Assembly: GCA_965112155.1 (NCBI GenBank)
Contig: OZ218104.1
Strand: one strand, 5' to 3'
From: Podarcis liolepis
Lineage: Eukaryota
Length of the DNA: 64,000 bases
Positions 1 through 64,000 of this stretch are shown piece by piece (within the stretch, counting starts at the first letter, position 1; each line of letters starts with the position of its first letter). The position numbers were made by a program, and so were the translations under genes. The notes beneath the pieces are model-generated. The model was not told where the DNA came from. It made no database searches and saw only the letters and a list, made by a program, of their open reading frames with translations.

Positions 1-1444
1 CATGGCCCTCACTCTGAGAAAGGTTCCCCACCCCTGGGTGAGGAGACACATCTGCCCACGAGCCCAGAAAGCGTCTCTGCCTCCCTCACAATACAAGAAT
101 CATCACACTACCCTACCTTAAAAGCTTGTTTAAAGAGGACAGTATATGTGAGGCTCTTCCAACATTCCAAAGAGTCTGCAAGAAGCAGATTATATACTGG
201 ACCTGGACTAGGGGACCAGTTATGTTCGTTCTGTAATTTCATAAATCATGCGACTTTGTTGCTCCATTTGGTCCTTTTACATTTTTAAAAAAAATGTATT
301 GTGGCATTTCATGGATTGCAAGTTCGCTGTTCTTTTTTATTGATTATAGCCTAGCAATGATTTATTGTAATTGGTGAGAGTGAATTACTGTTTAATTATG
401 ACTCGCTGATATTCTGAGAGTTAATTTAATTGTGTAGTATTATATTCTAAACGGCTTATTGAATATTACTTTATTTGATGTAAGTTGCTTATCTTAAAGC
501 CATTGTTTTATTATTCTGGCTTACTTGCGTTGGATTGGATTGTTGTAGGATGTGTGATCTTGGTTGTAATACCTTGTTGCTTCTGTACCGCCCTGTGTAT
601 AGAAATGTGGCATACAAATTATTAGTGAAATGAAGCGAGATGTTTCATCTGTAGTCTTTTGCCTTCCTTGCCAAGCGTTTGCTCCTTGTAAGCTCCTTGC
701 AGCAGAGACCCTTTCTTAGATCCACTCCCCACACCTGGCCAGCTTCTAGGTCAAAGGGCTGAGAGCTTTCAGGTGAGCACAAGCCCTAACACCTCTCCGT
801 TCACTAATTAAGCACTCCAGGTGGCTTCTTAAACCTTCAGCCACTTAACATACAACCCAGTCCTCGCTCACTAATTGCTCTTTAATTCCCTTTCGGAGAG
901 TGATAATAAAGCAGACCCGAACATAGGCGCTGTGCTCTCTGTCCCACACCTGTGCTCCAAGAATGACACCTGTGCACAGTGATGCCTTGATTAGCCGCTG
1001 AGGCTTTGAAGTGGCTTTTTTTAAGGGAGGGGGGCAGGAGGCAATAAAGGAGGCAGAGCAAGGGCCCGCTTGAAACTTTCCAACTCAACCCCTCCCCCCC
1101 CACGCTCCACGATGCAATGCAGAGGTGCCAACGGACAGGGCTAATTAACAGACGGTTTGCTGCCCCCTCCTTTCTGGCTCTTGCAGATGGTAGTTTGCTT
1201 TAAGGAACAGCTATGCGTCTTGTCAGCAGATTCACACGATCGTTTCTTCATTCTCCTCGACTGAAGAGCCACAAGGGAGAAGCACTTCAAGGGAGCATTT
1301 GGGCCTGGGCCACCCTGCTTACCCTCCGCTGCAGGTGACTCATGGGGACTCCAGATCCCAGGCGCTTGTGCCACCCTCTTGTAGTGGTGGGCCTCACTTT
1401 CAGCCTACGCTCCTGGGGATGCCATCAGAGTTTAAGCCATGGAG

Positions 1445-1705
1445 CAGGGGTCAGCAAACTTTTTCAGCAGGGGGCCAGTCCACTGTCCCTCAGACCTGGT
1501 GGAGGGCCAGACTATATATTTTTTTTTTTGGGGGGGGAGGAATGAACAAATTCCTATGCCCCACAAATAACCCAGAGATGTGTTTTAAATAAAAGGACAC
1601 ATTCTGCTCATGTAAACAGATGCTGATTCCTGGACCGTCCGCGGGCCGGATTTAGAAGGCAGTTTTGCCGGATCCAGCCCCTGGGCCTTAGTTTGCCTAT
1701 CCATG
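1445..1705. mobile_element. Non-autonomous hAT-type DNA transposon (MITE)
   Basis: Starts CAGGGGTCAGCAAACT and ends AGTTTGCCTATCCATG (imperfect TIR). Flanked by 8-mers CCATGGAG / CCCTAGAG (6/8 match). Confidence 0.7.
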
Positions 1706-1713
1706 CCCTAGAG

Positions 1714-1851
1714 CAGCGGTTCTCAACCTGTGGGTCCCCAGATGTTGTTGGACTACAACTCCCATCATCCCTGAGCTCTGGCCTTGCTAGCTAGGGGTGA
1801 TGGGAGTTGTACTTCAACAACATCTGGGGACCCACAAGTTGAGAAAGGCTG
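1714..1851 (+). mobile_element. Palindromic hAT MITE (URR1/Charlie-like), 138 bp
   Basis: Near-perfect foldback (TTCTCAACCTGTGGGTCCCCAGATGTTGTTG...CAACAACATCTGGGGACCCACAAGTTGAGAA). Perfect 8-bp TSD CCCTAGAG at 1706-1713 and 1852-1859. Confidence 0.9.
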
Positions 1852-2050
1852 CCCTAGAGCAAGGGAAAGCCCTTCCCTCTTGCCACACAAGGTCTGGTGG
1901 TGGATGCCATGTGGGGCCTTGAGCAACGCAAGCCGCCAGCTCTGGCACGGAGCTTTAAGCCCTCTCCACCCCCCCCCAAAGCCTTGCAAAACTCTGTTTT
2001 CACCTGCCTCGTCCTGTCCACAGAACTGAAGACTTGCCCTTCCTGTTTTA

Positions 2051-2238
2051 CATAGCTGTCAACTTTCAGATTTGAAAATAAGGGATCAGCAGCCTTGAAA
2101 GTAAGGGATCAGCAGCCTCACCTGTCCTGGGGACAGTCCACGGGATATCTAACAATCTGAGAGAGCAGCGGGAAGCAGTGGGAAACGGTGCTGGAATAAG
2201 GGAATTTCCCACAAAAAAAGGGAAGGTTGACAGCTATG
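2051..2238. mobile_element. MITE with CATAGCTGTCAAC TIRs (long form)
   Basis: 13-bp perfect TIR CATAGCTGTCAAC/GTTGACAGCTATG, internal duplication of TAAGGGATCAGCAGCC, GTTTTA on both flanks. Same ends as 62671-62760. Confidence 0.8.
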
Positions 2239-2559
2239 GTTTTAGCAGTGCAAAGCTATGCCCCAGCAAACGCAAAGGAAAGAGAATTGCCACTGTTAAA
2301 GTCACTTGGCAGAAGAAGAAAAAAACCAGTGGAGAGATTTCCTTGTCCATCCTAATCAGTATACTATGAAAAGTGAAGTGACTTCACTGCATGGCTCCCA
2401 CACAACACCCAGCAGAGAAGCACACTCAGCCCCCACTTCCACCCCCTCATGGGCCAAAACAGCACCTCCTCCCATCCACAACACATGTTACTAGAGTGGG
2501 GCGCCTAGCCACTGATGGCATAAACAGGGAAGCACAATGTGATTCCTGCTAAGAAGAAA

Positions 2560-3010
2560 GGGTTGCTTTAAACTGACCCAACACAAGAGCCGCCCCTCTC
2601 TTCATTTGCATTTCTTTAAAAAGCCCCAAAGAACTGATTAGAAGTTTTAATTGTTTCCAGAAACTTTGAAGCCGTCAAGCTGAGTGGCGGGGCCCCTGCT
2701 TTAAAGACGCCACGATAAAAGCGAGCTCCCAAAATCCTGGCCTTAATTTATCCGAGAACTTGTTAAGATTCCCCCTGTGCCGCTGCCGAACGAATGCACT
2801 TTTGAAGTCATTTACTTACTAATAAATTACAATGGTCTGAAATCATTAGCGGCAAAGTAAATTGTTTTAATTGATCTGAACTTCGTTACGACCCGGGAAT
2901 CTCGTTTCTGCGCAACTGCACTTTCCAAAGGGCTGAAATAACAAATTAATCTCTCTTGAAGCTTGTCATTTTGAGACGGAGCCTTGCTCCCAGGGAGGAA
3001 CAAAAGAGAA
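2560..3010. promoter_or_regulatory. Putative conserved non-coding element / enhancer-like block
   Basis: Repeat-free, retained CpGs, many TAAT/ATTA cores, octamer ATTTGCAT near 2605. Inference from composition only. Confidence 0.35.
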
Positions 3011-3435
3011 AGATCAGCAGCCAAAGGAGCGAGGTGAAGGCGGGGGCTTTCGAAGCTGGAGATGACACCCTCGCTTGAAAGGCTCTTTGGTCCAGGGGTA
3101 GGCAGTGGCCATGTAGGGCTCTTGGCAGGACAACCAGCTCCTTGACATCATTAGTTAATTACCTAATGCTCTCTCCATTTCGGCTTCCTTCCACCTCGTA
3201 CTCAGGAGATGAGGATGCTATACAGAATAACACACAACTCCATTGGATTCCCTTTCCAAACGGTACAGAAATGAGACTCCAACCACAATATTTCACCATC
3301 CACAGGGGTCCTAACCAGGGCAGAATGAAAATTCAGGGGTGCTCTGGAGCCTCTCTCCATCCATCTGTTTGATGGACAGCTTCCAATGTCCTCTCTCTTG
3401 GATGCAAACTCCCATCATTCCGTCACAGTCAAATA

Positions 3436-3661
3436 CAGTGGTACCTCGGGTTACATACGCTTCAGGTTACAGACTCCGCTAACCCAGAAATATTACCTCA
3501 GGTTAAGAACTTTGCTTCAGGATGAAAACAGAAATTGTGCTCCAGTGGTGCAGCGGCAGCAGGAAGCTCCATTAGCTAAAGTGGTGCTTCAGGTTAAGAA
3601 CAGTTTCAGATTAAGAACAGACCTCTAGAACAAATTAAGTTCTTAACCTGAGGTACCACTG
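3436..3661. mobile_element. pogo/Tigger-like MITE
   Basis: TA TSD. TIR CAGTGGTACCTC...GAGGTACCACTG. Repeated CAGGTTAAGAAC motif. Sister copy at 33618-33848. Confidence 0.9.
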
Positions 3662-5486
3662 TATGGCTAAGGAATGGGGCCCAGGGTGGGGCTATGCAGA
3701 TGAAGGGGGAGGAGCTTGGTTTATTAGCATCGTTACCATTACTGAAATTTCTATACTGTCTCTTCACATGAGGAACCCAGGGTGGTTTGCAATATAAAAA
3801 CTCAAAAACAACATACCACAATAACAAACAAAAAGCAATGCACCCGCATAAGGACTCACACTTCTCAGTGTGTTGAGTTCTGTAGGACAAATTAAGCAGG
3901 CTGTCTCTGGGGAAACAGCTCTGGCAGGATCGCTCAGAGGTTTCTGGCTAGCATGGGCAGTGCTTAGGATTGTGGGGTGAGGGACTGGCCTTGCTTTGGG
4001 GTTCAAGACACCTGCTTCAGCGCCTGCTTGCAGCTTGCACAGCCAGTGGGTTTGCTCATTGCAAAAAGTCTTTTCAGCTCCCACTATGCTCTTGTCGAAA
4101 AAGAAACTGGCTCTCAGCTGCCCTAGAACATTCCAGCATCAGGATCAATCCAGGTGAGCAAAGAGAAGATTCATTTGTGAAGCATAAATGGAGATGAGCA
4201 AATTTCCCCAGCTCAGATTGTTCCCCAGGTCCGCTCTGCCCTGGGTTCCACTCCTCCTGAGTATCAATTTAATCTGGAGAACTTCTAAAATTAATCTCAG
4301 AAGCAGAGTGTGCACAGATTCCTTCCATCAATTTGCCTCCCTTCCCTCCACCTTTGAAAATGAGTGGTGCACAGGTACACTCTGATGGAAAGATGCCCAG
4401 AAATAAAGAAGGGGAGGGGGGGAAACGACAATATTTGGCTGCGAAATGCCCGACTGCCATTCTTTCTGTGTGATGTTCCACTGATGTGCAGTCGCACTTC
4501 TGCACACTGACAAAACGTGGCATCAAAGCATCAGATGTGGCAGGAAGCTGTGGCTCATGGCACACGTTCAGCCCTCCATACAAAACTGAGATGTTCAAAA
4601 ATGGAATAATGGAGAATGCCCAATGCACTGTGGAAGCTTGGCTAGGTAAGCTTGAACTCCCAAGAACTGGGGAGAAAATTGGTCAAAGAGAATTCTTTCA
4701 AGCATCTTCCAAAAGCAGCCTCACATAGCCTGCATTTCTCGTCGCTACTGATGAGGTGGACAGATACCCAGGATGCTTTGGGGAGGCCAAGGGGGGGGGA
4801 TCTACTGCCTAAAAACTGTTCATTGTTGTGGCTGAAAACATGCCAATTTTTATCCCAGAGGTAAGTCCAGCAAAGGGTCCAGAGCAGCTGCTACCAGGTT
4901 TGATTTGGGAGTGAGTGACCACATTAAGAATGACAATCAAGCACCAGTCTGTGCCTCTTTCTGAAGAGGGGAAAGGACCCCATCTAGGAATGGTCAGCCC
5001 CTTCCCACAGATACCCCTTTCCTAAATAGCATGAAAGGTGCTTACATCAGCCGGAGGAGCAGAAAACTGCCTATGTGTCAAAGCCACTCATTTGGCCGAG
5101 CCATGATTGATAGCAATGAGAAGCTGTTCCTGTCGCAGGCTGGACCCTAGCTCAACTCAGTGCCACATCTTCCTTGCTAAAACAGAACTGCGCATGTGCT
5201 CGCATGCGTGCACACACACATACCAGTATTGCAGAAACACAAGTTGCAACACACACAGGGTGAATATATTCTCCCTCTTTGACAAGGAGGATGATTCCCT
5301 TCATTAGACTGCTTAGCTTTCCAAACACACACCATCCTAATTAGATTTTGCATTTAATTTCTTCGAGTAGCTTGTGATGAGGAGACGGCATTTGTCCTAG
5401 ATAAATGTATTCATTAATAGAGTCTATTATAGTGTTTCCCCACTCTGATTCCTTCTGGTAGGAGAATGGCAATTAAACATGACCTT

Positions 5487-5488
<2 letters not shown>

Positions 5489-5532
<44 letters not shown>
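5489..5532. repeat. (AT)n microsatellite
   Basis: Direct observation. Confidence 0.97.
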
Positions 5533-5535
<3 letters not shown>

Positions 5536-5712
5536 TGCTGGCCATAGCTGGCTTGCTCTCTTCCTGCTAAGCCAAAAGTGTAGCCCAACCGCAGACCCGT
5601 GAATCTGGATGCAGGAGTTCTAGCGCATGGCCCCCTCGGTTGGATTATCACCTGGAATCTGACCCTTCGGACAGGAACCATTAACCCCAGGATTGTACAA
5701 GATATCCCTAGT

Positions 5713-5825
5713 GCAGGGGTGCCTTCTAAATGTTGTTGGACTACAACTCCCGTCAGTGCCAGCCAGCACAGCTAATGGTCAGGGATGATGGGAGTTGAAG
5801 TTCATCAACATCTGGAGGGCACAAT
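5713..5825. mobile_element. Degenerate URR1-like hAT MITE
   Basis: GTTGGACTACAACTCCC...GATGATGGGAGTTG...CATCTGGAGGGC motifs shared with 1714-1851 and 6132-6267. Confidence 0.65.
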
Positions 5826-6131
5826 GGGTAGTCTCAGTTGTCTAAGTCCAACTAAGTACACCCGTTGAAATCAACGGACCTAAGCTGGTCAGGCTACTCA
5901 TTAACTTCAATAGGCCTACTCTGAATAGGGCTAGTATGATGGCTATCACAAGGAGTGGACAATTTCTCTGCCATCCCAGAACCAAATAGGGGAAGATAGA
6001 GGAAGTAGCCCAATTCTCCTAGAAGCTCCATGGCCCAGGTTTCGTGGGCAGTATAGACTTGTGTTTTTCTGCCCCCAAGAAGCATGCTAGATACAAGTGT
6101 CTCCCCACTCCTAGTGACAGATCTGTTATCC

Positions 6132-6267
6132 CAAGCTTCCTCAACCTCGGCCCTCCAGATGTTTTTGCCCTACAACCCCCATGACCCCTAGCTTGCAGGA
6201 CCAGTGGTCAGGGATGATGGGAATTGTAGTCTCAAAATATCTGGAGGGCCGAGGTTGAGGAAGCCTG
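6132..6267. mobile_element. Palindromic hAT MITE (URR1-like), 136 bp
   Basis: Long TIR GCTTCCTCAACCTCGGCCCTCCAGAT/ATCTGGAGGGCCGAGGTTGAGGAAGC. TSD TGTTATCC/TGTCATCC (7/8). Confidence 0.88.
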
Positions 6268-7254
6268 TGTCATCCCCTCTGCAAAGGTGTGTGGTTCACT
6301 CCCTTGCTGCCTGATCCTATTCCTGTGCCATTCCTTTCAATGGGTGACTTGCTCTGCAGAGTTGTGGCCCCAGTCCTTAGGTACATCTCTCTTTGGGATG
6401 CAGATGAGATGAATGGATGAAATGTAACTTTAGGTGCCCATGCCCAAATCCATCATCCCCACAGCTCCCCCGAGTACCACCTTTATTGCAGAGAAGAGAA
6501 AGGGTGCTTCTCCCTCCCTCCCTCCCTCTCTCAGTGTTGTGTCTGGAGTGGGACTTGTTCCATAGGCCCTTTGAACATCGCCATGAGGAACTGCTGCTGC
6601 TGTGCAGACCAAGGATTGCCCAGGAGTGCTGACGCTGGGGATGTGTTTTGTGGATGTCAGCCTTCCAGATAAACACAGTGGATGGTTGCGGGGGTGGGGT
6701 GGGGTGGGAGGAGACCGGCCCCTTTGCCTTCTCTCCATGTAAACACAGAGTTGATGCCAAGTAAGCAACATTAGGCCTGATGTGCAGAGGCTGCAAGGCA
6801 TTAGTCACCCTGATAAGTTTAATGTATAATTTAGAAACAGATCATCAAAATGGAAAGGAGAGGAGCTCTTAAATAACTCTGAAGGGTGTTCAGCTCAGGG
6901 TTTGCACACAACAGTTAATGTTTCAAGAGGAGTGCCTGAGCCCCGGGCGTGCATTTTAGCTGGGGACCAGAGTAATTTGATTTAGAAGGCAAGGGCGCTT
7001 TCGGAAGAGAACTTGCTCATATCTGTCCACAGGCCTGGTGGGCACTCGGAGGCTTCATCCAACTTTGCCCAAGAGGCCTCCGGTTCTGAAATGCAAGACT
7101 CTCAAAATGCATTGCTTGGGGAGAGACGAGTGCACAACTTCTCCCCGACCGTGGCTAAGCCAGCCGTGCAAAATCTTGCCACAAGGACCCCGCAAAGAAC
7201 AATGTCAGCTCTAGAGAGTTACCCATCAGGGCTATGTGAATGTTGTTCATCTCC

Positions 7255-7457
7255 TGATGGCTCTACTCTGTGCCTCTGTGGTCAGAGGGAGCAATGCTTC
7301 TGAATACCAGTTGTTGGAAACCACAGGTCTTGCGCTCAGGTCCTGCTTGTGGGTTTCCCACAGTGGACATCTGTTTGGCCACTGTGAGAACAGGATGCTG
7401 GACTAGATGGGCCATTGGCCGGACCCAGCAGGCTCTTCTTATGTTCTCATATTCTTG
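7255..7457 (+). mobile_element. CR1 LINE 3' end (long-3'UTR family, CTTATGTT tail)
   Basis: GGCCACTGTGAGAACAGGATGCTGGACTAGATGGGCCATTGG...CTTATGTTC. The same 3'UTR is joined to CR1 ORF2 remnants at 16350-17110. Confidence 0.75.
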
Positions 7458-7591
7458 GGGGAGGGAGGGACACCAAAAAGTTGCAGAAATGTGGCATCGA
7501 TAAGGTGAAAATTCAACCTCCCAATAAACTCTCCTGGGTGCCTTGCAGTTGCCTGGCTAGGTCAACCCTTGACACCTGCTGGCCCCAAATA

Positions 7592-7801
7592 CAGTTGCAC
7601 CTTGGAAGTCGAACACATTGCTAGTCGAATGTTTTGGCTCCTGAATGTCGCAAACCCGGAAGTGATTGTTCCAGTTTGCGAACGTTCTTTGGAACCCAAA
7701 CGTCCATTGAGGCTTCTGATTGGCTGCAGGAGCTTTTTGAACATTTTGGAAGTCAAATGGATTTCCGGGATGGATTCTGTTCAACTTCCGAGGTACCACT
7801 G
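7592..7801. mobile_element. pogo/Tigger-like MITE (second family)
   Basis: TA TSD. Ends CAGTTGCACCTTGGAAGT / ACTTCCGAGGTACCACTG. Confidence 0.8.
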
Positions 7802-8394
7802 TACCTCTTTTCTTCCCCACAAAGAATTATTTCCTTTCTGGGGACTGTGGGACATCACATTTTTCTTTCAGGAATCTGGAAGGAATTTTTTTAGGGCAGA
7901 GAGAAAGTGCAAGAAGGACAGCTCCTCATGCTGCCAGCTTTGTGAATGGCTTTATCACGTCTTTTTAGCCCTGACAAAACCCACTCTCCTACTTAAAAAG
8001 CATCAACACACCCATTCTTCTTGCCTGTACACCTCAGGCCTCCTGGCAGTTAATCTCCCTCAAACCCTAAAGCATTGGCGAGAATGAAAAATGGAGATGC
8101 CAAGCTGGCCCAGCCTCAAAAGACTATTGTTAGAAATGAGATTGTGGCAGTTGTCAGCAAGGGAGGAAAGAGAGCAGGAGGGGAAGAGGAAAGGGACATT
8201 TAGGGCGATGCATCTCTGACACTCTGACAGCAACAGGCACCAGGATCAAGAGGAGCACATCTAAACTGTCAGGGCAGAGGTGCAAACTTCCCTGGAAGAT
8301 AATGCGATTTGGATTGTTGGCTCTTGCAAAACAGAAAAAGCGAGATGGAAATTATGTCCATCCAGGTGATACTTCTCTGTTTCCCTAGACAAAT

Positions 8395-8615
8395 TCATTG
8401 GTGGCTACTAACCATGCTGGCTATATTCTGTGCCTCCACGGTCAGAGGCAGCCATGCTTGTGAATACCAATTGCTAGAAACTGCAGGAGAGGAGAGTGCT
8501 CTTGTGCTTGGGTCTCGCTTGCCAATTCCCCACTGGGCATCTGGCTGGCCAATGCGAGAACAGGATAATGGACTTATATGGGTCCCCTTCAGCCTCATCA
8601 AAGCTGCAGGGTTCT
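8395..8615 (+). mobile_element. CR1 3'UTR fragment
   Basis: Same family motifs as 7255-7457 (GAATACCAATTGCTAGAAAC...GAGAACAGGAT). Confidence 0.65.
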
Positions 8616-9409
8616 GATTACGTGCTGATGGCATCATGTTGGACTTGGATATGCCTTGATGCCTTTAAAGATCTTGTGATATGCCTCTTTCCCACTGCCT
8701 CCCATCAACTGTGCCTTCTCTGGGCAGAATCTCCAATTGGGACCTCTCCAAGACTGCTGTCTATGGTTGGTCCACCCTTCTCCCGTACTGCCCCCCATCA
8801 CCTGCAGTGGAAAGGAAGGTCATTTGGGGGAGACGCTGGCCATGCTGTCAGGAGAGAAGCTTCTGCCTGGGGAATTGTGTGTGTGTGTGAGAGAGAGAAG
8901 TGGGGGCGGGGAAAGAGAGAGAGATGGACATGTCTTGACAGTGATCTTCACAGGGCCATCTGGGCCACATGAGGATCTTTAGATATGGGCAAGGGGCATG
9001 GAGCCTTGTAAGCTCTCTGCTCAGATGAACAAAAAGCGAGTGAGTAAGTGAGAGAGAGATGGGGAGGGAAACCAATTTATGGGAGGTAAAAATAGCCAGC
9101 CTTTGTGCAGGGAGGGCTTCTTTTTTTAGAAGAGCGGAAAACATGGAACTCTTCTCCAGCTGGAGCCAAAAGGCAGCATTCTGTGAATAACAAAGTGGGA
9201 ATCTGCTCTGATCCACTAACCCACTTTAGGGCAGCTTGAGAACAAAAGAGGAGGGGGAATCCAAGCTGGATGGTGGCGATTCGGCACTGCTGGCATAAGC
9301 CCAGGTGGCCTGGCTCCCACCTGACAGCCATCAGGACTTTGGGTCCTCTTTAAAGAATTAGTAATGAAATAGAGCAGTTGAAGGAGAATAGATAAATACA
9401 GTTCACAAG

Positions 9410-9461
9410 GAAGAAGAAGAAGAAGGAGGAGGAGGAGGAGGAGGAAGAGGAGGAGGAGGAG
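9410..9461. repeat. (GAA)n(GGA)n purine microsatellite
   Basis: Direct observation. Confidence 0.9.
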
Positions 9462-9532
9462 ACTGTTTTTGATGTGCAGAGCTGTGTGCCTGCTCCCAGG
9501 ATGCTTTGGGGGAAGCCATGATGGGAAGACTA

Positions 9533-9784
9533 CAGTGGACACTCGGGTTGCGAACGTGATCCGTGTGGGATGCACGTTCGCAACCTGCAGCGTTCGCAAC
9601 CCGCATCTGCGCACGTGAGGGTTGCGATTCGGCGCTTCTGCGCATGCACAAAGCACGATTTAGTGCTTCTGCACATGCGCAACTGCCAAAACCTGGAAGT
9701 AACCCGTTCTGGTACTTCTGGGTTTCAGCAGTCCGCAACCCAAAAAGACACAACCTGAAGCGGTTGTAACCAGAGGTATGACTG
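9533..9784. mobile_element. pogo/Tigger-like MITE (third family, CpG-rich)
   Basis: TA TSD. Ends CAGTGGACACTCGGGTTGC / GTAACCAGAGGTATGACTG. Repeated CGCAACC motif. Confidence 0.75.
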
Positions 9785-10659
9785 TACTTTCCATGTACAG
9801 TGTAGATGTGGCCCAAGAGTGCAAACCACAGCTTGCATTGTGATATACGTCAGTCGAGAATTTGCAGGGTATGTGTGCGTGAGAGAGAGCATTGCTATTT
9901 AATTTTGATGAGTTTGCCATGTTTTGAGTTCTGATGAATTTTGGCAGACAGCATGGCAGAAGAGATGTGGGATTATGGGAAGAGAGAGAGAAGAGAAGAG
10001 ATGGGGAGGTGGAGAAGGGGGCACATTCAGACTTGGGGGACAGATGAGGACCCCTTCACCTTTTTGTAAGTGTCTCCACAGAGATTTGAACTCCAGCATC
10101 ATTAATTCCTGTGTGGGGTCTTAGGTACACCAGGTACCACATCAACGGCGGGGAAGGCAGACATTTATTCTGGCCCACAGACATATTTTGGTATTGATTC
10201 TACATACATGAACAGTCACTGCAGAGACACAAAAATGAGTGGGGAAATTGCTAATGACGGTGTTGCTCTATCAAGCTCCACAAGCCATTGATAACTCTCG
10301 ATATAATGAAAAGCGATCACAAGTCACACAATAGTGTGACCAACATTCCATTGCATGATAGCACATCTAAGAAACAGAACCCAGGCAGGAGCAGATGAAC
10401 AGGGTAGATAGTTAGAGGTGAGAGGGGGTGTCCCTTCCTTTCCAGTGGTGTCCCTTCCTTTCCCTTTCAGACCTGTAAGGGAAATTACACAGCTACTCTT
10501 TGGGGCCTTCTTGTAATAAGGGCAAAATCTGTCCTCTCTCTTTCTCTCTCCCTCCTGTGTTTCACCAAGTAGGTATCAAATGGCTTACAGGGATGAAATT
10601 TACAATACACAATATTAAAAGCATAAATTAAACCTCAAGGTATGATCTCAACAGGAGGG

Positions 10660-10797
10660 CCTGGGCAGCTCAGTTGGTTAGAGCGTGGTTCTGATAACGC
10701 CCAGGTTGCAAGTTCGATCCCCGTATGGGACAGCTGCATTGCAGGGGGTTGGACTAGAAGATCTTTAGGGTCTCTTCCAACTCTACAATCCTATGAT
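10660..10797 (+). mobile_element. tRNA-Ile-headed SINE with CR1-derived tail
   Basis: Head AGCTCAGTTGGTTAGAGCGTGG..CTGATAACG..GTTCGATCCCCGTA resembles vertebrate tRNA-Ile (A and B boxes). Tail TGCATTGCAGGGGGTTGGACTAG...TTCCAACTCTACAATCCTATGA matches the CR1 3' end at 39776-39847. Confidence 0.8.
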
Positions 10798-12110
10798 AAG
10801 CAAAGCGTCTGAGAAGCATTTAGGAAGCCAAAGCCTCCTGAAAGGAAACCGTTTTGAGCAGGTGCCTGAAGCTCAGTACAGACAGTGCCTGAGCAATGAT
10901 GGGCAGGTGCACCAAACAGGGAGAGGAGTCCTCTCTTGCCAGGGTTTCTCCAGGTGCCACGATGTACTCCCCGCCCCCCCCACACTGCTCACAGAGACAC
11001 TCTGCACATGCACACACCATGCTGCCCTCTTGATAGCATTCCAGGGTGCCAGCAGAGCAGCTCAGTCAGGCCTGATGGAACGAAAGCCTTTCTTTCGTGC
11101 AACCATCCTGGCTCCCGCAGAGAATTTATGGGGCTGTGAAAGGTGCAAAGAGCTGCCGGCGGCTCTTCCTCAGCACCCTGCGCCTCCCTACCCCCCCACA
11201 TGCTCTTCACTTCAGCACCATTGCCATTTCGAGCACATCCCTGCCCAGCCAGACCAAGCCTGTAAACAACCTCACACTTCATCATCCCTTCGATTCCGGC
11301 AGCTTGGCTGCCTTTGATGTAGCTGGCCTGAGCCCCCTCTATGCGAGGCTCCTTGCTCTAAGTGCGTTTTAATAATGCAGCACCTCTGTGCAGTGGCGCC
11401 CGTGGAAGTGCAGTGCTGGAGAGTGGCTGGGATCTGTGGTGAGACCGGAGAGGTGATCTGGGGATGAGCCAGGAGGCCTCCCAAGTTTAGCAGTTATTAA
11501 TTACGGACACTTTCCTGGAGAACCATTGGAAGGGAAAAAATAACTGCGCTCGGAGTTTGGGCATAATGAGCAAAGACTCTTTGGCACTGGGGAGGTGTGG
11601 CATCTTCCAGAAGGCCGGATCGATAGAGTTGCCCATCTGCTAATGTATTAAGCTGGCTCTCTGCAAACAACGCCTTTCCGTGGTCTCCTCTTGCCCCTCC
11701 TTTTCTGCTGATGGAGTTGCCCTCCTCCTCGCAGGGAGACCTTTCTCAAACAGGAATGCAGCTCTACACACTTATTTTCAGACTCTGCCAATGTCTAGGT
11801 GCCTCGTCTTCGCCCAGGAAACCTCAGGGGTGGCTTCCCTTTGGAAAAATTCATGCTCCAGATTGCTCCCAATAACACACACACATACACCCCCCCTCTC
11901 CCTCCCTACATGCACATTGGGTTGTATCCAATGCCAGTCCTACACAGAGTAGACCTACTTAGCTGGATATGGCCAAATATTCTAATATTCTCTTGCTTCA
12001 TACAGGGATCTGTACCGAGGGAGTATGAGGCTCCCAGCTGAAGCAGAACAAAGTAGAGATCAGACAAGATCCAGCACCTTGGAGAGCTCCCAGGTACCCA
12101 AACTTTCCCC

Positions 12111-12159
12111 TCTTGTGTATCTGAAGAAGTGTGCATGCACACGAAAGCTCATACCAAGA
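12111..12159 (+). ncRNA. Minimal type I hammerhead ribozyme motif
   Basis: Stem I GTAT(12117-20)/ATAC(12151-54). Core CUGAAGA 12121-27, then an extra A. Stem II GTGTG-CATG-CACAC. GAAA 12143-46. Palindromic AGCT in place of a full stem III. CUC cleavage triplet ending at 12150. Confidence 0.7.
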
Positions 12160-12207
12160 ACTAACTTAGTTGGTCTTTAAGGTGCTACTGGAAGGAATTT
12201 TTTTATT
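12115..12207 (+). mobile_element. Short Penelope-like element (PLE) terminal fragment
   Basis: CTGAAGAAGTGTGCATGCACACGAAAGCTCATACC...GTTGGTCTTTAAGGTGCTACTGG is the type of motif seen in squamate PLE terminal repeats. 11-bp direct repeat TTTCCCCTCTT at 12104-12114 and 12208-12218. Confidence 0.75.
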
Positions 12208-14219
12208 TTTCCCCTCTTAAGACAGCTACAGGATGGGGCATGTGGAGGAACTTGTTGGCTACTTAAAAGGCCTCCTCTCATTTGGCTGCTATGGTTTCTG
12301 TGTTGGTGGGGAGGCAGAGGTTCAGCAGAGGAGTCATCATCTGACTCAGATGATAGTGGCAGGGCTGAGTCCCCAAATAACACCCCCTCTCAGCCAAGAA
12401 AGTAACCTCAGAGTCTGCAAGGTCCCTGGCTGGGTGTGAGATTACATAGGGTGTCCAGGGCCAAAACTAGGCTTTCTGTCACCTGGGACAAAGACACAGT
12501 TTGGCAAGCCCCCCCCCCCACGTACCTTTACATACACACGCACAAAACTCAACACATTTGTTCATAAAGGGCATAAAAACGTAATTTGAAAGAGACCGGA
12601 GAAGAGATAGTGTCTCTAAATAGTAAAAGGGTCTGTGTATGTACCGGTATCTGGCTTTCATTCAACCTTAAGTAGATCTCCGGAATTCTAAGAAGTATTA
12701 TGACTGTATGACCAAAGGAAAAAAAGAAAAGAAAAAGTAAATTGTTTGTCAAAAGTAGAGCTTCCCTGTGCAGCAATTGTCTATCTGAGGCCAGGTTTTG
12801 AATTGGATTGATTTGGTTTCAAGGCTTCATTTCCATAAGATCAGCCAAGATACTCTGCTTTCCTGGCAAGCATTGGTCAGCTAGGCTCAATTGAAAGGGT
12901 TTGCACAGAAGAACATGACTTTAAAATACCTGGGTGTTTGTCTAACTTATCCTGTTTTCCGTTTTTTAAAAAAATGCTTTATTGAATTTTTCACAAACAT
13001 AAATAAAACTTAATCTTTTACAGTCATCATTTTATGTCATAACTTATCCTGTTTTCCTAAGATCCTGCTACATATCTAGGGTGACTGGGAAATTAAGTAT
13101 AATTAATTAATTAATTAATTCTATATTCTGCCCTATAACTGCAGGTCTCAGGATGGTTCACAAGATAAAATTACAATATACAAACACTAAATACATAATA
13201 AAAAAAACCAAAAGCAGCCCAATAACCCCCTCCAACACATTTTAAAATGGCATTGGATTATTTTTAAGACATTAGTTAAGGGTCTGTGTATCATGTATTT
13301 TTAAAGTCTTTAAAAGTTGCAAGTCACAAGTCCTTCCCCAATAATATAAGGAATTGTAAATAACATGATTAAAGCAGAAGAGGGAGTGAAATCTGAAACT
13401 GAAAAAGCCACCACACATTATTTACAACAACCTTATCACAAGTTCTCAAGACTCAGTCTAAAGAGAGAAGAAACAGCCTCAGTACAAATATATAAATATA
13501 ATAATTATATTGTAACAGATGTAAGATTAAAGCGGGGGGAATTTTGGCCAATGCAAATTCTCCCCACACTCAAAGAACTCAAGTAGACCTCTCCTCAAGT
13601 CCTCCCTAGGTTAGGAATGATGAAGGTGCCTGTGAAGCCTGGTGGTCGGCTTGCTTTTCCCATGCCCTCTCTCCCACAGAGCCACAAGCTTTTGGGAGTT
13701 TGGGGAGAGGAGAAAGGGGAGGAGGAGATCTGGGGCCCAATGCCACCCCTTGACAACAGCCATGCATTGGACCAAAGCCTGAGACCCTTTGAAACTTTGG
13801 AGATACACAAAACGTTCAAGAGAACTTCCTATTATCTTCTCACCACAACTCTTTTTCACTCCTCCCTTAAACTCCTACCAATGTTTTAATTGAGCTGGCC
13901 CTAAAAATCTACAGTAAATTCCCCTATAGGGGAAATTCAGTGGGGGAAGTGCTGTCTGGCTGAGCATCTGTGGATTTTCCTACCTGTGAAACTGGAGGGA
14001 GTCACAGCACAGTTCTGGTGCTGCTAGTGTCTTGTTTGTGAAATCACAGCTTTATGGTGCTTTATTGCATTGTTTTATATACATCACCTTGAACTTTGGA
14101 AAGGAAGGAGGGAAAGAGGAGGAGGAGGAGGAGGAGGAGAGAGAAAGAGATAGAGAGAGAGGGAGAGATCTTGAGATCCAGCTACTTTCTGATGATAAGG
14201 GAGGGTAAAGTGAAATTAT

Positions 14220-14850
14220 TAGTAGGAGTATTAATTACCTGCCCTTCACCTCAAGGTCCCAGGGCAGGTTACAATGATTAAAACACAATATTAAAAACAG
14301 TTTAAATCTAACTGCAGCCACAGAAATAAGGTGGGTCCTAAAAACATGCATCTCAAGTGTCAAAAGCCAGGATGCATCTTCAGTGTTCAGCAAATGCTGT
14401 AGCGTGAAGGTGCTAGATGCACTTCAGTGGGCAGGGAGTCCCACAGTTTAGGGGCCACCACAGAGAAGGCCCTCTCCACAGCCAGCCTCCCCCCAAGCTT
14501 CTGAGGGTGGAGGAATGACCAAGTGGTGCTCCTCTGCTGAGCTCAGCACCCAAGAGGGTCTGTAGGGAAGGAGACGGCCTTTCAGGCAATTGGGGCCAAG
14601 CCATTTAGGGCTTTGAACACCAACACGAGCACCATGAATTGGGGCTATAGGAAATCTAAACAGAACCCCTGCCAGATATCTGGCCGCTGCATTTTGGACC
14701 AACTTATGTTCCCGAATTGTCTTCAAAAGCAGCCCCGTATGGAGCACATTGCAATAATTGAATCTGGAAGTGATCAAAGCATGGAGTGCAGTGGCAAAGT
14801 CATCGCTTTCCAAAAGGGGTGCTGAGGTTGAAAAAAAGGCACTTCTAACC
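14220..14850 (-). mobile_element. L2 LINE 3' fragment
   Basis: Minus ORF 14448-14852 has HALITSRFNYCN...LVQNAAAR, the L2 ORF2 C-terminal signature. AT-rich 3'UTR lies toward 14220. Confidence 0.85.
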
Positions 14851-14967
14851 AAGTCAGTAGAGCAGTAGCAGCACAGCCCTATCAGGGGTCATTGCGTAGA
14901 CCACACCTGTCCTGGAAGCTTTGTAGGGTGAAACATACTTCCTCCTAGTCTGCCTACTTTGTCTGTA

Positions 14968-15318
14968 AAGGTAAAGGGGCCCCTGACCATTAGGTCCAGT
15001 CGTGACCTACTCCGAGGATGCGGTGCTCATCTTGCTTTATTGGCCAAGGGAGCTGGCGTACAGCTTCTGGGTCATGTGGCCAGCATGACTAAGCCACTTC
15101 TGGTGAACCAGAGCAGCTCGCGGAAATGCCATTTACCTTCCTGCCAGAGCGGTACCCATTTATCTACTTGCACTTTGACGTGCTTTCGAACTGCTAGGTT
15201 GGCAGGAGCTGGGACCAAGCAACGGGAGCTCACCCCGTCGGGGGGATTCAAACCGCCGACCTTCTGATCGGAAAGTCCTAGACTTTATGGTTTAATCCAC
15301 AGTGCCACCCGCGTCCCT
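14968..15318 (-). mobile_element. Sauria SINE (Squam1), full length
   Basis: GGGACGCGGGTGGC head and (ACCTTT)n tail on the minus strand. 13-bp TSD TACTTTGTCTGTA at 14955-14967 and 15319-15331. Confidence 0.92.
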
Positions 15319-16349
15319 TACTTTGTCTGTACTTCCCTCCTTTGAACAGACCTGGAGGAACACCCGGCTGCCTCTCTGCCTTGACAACCCTCAGGTCCCA
15401 GGTTTAGCATATCCTACACCAGTCTACCTGAATCTCACTTGGCCCCTACAGTGCAAGCACCTGTTTAGCTCAGGTTTGCTCTCACTAGCCCTGCCTTGAC
15501 TACAAAAGCAGCCCTGAACAGCTCCTGATTTCATGCTTCCTTGTGCCCGGGTAAGACCCTCATCTTCTCTCTCTCTCTTTCTCTCTCTTTCTCTCACACA
15601 CACTGCTGCTGCCACAAGTTCACTGATGCAAATTCCAGAGCTGCTTCTTGGGCAAAAAGAGTTAATTTCCAAGCCAAGCATGGGCGAGGGTCTCCCTATG
15701 GGATGCAGTAATGAAACCACTGGTGCCGGTTTCAAAACAAATAGATAAATCAATGTTTCAATTTGCTCCGTGTGAGTGAACGGACTGCGGTTGCTTAGTG
15801 ATGCAAAGAAGAGTGTATTCTTCAGGAACTCCATACTCAACCAAACTTCCCAGGTTTGCGTGCATATTATTATTTTTTTTAAAGGAAGGGGGTGCTGGGG
15901 GAGCCTGCGTTCTAACAGCAACAGCAACTCAAACTTGCAAAAAAAGGGGGGGCTTTAAATCATCTCCCCCTGCCCCTGTCCCGGCTTGCAACCAGCTGCA
16001 TAACTAATTATCAGCGCAGCATGCTGGGAAATGCCAGGAGACCCCAGCTTTGTGTTCTAAAAGGGAAAGGGAGGTTTTAATCAATAATGCTTGGTATTTA
16101 TGCAGCACTTCCTTTAAACGGCCAGACTGCTCTGTGGACATTTTCAGAGTAATCTGAAAGCCCCAAATGGGAGGCCAGTGTTATGATTCTTCTCTGTTAT
16201 AGAGACAGAGTACAGTGGCTCAGTTCATATCTGAAATATGGACCAGCCTGCAACTAAAAGGGGAGGGAAACTCACTCACATCTTCCTAGCCTTGTCGGCA
16301 TTGGAGCAAGGCTGGCTTGAGAAATTTTGCTGCCTGAAGGGAAGGGAAA

Positions 16350-17110
16350 GGTTCCGAAATGGGCATCCAAGAGGAACAAGGGGATGGAGCAATTCTCCTA
16401 TGAGGAAAGGTCGCAGCATTTGGGAGCTCCAGTACTTTGGCCACCTCATGAGAAGAGAAGACTCCCTGGAAAAGACCCTGATGTTGGGAAAGATGGAGGG
16501 CACAAGGAGAAGGGGACGACAGAGGACGAGATGGTTGGACAGTGTTCTCAAAGCTACCAGCATGAGTTTGACCAAACTGTGGGAGGCAGTGGAAGACAGG
16601 CGTGCCTGGCGTGCTCTGGTCCATGGGGTCACGAAGAGTCGGACACGACTAAATGACTAAACAACAACAAAAGTTTAGAGGAAAGGCAAGAGGTGACACA
16701 AGTGATGCTTATAAAATTATGCACATTATGGGGAAAGTGGACCAATACAGCTTTTTCTTCCTCTCTTATAGCTCCAGAATGTTTGAATGATGAATGATGG
16801 AAGATTCAGCACAGATAGAAGCAACAGCACTTAGTTAAACTATGGAACCTGTTCCAACAGAGGGGAAGTGATGCCCACCAACATAGGTGGAGGAGAATAA
16901 GGCCATTGATGACTACTAGCCAGGGATGGCTATGCTCTCCTCCAGAGGGAGAGCTTCTGAATGCCAGCTGCTGGAAGCCACAGTTGAGGAGGGTGCTGTT
17001 GTGCTCGGATCCTGCTTCCCGCTTTCCCACTGGTTGGCTGCTGTGAGAACAGGATGCAGGGCTAGATGGGCCATTGGCCTCACCCAGCATGCACTTCTTA
17101 TATTCTTATG
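16350..17110 (+). mobile_element. CR1 3' fragment interrupted by BovB
   Basis: KGMEQFSYEERSQHLG (CR1 ORF2-like) before 16425. Sequence resumes at 16671 and ends in the CR1 3'UTR/CTTATATTCTTATG tail. Confidence 0.75.
16425..16670 (+). mobile_element. BovB (RTE) LINE 3' end
   Basis: LQYFGHLMRREDSLEKTLMLGKMEGTRRRGRQRTRWLD...VHGVTKSRTRLND* and a (CAA)n tail. Confidence 0.92.
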
Positions 17111-17695
17111 AAGGAAAAGATGGGACACTCCCCTGCACAAATCCCAGGTACAGAACCTGACTGGCATCTCAGTTCAGCACCAGTAATGGGGCAACATCCT
17201 TCTTTGTCCCTGAAGGCAGAAGAGGAGCTTATTTCCCGGGCATGCAGCATACCCAACCTTGTCCTCCACAGCTGCCCTTCAGCGCCTGCCGCCTGAGGCA
17301 GCCTGCAGCCACATCACTCTGCCAATGGGAGGGCCGGGACAACCATCAGGAACCAGATGCTTTCGGCTGGCTGCAGCACCTGGTAAAATTTGTTTGGGAC
17401 AGATGGAAACAGTGGAAATCAGAGATTGGGAAAAATAAGCAAGCAGAGGCTGGGTACTTTCTTTTCCTTTGACAGGATTCCTACTTGAAATGATGACACT
17501 TCTCTGCAAGTTTGTTTGCATTTTCTAATGAATATATAACAGCTGCATTTCAACCACTTGAGGATCTTTTGCTAAAACTCCACGCGTCTTACAAGTAATC
17601 ATCACTGCGTTCAATGGTGCTTCCTCCCCATGTTGCTATGGGATTGAGATTATGCTGATCCCAATAAATGGGGGTGCTGTGCGATACACAGTTGT

Positions 17696-17698
<3 letters not shown>

Positions 17699-17765
<67 letters not shown>
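17699..17765. repeat. Compound (CT)n(GT)n microsatellite
   Basis: Direct observation. Confidence 0.95.
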
Positions 17766-17767
<2 letters not shown>

Positions 17768-20102
17768 ATCATAGTGTCAAGCTCTTGCACTTCAAAATCA
17801 ACCATTGCACCACTGGAGGCAGAAACCATAGCCCCATCAATTGCATGCAAATGAACTAGAGATTTCAACTGGATTGCCTTTTATATAGTCATGTCTACAC
17901 AACAGGCTTACATAAGTTTTGGGATGATGTACCTGGCCTGAGTTTCCTAAGGGAAAGCCTGGCAAGAGTGCTGAGAACTTTCTGTCCATGGTAACACTTC
18001 CCCTCCTCAAGAAACACATTCCACTGGAAAGGTAGACAGTTGGAACTCAAGGTTGCAATAGTTTCGAACTTGTGGGAGATCATTATAGCCAAACCAAGAC
18101 TTCATGTTTTGCCAGATAGATGCATGAAGGGGATGAGGATCACAGAGATTTGCTGTAAAATTTGCTAGAGAGAACTCAGTGAGATCACTTCCTTTGTCTT
18201 GGCAGGAAGCTTTAATACGGCATCCTTTTTTTCTGACTGGGCAGCCTCATCTTTCTTCATCATGCTTCCAAGCTGACAACATGCACGTGTCTGAGCTCTG
18301 CAGCTTAGACGCCGTTTTTGAATTTACATTTTGTACATTTTGTAACAGTAGTTTTAAACCTGCCTTCATTTTGTTACCATAACTCTTGCTTCAAGACCTA
18401 GATTATGTAAGTAAATATGACTTTTATTTCCTCACAAAACAATGTGTGTGTGATTGTTGTTTTCAAGAGGAAAAAAGAAGCAATACTGGGGAAAACCCAG
18501 TCTGCCTTTAAGCATACCGGATTATTGTTCCGACAAGGTTAAATCAACTTTGCCTTAGCTTCCAAGTTTAAGCTGCAAAAGTTGGTACTCTGCTGTTCTC
18601 ACTAACGTGAGCAAGCAAGGATAACAAACAATATATCCTCTCCTACTGCCTAAATACATTCCCACAGAACTGGCAACCTCAAGGATGCCAGGCAAAATTC
18701 CACCTGTGCCAGGAAGGCTCCCTGCCCCAAAAGACCACAGCAAGGCAATCTTTCCCTGACCTCTGTCCAAGGGTCCCAAGATGGTTGGAGCAACATGGAG
18801 TCAATGCCTGATCTTGGTGCTCTTTGCTGCTGAGAGATCCCCTCATTGTGACCCACACACACTTTGAGCTCCACCTGACCTTAACCAGAGCCGAGCTGGA
18901 CAACAAAATTTAGTCCAAGCCAACGGAAGCCCCTCAGGGGAAAATGTGCCCATCCTCTACCCTAGGCCTCAATTAACCAGGGAGTCAAGAAGCTCCTCTT
19001 GCCATGACTTTGCTCTCTCATCTCTGCCTGATGCCAAGCAAATGCCTGGATATGCTCAGCTACTGTTGCCTGGCTCATGATTCTGCTCTCCTGGCCCTCA
19101 TCGGCCGAGTGCCAATGTAGGCACCTGGCAGCTGGTGATGCCGCTGTGAGCCGGACGGAGATTCTCAGCCCCGACCAATGAGTGAGTCACTTCCTTTCCT
19201 TTGGACAAAAATAACACTCTGCATTGCCTTTGTATTCTTGGTTTTGATTACTGCCAGGTGTGTGTGTGTGTGTGTGCGCACATCCATGTGCACGAGGGAA
19301 GCTGAATAAGGCGGCTGATCTGGATTGTACCAAAATGGCACACCTTGAGGAAAGGGCAACAGACAGCAAGGCTGAGACAAGGCTGGCCTGTGTGTGGTGA
19401 AGGCGGACCTGCGAGTTTAGCAAGCTGCTGCTTTCATGATGGGATCCCCCCTGCTAGAAATGCAATTCTGCAGCCTTGCCAAGCAGAATGTTTCTGTCAA
19501 ATGGGCACCAGAGGGCACTGTGACTTTGGCTAGAACACAGGGGAGGATTCCTTAATTTCTGAATGCTCATGGCTGAGGCAGGATTGCACTCCCCACCCCT
19601 CCCTACCCCCAGCAAAGGGGTCCCTGGAAAAAATCTGCCAGGCTTCCTACCTGGTTGCTGCTGCCACCATGATGTCACCTGGAATACCCAAGCACTGGGG
19701 TTCCCCCATACCAAAGAGCATCCCTTCCCCTTTACCAAATGCTTGGAAAAAAAACGCCGCGCAGCTGAAAGCGGAACCGATTTTGATTCATGAAGCACGC
19801 AGTCAAAAGGTGGGGCAGGAAAGGCACAGAAGATTTTGCTGAGTCCAGAGGGAAATGTGGCTTGAGACACTTGCCAAGTTTTGGGGTGGGTGAAAACGAA
19901 AGCAGAGGATGCATTGCTCAGGTTATGTTCAGGGAAAAGAACAACTGTGCCCAAACAGGCCTTTTTGGTCTTGAGGCCGTTGAAGTCTTATCAAGATAAC
20001 CAGGCCTGGTTCATACAGACCTGCATGGATGTCTCTCTGCATGTGTGAATGAACCAATGCAGATCAAAAGCAGATAGGAGTTCCTTATCCTCTTCCTCAA
20101 TA

Positions 20103-20417
20103 CATAGGCGTTGGAAGGGAGGTGCAGGGGGAGCAGACCACCCTGGGTGTCATCGCTGAGGGGGGCGACATTTGGTGCACCGCCCACCCACGACTCCCAA
20201 GCCTCCCCCAAGCTGTCAAAACGAAGGGAGAAGGCCGCTGGCAAAGTGGCACAGCAAAGTGGGAGTTCATTGGGAGTTGTGGGCGTGCCGCGTGCCCGGG
20301 GAGTGACATTCGGCGTGCCGCCTGCCTGTGACTCCCAAGCCTACCCCAAGCCATTGATGGGGGTATGTGACAAAATAAATTCCACACCAAGTACCACCTG
20401 ACCTTGCTACGCCTCTG
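20103..20417. mobile_element. Non-autonomous hAT element, 315 bp
   Basis: Perfect 8-bp TSD CCTCAATA at 20095-20102 and 20418-20425. Imperfect TIR CATAGGCGTTG / CTACGCCTCTG. Internal direct repeat GACATT..GACTCCCAAGCCT.CCCCAAGC. Ends related to 44655-44822. Confidence 0.8.
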
Positions 20418-21181
20418 CCTCAATACAATCCTGTTCAGAGGAACCAAGTGGTGGCCTATAGCCTGGCTTGCTTGGTCTTGGAATGGCTCCGTTTGGAATA
20501 GGCTTTTGACATTTTCAAAGGGAACTCATGGAAATGCCTGCTTCTGCTCGCAAGACCTCTCTCCCAGACCTGATGCCCTTTTCAAAGATTTCTTCTTCAT
20601 CAATGGTCAAAAAGCACCTCCATACTTCGGTGGGTTTTCAACTGTCCCTCACCCCTTCCTGCTAATTTCACTCAAGGCCCAAGCTTAATCGCAAGCGTAA
20701 TCATAGCTCAGAGAATGGTGCTATCCATAAGCGAATGACCTACAAGGCACGGCTCTGGGAAGTTTCTTAGAAGCAAGGACACTGTGCAACCCAAGAGCTT
20801 TTCTAGCAAATCTCAGGAAGCTCCAAGCTCTTATGGAGGTATATCTTATGGAGAGTCTCTTTATCGGCATTTGGTGAACCCTCTAGTTAAAGCTGGAGGC
20901 TCTTACTGCAATTAACCCTTGTTGCCACACTGGTTGCCAGTGCCTTTCCGGGTCTAATTTAAAATGCTCACCCTAGTGTTTAAAGCCCAAAATGACTTAC
21001 TGCTGTATCTCACCCTGGGAATTTCTAGTGAAGGACATGTAAAAAATCTAATTACTACTACCACTACTAATAAAAATACAGTCACATGGTTAGAAGGAGG
21101 GGTTAACAGAGAATATACAAAAGGGACTCAGCCTAAATGCCAGGCTGGGGGAGGGTGCATGAATATTGCAAACATTTTTTT

Positions 21182-21216
<35 letters not shown>

Positions 21217-21369
21217 TGCATGAGTGTTGTTAGCATCACATTCCCCATAAGTCTGAAGGGGTCACAACTGCAGCCTTCTGGCATGCAGAAGTTTGCAGGT
21301 TTTGTCTCCAGAATCTCAAGCTAAAAGGATCCTGGTCATCAGGGCTGTAGAAAAATGTTCTTTGCCAGT

Positions 21370-21868
21370 GACATAAGAAGAGACTTTTGGATGAGACCAA
21401 TGGGAGACCAATCTGTCTCAGCATCCTGTTTTCACAGTGGCCAACCAGATGCCCCAGTGGGAAACCCACAAGCAGGACCTGGAAGCCAGAGCGCCCTTCG
21501 CTCCTGTGGCTTCCGGCAGCTGGTATTCAGAAGCATGACTGCCACCAACCGTGGAGGCCGAACACAGCTATCATGGCAAGTAGCCATTAAGAGTTCCATG
21601 AATTTGTCCAATCTTCTTTCAAAGGCATCCAGGTTGGTGGCCCTTACTGCCTCCTGTGGGAGGGGGTTCCATAGTTGGTGCTGCGTGAATGTCCTTTCCC
21701 CCACCCTGTCCTGAATCTTCCAACTAGGTCCACAAGGTTTGATATTAAGAGAGAGGGAGAAAACCTTTTTCTCTATCCGCTTGCTTCAGATCATGCATCT
21801 TTTATAAACTTATTTCATGCCACCTTTCCCCCCACCAAACTAAAAAGTCCAAAAGGCTGTAACCTTCA
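21370..21868 (-). mobile_element. CR1 3' fragment
   Basis: Reverse complement of the long-3'UTR CR1 family (ACATAAGAAGAG...AGCATCCTGTTTTCACAGTGGCCAACCAGATGCC), continuing into ORF2 remnants. Confidence 0.75.
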
Positions 21869-22021
21869 TGGACCACAAAGAGCTGCCAGCTGGTCAGATA
21901 AGACAAGACCGGATCAAATTGGGCAAAGGGTCTTCTTCCTGTGCTTATTGACTGGTTATGATCCAACATGGAAGAATGTGTTTATCTTTGCATGGGATCA
22001 TTTGTCTTCCACCAACTAACC

Positions 22022-22159
22022 CAGCCTTTCTCAACCTGTGGGTCCCCAGATGTTGTTGAACTACAACTCCCATCACCCCTAGCTAGCAAGGCCAGAGCTT
22101 GGGGATGATGGGAGTTGTAGTCCAACAACATCTGGGGACCCACAGCTTGAGAACCGCTG
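22022..22159 (-). mobile_element. Palindromic hAT MITE, 138 bp (same family as 1714-1851, opposite orientation)
   Basis: Foldback structure. Perfect TSD AACTAACC at 22014-22021 and 22160-22167. Confidence 0.9.
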
Positions 22160-22845
22160 AACTAACCACTGTGATTTCTCCCACCCCCTTTGAATAAGAA
22201 GTCCTCCCCGCTGCTAGCTCACAAGTCCTCAAGTCATCCTGTTTCTGCCACTCTCACTCAGATGCTGCTGCCGCCGCCTCAGCAGCTATCTGTTGCCTAT
22301 ACCAAGGTTTCACGAAAATGCAAATGTGTTTAAATCAACGAGAAAATGATTTGATCTGTTGGCGTTCCAGGTCTGAAGCCACTAGGTTTCTCAAGTGATT
22401 TCTCACCTCTACGGTGGAGCCAATGTGCTAAAGTGAAGGCAGATAAGACATTGAGGAAACAGAGGGAAATGACACTGGGGAATGAAGGAAGCCTCTCCAA
22501 AAGGGAGGTGATAACAGTGCTGAGAATTGTGCGGAACATGACAGAGGAACAACAGCAGACTGTCAGGTAAGATGCACATAATGGCGGGGGGAGGGGGAAG
22601 GTGTGGGAGGGAAAGGGGGGGCTGAAGTATATGCAACGCATAGGCAGGTTGGGATTGGATGGTGTGGCAGGAAGCCTTTGGTCTCTGAAGCAACCAAAGT
22701 ATCGATTACACCAACCGCAGCTGTGTCCCCCTCGCATTGCTGCTGCAAAAGGAGCTGAAATCAAGCTGAGCTAATTGAGCCCCTTTGTGCCTCTTCAAGC
22801 AGGTTGTTGAGACTCCCAAAGCTTGAAAAGCATTTGTCTGATGTA

Positions 22846-23364
22846 CATAGAATTGTAGAGCTGGAAGGGACCACAAGGATCATCTAGTCCAACCCCCTGC
22901 AATGCAGGAATCCTTCACCCAATGTGGAACTCGAACCCACGACCCTGAAATTAAGTGTCACATACTGTACTGACTGGGGACGGGGTGGCACTGTAGGTTA
23001 AACCACAGAGCCTAGGACTTGCCGATCAGAAGGTCGGTGGTTCGAATCCCCATGACGGGGTGAGCTCCCGTTGCTCTGTCCCAGCTCCTGCCAACCTAGC
23101 AGTTCGAAAGCACGTCAAACTGCATGTAGATAAATAGGTACCACTCTGGCGGGAAGGTAAACGGCGTTTTTGTGCGCTGCTCTGGTTCGCCAGAAGCGGC
23201 ATAGTCATGTTGGCCACATGACCCGGAAGCTGTACACCGGCTCCCTCGGCCAATAAAGCAAGATGAGCGCCGCAACCCCAGAGTCGGTCACGACTGGACC
23301 TAATGGTCAGGGGTCCCTTTACCTTTACCTTTACCTTTACCTTACTGTACTGATGGAGTCATCC
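22846..23364 (-). mobile_element. tRNA-Lys-headed SINE with CR1 tail, split by a Sauria SINE
   Basis: Minus strand reads ..CTTAATTTCAGGGTCGTGGGTTCGAG.. (tRNA-Lys-like), then ATTCCTGCATTGCAGGGGGTTGGACTAGATG...CTCTACAATTCTATG. Confidence 0.7.
22976..23342 (+). mobile_element. Sauria SINE (Squam1), full length
   Basis: tRNA-like head with GGTTCGAATCC B box, (ACCTTT)n tail. TSD TACTGTACTGA at 22963-22973 and 23343-23353. Confidence 0.93.
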
Positions 23365-23814
23365 TCCCTACATTAAACATATGAGGATACATTTTCCAAC
23401 CTAGTGGTTGTAGCTAAGGCCGCAGATACCAGGGCTATGTGACCCCCAGTCCATTTTTTTGTGTGGGGGTTGATTTTCTTGAAGAGATCTTGATTTACAA
23501 GACATGTGCACTGCAGGTTGTTTAAAAAGGGTTGCCAAAGGGTTCAGTGCAGCCTCCCCCACACCTGGCAACTTTCTCAATGGTGCCAGACTAGATTTCC
23601 CAGCATCCCTGACCCTTGACTGGGGCTGATGGGAGCTGTAGTCCAACAACAGCACCTGGCAGGCTGCTTTAGTAAATTATAATCCCAAGTGTAGAAGCCT
23701 GTATGTCACAAACCATTTCATCCTACACAAGGCCTCTCTAGGCGCACAGGGATGCAAATTCTTGATGGGGCGCTTTTGTCCTAAAGCCCCTGGAATTTGA
23801 GTCATGCAAAAGCA

Positions 23815-24142
23815 GCAGCAGTGAAGCCTATGGAGCCTATGGAGCCTATGGAGCTGAAGCCTATGGAGCTGAAGCCTATGGAGAGAAGCCTAAGGAGGTG
23901 AGGGCCTAAGGCACACCCCTTATCAGTGACCCCGGGGGAGTTCCTACTTGATGTGCATCAGCAGGACTCCCCCTACTGGTGGTTAACCCTTCCCAGACTT
24001 CAAGCGGACGGGCTGAAGCCGGATATAGTCGGTTAGGACCAATGCCTAAGCCAATACTACTCATCACCTGTAACCAATAAAGCTGTGGCCTTATTTAGCC
24101 CATTAACCTTAATAATTGCGTCATGTGTCTTTATTTCCACTG
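23815..24142 (+). mobile_element. LTR/DIRS-like terminal fragment with GAGCCTATG tandem repeats
   Basis: Tandem GAGCCTATG / GAAGCCTATGGAGCT units. AATAAAGCTGTGGCC followed by TGTGTCTTTATT resembles squamate DIRS termini. No TSD found. Confidence 0.45.
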
Positions 24143-24724
24143 GGGGTGGGGGTGGGAACTCGCCACACAATGAGCTTTTTGAGTGTTCCAACATACGCAC
24201 ACATGCGTGCACACACACAAAAACAAACACAGACACACACTATCTCAGTCACCCAAACAACCACCCTGAAAGCTACACCAGCATTACAATCACTCACATT
24301 TTGCAGGTGGGTGTGTGAAGCAGAGATAAGAACTTTTATTTCTATTATTATTATTATTTTAAAAAGAAATTATACGGCTAATGTTCAAAGAAACTCAGGC
24401 CGGTACACAAACTAAAACACACAAGGAGATAATAGTGCTATAATAGTCCCCATCCAATAAATCACAGCTATGGACGGAGGGCGGACGATCTGCAGTAGAG
24501 CTTGGTGCTTTCTGCATATATCGGTGGCACTGAAACTCTGGGAAATGATGAGGCTGCCCGGGTGGGGGGCAAGGCATCTAGGGAGGATTTGGAAGGGGAA
24601 ATGATCGAGTCCAGGGGGCCCCAGTGGTAGAGAGAGGGAAAGCCTCCCCTCCATGGAGACAATGGAAGAGGCTGGAAGAGGGCAGCATGGTGGGGATCTT
24701 TGGCACTCCATTCCTCAAGAGCAG

Positions 24725-24945
24725 CAGAAGAGCCTGGCATCAGGATCCGGCCAAAGGGGGCCAATCTAATGCAGCTTCTTGTTTTCACAGTGGCCAAACA
24801 GGCACCATTCTGGGGAAGCCCACAAGCAAGACTTGCGTGCAACAAGCAGTAGCCTCCTCACCTGTGATTTCCATACTTCCTCCAACACCAGTGGCTGAGT
24901 ATAACTATGGTGGCTAGTAGCCACTGGTAGCCTTCTCCTCCATGA
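24725..24945 (-). mobile_element. CR1 3'UTR fragment
   Basis: GTTTTCACAGTGGCCAAACAG...CCCACAAGCAAG motif. Confidence 0.65.
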
Positions 24946-25302
24946 GTTTTTCAGCCATTAATTCACCACATGACCAGAGACAAGCCATGCTTGCCATCAG
25001 TCTCCTTTCTGCAACGCAAAGATTATCCTACTAGGCTACTGCGCTAAGTAAACATGAACAAAGGCTCTGGACTCGCCAGTCTATGAATACTCAGGGTTAT
25101 CATTACTTAGTCCTCACCAACCTGGCAACCTCCAGAAAGTCTTGGGCTACAACTCTCATCAGCCCCGGCCAGCACACCTGTCCAAAACATCTGTATGGCA
25201 CCAGGTTTGCCAAGGTTGAGTTATTTGACTTGGTTCTTGGGGAAAACGAGGGCTATTCGACAATGACAGCAAGCCCTCTGCTAGCAAATGTTAATCAGCA
25301 GT

Positions 25303-25685
25303 AGGGATGCAGGTGGCACTGTGGTCTGAACCACTGAGCCTCTTGGGCTTGCTGATCAGAAGGTTGGCGGTTCGAATGCCCATGACGGGGTCAACTCCCG
25401 TTGCTCTGTCCCAGCTCCTGCCAACCTAGCAGTTCAAAAGCATGCCAGTGCAAGTAGATAAATAGGTACTGCTGCAGTAGGAAGGTAAACAGCGTTTCCA
25501 TGTGCTCTGGTTTCTGTCACAGTGTCCTGTTGTGCCAGAAGTGATTTAGTCCTGCTGGCCACATGACCTGGAAAGCTGTCTGTGGACAAACGCCGGCTCC
25601 CTCGGCCTGAAAGCGAGATGAGCGCCGCAACCCCATAGTTGCCTTTGACTGGACTTAACCATCCAGGGGTCCTTTACTTTTTACC
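25303..25685 (+). mobile_element. Sauria SINE, longer subfamily
   Basis: Same head and body with extra internal segments. TSD TAATCAGCAGT at 25292-25302 and 25686-25696. Confidence 0.9.
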
Positions 25686-26621
25686 TAATCAGCAGTGCAA
25701 GTTTGGGATGACAATTCCCTAGTTGTAGTCCTTGGAAATCCCTTGATGTGGTGAGGATTTGCCTTCCACTTTGTGCAGGGATGCTCCATTGCAACCCATA
25801 CAATTGCCTTCCACCTCCCCACCCTGCGTGATAGGAATGCAGAAGTTGCAAGACGGAATTTGGTCCCGCATGGAGGGTCGTTGTCACCATGAATCGCCTG
25901 TCCCCAAGGAAGGGAAGGATACAAAGAACTCAGGGCCATGGTAGGATGGAAAACAAACACCTTTCTGCCGCTGCCGTGCCAGTCCTTGCTCGCCTGCCTG
26001 CCTGCCTGCTTGCCTGCCTGCCTGGCTCGCCATAAATCATTTGTTCCCAGGCCAGGGAGGGAGTTTCAGCCACTGTGCTGGGGATGTATGAGTCCTGTTT
26101 GCTGCTCCCTGCAGGTGATGTGAGCCTTGGCGCTATCCAGATGCTGAATTGCTCCCAGAAGGAGAACATTAACATTTCTCCCCCCCCCCCTCCCCCAGTT
26201 GCTCGCTGTCAAGCGTTCCTGGCGTCACAACCCCTTTCATCAAGCTGACATGTGGTTTTCTGGGAATCACTCACATTTAGTGTCAGAAGACACGGTCCCC
26301 CTCGGGGGTCCCAGCCCGAGGCTTGCAAGGAGAGCAAACGGCAGAGACTGGCAGGGACGGCAAAAGCATACGGGGATCTCTACTGGAAGAAGAGGAGATC
26401 TGGCAATCCCAGCCATGGAAGAACAGAGTTCTGAGCAAGGGAAAGGGTTGGGCCAAGGGGCCAAAGGGGCTGGAGGCCCACAGTGTGTGTATGTGTGTTG
26501 CCCAGGTGGCAAATTGTGCTGAGGGAGAGAGGAGAGGAGAAATTTAGGGGAGCTGCCTAAGCCATACTCCCACCCCTAAACAAAATGCAAACCCAAATAT
26601 TCCCATTCTGAAAAATGCATC

Positions 26622-27407
26622 TGTCAGGGCTGCCTCAGGTCCCAGCTCACAAAAGGACCAACGCCAGCTTCTCTTTATATACAAAAGTGTTTATTGCAGT
26701 TCATTTTCCGTTACACAGCCGCAGCGCGCAGCCCTACGTCTGTTACGCTAGACCGCTGAAGTCCCCTCTGACTCAGTCCCTCCCCTGCACCAGTTTAGGA
26801 GCGTCGCTCTGCTCCACCTCCTTCTTTCTCCCCTTTTCCGCAGGGTCTTCCTGCCCGCTGGGGTTTCGCCCCTCCTGGATTCCTCTGACGCTGAAGATTC
26901 CCCAGATTGCTCCCCCTCCCTCCGGCGGGCTTTAGGACCTGGCTCCCCATCCGGGCTCTCTGTTTCCCCGCGCGCCTGCACATTTGAACTTGGCGCGCGC
27001 GCGCAGCTCCCAACCTTCCTTCTGATCGTTACACTACTCCCCTCACTGCTCCCCCCTCCTTCCGGGAGGATGGCTTGTTCTGACCTTCCCTCCTTTCCTG
27101 CTGACGGAGCTGTTTCCCCTTGCACACTGGAACTCCCCCCCCCCCTTCGCCACTCTCTGGTGGGGAAGCTGGTCCCGACCTCCAGCTGCCGCTTTGGGAT
27201 TCCCCGCTGGGCTCTTGCCCCTGATGCGTCCCCCCTGGGACTCCCCTTGTCTTGACCACAGGCGCCCCTTTCTGGGAATCCTCTGATTTGCTGGAGAGGC
27301 TCATGGAGTCCCTCGGATCACTGTCATCCTCCTCGCTGCCCTCGGATTCCTCCCAATCGCTCTCCATCTCCTGCCTCCCCTGTGCCTCTGCCTCTGAACC
27401 CCTGACA
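26622..27407 (-). mobile_element. Solo LTR (probably Gypsy), 786 bp
   Basis: TG...CA ends with inverted TGTCAGGG/CCCTGACA. Perfect 5-bp TSD GCATC at 26617-21 and 27408-12. Minus-strand AATAAA at 26690-95. CpG-rich. Confidence 0.88.
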
Positions 27408-27636
27408 GCATCCATCTCCAAATTTTGCAAGGCAGTTTTCCAGCCAATGAATGTGTACAAAAAAGACATTGGCTGAATGGGAACAAATAAAATAAAATAA
27501 GTAAAACCTGTATATTAATGAAAATGCACGATATTGCAGGTAGTTTGTGACGTGCAGGCCTGTTTTGTTCATTGATGATGACTACATTGATTTGCAGTTT
27601 TGTATTCATTTTCGTGAATTGCATAGAGGCTGTTTG

Positions 27637-27656
27637 TAGTAGTAGTAGTAGTAGTA

Positions 27657-27693
<37 letters not shown>
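27637..27693. repeat. (TAG)n(TAA)n microsatellite
   Basis: Direct observation. Confidence 0.95.
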
Positions 27694-27695
<2 letters not shown>

Positions 27696-28529
27696 TTTCC
27701 CATTGAACGGTGTCTTCCCATTCCATGCTGAGTTATTCTACTGGATTTTGCTCCCTTCCTGTGTTACACTGGGTGATTATGCTACTTTTGTCAGGGGATG
27801 GCGATTAAACAGAGCATTCTCAGAGTATGAGCAGCTAAATAGCGGCAGCAAAACCCAGTGGCTCTGTAAAAGCCTCAAAAAGTGCAGGCAGAGGGGGCTG
27901 AGCAGGAGGTCTAGGGACACCTCTGGACCCACTGTGCTCCATAGAGATGCTTCACATACCATTGTGGGATCCTTGTCATTGAAGCCCAGGTCACCCAAGA
28001 TCAAGGCTAATGGATACTTGCCCCCCTCTCCTATAATGTTGTCCCCCAGTGTGAATGATGGGGATGAATGGCAGTCATTTGCTTACAGGGCAGAAAGTAA
28101 TGAGTTTGTTCAGAGACACTGCCAACCCTGGTGAGAATACTGAGGTTTAGTCTGCCCCTGGAGATCCTAAGAAACAGGAGACAGCCAGGTTTCAGGCTTG
28201 TTGGAGCTACTTTCCTCCCCCCCCTTCAATAGAACTCTGAGCTCTCCCAAGTGAGGCCAGGTGAAAAGACATAGAATTTAAGGACCAGGTAGCACCACTG
28301 AGCCTAGTATGAACCGGGGGGTTTCTTTTCAGCAGAACTGAGCTCACAGCGCTTTTTCATAAAACATCCACACTCCTGGTTAGCTTCCTTTATTTTGAAA
28401 GCCAAATTTAATTTTGCTGCTGCTAGGTCAGAAACCTTTGCCAATCTGCTGCAAATCATTCGGAGGCCGAACTACCTGTTGCTTTGAAACCACCTTTCTG
28501 CAAAAAGTCTGCACTGAGGCTCAAGAGAT

Positions 28530-28698
28530 CCCAGGCTGTGCATGCAGAATGTCTCAGGCTGAACCCCAGTGAGCTCCACGTTAGGGATGGAGAAGACTTC
28601 TGCCTGAGACATAGGCAGTCACTGCTGAATGGTGTAGGCACCAGTGAACTACATGGACCAACGGCCTAATGCTAAAAGCCAGCTTCCTATGTTCTTAT
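28530..28698 (+). mobile_element. Old tRNA-derived squamate SINE (Squam2-like)
   Basis: TGCATGCAGAA..CAGG...AAGACT.CTGCCTGA...ATGGACCAA...CAGCTTCCTATGTT. Related copies at 44008, 48000, 54968, 57082, 58541. Confidence 0.6.
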
Positions 28699-29368
28699 GA
28701 CATAAAGGAGGGAGCGTTGGGCAGAATGATGGAAACTGGTTTTATAGGCTGCAATTATTTTATGCAATGCAGAAACACACATGCACACACCTCCCAGCAG
28801 TGGGGAGGTTGATGCCTCCAGCGCTTTGTGCTAGTCTTGGATGGGGAAATGCGGGAGGGTCTTTTTTTCCAAGGCCTGCATTTGTCATTTGCAGCTGCAG
28901 GGACAAAAGCCACTGTGAGTATTTGCATAAACACCTGGCACCAAGCAGCTGTCAACACCATAATTCTTCCAGTCCCACATTTCATTTCTCCTGAAGTAGA
29001 AAACAGTGGGGGAGTGATGGATGGCCTTCTGCCGTGGAATGGGGACCTGTTTGCTGTGCAAGAAGCAGGGCAGGTGGGGGCCCTTCCTTCACTCCCCCCG
29101 CCTTAGCTGGCCTGGAGGTTTTATTGCATCACCTTTGCTGGGCAAAAGGGAAGACCTTCCCTTCCTGCTTTGAGCTGACAAGAGCCTTCTGTGGCTCAGG
29201 CCTCACTGGGACTTGACACTCGACACTTGAGTATCTGCCAGTCCCACAGCCCATAATAACACATGATCGGGGTGAGGAGAGCTGGGAGCCAAGCCACACC
29301 TGAAGGACATTTTATTGGCCACCCCTGTTCAAAGACAGTCTTTCGCAACTTGGTTCCTTCCAGATGTA

Positions 29369-30823
29369 CAGTGAGGGGGGGAAAGTATTTGATACCCTGC
29401 TAAATTTGCCCATTTACTCGACCTGAAGGTTTGAGTACCTACACATCAGCCTCGAAATCTTACTGACTTGGAGAGGATCTGCTAAGAGGAGTGGGACAAA
29501 ATACCTCCTGAGATGGGTGCAAACCTGGTGGCCACCTACAAGAAACGACTGACCTCTGTAATTGCCAACAAGGGTTTTGCCACCAGGTACTGGAGAAGAG
29601 TGACTAGTGGGGTGCCACAGGGTTCTGTCTTGGGCCCGGTCTTATTCAACATCTTTATCAACGACTTGGATGATGGACCAAATTTGCAGATGACACCAAA
29701 TTTGATCAAATTTGCAGATGACACCAAACTGGGAGGGGTGGCTAACACCCCAGAGGACAGGATCACACTTCAAAATGACCTTGACAGATTAGAGAACTGG
29801 GCCAAAACAAACAAGATGAACTTTAACAGGGAGAAATGTAAAGTATTGCACTTGGGCAAAAAAAAAATGAGAGGCACAAATACAAGATGGGTGACACCTG
29901 GCTTGAGAGCAGTACATGTGAAAAGGATCTAGGAGTCTTGGTTGACCACAAACTTGACATGAGCCAACAGTGTGACGCGGCAGCTAAAAAAGCCAATGCA
30001 ATTCTGGGCTGCATCAATAGGAGTATAGCATCTAGATCAAGGGAAGTAATAGTGCCATTGTATTCTGCTCTGGTCAGACCTCACCTGGAGTACTGTGTCC
30101 AGTTCTGGGCACCACAGTTCAAGAAGGACACTGACAAACTGGAACGTGTCCAGAGGAGGGCAACCAAAATGGTCAAAGGCCTGGAAACAATGCCTTATGA
30201 GGAACGGCTAAGGGAGCTGGGCATGTTTAGCCTGGAGAAGAGGAGGTTAAGGGGTGATATGATAGCCATGTTCAAATATATAAAAGGATGTCATATAGAG
30301 GAGGGAGAAAGGTTGTTTTCTGCTGCTCCAGAGAAGCAGACACGGAGCAATGGATCCAAACTACAAGAAAGAAGATTCCACCTAAACATTAGGAAGAACT
30401 TCCTGACAGTAAGAGCTGTTCGACAGTGGAATTTGCTGCCAAGGAGTGTGGTGGAGTCTCCTTCTTTGGAGGTCTTTAAGCAGAGGCTTGACAACCATAT
30501 GTCAGGAGTGCTCTGATTGTGTTTCCTGCTTGGCAGGGGGTTGGACTCGATGGCCCTTGTGGTCTATTCCAACTCTATGTTTCTATGATTCTATGATTCT
30601 ACTAAGTCATCTTTTGCAAAAGGGATCAAATACTTATTTCATTCGTTATAATGCACATCAATCTCTTGACTTTTGGCTTCTGGGTTTCTGGGGGTTTTCC
30701 TGTTGTTATTCTGCCTCTCACAGCTACAATAAAACTACCAGTAAAATTATGGACTGGCCATTTCTTTGTCAGAGGGCACTCAGGCAAATTTAGCAGGGGA
30801 TCAAATACTTTTTGCCCTCACTG
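29369..30823 (+). mobile_element. Internally deleted Tc1 transposon (IR/DR type) containing a CR1 insertion
   Basis: TA TSD. ~41-bp terminal match CAGTGAGGG..AAAGTATTTGAT.CCCTGCTAAATTTGCC at both ends. Transposase C-terminus [47 protein letters not shown] at 29447-29590. GGGATCAAATACTT occurs twice in the right arm. Confidence 0.88.
29591..30600 (+). mobile_element. Young 5'-truncated CR1 LINE (RT C-terminal half)
   Basis: [30 protein letters not shown], and the 209-aa ORF 29887-30516 ([17 protein letters not shown]...). (TTCTATGA)n tail. One frameshift at the A run 29858-29867. Confidence 0.95.
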
Positions 30824-32074
30824 TATTGGACTACAACTACAACTGCAGCCAGCAGTTGCCATTGGGGAGGTTTGCTTCCCCAGGTCAGGAAGTCTGGATC
30901 CTGGAGCTTCAGCAAGGAAGCTCAGGTTTTGGATCTTGGCTAGGAGTTTGAGGCCCTGATCTAAGCATGTGCTTCCCTGCCCTCCTGAGTGGCCTCATGC
31001 ACAGCCAGCTGGGCACTTCGACAGCAGCCCTGAAGCTGCTTCCTCACTCAGCATCTCCTCCGCTCCTGTGGCTGGTGGAGGGAGAAGTTAAGGGGGCTCT
31101 GGGAGCTGGGCAGGAACCCAGGCAGTTGGTGTGAGGACCTCCAGTCCTCTTGGGCCATGTATGTAGAGATCCAAGTACCCTTCAGAGTCACTGGTAGGGT
31201 GGAGGTCTCCTGAGATGTGGTGGTGGCAGCGGTTCTCTTCCCCCTGCTCCTTCTCTGAGAGTCCTCAGTTTCCAAGCAACTGGCCAGAGATGAGCCTTTT
31301 TTTGCAGCTCACACTATCCAGTGTTCAGTCAGCTTTGGAGCAAGACTTGTGCCAATCAAGCGCTAGTCTTTGGTCTTCTTCATAGCCCAAAGCTTTTAGA
31401 ATACCAGGAAACCACTTGGGCTCCAGTATGCCAATGAGGAGCCCATTTCATCTCACCATCCCATAACGAGACCAGGGCTTCGACAGCACCATCTGCTTTC
31501 TCCCCTGGAAAATCCACCCCCCCCAAGTGTTCAGTGACACCTTTATAGATGCACAATCATTCTCAACTCACTACCTAGTCATCGTTCCTCCACAGGAGTT
31601 GGTGCAGAGGTAACTATTGCTTAAAACAACTTGCTTTTTTAAAAAACTTATTGAATTTGATCACCCTGTTTCTTTTATTTTTGCGTGGCTCGGGGGGGGG
31701 GGAGATGCAGAACCTTGAGCATCTGAGCTGCTAGTAACGGCTCTGCTGCTGCTGCTGCTTTTATCTGCTCCTGTCCGGAGCTGACACACTCCTCACTGAC
31801 CTTCTCCCTCAAGCAAACCATTTATCTCCAGAGAAGATCTACTTGAGGGGGGTGGCAGCGACAGCTCCCTCCTGGGGCACCTGAGAGGCAGGCAGGTGGT
31901 CCCTGGTTCAATCTGTGACAGCTCCTCTTACAAGGATGTCAAGGGGGAACAGCAGCAGGAGAGCTGAGCTGTTTCTCAGGGCAAATGAATGGGCAGCCAG
32001 AAGCAGCCATCCAGGTGTCCAACCGGGTCCGTGTTTCATGCGGTTGCACATCAGACAGAAACAGCGCAGGCTGG

Positions 32075-32420
32075 ACCTGCAAAGCTAGCAGCCAAAATAA
32101 GAGAACTTAAGGACGACGGTTTTATGGAAGAATGGAAGCCTTTTCTGGGCTATTTAAAGACCTATTATAATATGACGAATATTATAATGTGATGATGAGC
32201 AGGATTTGAACTATAGAGCAACAGAAATAATTAGAGATTATTGTATTATTGTATTATAGTTATGACAAAAAAGAGTGAAGATGGGGTAAAGCAAGACAGA
32301 ATAATAATAATAATAATAAACCCCCGGAAAATGAAATGGGAAGTCAGTAAAACAAAAGAAAAAATTATTATGTATTGGAATTTTATGTGAAATTTGTGGA
32401 AATTTTATAAAATATATTGA
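32075..32420 (+). mobile_element. L1-clade LINE 3' end
   Basis: AKLAAKIRE...FMEEWKPFLGYL resembles squamate L1 ORF2 C-terminus. AT-rich 3'UTR running into an A-rich microsatellite. Confidence 0.65.
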
Positions 32421-32463
<43 letters not shown>

Positions 32464-32508
32464 GAAGGAAGGAAGGAAGGAAGGAAGGAAGGAAGGAAGG
32501 AAGGAAGG
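32420..32508. repeat. (GAAA)n(GGAA)n microsatellite
   Basis: Direct observation. Probably derived from the L1 poly(A) tail. Confidence 0.95.
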
Positions 32509-33236
32509 ACAGGCTGGAAGTTTCCTCTGTGGAAGCAAACAAACATGTCTTGTCATCTCCGGTGAAATTTGCTGATTTTAGAGGTGCCTGGTGTTGATTC
32601 TGCGGAGATTTGTGTAAGGAAGGCTTCAATGAACACAATGTGCAGGGTGCTGTCCCCCTTGCCTCCTCCCCTCACATTCCTGGGTTTTCTTTTCTGCTTT
32701 TAAATCCAATTAAATTAAGATACCAGAACCAAATAAGGCTCTGCTGCTCATTAACGGGCCTTTTATCTTAATGACTACAGCGACCAAAATTACTCTCTAA
32801 TTCTGACGGTATTGTTTTGCTGCCTGCCTCTATATCAGAGGACATTAATTTCAACCTGTGACAATAAGTGGGCAGGGTGGAAGAAAACTGCTTCAAATTA
32901 AGGGGGGGGGGGAGAGCGAGCGAGAAAATGAACAGGTGGCCGCCTCGTCCACCGGACCTCATGTCCAGGGGGCACTGGGCAACAAGCCCCCTCATCAGCC
33001 CCTCCCTCAGCCTGAGGGGACCCTCAGCCAGCCACTACCAGCCAAGGGAGACCCGGGTCCCAGGGGCAGCTGAAGCCTTGCTGCAAAACACAAGGCACAA
33101 AGCTGAAAATAGACTGAACCACAGTTCCCATTGCAACTGTACCACCTGCTTGGTGGCCCCTCCATTTGTGAAATGGATGAGGAGGGTTTGGCATGTTCTT
33201 CATGCACCCAGAATTGCACGGGTCTGGGGTTGGGGT

Positions 33237-33588
33237 AAAGGTAAAGGGACCCCTGACCATTAGGTCCAGTTGTGGCCGACTCTGGGGTTGCGGCACTCAT
33301 ATCACTTTACTGGCCGAGGGAGCCGGCGTACAGCTTCCAGGTTATGTGGCCAGCATGACTAAGCCGCTTCTGGTGAACCAGAGCAGCGCACAGAAATGCC
33401 GTTTACCTTCCCGCCAGAGCGGTACCTATTTATCTATTGTCCACTTTGACGTGCTTTCGAACTGCTAGGTTGGCAGGAGCAGGGACCGAGCAGCGGGAGC
33501 TCACCCCGTTGCGGGGATTTGAACCGCCGACCTTCTGATCGGCAAGTCCTAGGCTCTGTGGTTTAACCTACAGTGCCACCCGCGTCCC
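33237..33588 (-). mobile_element. Sauria SINE, full length
   Basis: TSD CTGGGGTTGGGGT at 33224-33236 and 33589-33601. Head and (ACCTTT) tail on the minus strand. Confidence 0.93.
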
Positions 33589-33617
33589 CTGGGGTTGGGG
33601 TGTTCAAAAACCCATTA

Positions 33618-33848
33618 CAATGGTACCTTGGGTTACAGACGCTTCAGGTTACAGATGCTTCAGGTTACAGACTCCGCTAACCCAGAAATAGTACCTCGGG
33701 TTAAGAACTTTGCTTCAGGATGAGAACAGAAATCGTGCAGTGGCAGCGGGAGGCCCCATTAGCTAAAGTGGTACCTCAGGTTAAGAACAGTTTCAGGTAA
33801 AGAACAGACCTCCAGAACAAATTAAGTTCTTAACCCGAGGTAGCACTG
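33618..33848. mobile_element. pogo/Tigger-like MITE (same family as 3436-3661)
   Basis: TA TSD. Colinear with 3436-3661, plus one extra GCTTCAGGTTACAGA unit. Confidence 0.88.
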
Positions 33849-34049
33849 TACTATTTCTGCAGCTAAGTCCCTGTTTCCATCATCCTAGAGCCTCCCCCAA
33901 ATAACACGAAAGGCGTTCTTTCTAGCCACTAAGAAGTAGTTTTCTCCTTTCCTTGTGCTGTTTGGAGCCAATCAGAGTGAAAGGGGGTGAGGACTGGCTC
34001 CTAGGGCCACTCTCTGGAGAAGGCGTGCAGGAAGAACAAAGAGGAATCA

Positions 34050-34203
34050 GACCGGATGGCTCAGTTGGTTTGAGCATGATGCTGATAACGCCGAGGTCAC
34101 AGTTTCGATACCTGTATGGGGGGGGGCAGCTGCATTTTCCTGCCTTGCAGGGGACTGAACTATATGATCCTCAGGGTCCTTTCCAACTCTACAATTCTAT
34201 GAA
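34050..34203 (+). mobile_element. tRNA-Ile-headed SINE with CR1 tail
   Basis: GGCTCAGTTGGTT..GCTGATAACGCC..TTCGATACC head. CCAACTCTACAATTCTATG tail. Confidence 0.75.
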
Positions 34204-34396
34204 TCATCATTCTGTACTCTCCAAGAGGCAAGCATTTAGTTACGCTGAAAAAGCAAGGGGGGTTTCACAGGAGAGCAGTGCACAAATTCTGTCATGTGCA
34301 ATGGAACTTTGGGGAAAGCGCAACTTAAGTCACTCTGAAAAAAGAAACTGGAGTAGTCCAAATCATTTGCCCATGTATGTGCACAGGAAATTGTAA

Positions 34397-34775
34397 TAAT
34401 AAGAATAAGAATTTATTATTTATACCCCGCCCATCTGGCTGGGTTTCCCCAGCCACTCTGGGCGGCTTCCAACAGAACACTAAAATACAATAACCCATTA
34501 AACATTAAAAGCTTCCCTAAACAGGGCTGCCTTCAGATGTCTTCTAAAAGTTTGGTAGTTATTTTTCTCTTTGACATCTGGTGGGAGGGTGTTCCACAGG
34601 GAGGGTGCCATTACCGAGAAGGCCCTCTGCCTGGTTCCCTGTACTTGGCTTCTCGTAGCGAGGGAACCGCCAGAAGGCCCTCGGCGCTGGACCTCAGTGT
34701 CTGGGCGGAACGATGGAGGTGGAGACACTCCTTCAGGTATACTAGACCAAGGCTTTAAAGGTCAGCACCAACACA
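34397..34775 (-). mobile_element. L2 LINE 3' end
   Basis: Minus ORF RAFSVMAPSLWNTLP...TFRRHLKAALFREAF. 3' stem-loop GCCGCCCAGAG...GATGGGCGGGG and AATAA-type tail. Confidence 0.88.
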
Positions 34776-35748
34776 CCTGTGAGGGTGTGTTGCTGTGAGT
34801 ACCATGAATCTGCCACTCCCCTCCTGCCTGTCACTCACATTCAGACATGGCAGGCAGTCCTAGTATGCCTGGCAGGATCAGAAACCCTCCAATCTCAGCA
34901 GCACGGATGGAGTTAACGCATGTGAATTTAGGAGGACAAAAAAAAAAAAGTCCCTAAATACATTTTAATGAGCTTCCTTAGAGGAAGGGGATGGGAGTTA
35001 AAACTTCAAGGGACAGCGAGGGCTGAACTCATCCTTTGTGCCTCAGTGGGGGGAGTGAGTGCTGCTCGTCACTCTTCTGCCTCTTGAAAGGGAAGAAAAA
35101 ACCTCCCCCCCTTCCCGACATTCAGGTGGAGGTGACTGTTTTCTCGCTCCCTCTTTTCAAACTCCACATGCGAGCCTAATAGAGCTGTCTAGGTCAAACT
35201 CCCCAGACGCTCTGCTTGTTTCTTCAATTTCTGAGCACTTCAGAAAAGAAAGGAAAAGGTGATCTGGGGAACGGAGAGCACTCCTCTCCGCAGAGCCCTC
35301 ATTTGTAACTGCGCCACTGAAGGCACCGTCAAACAGAGGGAGGGGGCTGCTTGAGACCCCAAACCAATGGCAGGTGCTTCTGGAAGGAATCGAGGAAGGT
35401 AGAAGACACCCAGGGAACAGTGAAGCCAGGACAGGGTGTTTTCCTGTGTAAGTGTGTTGCTCTGTTTATCTTTATTTCTCTCTTTCTCTCTTTCTCACTC
35501 ACACATTCCAACAGGACTCTGGAGACAGAGATGGGCCTTGCACCCCCAGGCCCATTCAAATCCTTCCAGGAGAGGCGATGGCAAAGGTCATCTCCTGGAC
35601 CTCACACCTCCCTGGCCTGTTTCCTGTTAAATGGACTTGAGAGAGTCCCTTCGGCATGAGGACCACTTTTGCAGCCATGGCTCAAGGCTGGTCAAGAGGA
35701 GGCAGGGACATTTTCAAGAGTCTCCAGGGGGCTCACCCCACCCATGTA

Positions 35749-35938
35749 AGGATGCCAACTTGAATAAAATATGGGGGAGGGGAGGTAAGGCCCCACCCCA
35801 CATAACTGATCACAAGACGCGGTGGATGTACACCATTTGAATGTCAATGCCCATCAACTTTGGGGAGGGCCAGCCCCCTCAAATATTTTATTGGGAGGTG
35901 TGTGCAAAAGGACTTTGGTCCCTGGAGATGGCTCCTAT
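35749..35938. mobile_element. Probable non-autonomous DNA transposon remnant
   Basis: Ends TAAGGATGCCAACT / AGATGGCTCCTA are loosely inverted. Internal AATAAAATAT / ATATTTTATT inverted pair. Confidence 0.4.
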
Positions 35939-36236
35939 CCCCCATGTCTTCTGTATTCCCCCCCAAATCTCCTACCTCATCTTTCCATTTTTCAGAATTT
36001 TTTTCAACTAAAAACACCACCCCCTTTAAAAACCATTTTCCCCCTTTTTACTTTGTTCACCAAGGTGCCTGGGGGTCTGCAAAGCACTGGGCTGCTGAGT
36101 GCCCCCCCTCACCCGCTACCAGTCAATGCCATCTTCATTTGCCCAGAGGCACTCTTTACATGCACGTCCATTTGCATCTTGGGCATACACTCAGAGCCCT
36201 CATAAGTACCTAGCAACACCCTCTATTCACAAGTTA

Positions 36237-36573
36237 AAGGTAAAGGGACCTCTGACTGTTGGGTCCAGTCGCGGACGACTCTGCGGTGCTCATCTCACTT
36301 TATTGGCCAAGGGAGCCGCTGTACAGCTTCCAAGTCATGTGGCCAGCATGACAAAGCTACTTCTGGCGAACTAGAGCAGTGCATGGAAATGCCGTTTACC
36401 TTCCTGCCAGAGCGGTACCTATTTATCTACTTGCACTGTGTGCTTTCAAACTGCTAGGTTGGCAGGAGCAGGGACCGAGCAACGGGAGCTCACCCTGTCG
36501 CGGGGATTTGAACCTCCGACCTTCTGATCAGCAAGCACTAGGCTCTGTGGTTTAACCCACAATGCCACCTGCG
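36237..36573 (-). mobile_element. Sauria SINE
   Basis: TSD TCACAAGTTA at 36227-36236 and 36574-36583. Confidence 0.92.
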
Positions 36574-37161
36574 TCACAAGTTAGTCAGAGCAAATAAAGC
36601 GGAGTCATTTCTCTTTGCAGCAATGTTTACCTCGAAAGCCATCTGGCTAAATAAAGTTGCCCTGAACCCATTAAAGAGCCAATTGCAGGAGGGGGTCCAC
36701 TTCTTGCCCTCCCCAAGAGCCTAGCAGCATCCCTCTCTGGACTTTCCTTGGGCTGTAATGGAAGGGAATGAAGAAAAGAGCGGCCTTCAGCAAGCTCCCC
36801 CCCCCCAAGAAAAGAAAAGAAAAACATCTTCCAATGGTTGCCAGGAGATGACAGAAATACTGGAGCAGTTGCTCAGAAAAGCTTCGGAGAAATTATCTGA
36901 GATAACTTTCCTGCCGCGTGGGTGTGAAAACCGATACCTCATAGGGCGAAAAAAAATCCCACGACAACAAAAGACAGCACAGAAATCTATTGGGCTGGCG
37001 GATCTGGGAATCACAGGAACACACACAAAGCCAACTTATTCCAAAACAAACCAGACCAGCAGCAGCAGCTCTCCAGGATTTAAGACGAGGGTGTTTTCCA
37101 ATCCTACTCTCAGATGTCATTTGGGAATGTGGCTCTTTAGGAGGGAGAACTGTGGTTTGAT

Positions 37162-37164
<3 letters not shown>

Positions 37165-37199
<35 letters not shown>

Positions 37200-37270
37200 T
37201 ATTATTATTATTATTATTTATACCCCGCCCATCTGGTTGAGTTTCCCCAGCCACTCTGGGCGGCTCCCAA
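37165..37270 (-). mobile_element. L2 3' terminal stub with (AAT)n(ATT)n tail
   Basis: TATACCCCGCCCATCTGG...CCCCAGCCACTCTGGGCGGCT is nearly identical to 34420-34470. Confidence 0.8.
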
Positions 37271-37289
37271 TCACTGTTAACTTAGGAGT

Positions 37290-38380
37290 ATGTTCACAGG
37301 AGAAACCTTGGAAACATTTAGCTGTCAGGTTAAACAAACTCTGGAGTACGTGCAGTTACCTTTGATTTACATACCTTCGAGTTAGGAAGATAGTAAATAA
37401 ATTGCAACACATCCACGTCTCGTTAAGAGATCCAAAAAGCTTTGAAATATTGATTACGTCTAATAGACAAGCCAAGGGAGTTCTGAGAGATATACAAAAG
37501 CCATTCACTAATCTAGAACCTTCATGCTGTAAATATCAGGCAAACGGTAGCAAGAGTTGCTATTAGCAGTTCCAACAGGTAAGGTTGAAGATAGGGTCCT
37601 GGACACATGTATCTCTTAACGCTTTCTAAAAATAAAGCAAACAAACAAACTAGATAGTACATAGCATCAGTTTGACTGAATGAAATATACTGAGAAGCCA
37701 GCGACCACACTAGGTAAGGTAGATTTGCCCAGAGCAAATCTAGCTCACATTATGAGGACTGGTCCAAAAAGCCGAACACTTTGGAATTCTGTATTGATTG
37801 AAGTGAAAAATATTTTAGATAGTGACCTCCTGAGATATCCAACAGTAATATTATTTGGATATCTCAAGGATTAAAACACCAGAGGAAGATTCCTCATTTG
37901 CTAACAATAAGCCAGAATAGCAGTACTGTATGTTGGAACTGGGGAACAATTTCTACTATAGAATCCTGGTTAGTTACAATCTGGGGCATCACATAGATGA
38001 CACAGTTAATCAACTTGGTTAAAGTCAGAGAGGCTAAGAAAAGGAACTTTGGCATTTGTTTATCTCTTAATGGAACAAACCCATATTCTTAGGGGAAGTT
38101 TAATGCTATATAACTAGCTGAAGCGTGGGAGCTTAGATCAGGCAGTATGAAAAAATGGAGGGAAAATGACTAATGTCTCTTTTTATATCTCTTTTTGGTA
38201 TATATTTGATTCATGTATATACTTGACTGATGGAATTCCTTATCAAACTATGAATACTCTATTTCCAACAACATTATAGAAACCTTAGTGCCTTAAATAT
38301 CATTAACTGTACATTATCTGTAGTTATATTTGTATTCGACTTTTATATGAATTTCATAATTAGAAAAAAACGCTAAAAAG
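37290..38380 (+). mobile_element. Degenerate L1-clade LINE 3' region
   Basis: A-rich. HIMRTGPKSRTLWNSV resembles the L1 C-terminal HxxWxCP..FW motif. AT-rich 3'UTR and A-rich end. Confidence 0.5.
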
Positions 38381-38429
38381 AAGAGATAGAAAGGCAGGGT
38401 AGAATTCCTTTGCATAAATGACAAAACGA

Positions 38430-38515
38430 TGGGGAGGAGGACTCTGTCAATTTTGGTTTCTCTCAATTTCTCATTTTTCCAGTTATGTTTTCATCGTATC
38501 TCTGCATCAATTTGC

Positions 38516-38547
<32 letters not shown>

Positions 38548-38711
38548 ATCCTCATAAAAATGCACCAGCATTTAACATGCATATTTTGTATACAGTTTTG
38601 CCCAATGTAAACGTTTTTGCAAGTACTTTTCCCTAATACAATGTTTGTCTGTATGATGTTTTCACTCATATTTGGAATTTTAATGCACATGTTCTCCAAA
38701 TATATGCACAT

Positions 38712-38712
<1 letters not shown>
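38430..38712 (-). repeat. AT-rich interspersed repeat (unclassified)
   Basis: Shares TGCA-rich motifs with 26580-27620 (split by the LTR), 41930-42230 and 51760-52200. Confidence 0.55.
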
Positions 38713-38749
<37 letters not shown>

Positions 38750-38791
38750 ACAATGTATTGCCTGCCTTTTACTCTAAGGTCCCATGGTGGG

Positions 38792-39059
38792 TAACCTCTG
38801 CTTAAAAACCTCCAATGAAGGAGAGTCTATTGCCTCTCATGGGAGTCTGTTCCGTTGTCGAACAGCTCTTAGCATCAGAAAGTTCTTCCTGTTGTTCATT
38901 CAGAATCTCCTTTCTTGTATCTTGGAGCCATTGGTTCAGGTCCTACCGCCACAGAGCAGGAGAAAACAAGCTTGTTCCATCCTCCGTGCGACAGCCATTG
39001 AGATATTTGAAGATGGCTATCATATCTCCTCTCAGTCTCCTGTTATCCAGGCTAAACAT
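38792..39059 (-). mobile_element. CR1 ORF2 fragment (minus)
   Basis: Reverse complement encodes CR1 [18 protein letters not shown]...VFKQR region. Confidence 0.85.
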
Positions 39060-39847
39060 ATGATAGGCATTTTCAAATATCTCAAGGGCTGTCACGTGAA
39101 AGATGGGGCAAGCTTGTTTTCTCCTGCTCTGGCGGGTTGGACCTGAATGAGTGGCTTCAAGGAGATTCTGACTAAAGATCAGGAAGAACTTTCTGATGGT
39201 AAGAGCTGTTTGACAGTGGAACCGACTCCCACAAGAGGTGGCGGACTCTCCTTCACTGGAGGTTTTTAAGCAGAGGTTGGATGGTCATCTATCATGGTGA
39301 TTATGCTGATAATAATAATAATAACAATAATAATAATTAATAATTAATAATTAATAATTAATAATTAATAATTAATAATTAATAATTAATAATTAATAAT
39401 TAATTTTATTTATACTCCATCCTCCCCAGCCAGAGTCGGGCTCAGGGCAGCTAACACCAGTAAATTACAGTAAAAACATACAGGTAATAGGGGGGAAACC
39501 CCCAATTTAAAATACAGGTTAAAATGCAATTTAAAATGCAGCCTCATTTTAAAAGTAGCCCATAGATCAAAACCATAAGGGGAGGGAAACATAAGGGTCA
39601 GACTGAGTCCAAACCAAAGGCCAGGCGGAACAGCTCTGTCTTGCAGGCCCTACGAAAAGATGTCGAGTCCCACAGGGCTCTTGTGACAGAGTGTTCCACC
39701 AAGTCGGGGCCAGTACTGAAAAGGCCCTGGCCCTAGTTGAGACCAATCTAATCACCTTTCGACTGGGACACTTTAGTTGAGATTCCTGCATTACAAGGGG
39801 TTGGACCAGATGACTCTTAGAGCCCTTCCAGCTCTACAATCCTATGA
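39060..39847 (+). mobile_element. CR1 3' end (plus), interrupted by L2
   Basis: MIGIFKYLKGCH... to GGATGGTCATCTATCATGG (~39297). Resumes at ~39771 with CTTTAGTTGAGATTCCTGCATT...CTCTACAATCCTATGA. Confidence 0.8.
39310..39770 (-). mobile_element. L2 3' end with (AATAATT)n tail
   Basis: Minus ORF RARAFSVLAPTWWNTL. 7-mer AATAATT repeats at about 39330-39405. Confidence 0.8.
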
Positions 39848-40442
39848 AACATGCACAAGAGTGTCTTGCTACCAAAAGCACTTTGACGCGTGTTGGAAAC
39901 ATAACCAGGTTTTGCTGTTGAGGGACACATCCATGGATGCTAGCAGACCACCTGCACACCCCTAAACTTCCAGTTTGGCACTCAAGAGGTGAAACAGGAG
40001 CTACAGCCTAAGCTTGCCCCGCCCCCTCCTGGGCAGCTCCATCTCCTGCCTTTTGCCATCTGCAAACAGGCTTGTGCTTTCCACACCCTGCATCTGAATA
40101 AAACATGCAATTGGGAAAAATATGTGTGAGCCTCTGAGCTACGTGATCAATAGCATGCTACAATAATTCCGGAAAGGCAGGATTTGCTTTGTGCTGGCAT
40201 CCGATCACAGTGACTTTATCCCCCCACTAATGTGCTCAGGACCGTCACAATGCACCTGTTTCACTTCAATCAATTTGTAGTTATTGAACAAACATCATGG
40301 CCTGACTGGTCCTTCTGAAAGGCCCTCCTCCTCCTCCTCCCAACCACCTTGGATGGCACCCAGGGATCATTATGACAAGGCCTAAGGCTTTTCCTCTTCC
40401 ACCCTGCTAAGACTCATAGTTACCAGGCCATGTTGAGGACAT

Positions 40443-40764
40443 GTTGTTGTTGTTTAGTCATTTAGTCGTGTCCGATTCTTCGTGACCCCATGGACGCCAG
40501 GCACTCCTGTCTTCCATTGCCTCTCGCAGTTTGGTCAAACTCATTTTAGTAGCTTCGAGAACACTGTCCAACCATCTCGTCCTCTGTCGTCCCCTTCTCC
40601 TTGTGCCTTCCATCTTTCCCAACACCAAGGTCTTTTCCAGGGAGTCTTCTCTTCTCATGAGGTGGCCAAAGTATTGGAGCCTCAGCTTCAGGATCTGTCC
40701 TTCCAGTGAGCACTCAGGACTGATTTCCTTAAGAATGGGTAGGTTTGATCTTCTTGCAGTCCAT
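40443..40764 (-). mobile_element. BovB (RTE) LINE 3' end
   Basis: MRREDSLEKTLVLGKMEGTRRRGRQRTRWLD and a (CAA)n tail. 12-bp TSD TGTTGAGGACAT at 40431-42 and 40765-76. Confidence 0.93.
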
Positions 40765-42959
40765 TGTTGAGGACATAATGAAGCTTTAATCCAATGGCCA
40801 AAGCATGGCCTGTCCAGGACGTTCTTAAGTGACGTTTCCTTATGAGAAGCAAAGTACTCAGATATGGCATTTGAAGGACTCTTTCTTCACCTGCAGCCCC
40901 AGCCCAGCTTTGTAGCTGGTGTCACATACCTACAGAACTTCAAATCAAACCTTTTTGTTCAGGCCAGGCTCCCAGACATCTCTTTTTGGCCTACTGTTCA
41001 TTTCAATTATCTCTTGAATGCTTTTCAATACCCAGTTTTAACAGTCCTTTATCGATAATGTTAATGTTTTCTTTCTTTCTTTTTTGACAAGCCCATTCGA
41101 AGTTTTATTACAATCAAGTGGGATATGAAAATTGTTAAGTAAAACAAATGAAACAAGCACACACATGCTCCGTAAAATGCTTCCCATGGCCAAAGAAGTA
41201 TGCTTGGAAATGTTTGGGCACAGTGTGGAATAAATCCCATTTTTTCTGTCCAAATTCTAGACAGGGCTGCTGCAGGCATAATGGATCACAGCATCCATTC
41301 CAGGAGTGCCAGTGGCCTCGGAGGGGACAAGACCCTCCCCCGGCCACTTTCCTTTCAAGTTGTTCTTTTTCTTTAAACCACACTTGAGCCTGACAACCCT
41401 TCAAACAGATAACTGTCCTCTGTTAGAGACTGGGAACTGGGTGAAACTATCAGTTTCAGTTTCTCCCACATTCTCACTTTCCTCATCTTAAGTTCAGTTT
41501 GCTACACCAGTTTTAAAGTCTTCTTGAACTTTTTTTATTCAGTGCACATTTTCCCTAATACAAATAGAACATCATTCAATAAGCAAGTCTTTGCATAACA
41601 AGCTGATGATTTCCATTATTTCCTATGGGATCATTTCTAATCCGTGCTTTGTCCCATCTCCCTCCCTCCCATCATGGTTTTTGTCTGAAACTGCTGCAGC
41701 CAACCAGCAAAAGCCAAGCAAAGGAAAAAGCAGTTTGTCTGATCTCCCTCCCACATCCCAGGGTTTCTGCCTGAAATGGCTTCTGCCAATCAACCAACCT
41801 CAAACTAGTAGTAAGGAAATGGGCAAACTCTGGCTGTTTGGATATCTGAATCAGCCGTTCATGTAGTGAGGTTTGGATATAATTCTTTGTGTTCAGATAA
41901 CTGAGATTTCAGATAACAAGCATTCTGATAGCAGGACTTGCATGTATAAACATTATTATTGTATGCAATTTTGCATAATTTATACACACTCTGCAAATGT
42001 TTTCTCCTAATAAAATGCATTTTGTAAATAATTTTCAGTAACATGTGGTTCCCTGGATTCATGCATTCAGGTATACAGTTCTCTGTTTGGGGAATGGCAT
42101 TGCAAAATTCAGAGAAGTGCAAATTTCAAAGGCTAGCTGCCTTTCAGCCCATGCATTGTTTTGGGAAGTGAGGTTTAGCTAGGTTTGAATTAACATGCAA
42201 ATTGAACCAAGTTTCTCCTTCTATCCCAGATGGGATAGAAGCATTTAAGAAACAGGCCCCTGATCTTTAGCTTCCCAGTGAGTCCTGGAGCCCTTCCAGA
42301 AATACACAAGGCTTTGCACAAAATGTGCAGGATGTTCCCAGCCAAGATTCTAAATGGGGTGGAAGGTTCCCTGTCTCTGGAGTGGAGCTGAGGGAGGTGT
42401 GTTAGTGATGGCACAAGTACTGGACAGTAGGCACTAACCACAGATGGTCTTTCCTCTGCTCAAACGGAATCAAGCTGGAAACAACAAAGCCATTCCCTCC
42501 CACCCCAAACATGCCTCACGGCAGGGAAGCGTGGTACACATTTTTGAGGGCAGGGAGGGTGCCCACAGACCACTTTCACCACTCTTAAAGTGCTAATGCT
42601 CCTCTTCACCCTATAAATCACCTAGCAGGGACCACAGATTTGATCTAATACACTAAAAGCAGAAGAACCAAAAAGAGAGGAGAAGCAGGGAATGAGGAGA
42701 AAAAACAAACAAAACCCCAGAGAGCAAGAAAGGAATAAATTAACACAATGGTGACAGTGTAATGATGCTGCCATGCAAACCAAGGTCAAGTGGCCCTTGA
42801 AAGTCACCTTGCATCCTCCTCGCTGTGCCTACGATAGAGTTGATGCTTCCCCTCCACTTCCAGGTTCTGAGGTTAACGCAAGCAGAACCAGCCGGGGCGC
42901 CGAGCCAAGCTGTTCCGTGGCCGGCTTGTTTCCGAGAGAGAGCAACGACCTTCTCGGAG

Positions 42960-43165
42960 TTTCTGCAGAGAAGCAACTTTCTGTAACTAATGAACTAATT
43001 CGTTAAACTTCCGAGAGGCCCTTCTGCAAAGAAGCTCACGCGATCCCGTCAATTAATCACGCCGCTACAGTTGAGCTCGGTGTTTAGGCCTTAACAATTG
43101 CTTATGTGACCTTTCTGACCGCTTACAGGTCCCTCGCCGGCCTTTAACCCGGTGCATTATTCATG
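42960..43165. promoter_or_regulatory. Putative conserved non-coding element
   Basis: Repeat-free, CpG-retaining, clustered TAAT/AATTAATCA/ACAAT motifs. Inference only. Confidence 0.35.
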
Positions 43166-43751
43166 ACCAACTGTCCAGCTGCTTGCCACCTGCACCAGGG
43201 ACTGGGCGAAGAGGAGGAGGAAGGGGCCGTTTCGATGCAAGCCGATACACGCGAGGATTCAGACTAAGGAGTGCAGAGAGTCCAGCTGCCTTTTCCAGAC
43301 GCCACCACTTCTTTCTCCATCCCCAGGAAACCAGAGTTACTTCCTGATAGGTCATGCCAGAAGTTCGCTGGTGATTGGGTCATAATTTATGGCTTTCCTG
43401 GGGATCATTCCTCTAACTATCAAGGTGGGGAAGGGGAGGAGCAGCGGAGCCCCTTTGCCTGTGCAGTTATCAAGTTAATGTGATGTGACTTCCTTCCAGA
43501 GCCATTAGCTTCTGCTGGCGGGAGAAGAGAGGTGGTGATGGGGAACTGTGCTTCCTTGATTCGAGCGAGGGCTGTGCCATCCCCGTGAGAAACTTTGCCC
43601 AGTCTCAAAGAAACCATTTCCTCTGCCCTCAGAATTCCTGCTCCTCGGCCTCTGAATTAATCACCACTCAGCAGGAGCCTCGAGTCACCCAGTGCTGGCA
43701 CAAAACAATTGGTGGGGTGATGGGTACCAACTCCATGGCGCAAAAAGTCCC

Positions 43752-44007
43752 AGAAGAAGAAGAAGAAGAGTTTGGATTTGATATCCCGCTTTATCACTAC
43801 CCAAAGGAGTCTCAAAGCGGCTAACATTCTCCTTTCCCTTCCTCCCCCACAACAAACACTCTGTGAGGTGAATGGGGCTGAGAGACTTCACAGAAGTGTG
43901 ACTAGCCCAAGGTCACCCAGCAGCTGCATGTGGAGGAGCGGAGACACGAACCCGGTTCCCCAGATTACGAGTCTACCGCTCTTAACCACTATACCACACT
44001 GGCTCTC
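43752..44007 (-). mobile_element. Squam3-type (MIR/Ther1-derived) SINE, full length
   Basis: Minus strand GAGAGCCAGTGTGGTATAGTGGTTAAGAGC (A box), GGTTCG (B box), CORE-like GTGACCTTGGGC, (CTT)n tail. Confidence 0.85.
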
Positions 44008-44145
44008 CAGGTTCTATCTGCAATGGCCTTTCCAGGCAGGGCTGAGAAAGACTCCCTGCCTGAAACCCCGAAGAGCCACGACCAAACAGTGTCAACAACC
44101 CTTAGCTAGATGGACTCTTTAGCTAGACAGCTTCCCATGTTCCTA
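44008..44145 (+). mobile_element. 3' part of a Squam2-like SINE (host of the Squam3 insertion)
   Basis: CAGGTTC..GGGCTGAGAAAGACTCCCTGCCTGAAACCC...CAGCTTCCCATGTTCCT. The 5' part GCAAAAAGTCCCAG lies at about 43740-43753. Confidence 0.6.
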
Positions 44146-44654
44146 TTTTGCTGCTTGAAGTGGGGCAGCTAAGGGGCAGAGGAGGCCTGCCAAGTTATTT
44201 TAACAATGGACTAGGCGGAAAACCACACAGCTACCTCCCCCGCCCCATGAAAATGCAACAACAAATTAAATAATTAATCATTTGCTGTCTTTTTATGACA
44301 CCCCCCAAAATATGATGCATGAATGAGGTGGGCCCCTCAATGCTGCCTTCTGCATTTCCCTGGCCTGTAATTTCCAAATTGGGGTGAGGGAGAAAGAGAT
44401 GGCATGGGAGATCTTTTGCTGCTGATCAGTGCTTCCCTTAATATTGACCTGATCAAGATGATTCTCCAAACTTAGGGCGGCTGTGTGTCCTATTTTGCTG
44501 AAGACAGCCCCCTAGTTGAAAAGCTGTCAGATCCAAGATCATGAACCTCCAGAAGGGACATCAAGGAGGGACCTCGAAGTGAGCAATCTGAGCAGGCACA
44601 GCACAGTTGGCTTAGGAAACTTGGTTTGTCTCATTGATAACCTGGCATCACACC

Positions 44655-44822
44655 CAGTGGCGTAGCGTGGGGGGTGCAGGGGGGGCGGCCGCACCGGGCG
44701 CAACATCTGGGGGTTAGGGTTAGGGGGCGCAAATCCACGGGTTAGGGGGCGCAAATCCACAGGTTAGGGGGCACAAATTACTTGCCTTGCCCCAGGTGCT
44801 GACAACCCACGCTACGCCACTG
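44655..44822. mobile_element. Young hAT MITE, 168 bp, with TTAGGG-containing internal repeats
   Basis: Perfect 17-bp TIR CAGTGGCGTAGCGTGGG/CCCACGCTACGCCACTG. Perfect 8-bp TSD ATCACACC at 44647-54 and 44823-30. Confidence 0.93.
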
Positions 44823-45894
44823 ATCACACCCTTCCTTAACCAAGCCTGCACTCCACCCCAGACATCGCCAAGCTACAAAGGGCAGTGGGAAAGCAAGCCA
44901 CATTTTTGAGAAGCGAGCCGTGATTCCTTGGATCATCTATGTGGTTAACTTGTGGTTTGTTAAACAAACCATAGCACCGTGTTATGTGCAAATCGGACCA
45001 ACCTGTTTCCTGACTTGGGGAAAAAGTCACCGGGCATGGGTGGTATTGAACTAAGTTCTACTTAAAGTAGACCCATTAAAATTGATGGCCCTATGTTAGT
45101 CATGCCTATTAATTTAAATGGATCTACACTGAGTGTCACTAACATAGGAGACAATGCATTTTGTTTGTTTGTTGCTGACATGACCAATAGCCTTAACACT
45201 GAAGACAGCTACATAGCTGAGCTGGAGATGAACTCCTAGATTCAGTCTTTAGTCATTGTGGATAAAAGAAAAACAATTTCCACCTAACAGGATCCACACA
45301 GCCAGCAACAGTGATGGTGTGTTCCTCTTATCTGCTCTGCTATCTCATGCTCTGTAAGGCTATGGAAGCCAGGGCCAAAAGGTAGAGAAGAAGAGGGAAA
45401 CTCCCACTGAATTTTGCTGTCCACAAACCTGCTCCCGTCACCTTCCCTAATTCTGTCTGGCTGACCAATTATGGAGGCATCAGCACATTATTAGATTCAG
45501 AAAGGCCTGAAATTGCAGGTTAATGACATTTAGAAAAGTAAATTTAGGAAATGATTCAAGGACAGAGAAAGCAAACACACCACTCTGGTAAAAAACTGTC
45601 TTGATGGGGATGGTCTCCAAAGGAAATGAGGATGCAGAGGTGTTTAGATCACTGATTGGTCACAGAAACCTTCTCCTCCTCTCAGGAATTGCTACAGAAG
45701 TCAGGAACCTAGAGTTGATCCTCATACTTCAAATCTGCCCCTTCTAATGTTCTGGACTAAAGTTCACATCAGCCCAGCGAACATCCAGAGGGCACCAGGT
45801 TGGGTAAGGTGGTCTATACCCTCTGTTTTCAGGTTCCTTCTTATGCCCAGAAAGGAATGGAAGAAGGATCTTAAGCATCAACCTCAGGGCATAG

Positions 45895-46340
45895 CTATGC
45901 TAAGGAACTGGCTCCCACAGGAGGAAGTGATGGCCACCAACCTAGAGGGATCAGGCAAATTCATGGAGGAGAAGGCTACCAACAGCTCCTAGCCATGATG
46001 GCTATGCTTTGCCTCCATGGCTGGAGGCAGTAATGCTTCTGAATACCAATTGCTGGGAATCATAGAATTGTAGAGTTGGAAGGGACCTTGAGGATCATCA
46101 ACCCCCTGCAATGAAAGGATATGCAGCTGTCCCACATGGGGATTGAACCTGCAACCTTGGCGTTATCAGCACCAGGCTCAAACCGACTGAGCCATCTAGT
46201 GGAACCACAAGTGGGGAGTGTTGTTCTTGCACTCGGGCCCTGCTTGCCTCCCACATGCACCTGGTTGGCCACCGTGAGAACAGAATGCTGGACTAGATGG
46301 GCCCCCATTGGCCGATGCAGCAGGATCTTCTTATGTTCTT
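45895..46340 (+). mobile_element. CR1 3' fragment interrupted by a SINE
   Basis: GTGATGGCCACCAAC...GAATACCAATTGCTGG | AACCACAAG...GGACTAGATGGGCC...CTTATGTTCTT. Confidence 0.75.
46058..46200 (-). mobile_element. tRNA-Ile-headed SINE with CR1 tail
   Basis: Reverse complement of the 10660/34050 family (GGCGTTATCAGCAC; CATAGAATTGTAGAGTTGGAAGGG). Confidence 0.8.
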
Positions 46341-47455
46341 AGTGGCAGGCAGCATGAAACTTCTGCATTGGACAGGCCTTGCATACATACTGGAAATTAG
46401 GCCTTGGACCCTTTCCTGGTCCACAGAGCAGGACCTTCTTCTCCATTTCAAACCCCAGGGTCTCCATTTCCAGAGAGGCCTCTGGGGGCCCCTGGATCCA
46501 GGAGCCCTGGGTTTAGTAATGACCACACCAGATCTTGCCCAAATTGCGAGCTGGTTTGGACTGTATACACGGAAGGTTCTTCGTACATAACACCAGCCAG
46601 CATGTCAAAAACAAAGATGAAAAAAGGCCACGTCTCTTTCAGGCAGGAAGGAGAAAGAAAGATGAAAAGCAACTCAGGGTCGGCTGGACAAGAAAATTAA
46701 CTTTGGATCTACAAGGACCCTCCCTGCCTGCAGGCCTGTGAGTCTGTTTCTGCAGCCACACACCCCTGTATTTGTCTCAAAAATAGCTGCCAGCAGGCGC
46801 TCCGGTAATTAATTACAGATTGTGGTGACTTGTGCCGCGGTGAGGGAAGCACCAGGAAGGAGAGACCCGAGAGAGAGAGCGCAAGACATACGATAATTAA
46901 GGGAAGAGGCCGGCATCCATCTCTCTGCCCTACAGCTTGGCACCCTTCAGTGAGAACAGCCTGACTTGAGTCGGCTTCATTAGGGATTGCCTGGGATGCA
47001 AACTGTCATTTGCTCGTTATAAGACACTCTTAAGAGTTTGATCTAACTTGCTCCTTCAGCGAGAAAGAGCTCTGGCCGGGTGGAAAGGCGCCTGTCCCAC
47101 TTCCCAGAATATGGGAAGGAACATAGGGAGCTCCACCAGCAGCAGTATCTGCTCTCCTCACTTCCTTCCTCCCAATGGCAGAGTAGGTTTTCACGGCACC
47201 CGGGGCCAGGAGGGTGAACGGAGCCCGCTGCACTGCACTCCACCCCAGCCCTCACGGCTGCCAGAGCAACACCAGCCCCAAGCCATTTTGCGAGGCTGGA
47301 ATGATCAGATCTCAGCTTCGCAAAGCGGCTTGGGGAGGACAGCATGAGAAGGACGCCATGTGCCCTTCAATCCCAGCTTTGCCCTCGAGGTGCTGGGATC
47401 GAAGGGCGCATGGCTGCTGCATTCGTCTTAGGTCACCCTCCCTGAGCCACTTTGC

Positions 47456-47777
47456 GAAGAAGAAGAAGAAGAAGAAGAAGAAGAAGAAGAAGAAGAAGAA
47501 GAAGAAGAAGAAGAAGAAGAAGAAGAAGAAGAAGAAGAAGAGTTTGGATTTGATATCCCTCTTTATCACTACCTGAAGGAGTCTCAAAGTGGCTAACGTT
47601 CTCCTTTCCCTTCCTCCCCCACAACAAACACTCTGTGAGGTGAGTGAGACTGAGAGACTTCAAAGAAGTGTGACTGGCCAAAGGTCACCCAGCAGCTGCA
47701 TGTGGAGGAGCGGAGACCCGAACCCGGTTCACCAGATTATAGGAGTTTACCGCTCTTAACCACTACACCACGCTGGC
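47456..47777 (-). mobile_element. Squam3-type SINE with expanded (CTT)~28 tail
   Basis: Colinear with 43752-44007. Uninterrupted GAA run at 47456-47539. Confidence 0.88.
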
Positions 47778-47999
47778 TTGCAGATCCCAGTCTTGCAAAG
47801 CGGTGCAGGGGTAGCTCAGGGAGGGTGGCATGAGGGTGGCTTGAGCCATGCACCTGGGACGATCACCCTGGTCCCCTCTGCTTTCTTCTGGCCTCCATGC
47901 TGAGGTCTCCATGAATCAAAATGTCAGAGGAGGGACCTTCCGGCCGGAAGTGCTGGAAAGGCAAATGCGGAGGAGACAGTGCTTGCTAGCAAAACAGAG

Positions 48000-48150
48000 A
48001 AGGATCTGCTGTTCAGTTTTGTTCCTCACACTGATTGGCAGTGGTTCTCCAGGGTTTCAGGAAGGGGCATTCTGGGCCCTACCTGGAGATGACCTGGGAC
48101 CTTCTAAAAGGCAAGGGAGGTGCTCCATTAAAAAGTCACGCCCTTTCCCC
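48000..48150 (-). mobile_element. Old Squam2-like SINE
   Basis: TCTCCAGGGTTTCAGG...CCCTACCTGGAGATG..CCTGGGACCTTCT is the reverse complement of the family motifs. Confidence 0.55.
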
Positions 48151-48781
48151 CATACAATGCTGTTGAGCTCACATCTGAAGGTATAAGAACACCAGCCCCG
48201 TTTCCTATAGTAATGCTCAGAGCATTCTACATCTGGTCTCAGCAATCAACACAGCAGCCTTGCAAGGCATGTATCCCTATACTATCTCTGTGCACAAGAG
48301 GCTAAGACCAAAAGAATAATGTTTTTTCCTGATGGCCAGCTATCCAGCACATGGGAGGCAAACATGGCAAGTGTGCTCTGAGTGGGCAGGGATAGGTCTG
48401 GTGTACATTTCCATGATGCACTTAAGTATCTCTTGCTTGGATTGTTCAGCCTGGGTCCGTGGCGACTCAATTTCAGCCCTAGAGGAAAATTTAGGGCAAA
48501 CATTTTATTCTGTCATTTTTTTAAAAAAGGGGGAAGTTTTAAAAGAGGGGGGAAAATATGTTCTGTCCATCATTCTTCAAGGAAGAGAAAAAATTAGTTT
48601 CCAATTATCGTATCTAAAATTCATGATTCCTCCTAAATTTCTGACTAATCAGGGATATCATAAGCCTAATCATTTAAGGTAATTATCTAAAAAAATGTAA
48701 TTTGTTCTATATTTCAAAACATAATGAGCTCCCAGGCGTATCCAGAATGGAAAGATGGTGAAAGTTACAGATGTTACTGCC

Positions 48782-48782
<1 letters not shown>

Positions 48783-48830
<48 letters not shown>
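48783..48830. repeat. (GA)n microsatellite
   Basis: Direct observation. Confidence 0.95.
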
Positions 48831-48832
<2 letters not shown>

Positions 48833-49158
48833 CCTCCTCTCTCTTTTTCTCTATAACAACATGCTGTAGATAAAAATGGGTGCTCTAATTCCAGCTAATT
48901 TGATGCAACGGGCCAGGAGAAGCATCTGTGGTTGTGTCCAACCTGTGACACGCTGCTCTTCAGGTAAGAGTTCTGACACCAAGCTGAGGGTGTCATCATC
49001 AGATAACTGACCACACATAATGAGGAACTCAATAAACATCAGAACATCACACTTAAATGCTGAAGAAGAAGGACTTTGGACCCACTAGCAGTTGACTAGG
49101 GGGTAAATCTATTTTTATATTGCACCACTTCAGACTGCAGGTGTGGGGGGGATGTCAC

Positions 49159-49530
49159 AATACAGAATACGATACGATAATCTTTATTGTCATTGTCCCA
49201 TATAGAACAACGAAATTGAAAAATCTACATAAAACATTCAAAACCTAACAAGCCTGCTATCCCAGCTATCTCAACCTGGTTAGCCCCCTAAAAACTCTGA
49301 TACCCCATTTTTAAATACAATATACTCCCATAGAGACTCCTTACACTGCCTTTAAAACCAAAATCGCTGTTTCTCAGGCGGCTAGTCCTAGTCTTTATAA
49401 CCCTGTACCTTCTTCCAGAAGGCAGAAGCTGAAAGAGATCATTTCCGGGGTGCGCACTATCCTGCGCTATCTCTGCAGCTTTCTTATGGCACCTGGAAGC
49501 ATAGATTTGATCCAAGGTGGGAAGAATGCT
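49159..49530 (-). mobile_element. Rex1/Babar LINE 3' end
   Basis: Minus ORF LPTLDQIYASRCHKKAAEIAQDSAHPGNDLFQLLPSGRRYR is the Rex1 C-terminal signature. ACAATGACAATAAAG plus short tandem tail. Confidence 0.85.
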
Positions 49531-50263
49531 CCTCCACAGAAACAAAGTTCCCTGCACATAGAAAAACAGCATGTCTGGAGTGGGGGTGGGAGGTGGGGAG
49601 AAGAAGGCAAGGCTAGAGCTGTTCTCCCGGTACACTAGTTTTCTACGTGCAGGATTTAGAAATGTTGAGGCGGGGGTATTGGAAAGCATTCAGCCATAGG
49701 AGCACCCACATCACATGCAACGGAAGTAGTTTAGCTCAGAAAGTTTTGTTTCCATGTCTGCTGTCTAAGGGTTTGTTTGCTGGTCCAGATGCCCCAGTGG
49801 GAAGCCCCCAAGCAGGGCATGAGCACAACAGCAGCACTCTCCCCATCTGAGCAACTGGCATTCAGAGGCACACTGGCTCCAATGGAGGAGGGAGAATGCA
49901 GCCATTGAGACTAGCTTGTGAACGCCAGGCCCTGAAGTGCATTTTCCCTAGGAGTGGCTACAAATAGCCATCAACTCTCCATTCAAAACAGCTCCATTCT
50001 TGACCAGGCAATTTCCACCCCCCAACTTATTAAAATAATGTTTTCCCTAGAATTTCTCAAGATGTTTCCCCTATGCATAAGAGACTCAAATCCACCTCTG
50101 TGTTCCCCTTTTCCCTTCCCCTTTCCCCCCTTTCATCTTCTGCACCTGCCAAAGGAAAGTGGAAGTCTTTCCCCACCAGTCCCCAATTGCCAGTGGAGGA
50201 TTGGAAGGTGACACAAAGGAGTACTGTGGAGCTTTATACAAGCTGGGTCTGTGAAGTTGCCCT

Positions 50264-50411
50264 NNNNNNNNNNNNNNNNNNNNNNNNNNNNNNNNNNNNN
50301 NNNNNNNNNNNNNNNNNNNNNNNNNNNNNNNNNNNNNNNNNNNNNNNNNNNNNNNNNNNNNNNNNNNNNNNNNNNNNNNNNNNNNNNNNNNNNNNNNNNN
50401 NNNNNNNNNNN
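50264..50411. other. Assembly gap (148 N)
   Basis: Run of N. Confidence 1.
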
Positions 50412-51182
50412 GAACACCGTCCTCTACTGAGATCAATGCTGTGCCCGAAACCGTTTAGAAGAGGTACATGTGCCCCTCAAAATCTCTTCCCCGAGTTCCT
50501 CACCCGCTTGGCAGTTCATGTCTGCAAAGTGTTGAGGGGTGTGTGTGTGTGTGGAAGCCAAGCTGATCGAGCCCCCTCTCCTCCTGAGCCCTTGGAGAGC
50601 CACTGCCCATCAAAAGGTGGGGCTGCCAGGCCGCAGGAGGGTCCGGGGGCCTGGCCGAGTCAGAGGCAGTTTCATCTGCTCACATAACCCCATTGACTCG
50701 AGGCTCCCATCCATCTTGCGTTTAGCTGATGTTATTATGATTCTCACGTAAAAGGAAGACTAATGGATTTCTTCCTTGAGGCAATTAAAAAGTGATTTGT
50801 CACCCGCCAAGATGTATGGCTTAGTATCGGCAGATATTACTTTGCTGTGCCACTGACTGAGGCGGGGTGGGGGGGAGAAAGAGAGCGAGAGAGAGAGAGA
50901 AAGACGGAGAGCGAACACATTAGGGGGTGACAGGGAAGTTCAGCTTGTTGCTGACAAAACAGGAAAGGCCTCACTTGGCAACTTTCATCACCTTTGAGAA
51001 CCAGCCACAGCTGGTAGAGAACTTTTGCAAGGGCAGTGGCTGGGGGGGGGGGAGAGATGTTGCCAAGGAAAGAAGCAGTTCAGCTCTTTGCAGATGTCCC
51101 ATCCTTGTGTCAGGGGGTCAGTGCTGTCTAGACCTTGAATCTGAGGTCCCCCTGCTGGACACCCCCTGCTACAGTACCAGAG

Positions 51183-51643
51183 TGTTAGAATTCCTGCTCC
51201 ATGATTGCAGTCATGGGATTGTTGTCTATCACATGATGGTATATGTTTTGATTCCACAAAGTGGGAAGTGATGGTGACAGGATGTTTGTGTTACTGGATG
51301 TTTGTGTTACTGTGTTCCATGAAGTGGGACTATTGTCCTTTGTTCTTTTTCTCTTTGCTGTCTGATTCTAGAGAGAGAGAGGGAGCCATGTTACAGTGCC
51401 CTGTGTGTGTTTATATGTAAATAAAGTAGATTAGCCAAAATGATGAGTTGCTGAGGTCTGTCACACGAACTGCGCAGACTCTGTGGATCCCTAAGTGTGC
51501 CGGTGTCTGTTGGCATCGGTCGCTGTGATGTTCGGGCTGAAGAAAGCTTTTGAAGCTCCCAATCAACCAGGAGGGAGAGAACATGCCAGTCGGGCATGTG
51601 CCTCTGCCAGGGTCCTACTCGAGTGTAGGACGAGCTCCTGACA
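51183..51643 (+). mobile_element. Solo LTR, 461 bp
   Basis: TGTTAGAA...TCCTGACA ends. 5-bp TSD CAGAG at 51178-82 and 51644-48. AATAAA at 51420-25. Confidence 0.8.
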
Positions 51644-53756
51644 CAGAGGTTCCCCCTGGTTGGGGGTTGAAGGATACCCGGAGGAGGCTCATAGAAGACA
51701 CCTAACCCTGATGGACGCTCCTTAATATTGGCTTTGGGTTCACTCTAAGAATAGTTTCAGGGTTAGGGTTTGATTCTGTTTGCATCAGAAGCCAGATCTG
51801 TCAAATTCACACTTTCCAAAACAATTGTGCGAACCGAAATGTAGCCATCCTAAAAAGAAAACCCTACACTCATCTGAATTTTGTGATGCAGCTCTCTGAC
51901 CAACCAACATTTACAGAAATGCACGTTATGGGAAAGTGTGTATAAAGGTAGTAGAGAAAATGACAACAACAACAAGAAGAACAACAAAAATGCATTACAT
52001 TAGGAGAAATTGTTTGGGGAAAAACATGCACATTAGTCAAAATATCAAAGAATAATGTGCTTGTAAGGTGAAAAGCCCTCTACAATGTTGATGAATTTTC
52101 ATGAGGATTTTTCTTTAAAAAACAAACAAAACCCAATTGCTGCAAAATGTAGAGAATTGAACTTAAGACGGGGGAGGGAGGGAGAGAGAGAATCAGAGAG
52201 AAGTGAACTTGTCGGGTCATGACACCCATGAATGCTGGCTTTGGGTTTGTTGGCTGCAGAATCCAAGGTTGCCAGTTGGATCATCTGCATTTCAATGAAT
52301 GGCTGCAGTTTGGCCATTTGGGGGCGTCATCCCCATGATTGGAGCCGTGGTTAGGGTAGCCACCAGTACTTCCTTCCTGTCTGCGAGAGGAGGCCTTGCA
52401 CTTTCGTGGATCAAAAGGGCCCTTGTTAATGCACATGGTAACCTTCCCTTTCAAAATCCTTTGATCCCCTCAAGGCTCCTAGCTCATCAAACTTTAAAGG
52501 ACTGGCATTATTTCTGAGCACACAACAATACCAAAGTTCAAGGCACATCTTTTTATCGCTCTTAAAGAAAAAAGAAAAGGAAAGGAAAACCCTGGAACTT
52601 TAAATCCAAAAACGGAGCAGTAAGCAAACGTTCTCCAGCTTTCGCCCATTAATGGTTCATAGGGATATTTTCTTAAAAAGGAAGGAGACCCCCCCTCCCA
52701 GTTTCCTTTTTTTTTTTGTAGCAAGTGACCTTGTGGTAACCTTGCAGCCTCAACGCTGCCGCCCTCCCCTTTTCTCCATCTCCTTGGGGGGAGATGGCTT
52801 GAAAGCAGATGAAAGACCCTCCTCCGCTCTTTGGGGTTGTTTTATGGAACTTTCTGGGCCTTTAAAAAAAGAAGAAGAGGATGTCGCAGCACATCAAAAC
52901 CCTTCCCGCACATAAAGGGAAGCAAGCGGAAATCACTTGATATTAAAAAACACACACCAAAAACCTTTGCTGAAGGTGTCTTTCCTTTACTTCCATCAAA
53001 TATTGCTGGCGTCCAGGATGCTCCTCTTTCTCATTTTAAACACAGCTCTTGAACGTCACCCAGGCACCCTTGAGTGATGTAACTCAGGGCCAGTTACGTT
53101 CCCCATATAATGTTGCCTGGGAGATGGGCTCCTATACGCCACTCCAGAGACAAAAGGCATAATCTGTGAAGGACTTACACTTTAGCTTTCCTATAAATCA
53201 CCCAGAGGAGCCCGCCTGGATCCCTCGGTATTTTCAGAGCGCCAGTGTATTAGCTACAGATGACCCCAAAATCTTGAATCCCTTTCCCACCAGAGCCGGG
53301 GGTTCCAAAACTCCCAGTTCCTAAAGCGAAACTGATGGGATTAGGAATGCTCTGTGTGGTTCTGTTTGTTCTTATTTTTGGCTTCCCAACAAAGCCTCGT
53401 GGAAAGGCAGTTTGCCACACCCCACCTTCCGATGATTCATCTCTTCCAACAAACTCAAAACTACCAATGCAAGCAAATGTGCATCGGTAACAACACTGCA
53501 AAACTGTCATCTTTTTGTGGTTGTACATACAGAGCTATTCTCCTGGTGGAGCACCAACAGATCAGTGAAACAACAGGCCCTGGTGCATTGGCTGATCCAG
53601 CAATGGTCTAACTTTCTTATGCCCCATTGCTGGCAGGGTCCTGGCTCATGGGACTGCGGCTCTCAAAACCGCTTTTCACACCAGCTTTCTACACTATTTT
53701 GAGATCACTTTTTCAATCATACCTTGTTCATTAATTCAGAATCTATATCAAAAGTA

Positions 53757-54100
53757 CAGTGGTGCCTCGCAAGACGAAAAGAATCCGTTCTGTGATTCTC
53801 TTCGTCTAGCGGTTTTTTTGTCTTGCGAAGCAAGCCCATTGATGGATTAGCGGATTAGCGCTATTAGCGCTATTAGTGGCTTTTAGCGGCTTATCTGCTG
53901 ATTGGATCAGCTGATAAGCGGCTTAGCGGCTTAGAAAAAGGGGGGAGGAGGAAAAAAACCAGCAGGAACTCACAATACATTGTCGTCTTGCGAAGCAAGC
54001 CCATAGGAAATTCGTTTTGCGAAGCACCTCCAAAACGGAAAACTCTTTCGTCTAGCGAGTTTTCCGTCTTGCGAGGCATTCGTCTTGCGGGGCACCACTG
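53757..54100. mobile_element. pogo/Tigger-like MITE (fourth family, young)
   Basis: TA TSD. 22-bp TIR CAGTGGTGCCTCGCAAGACGAA with one mismatch. Repeated CGTCTTGCGA and TTAGCG motifs. Confidence 0.92.
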
Positions 54101-54967
54101 TACTCCAACACCCTACAATGCCTGGGCAAACTGGCTCGTCTTTGCTTGGCACCAGAAATATAAGTGTCTGCGCCAAGGGGAACATTGCACATTCCCACCA
54201 TGGTCACTTTCACACTCAGCTTTGACAGGCAGCCCTGTGCAGTTTCCGTGGCTTTGGTCCTTTCAGCTGCTATTTCAGCTGCTCCTATTGTTTATGCCGA
54301 TTTACAGTTTATGGCTGTTTTAATGGCTCTTATGTAATTTCTGATCTGCAGGCCACCCCGGGGACCACGGCGATGGAGGGCGGGCAGTAAATCTGCGCGA
54401 TAGATAAATAAATTAAGCTGAGTGCGCCTCTCATGTTTGTTTTAGACACTCTCCTGCTCAAACTAAAATCCAGGTGGCAGATCACAAAACGGCAGCAGCA
54501 GAAGGACGAGAATGGAACTGGGGGGAAGTAAATCCACTTCATTGCATCACATGGAACTCTGTGTGACCAGAAGGCATTCCTTTGTCTTCCTCTCCAAAAA
54601 AGCAGCTTTGGTGCCACGGAGGATGCCATTTGGATCAGGGCTTTGCCCTAGGGCTTCTTTTTGCAGGAGAAAGAGGAATGCCAGTCCCGGAAGATCCAAC
54701 ACTGTCAGCCCCTTTAAGGCTCCCGGGTGTGACCATAAGCCTTTGCAGAGACAACATCTTTCCAAATGCAGCCAGTAGGGTGCCTTGGTAGCTCCTTGGA
54801 CATGGAATTTATGGCCATTTCCCCCACAGTCCCAATACCGCAGCAAAGCAAGACACTCAAAAGAGGAACCAAAATTCGTTGCTCTCTCAGTTGCGCCAAT
54901 GGAATGGCCCTGCAGTCCTTCTCCTGCAGCCTGATGAGGCGAACGGCTTCTGCAGGTAGGAGTGTGG

Positions 54968-55050
54968 GGAAGGGCCATAGCTCAACAGCAGAACATTTGC
55001 CTTGCATGCAGGATGTCCCATATTTAATCGCTAGCATCTCCAAGTAGGAA
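54968..55050 (+). mobile_element. Squam2-like SINE 5' half
   Basis: GGGAAGGGCCATAGCTCA...TTGCATGCAG...GCATCTCCAAGTAGG. Confidence 0.55.
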
Positions 55051-56916
55051 ATCTTGAAGATTGTGGGGAGTGGCTTTCATTCATGCTGCTCCTAATGCTG
55101 GGAGAGGGCCTTGCATTGCAATACATACCCTCTGCTCCTGAGCACTGCATCCCCACCCCAGCCCTCTCCCCTGACCAACTTCTCCTGGAAACCTGGCCTG
55201 ACTTCCAGAGGCAGCCATGCAAATCATTTCTCCTCTCTCCCTCCTCCCGCCGCCCAGCTTATCGGTGTCCTTCGCCGCACTCCCAACACTTACGCTCGAA
55301 GGGAAACTATTTGTAAGAAATATTTCTAATTTGCAGGCCTGTTTTTCACCAACTATTGTTTTCCTGAACAAGAGACATTTATTAAGATTAATGCCAGGAA
55401 AAATCAGATTCTTCTTTTCTCTGATTTCCCCCAGGCCCTCCTTGCACTTCCCAGTATATTGATGGAACAGAGGGCCTGCAGGAAACTCAGAGTTTTCTCA
55501 TATAATAGATATGCTTTATATATAATGTACTAGCTAAGGGCCCATCAGTATGACAGGCAGTGAGGGGTGTTGAACCACCTTCCTCATGGCCCCAAGCGCC
55601 CCTCCTCCAGCATTTAAGCCAATTTATGCACCAATCTGAAACCTAACATACTTAGGAGTAAATCACTCTCTTTCTTGCGAACTCCTCCTGGCCTCTCTTC
55701 TTCCCTGCTTTTACTCTTGGCGTGCTAGTGCCTAAATGGCTCTCATATTCTGATCCCATCCCGGCCTCAGTCCACAGTGTCATGGCCCTTCCAGCTGCCA
55801 TTGGCTCAGTTGCTGTGATGTCACAGAGGGTGTGGCTGCTTGAGCACTTGGGTGGGCGGAGAAACTTTAGAATATGGAGCACACGTTCCACAAGAATGTT
55901 GTGTGGAATTAACATGATGATCTAGGATATGGAGTCACTGTGGAGGCCCCAGAGGTGAGCCACGTGGCTCAAGGTGGGTATGGAAGATGCTCCAAGGGCA
56001 GCAGGCAAAGGGCCCAGGAGAACAAAACGTGCAAGAGATGACATCTCAGAAGAAGCCAACGAAGGAGCTGGGTGGTGCCATTCGAAACAGGGTGGTGGAG
56101 GTGTTGCGACAAGAAGGTCAGGTTCTATTAGACAGCTGTACCAGGCAAGGCCTCCTCAGGTGAACAATTTTGGAGGGCTTTACAGGTGATGGAGGAGAGG
56201 TAGTGGTCCTGCAGCATCTCTGAAGTCCAGGGCTCCATCTGTCAGGCTCATGGATGAACAAGTAGCAATTGTAGGAAGGTGGAAGAGCTATGTGCTGGGC
56301 TGGTGAGACCCACCACCCCCAGAACTTTCCATGGCTCCCCACGGAACAAGCCATGCCTTCCCAACCCATGACCAGGGGACAGTGGTCCATCAGAACAAGG
56401 CCTGTTTGAGAAGACCAGCCATGCTCTTCTGCCTTGGGAGAAGAACCCCAAAGGAATGAAGTGTTCACCTTCGCCAGATTCGGATGCTCATTTGAATCTA
56501 GAGAGAGGTGGTTTGGGAGCAGAGCCCCTCACTCCTGGTTCCTTTGCCTGCAGCACTGCCAGCTCTTTGAGAGCATCATGAACAGGCAACTGGTGCAGAT
56601 CCAATGCTTTTCTCTGCCACTCCAGAGTGTTGTATGCCAACCACGGCACTGCATTCATGGGCAACAAAAGAGTTTGGGGGTTTATTTCCCGCCGCCGTTC
56701 TTGTCATCATCTCAGCTCCACGCCGAGCCGCTTGTTTCTCAACAAACAAAGCCCCAGCCTCAAAAGCAGTGGCACATTGCTGCAATTTGTCTCTTTTATT
56801 ACATTTTGGAAGAAAGGCACTTCTGTATGAATCGGGAGCCGGCAGAATCAATGAATTCCCAGTCTGTTATTCTGTTTATGATTGAGCTCTTGAGTGAGAT
56901 GCTCCCTGCCGTGCTT

Positions 56917-56917
<1 letters not shown>

Positions 56918-56962
<45 letters not shown>
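56918..56962. repeat. (GT)n microsatellite
   Basis: Direct observation. Confidence 0.95.
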
Positions 56963-56966
<4 letters not shown>

Positions 56967-57081
56967 ATTTTAAGATGAAGCCATTGAAAGGGAGGGCAGG
57001 TGTGAACTAGGCTGCTTTGTGTTGCTGCTCTGCCTGGTAGGGGTGAGCTGGACTTCATGGGAAACACCAAACCATGATATA

Positions 57082-57262
57082 GGGGAAGGACCACTGCACA
57101 TCAGTGGGAGGGTGTCTGGCTTGCAAAAAAAGAAGGTCCCAGGTTCAATCCCCAATGGTAGAAGACCCCTTGGCTGAAACCTTGGAGGGACACTGACAAT
57201 TAGCACAGACAATACTAGATGGAAGAACGCTCTGACTTGGGTACAAAGCAATTGGCTGTGTC
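57082..57262 (+). mobile_element. Squam2-like SINE
   Basis: B box GGTTCAATCCC. CTGAAACCTTGGAG...AGACAATACTAGATGG. Confidence 0.6.
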
Positions 57263-58540
57263 CATATCTTCTTAATCACCCCCCCCCGGGTTTCTGCACA
57301 ACTCATTAACTGGACCCAAAACCCTCTGTGAAAGGGGTACATGGCAGTTTGTGGCAACAACCCACCACACAACCTCCTGGCCTTCATAATGCAGTAGAAT
57401 AATTGAATGGTGCACTCCTGAACTGGCAGGGTGAAGTGTACCACGTCAGACAGCTGGTGGGGGGGCTCTTTCTATAGCTTCTAGTAGTGTGCCCTGTTGA
57501 AAACAAAAAGCAAAACAAAACAACCCCCCCCCCCAACAAACATGAAAGAAAACTAAGGCACTAGGGAGAAATGTCCTGGTTCAGCTCTTGTCTCCTTCTT
57601 GGAGATTGCTTTTTCTTTAAATAAAAGTCGGCAAGCATTTTTTTTTAAAGGAGGGGGGCTCCCCTGGAGTGGCATAGCCCAGTTTCCCACGTTTGGACTC
57701 TTGTCTGTCCTGATCTGGCTTTCTCTTTGGGTCAAGTCGACTGGTCTACAGTGGGCAGCACCAATGCTGAGAAGCTGTCGGTGGCCTCCCCAAATTTTCA
57801 GGTGATAAAGCAACCAAGACTGTGCTTCCACCTGCCATTTCAGAATGACATCCAATAACTCTCCTTTTCTCAATGCAGCCTGAGAGATGCACCCCTGAGC
57901 ACAGAGTAGGAAGCATATATAATATCAGCTTCCTACAGTTCTCTCCTGCTCAGCTGAGTGCCATCCCAGCACCCGACAGAAGGAGAAAAAACGTTGGAGG
58001 GGATGAATGCTGACAGCTCAATATGAAGAGCTATAGAGGTCTCGCGTACAAGAAGGCTACAGGCTGACAGCAGATATTAAACACCAGGGATGGTGGCGAG
58101 GAGGACTTCCTCCTGGTCTTCACCAGGAGGAGGGGGCTCGTGCGGTGCTGGTGGGGAAGAAACTCATTTTGTCAAGAATGCTAGACAGCTCCAGCAGTCA
58201 AGGGCGGGGAACCCCTTTCAGCCCCAGAGCTGCATTCCCCCATGGGCACCTTCTGGGTGGTGGTGGAGGAGGCTAGAGCAAAAATGGACAGAGGCCAAGA
58301 GGTACAACCGGGACCGTGGTGCAGGAGGCTACGTCAACTGTGCAAAAGCCAGATGTTTCTACAACCCATCCACACACTTTTCCATCCTGGCAAACAAGAA
58401 GTTCCATTTCAGTTCCAAGACAAATGCAACCTTAGAACTTGTGGACATCCAATGGAGTCAAACATTGGAAGATTTGGGGCAGATAAAAGAAATGACTTTA
58501 TTCAGAACCGTGAGGGCTTGCATCTTGCTTCATATTTTAT

Positions 58541-58672
58541 AGGAAGGACTGCTGTCCAGTGGCAGAACACCTGCTTTGCATGCAAAAGGTTCCAGCCTCC
58601 AGGCTCACCATCCTTGGAGTCTACAGGTAGGACTTGGAAGGACCACTGCCTGAAATCTCGGAGAGTCGCTAA
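58541..58672 (+). mobile_element. Squam2-like SINE fragment
   Basis: CAGTGGCAGAACACCTGCTTTGCATGCAAAAGG...CTGCCTGAAATCTCGGAGAG. Confidence 0.55.
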
Positions 58673-60139
58673 CAGTGAAGAGGAAAGGGTCTTCAACATT
58701 TGCTACCATTCCTCATCTGCCAGGGCATTCCTGAAAACCACAGGGCACTCTCTGGACACATTCTGGTTTTTTTTGGGGGGGGGGCGCGGCGGCACTGGAC
58801 AGATGGGGACGACGACCAGCTTTTTTATTATTAAAAAAACACACAAATTATTTGCAGACTCTGCTGCATGTTTACTCAAAACGAAGACTCACAGTGGAGT
58901 CCAGTGAGGCTTCCTCCCCTGGAGACTCCAGGAGTCTTTCCCCCTTAGGAGTGTGCAAAGGGTTGCCCGTTTAAAGTGCTTTGAAGCACAATCCTTTCCC
59001 ATTTTCATCCAGCCCCTGCAAGCAACCTCACCAAGAAGCTGAATCTGCCTTGCGAGGTTTCAATAATAAGTACAACCAGCTCCATTGTGAACCAAACAAT
59101 CTAGTAAACAGTCTTGTGTTCTGAAAGACAAGCACTCTTAAAACACACACACCACTGCACATCTCTTTGAGAAGCTGACGCAGGGTCATTCTACAGAGGA
59201 TTAAATGAATGCAAGCCATGCCGAGTGGCGAAAAGTTTTTGGCAGTGTGCGACGTGGAGGCAGCGTCCCTCAGATCTGAGGTGTTACAAATCCACAAAAG
59301 TATCTGGCTTGCATCTGAGAAATGCTGGGAGCCACGCCATTCTGGTCTGCAATAACTCGCGATTTGTGGGGTTATTTAAGGACAAGGGACACCCCCACCA
59401 CCATGCCTTGGCTGGTGTCACCAACACGTGCTGGCACAATGACCATAGGAAGGGGAGCCGTGTGGGTGGAGCTTTCTGCAGCGCCCCCCCCCCCCGTGCA
59501 CCCAATATTCCACCTGGTCAGATATTCTGGAATCTGTGTCATTGGATTTGGGTTGAATCCTTATCCCCAAATGGCTCAATGGTCTGGTAAATCCCCAACT
59601 CCTAAGGTGTGAGAAACACATCAAACTAATGGCTTCCTGGCAAGGTGTGAAGATGGAGATTTGGGCACATTTGTCATTAGCTACCTGATCACCACCTCAC
59701 CCAATCCAAAGCCGAGAATGAGCACAACTGGAGATGCAAAACTCTGAAGGCTGCTGACAGATTCCCCCCCCCCCCCAGAAACCCACCATTTCATGCTTCT
59801 CTGACTGCTCTCTGCCTCAGAGGAATCTCGGCAGCTGGCAAAGAAGCCTCCTGTGAAAAGCTTTGCAGGCCTGCAAGCGGTGGGCGCATCTCTCAGGCCT
59901 CCAGAGCTCCCACCCCATTAGTGCTGGTGAGGTGAATTTGGGAAGTGTCCAATCCACAGGGAGTCCAGGGTGCCCAGGCCTCTTGCTGGGGGGATTCCAC
60001 GTTCAACACCCGCCAGCATTTTGCTCTGTGGAAGAAGCTGAGCATTTAATAAGAGCAAACAGCCCTTCAGGAGTAAAATAATCGCAGGCATCCAGGCATC
60101 CAAAGTGCTTTCTCTCTCCCTGCCACCGAGCGATAAAGA

Positions 60140-60405
60140 CGTAAGAAGAGACCTGCCAGTGGTCCATCTAGTACAGCATCCTGTTCTAACAGTGGCCAAC
60201 CAGATGCCCCAGTGGGAAACCCACAAGCAAGATTCGAGCACAAGAGCACTTTCCCTTCCTGTAGCTTCCAGCAACTGGTATTCAAAAGCAGTGTTGCCTC
60301 AGACTGTGAAGGAAGAGCATAGCTATTGTGTCTAGCAGCCGTTGATAGCCTTCCCCTCTATGAATCGGTCTAATTCTCTTTTAAAGCCATCCAAGTTGGT
60401 GGCTA
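60140..60405 (-). mobile_element. CR1 3'UTR fragment
   Basis: CAGCATCCTGTTCTAACAGTGGCCAACCAGATGCC...AAAGCCATCCAAGTTGGTGGC. Confidence 0.75.
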
Positions 60406-60419
60406 GCCCAGCCCATTGC

Positions 60420-60871
60420 AGTCAGCAGCCCCCTATTCAATGGAGGTTTGGGACACAGCATCGAATGAAGAGGGAATGGCTTCCAGAGCAGCCCTGGCGA
60501 CTCACCTCCCTGTTTTGCCCAAAAGCGAGCACTCCTCCTGCGAGTACTAAGGTCTCTCCTTCTCTCAGACCTTAGTCTCTGCAGCTCGGGAGACGTTGGT
60601 GGGCTACTAGACCCAGGAGCCGCCTCAGCCTCCCCTGACCCAAACGGTAGTGGAGCAGCTGTAAGTGATGGCTCAGCTGAAGGCAATGAGGTAATCTGGA
60701 GCCAGGGCAGGCTCAGGCCCCTGACTCGGCCCTGCTGGTATTTGTTGCAGGGGAACCTGTGCAGACTGGGACTCTTCAGGATCAAGCCCCAGACTTGGTT
60801 CAGATGATACCTGAGGCAAAGGTGCAGACTGAGTCCCCTCTGGTTCCGAGTCCAAGTCCCAGGCCATCACA
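60420..60871 (-). mobile_element. Partial LTR-like element
   Basis: Minus strand begins TGTGATGG and is GC-rich with LTR-like composition similar to 26622-27407. Second end and TSD not found. Confidence 0.45.
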
Positions 60872-61976
60872 CCGTGCTAATCTCAGCTTCTGGAGGGTCT
60901 TTGGGCAAGAGTAGCCCCCTCCCTTAGTCAGTATGCCTCTGGCCTATCACCTTCTCGTCTGCCACACAGAGAGCCAATGAACAAACAGGCTGTGGCATCA
61001 ACAGCTTCTCCTCCTCCTCCCTGCCACTGGCGTCTCAGCCAAGCAGGCTGCACTCATGAATGGAGGAGTCAATGGGTCCCCTCCTGGGATGCATGCCTTT
61101 TTTGAGGGGTGCCCAGATGTTCCCAAACTGGGCAACTGCCCACCCTGGACAGGGTTGCACTCCCATGGAAGGAGCTTGGTTGACCAGCTCAGATCTGCCT
61201 CTCTCCATTCGCAACTCCCGTGACCTCTGACCATGGGGCACGCTGGGTTGGAGCTACTGGGAGCTGGACTCCCAATCAACCAGAGGTGACCATGGGAAAA
61301 AGCTGATGCACTGTGCAGGATGGCCCTGAGGCATTGTTGGGAGCCACTTCCTTGTCAGTCCTCCAGAAAGAATGTTCTCCCTTCGGGACCTTTGCTGAGG
61401 AACCTGCCTCCCTGTTGCCTCTCTGATGATTAATGGAAAGCTGGCAGCCCCCCTTCCTCTGCTCAGCCCCCACTTTCTTCAGCTCTTGTGAGACGAGGCC
61501 TCACCTCACTGCCCAGGCCGCTAATTGGATGACAATCAGTTCCAATTTATTCCATTTGGCCCTTCATTTGGGCACAGCCAGCAGCACGGAGGCCGATTTC
61601 AGTCTTTTCTGAGAAGGAGGAAAGCAAAATAAAAAGCCGCAAAGCTAGAAGCTCATCAGGCTTCTGCTAAACAGAACCAAATACGTGTTCTCTCTCTCTC
61701 TCCAACTCCCCCCCCCTCCAAAAAAAGCTGATTGCTGTGTTAATGAAGACAACTGGCCTTGGCATTTAGGAGTTTGCAAGCTTGGTGGTTTGGCTTCTGT
61801 CTCCCAAGCATGAAGACACAATTTTAACAAGTGTCAAAACAGAGCTCAACAAACCAGCAACAGGACACACACACACACACACCCATTGTGTGTGCAAGGA
61901 TTACCAATGTCGTTATTCACGCCTTGCCAATGAGAAAGTTCCTTCAGAACTTCAATTCAAGATGCTGGTGGCTACA

Positions 61977-62142
61977 GCTGCAATCCTGGGCCTGCTTACC
62001 TGGGAGGAAACCACATTGAAATCACTGGGTCTTACTTCTGAGGTGATGCAGGCTGCAATCCTAAGTGCACAGACTAGTGAGCAAGTCCTCTGGAGATGAG
62101 TGAGACTCACTTCCAAGTGAACAGGCATGAAGGCCAGGCTTG
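61977..62142. repeat. Tandem pair of old short palindromic elements (GCTGCAATCC...CATTGAAAT...CTTACTTC)
   Basis: Two diverged units starting GCTGCAATCCT at 61977 and 62052. Related foldback remnants at about 5830-5945 and 45040-45155. Confidence 0.5.
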
Positions 62143-62670
62143 CGTGCCTATAAAAATGTCATCTCTTATCTCTTAACTTGTTTTGCTGTTTCTCATCGCG
62201 CCGCACTGCTGAAGGACTTATATTGCCTTGCTGGTGATTAGGAAGACGGATACTGCAGCTTTAGAGGTTTCCCCCCCTCCTTTCAAACAAGATGACTTGT
62301 GAAGAAGAGAATTCTGCATTTCATCACTGGCAAAGTTAGATGTACCTCTAGCCCAGCCTTGCCCAACCTGGTGCCCTTTTGCAATACAACGCCCACCAGC
62401 CCTAGTAGTTGTGGCTGCGGCTGATGGGATTTGTAAGCCAAAACATCGGGGAGGGGGGAATGACCGCTTTTGCACACTTGGAAGTTTTAGCCTCTCTTCT
62501 GTCTTCTATGCAAGGCATTTCGTACTTGCTCAGGGAAGCATAGACCATTCCAACATTACAAAGAATTGTGTCTTCCTATATTTTACACTTGCTTCCATAA
62601 CTTTCGTCCAAGCACACGAGCAAGGAAAAAACTGAAGCTAGAAGGTGTCCCAATTTAGCACATGGCTTAC

Positions 62671-62760
62671 CATAGCTGTCAACTTTTCCCTTTTCTTGCG
62701 AGGAATCCTATTCGGAATAAGGGAATTTCCCTTTAAAAAAGGGAAATGTTGACAGCTATG
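62671..62760. mobile_element. 90-bp hAT MITE with CATAGCTGTCAAC TIRs
   Basis: Perfect 13-bp TIR. Perfect 8-bp TSD TGGCTTAC at 62663-70 and 62761-68. Confidence 0.9.
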
Positions 62761-63094
62761 TGGCTTACGTATATGATCTATTTTTTAAACTTCTCCCTGT
62801 CCTTGTGAAGCTTGCAGCGCATTATGGTTATTTATTTATTTGTGCCATCCCACAACGCACAAGAACGCTGGCATGGCTCAAGGTTTGGGAGCCGTCGCTG
62901 GAGACATCGCACTGCAATGCATTTCTGCATCGGGAGCCGGGGATCCAAACAATGTATTGTGCCGTTAAGGTTACACATCAAACTTAACCATGAACTTGCA
63001 GCGCTCAAGGGAACAATCACATTATGGCATGTTTTATACGTTTCCCGACACTCTTGAAAATGGGTGCTGAGCCTGGATTTGAAATATAGAATTG

Positions 63095-63398
63095 TTGGTG
63101 TCTAATCTGCCAACCTGGATGGCTTTAAAAGAGAGTTAGAAAAATTCACGGAGGATAAAGCTAGGAATGGCTCCTGACTCTCACGACTATGTTCTGCTTC
63201 CACAGTTGGAGGCAGTGTGCCTCTGGCTACCAGTTGGCTGGGAATCACAAATGGAGAGAACACTGCTGTTGTGCTCAATTCCTGCTTAGGGGCTTCCCAT
63301 GGGGGGCACCTGGTTGGCCACTGTGAGAACCGGATGCTGGACTAGGTGGGCTTCTGGCCTGCCTGATCCAGCAGCATTGTCTCATGTTCTTATGTTCA
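63095..63398 (+). mobile_element. CR1 3' end
   Basis: GGATGGCTTTAAAAGAG...GGCCACTGTGAGAAC.GGATGCTGGACTAG...ATGTTCTTATGTTC. Confidence 0.8.
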
Positions 63399-63434
63399 GA
63401 AAGAGCAGCCAGGCACCATGCAGATGATTTGCAG

Positions 63435-64000
63435 AACATGGACCACTTATAAACGTCACCTCCAGCTCCTCGAAAGATTCCATCAATGGTGTCTCCGAAG
63501 GTTTTTACACATCACTTGGGAAGACAGGCAAACTAATGCCTGAGTACTGGAAGAAGCAAAGATCACCAGTGTTGAAGCAATGATTCTTCAACATCAATTT
63601 TGTTGGACTAGTCATGTTGTGCGGATGTCTTCCAAAGCAACTACTCTATTCTGAACTTTAGAATGGAAAGCGTAATGATGGTGGTCAACAAAAGAGGTTT
63701 AAAGACTCTCTCAAGGCAAATCTAAAAAAATGTAGTATAAACACCGACAACTGGGAAACACTGGCCTACGAGCGCTCCAACTGGAAAACAGTCTTTACCA
63801 AAGGTGTCACGGGCATTGAAGTCGCTCAAACTCAGGATGAAAGGGAGAAACATGCTAAGAGGAAGGCACGCTTGGCAAACCCTCACTGTGATCATCTCCC
63901 GCCCAGAAATCAATGTCCCCACTGTGGAAGGATGTGTGGATCCAGAATTGCTCTTTGCAGTCATTTACGGACTCACTGTTAAAACTGTGTTTATGGAAGA
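63435..64000 (+). mobile_element. RTE-clade LINE 3' region (non-BovB), degraded
   Basis: Broken frames read ERFHQWCLR..LHITWEDR..VLEEAKITSVEAMILQHQ..W..HVVRM, PKQLLYSEL, GGQQKRFKDSLK, and a terminal CPHCG motif. Confidence 0.8.

Follow-up and report, generated by a model that had tools for sequence, protein, structure and literature searches.

A hammerhead-bearing 93-bp insertion in Podarcis liolepis as a probable run-off stub of a Neptune-type Penelope-like element

The window analysed here, a stretch of 64,000 nucleotides of Podarcis liolepis DNA (assembly GCA_965112155.1, contig OZ218104.1), carries a 93-bp insert made of one element piece between two copies of an 11-bp direct repeat, TTTCCCCTCTT, which has no third occurrence within the 64 kb (Table 1). 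Four public runs were aligned to positions 10500-13500: the DNA runs X1 (organism A, the closest), X5 (organism D) and X11 (organism G), and the RNA run X21 (organism D). Each of the DNA runs shows the empty site: 12103 is joined directly to 12208 in contigs of X1 and X5, which skip exactly 104 bases with 11 letters that fit on either side, and 12104 to 12209 in the X11 contig. The gain over the empty site therefore comprises 93 bp of element plus one extra 11-bp copy of the target, and the insert is young. The repeat and the empty site together confirm the first-pass annotation, which had proposed an insertion of about 93 bp with its own target-site duplication, and 11 bp is a duplication length that fits an EN+ Penelope-like element (PLE). 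This single copy is a neutral insert.

Table 1. Features of the insertion locus, in window coordinates, with the evidence for each
Feature	Position	Strand	Evidence
Target-site duplication, upstream copy (host)	12104-12114	+	empty site with a single copy; joint ambiguous over 11 letters
93-bp insert, 5' UTR/pLTR end of a Neptune-type Penelope-like element, -2 to +90	12115-12207	+	94/95 match to intact elements
5' boundary at the family hot spot; putative RNA start	12115-12117	+	copy-end counts and parent sequence
Chance stem I extension: host 12111-12114 and G12115 with 12155-12159	12111-12159	+	folding; peer comparison
Minimal type I hammerhead motif	12117-12154	+	sequence; genomic copies; compensatory pairs between families
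Hammerhead stem I (4 bp)	12117-12120/12151-12154	+	sequence
Hammerhead core CUGAAGA	12121-12127	+	sequence
Extra A	12128	+	sequence
Hammerhead stem II (5 bp)	12129-12133/12138-12142	+	sequence
Stem II as a perfect 14-nt palindrome through which two RNAs are predicted to pair	12129-12142	+	self-match; dimer fold
GAAA	12143-12146	+	sequence
Palindromic AGCT	12146-12149	+	sequence
Predicted cut	after C12150	+	sequence
T-rich 3' end, the family's first 3' boundary (putative RT start site 1)	12198-12209	+	arm ends; parent alignment
Target-site duplication, downstream copy	12208-12218	+	repeat match and empty site

The surroundings of the insert were searched by a domain scan that took in 137 of the 140 stop-to-stop frames of at least 95 aa, the three that run over an N run being left out; no host gene was identified in these frames, a length at which short exons would escape. 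The only frame to pass the curated cut-off encodes a LINE-like RT fragment (29486-29929, +; RVT_1, E 1.6e-15) that the Neptune protein does not match by tblastn and that is likely a LINE remnant, and at the window end 63662-63979 (+) gives a weak C2H2 zinc-finger match (E 0.0045) below the cut-off. Two matches of 18-19 bp to the 3' part of the element, at 7876-7893 and 35372-35390 (E 5e-4 and 0.006), may be tiny stubs or chance. Closer to the insert, an 87-bp segment bounded by AG...GT (12008-12094, +), whose end is 9 bp short of the duplication, resembles an exon on visual inspection; none of the RNA joints listed falls on it, and one base, 12071, is missing in all three DNA runs. A fragment of another high-copy repeat lies at 10680-10800, where contig depth is very high in the same three runs.

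Copy numbers were obtained as exact pattern counts in the 1.57-Gb genome, which holds 9,879 copies of the 38-base hammerhead core (reversed control, 0) and 15,581 of a 27-mer from the 3' part; a 34-mer from locus L017 matched only itself. Longer copies extend upstream into about 180 nt of 3' UTR and then a GIY-YIG domain, and the tandem loci L135, L136, L137, L139 and L140, of which L135 and L136 overlap, contain uninterrupted 926-codon frames (910 aa from the first Met). The encoded protein has an RVT_1 domain at 441-586 (E 1.3e-11), a C-terminal GIY-YIG domain at 808-860 (E 2.1e-5), a DKG motif at 317, YIDD, and the linker CNKPRCQLC (CX4CXXC) at 770; a PDB search with this ORF found no relative. 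With the first base of stem I (window 12117) as position 0, the parent reads, in order, a TATA-like box (-33..-26), 20 nt, TCAGT (-5..-1), the hammerhead (0..+37), a T-rich stretch, and the ATG, which stands at +96 to +98, depending on the length of the T run, about 60 nt past the hammerhead. The insert and the two Ts that follow it (12115-12209) match the intact loci L135, L137, L139 and L140 at 94 of 95 bases, with one gap in the T run.

A single ORF with RT and C-terminal GIY-YIG, pLTRs in partial tandem (L135-L140), inverted 5' arms and two 3' boundaries identify the parent as an EN+ Penelope-like element, and the CX2-5CxxC linker between RT and EN, together with the DKG motif, agrees with Neptune. 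Since this linker is common to Neptune and Nematis (PMC8557442) and only the former of these is reported from vertebrates, where only Neptune and Poseidon were reported (bioRxiv 10.64898/2026.07.22.740005), we consider the parent to be Neptune-type. The insert is almost certainly a stub of a Neptune-type Penelope-like element. The locus G000:C1:101118200-101130000 (L135, L136) is a complex array of near-identical intact and inverted Neptune units, with N runs inside one L135 unit.

The hammerhead is of the minimal type I known from PLEs, with an intact core, stems I and II, an extra base before G10.1, a palindromic stem III and an NUH triplet, and a pattern search for CTGAnGA-stem-GAAA gave it as the single match on either strand of the 64 kb. 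All parts of the first-pass description, namely the stems, core, GAAA, palindromic AGCT and cut site, are found in the sequence, and the proposed kinship with PLE ribozymes also holds, the layout fitting published dimer-type PLE hammerheads (PMC4209133). The Rfam scan recommended alongside that description returned no hammerhead match in the window at gathering score or E<=10, which we attribute to technical reasons; nothing in the window reached gathering score, and near the insert there were just three chance matches (E 4.8-8.5). The tandem units by which non-LTR retrozymes are defined are not seen here, the 64 kb containing a single motif and no tandem array.

Compensatory changes are seen between families: locus L243 and a published turtle motif alter both partners at stem I pair 2 and stem II pair 4 (PMC4209133), and three of four matches of an older hammerhead family in the genome are compensated. 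Within the family, nearly all stem II variants (n=74) and all but two of the stem I variants among the first 100 of 305 are uncompensated, as expected for dead copies. The second, older family is represented by remnants at L237 (G000:C4:53332035), L243 (C5:93282020), C15:41620326 and C17:16800847; it has a 16-nt stem II arm and a CUU triplet and is similar to the turtle motif (PMC4209133). By nearest-neighbour folding, the catalytic dimer (-12.7 kcal/mol) is predicted to be disfavoured relative to the duplex formed through the stem II palindrome (-33.0 kcal/mol). Published motifs of the same kind are inactive as monomers (PMC4209133), and the hammerhead of the PAc element needed the protein of that element (PMC11167929); judged by folding and by analogy with these, the lone copy in the window probably does not cleave, and we regard it as inert.

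The 5' end of the insert lies 1 nt downstream of the A of the parent's Inr-like TTCAGT and about 30 nt downstream of its TATA-like box, neither of which is inside the copy, and it coincides with a boundary that recurs across the family. Exact genome-wide counts with one fixed 3' end fall from the 9,879 of patterns starting at 0 to 7,257 at -2, 4,267 at -5 and 3,251 at -15, so that 57% are lost over 5 nt where the rate in the following 10 nt would predict 13%, a per-base loss of 14-16% across 0..-5 and 2.7% beyond. When individual 3'-anchored arms were inspected (the first 100 of 15,581, from C1:1-4.5 Mb), 35 of the 67 arms at risk ended at -4..0, where the upstream rate would give 1.5 and the highest neighbouring rate 5.3; the arms do not count as independent draws, as 60 of the 100 form 30 pairs and all come from one 4.5-Mb stretch. 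The modal end in this sample is -2 (16 arms), as in the window copy, and at the ribozyme cut (+33/34) 0 of 93 arms end. Exact arms with a non-parental preceding base number 2,819 before -2 and 2,985 before 0, and parent sequence was found upstream in none of 80 copies starting at -2 or 0, hand-picked from the first 200 listed with known loci and most copies with an obvious listed partner skipped. Duplications of 8-15 bp flank 20 of the 35 non-inverted copies among these 80, about three of them doubtful, by a scan that passes over two-letter duplications and misses the window's own. Loose ends at 12117 that run into unrelated flanks also rank with the best supported in the runs of organisms A, D and G (66, 65 and 72 contigs), and the TATA-like box, 20-nt spacer and TCAGT are seen again in older subfamily copies.

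The earlier reading of the insert as an extreme PLE truncation was right about the origin, from the pLTR/5' UTR of an intact Neptune-type element, but not about the 5' end, which is the family's dominant boundary and not an arbitrary break. The element type, the hammerhead, the tail, the inverted arms and the abundance of solo copies are already in print; in the PLE literature searched, of which coverage was partial, no mention of a genomic 5' boundary fixed at a TATA/Inr site was found. Two further copies were recorded: L027 (G000:C1:2624351-2625067) is a -4..+94 stub with a 12-bp duplication that landed in an older copy of the element, within its 3' UTR, and L181 (G000:C1:6275330-6276200) runs from 0 through the tail into the ORF, a copy bounded at the start site and primed further downstream.

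The position of the hot spot relative to the two boxes, read from sequence, leads us to infer an RNA start there. Initiators follow a known consensus, and a TATA box typically precedes the start by about 30 nt. Some observations count against run-off at such a start. The mode at -2 sits 1 nt downstream of the Inr-like A (-3), with ends spread from -4 to +3, and many hot-spot ends belong to inverted pairs, where microhomology can shift the joint. Among the copies listed, T precedes 75 of 100 starts at -2 and G precedes 62 of 100 starts at 0, which is no clean signature of a cap-derived extra G at either start. The RNA run X21, from a relative (organism D) without the insert and about 12% read, shows no pile of RNA starts or ends in 10500-13500, and no exon joints among the 15 of its 57 joints that are listed for that interval, and the unique flanks 10803-11913 and 12217-12418 have no depth in it; before 12117, loose ends of this run (91 reads, agreement 0.39) in part resemble what we take to be a template-switch adapter, a lead and not evidence. 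The promoter of D. virilis Penelope, the only experimentally mapped PLE promoter met with in the literature searched, is TATA-less and internal (PMC2377424) and likewise counts against a TATA/Inr start.

At its other end, the window copy stops 4 nt before the first ATG of the parent and has no tail, and the TT at 12208-12209 is common to the element and its AT-rich target. In the same sample of the first 100 of 15,581 arms, 3' ends lie at +76..+100 or at +124..+127, the latter boundary being censored by a reference that ends at +127, as some copies run several bases further. Of 30 head-to-head pairs, 27 have one arm at each 3' boundary (P 4e-6 against independent draws), as would be expected, by analogy, from two RT start sites and an unprocessed template. 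The pairs in C1:1-4.5 Mb (L005-L075) are short head-to-head insertions in which one arm starts at -2..0 and its partner at +1..+37; the joint often runs through the palindromic stem II.

We think it likely that an abundant intact Neptune-type element left the insert as a recent stub, by internal priming on uncleaved RNA before the start codon and by run-off at the RNA 5' end. By analogy with Anolis PAc, the GIY-YIG nuclease would cut AT-rich DNA and RT would start internally at one of two sites. Here, the RNP would nick the target and, with an uncleaved transcript as template, prime at site 1 in the upstream pLTR, RT would copy about 95 nt and run off the RNA 5' end at the predicted TATA/Inr start, and the second junction would close without extra bases; the pile of ends at -4..0 would be the RNA 5' end, and the stub the whole 5' UTR. 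The lone copy would be a dead end, as it has neither a promoter box nor an ORF and the 64-kb window holds no second hammerhead. The direct observations behind this reading are the parent element, the empty site, the 11-bp duplication, both boundaries and the lack of ends at the ribozyme cut. For the family, we lean towards a product resembling a strong-stop cDNA: priming at the upstream RT start sites would copy the 5' UTR only and run off at the capped start, about half of the hammerhead-bearing arms would be complete run-off cDNAs, and one RNP would prime both cut strands at the two sites, as in the 27 of 30 pairs, the run-off strands being joined head to head.

Other processes could place a boundary at this point. 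A cDNA started at the downstream pLTR might be 5'-truncated in the ordinary way, halted at the 5' edge of the hammerhead by structure, protein or a nuclease boundary and with no link to an RNA start, which would agree with truncation being the rule in PLEs (PMC8557442). The boundary does coincide with the 5' edge of stem I, and the hazard is already raised over +1..+10 (13 of 80 arms, among the first 100 of 15,581), but the pile stands at TATA+30, and stem I is predicted not to form when the upstream pLTR is present (P 0.0 over -120..+180). Moreover, RT arriving from the 3' side should be halted at the 3' foot of a hairpin and not after copying it, and we consider a stall of this kind unlikely. 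Splicing is a less probable source still: the sequence does read as an acceptor, a pyrimidine tract and CAG ending at -2, from which stubs of spliced RNA could begin, and the D. virilis Penelope intron ends at helix I (PMC4209133), yet no shared upstream exon is visible in the 80 copies starting at -2 or 0, and in simple copies the duplication usually lies within 0-4 nt of the element, as in the window, so that a 3' splice site seems to us very unlikely.

The first-pass annotation had also raised a ribozyme-bearing mini-retroelement, which as a self-propagating SINE- or retrozyme-like unit would be transcribed, cut by its hammerhead and copied in trans. Thousands of short copies sharing one boundary, with the duplications of 8-15 bp, would suit it, and non-autonomous retrozymes derived from PLEs have been described (bioRxiv 10.64898/2026.07.22.740005). 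Against a lineage of its own, however, the short copies lack the TATA-like box and share all examined subfamily markers with long ones: no marker at the three sites compared was private to short copies across 159 short and 88 long contexts, and each of the four tail variants and of the two +57 variants is found among short and long copies alike, so the short copies appear to have been made repeatedly from each parent subfamily. In addition, copies span the cut site and neither start nor end there, and the window copy is a monomer, not a tandem, with no promoter box inside the unit; we hold this origin to be highly improbable. The same annotation had further proposed that the host bases TCTT and the first G of the insert can extend stem I by pairing with CAAGA, which could stabilise the fold in a + strand transcript. 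The pairing is indeed present in the minimum-energy fold of the 67-mer 12104-12170 (-14.3 kcal/mol, z -2.0), but its pair probability is about 0.2 in 300-500 nt of context and the flank gives a 4-bp extension in 2 of 40 comparable copies; the pairing is real yet at chance level. Since so few peers share it and the insertion is absent from three DNA runs, nothing suggests selection on the extension. The idea of a functional ribozyme, stabilised by the host flank and cutting a + strand host transcript at 12150, would draw on that 67-mer fold, but it is opposed by the same probability and peer count, by the missing insertion in X1, X5 and X11, by a stem III of just one pair, by the inactivity as monomers (PMC4209133) or protein dependence (PMC11167929) of similar motifs, and by the lack of a host gene in the window frames scanned, and we give it hardly any credence.

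If run-off on uncleaved RNA is true, genomic stubs would give the transcription starts of PLEs and their RT start sites to the base, and would point to a template left uncut by the ribozyme. This Neptune-type family is useful for asking how PLEs form their tail and inverted ends, which RNA they copy and what their ribozyme does: its intact elements are nearly identical, its recent insertions have empty sites, and the ends of about ten thousand stubs lead to predictions at the level of single bases, namely an RNA start at -3..0, two RT starts and an uncleaved template. The window copy is ordinary when taken singly; the family is moderately interesting as a read-out of PLE mechanism, of which the first in vitro work with a full-length protein dates from 2024 (PMC11167929).

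Among known systems, the Neptune clade (PMC8557442) resembles the parent in its single ORF with RT and C-terminal GIY-YIG, the CX2-5CxxC linker, the hammerhead pLTR, partial tandems, inverted 5' arms and a tail of 30-40 bp at one end; the two 3' boundaries seen here correspond to the known tail "at one end only". In the available part of that account, 5' truncation is described without a fixed boundary, whereas here about half of the hammerhead-bearing arms share one. With the metazoan PLE hammerheads of Cervera and de la Pena (2014, PMC4209133) the insert shares the 4-bp stem I, the extra base before G10.1, the G10.1-C11.1 pair, the palindromic vestigial stem III and the prevalence of solo copies, and the turtle motif from that work is laid out in the same way, with compensated changes in stems I and II. 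It differs from them, as far as they are described there, in a 5-bp stem II that forms a perfect 14-nt palindrome and in a motif nearly invariant in the genome, and the ribozyme processing of the template proposed in the same paper is not mirrored in the copy ends found here.

The closest experimental system is PAc, a Poseidon element of Anolis carolinensis (Frangieh 2024, PMC11167929), for which two internal RT start sites, cutting of both strands and an uncleaved template have been shown; two 3' boundaries a tail apart, an AT-rich target and, on our reading, the uncleaved RNA template are common to both. In PAc the ORF starts inside the hammerhead and RT starts 111-118 nt into the ORF, unlike in our parent, where the ATG follows the hammerhead and site 1 precedes the ATG, and the accessible text on PAc reports no genomic pile of 5' ends. 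The Pen2a pLTR of the rotifer Adineta vaga (PMC3846280) shares a TATA-like box, 20 bp and an Inr-like pentamer, as well as an ORF start inside the pLTR and tail, a short duplication and an inverted arm. Pen2a is single-copy, and self-priming on an antisense template was the explanation given for its palindromic joints, whereas the thousands of copies in our family point to run-off on sense RNA. Animal non-LTR retrozymes (bioRxiv 10.64898/2026.07.22.740005) are likewise short, non-coding, PLE-derived and equipped with a type I hammerhead, but they are tandem repeats with a hammerhead in each unit; the insert, in contrast, is dispersed and monomeric, aligns colinearly with an intact parent and spans the cut site.
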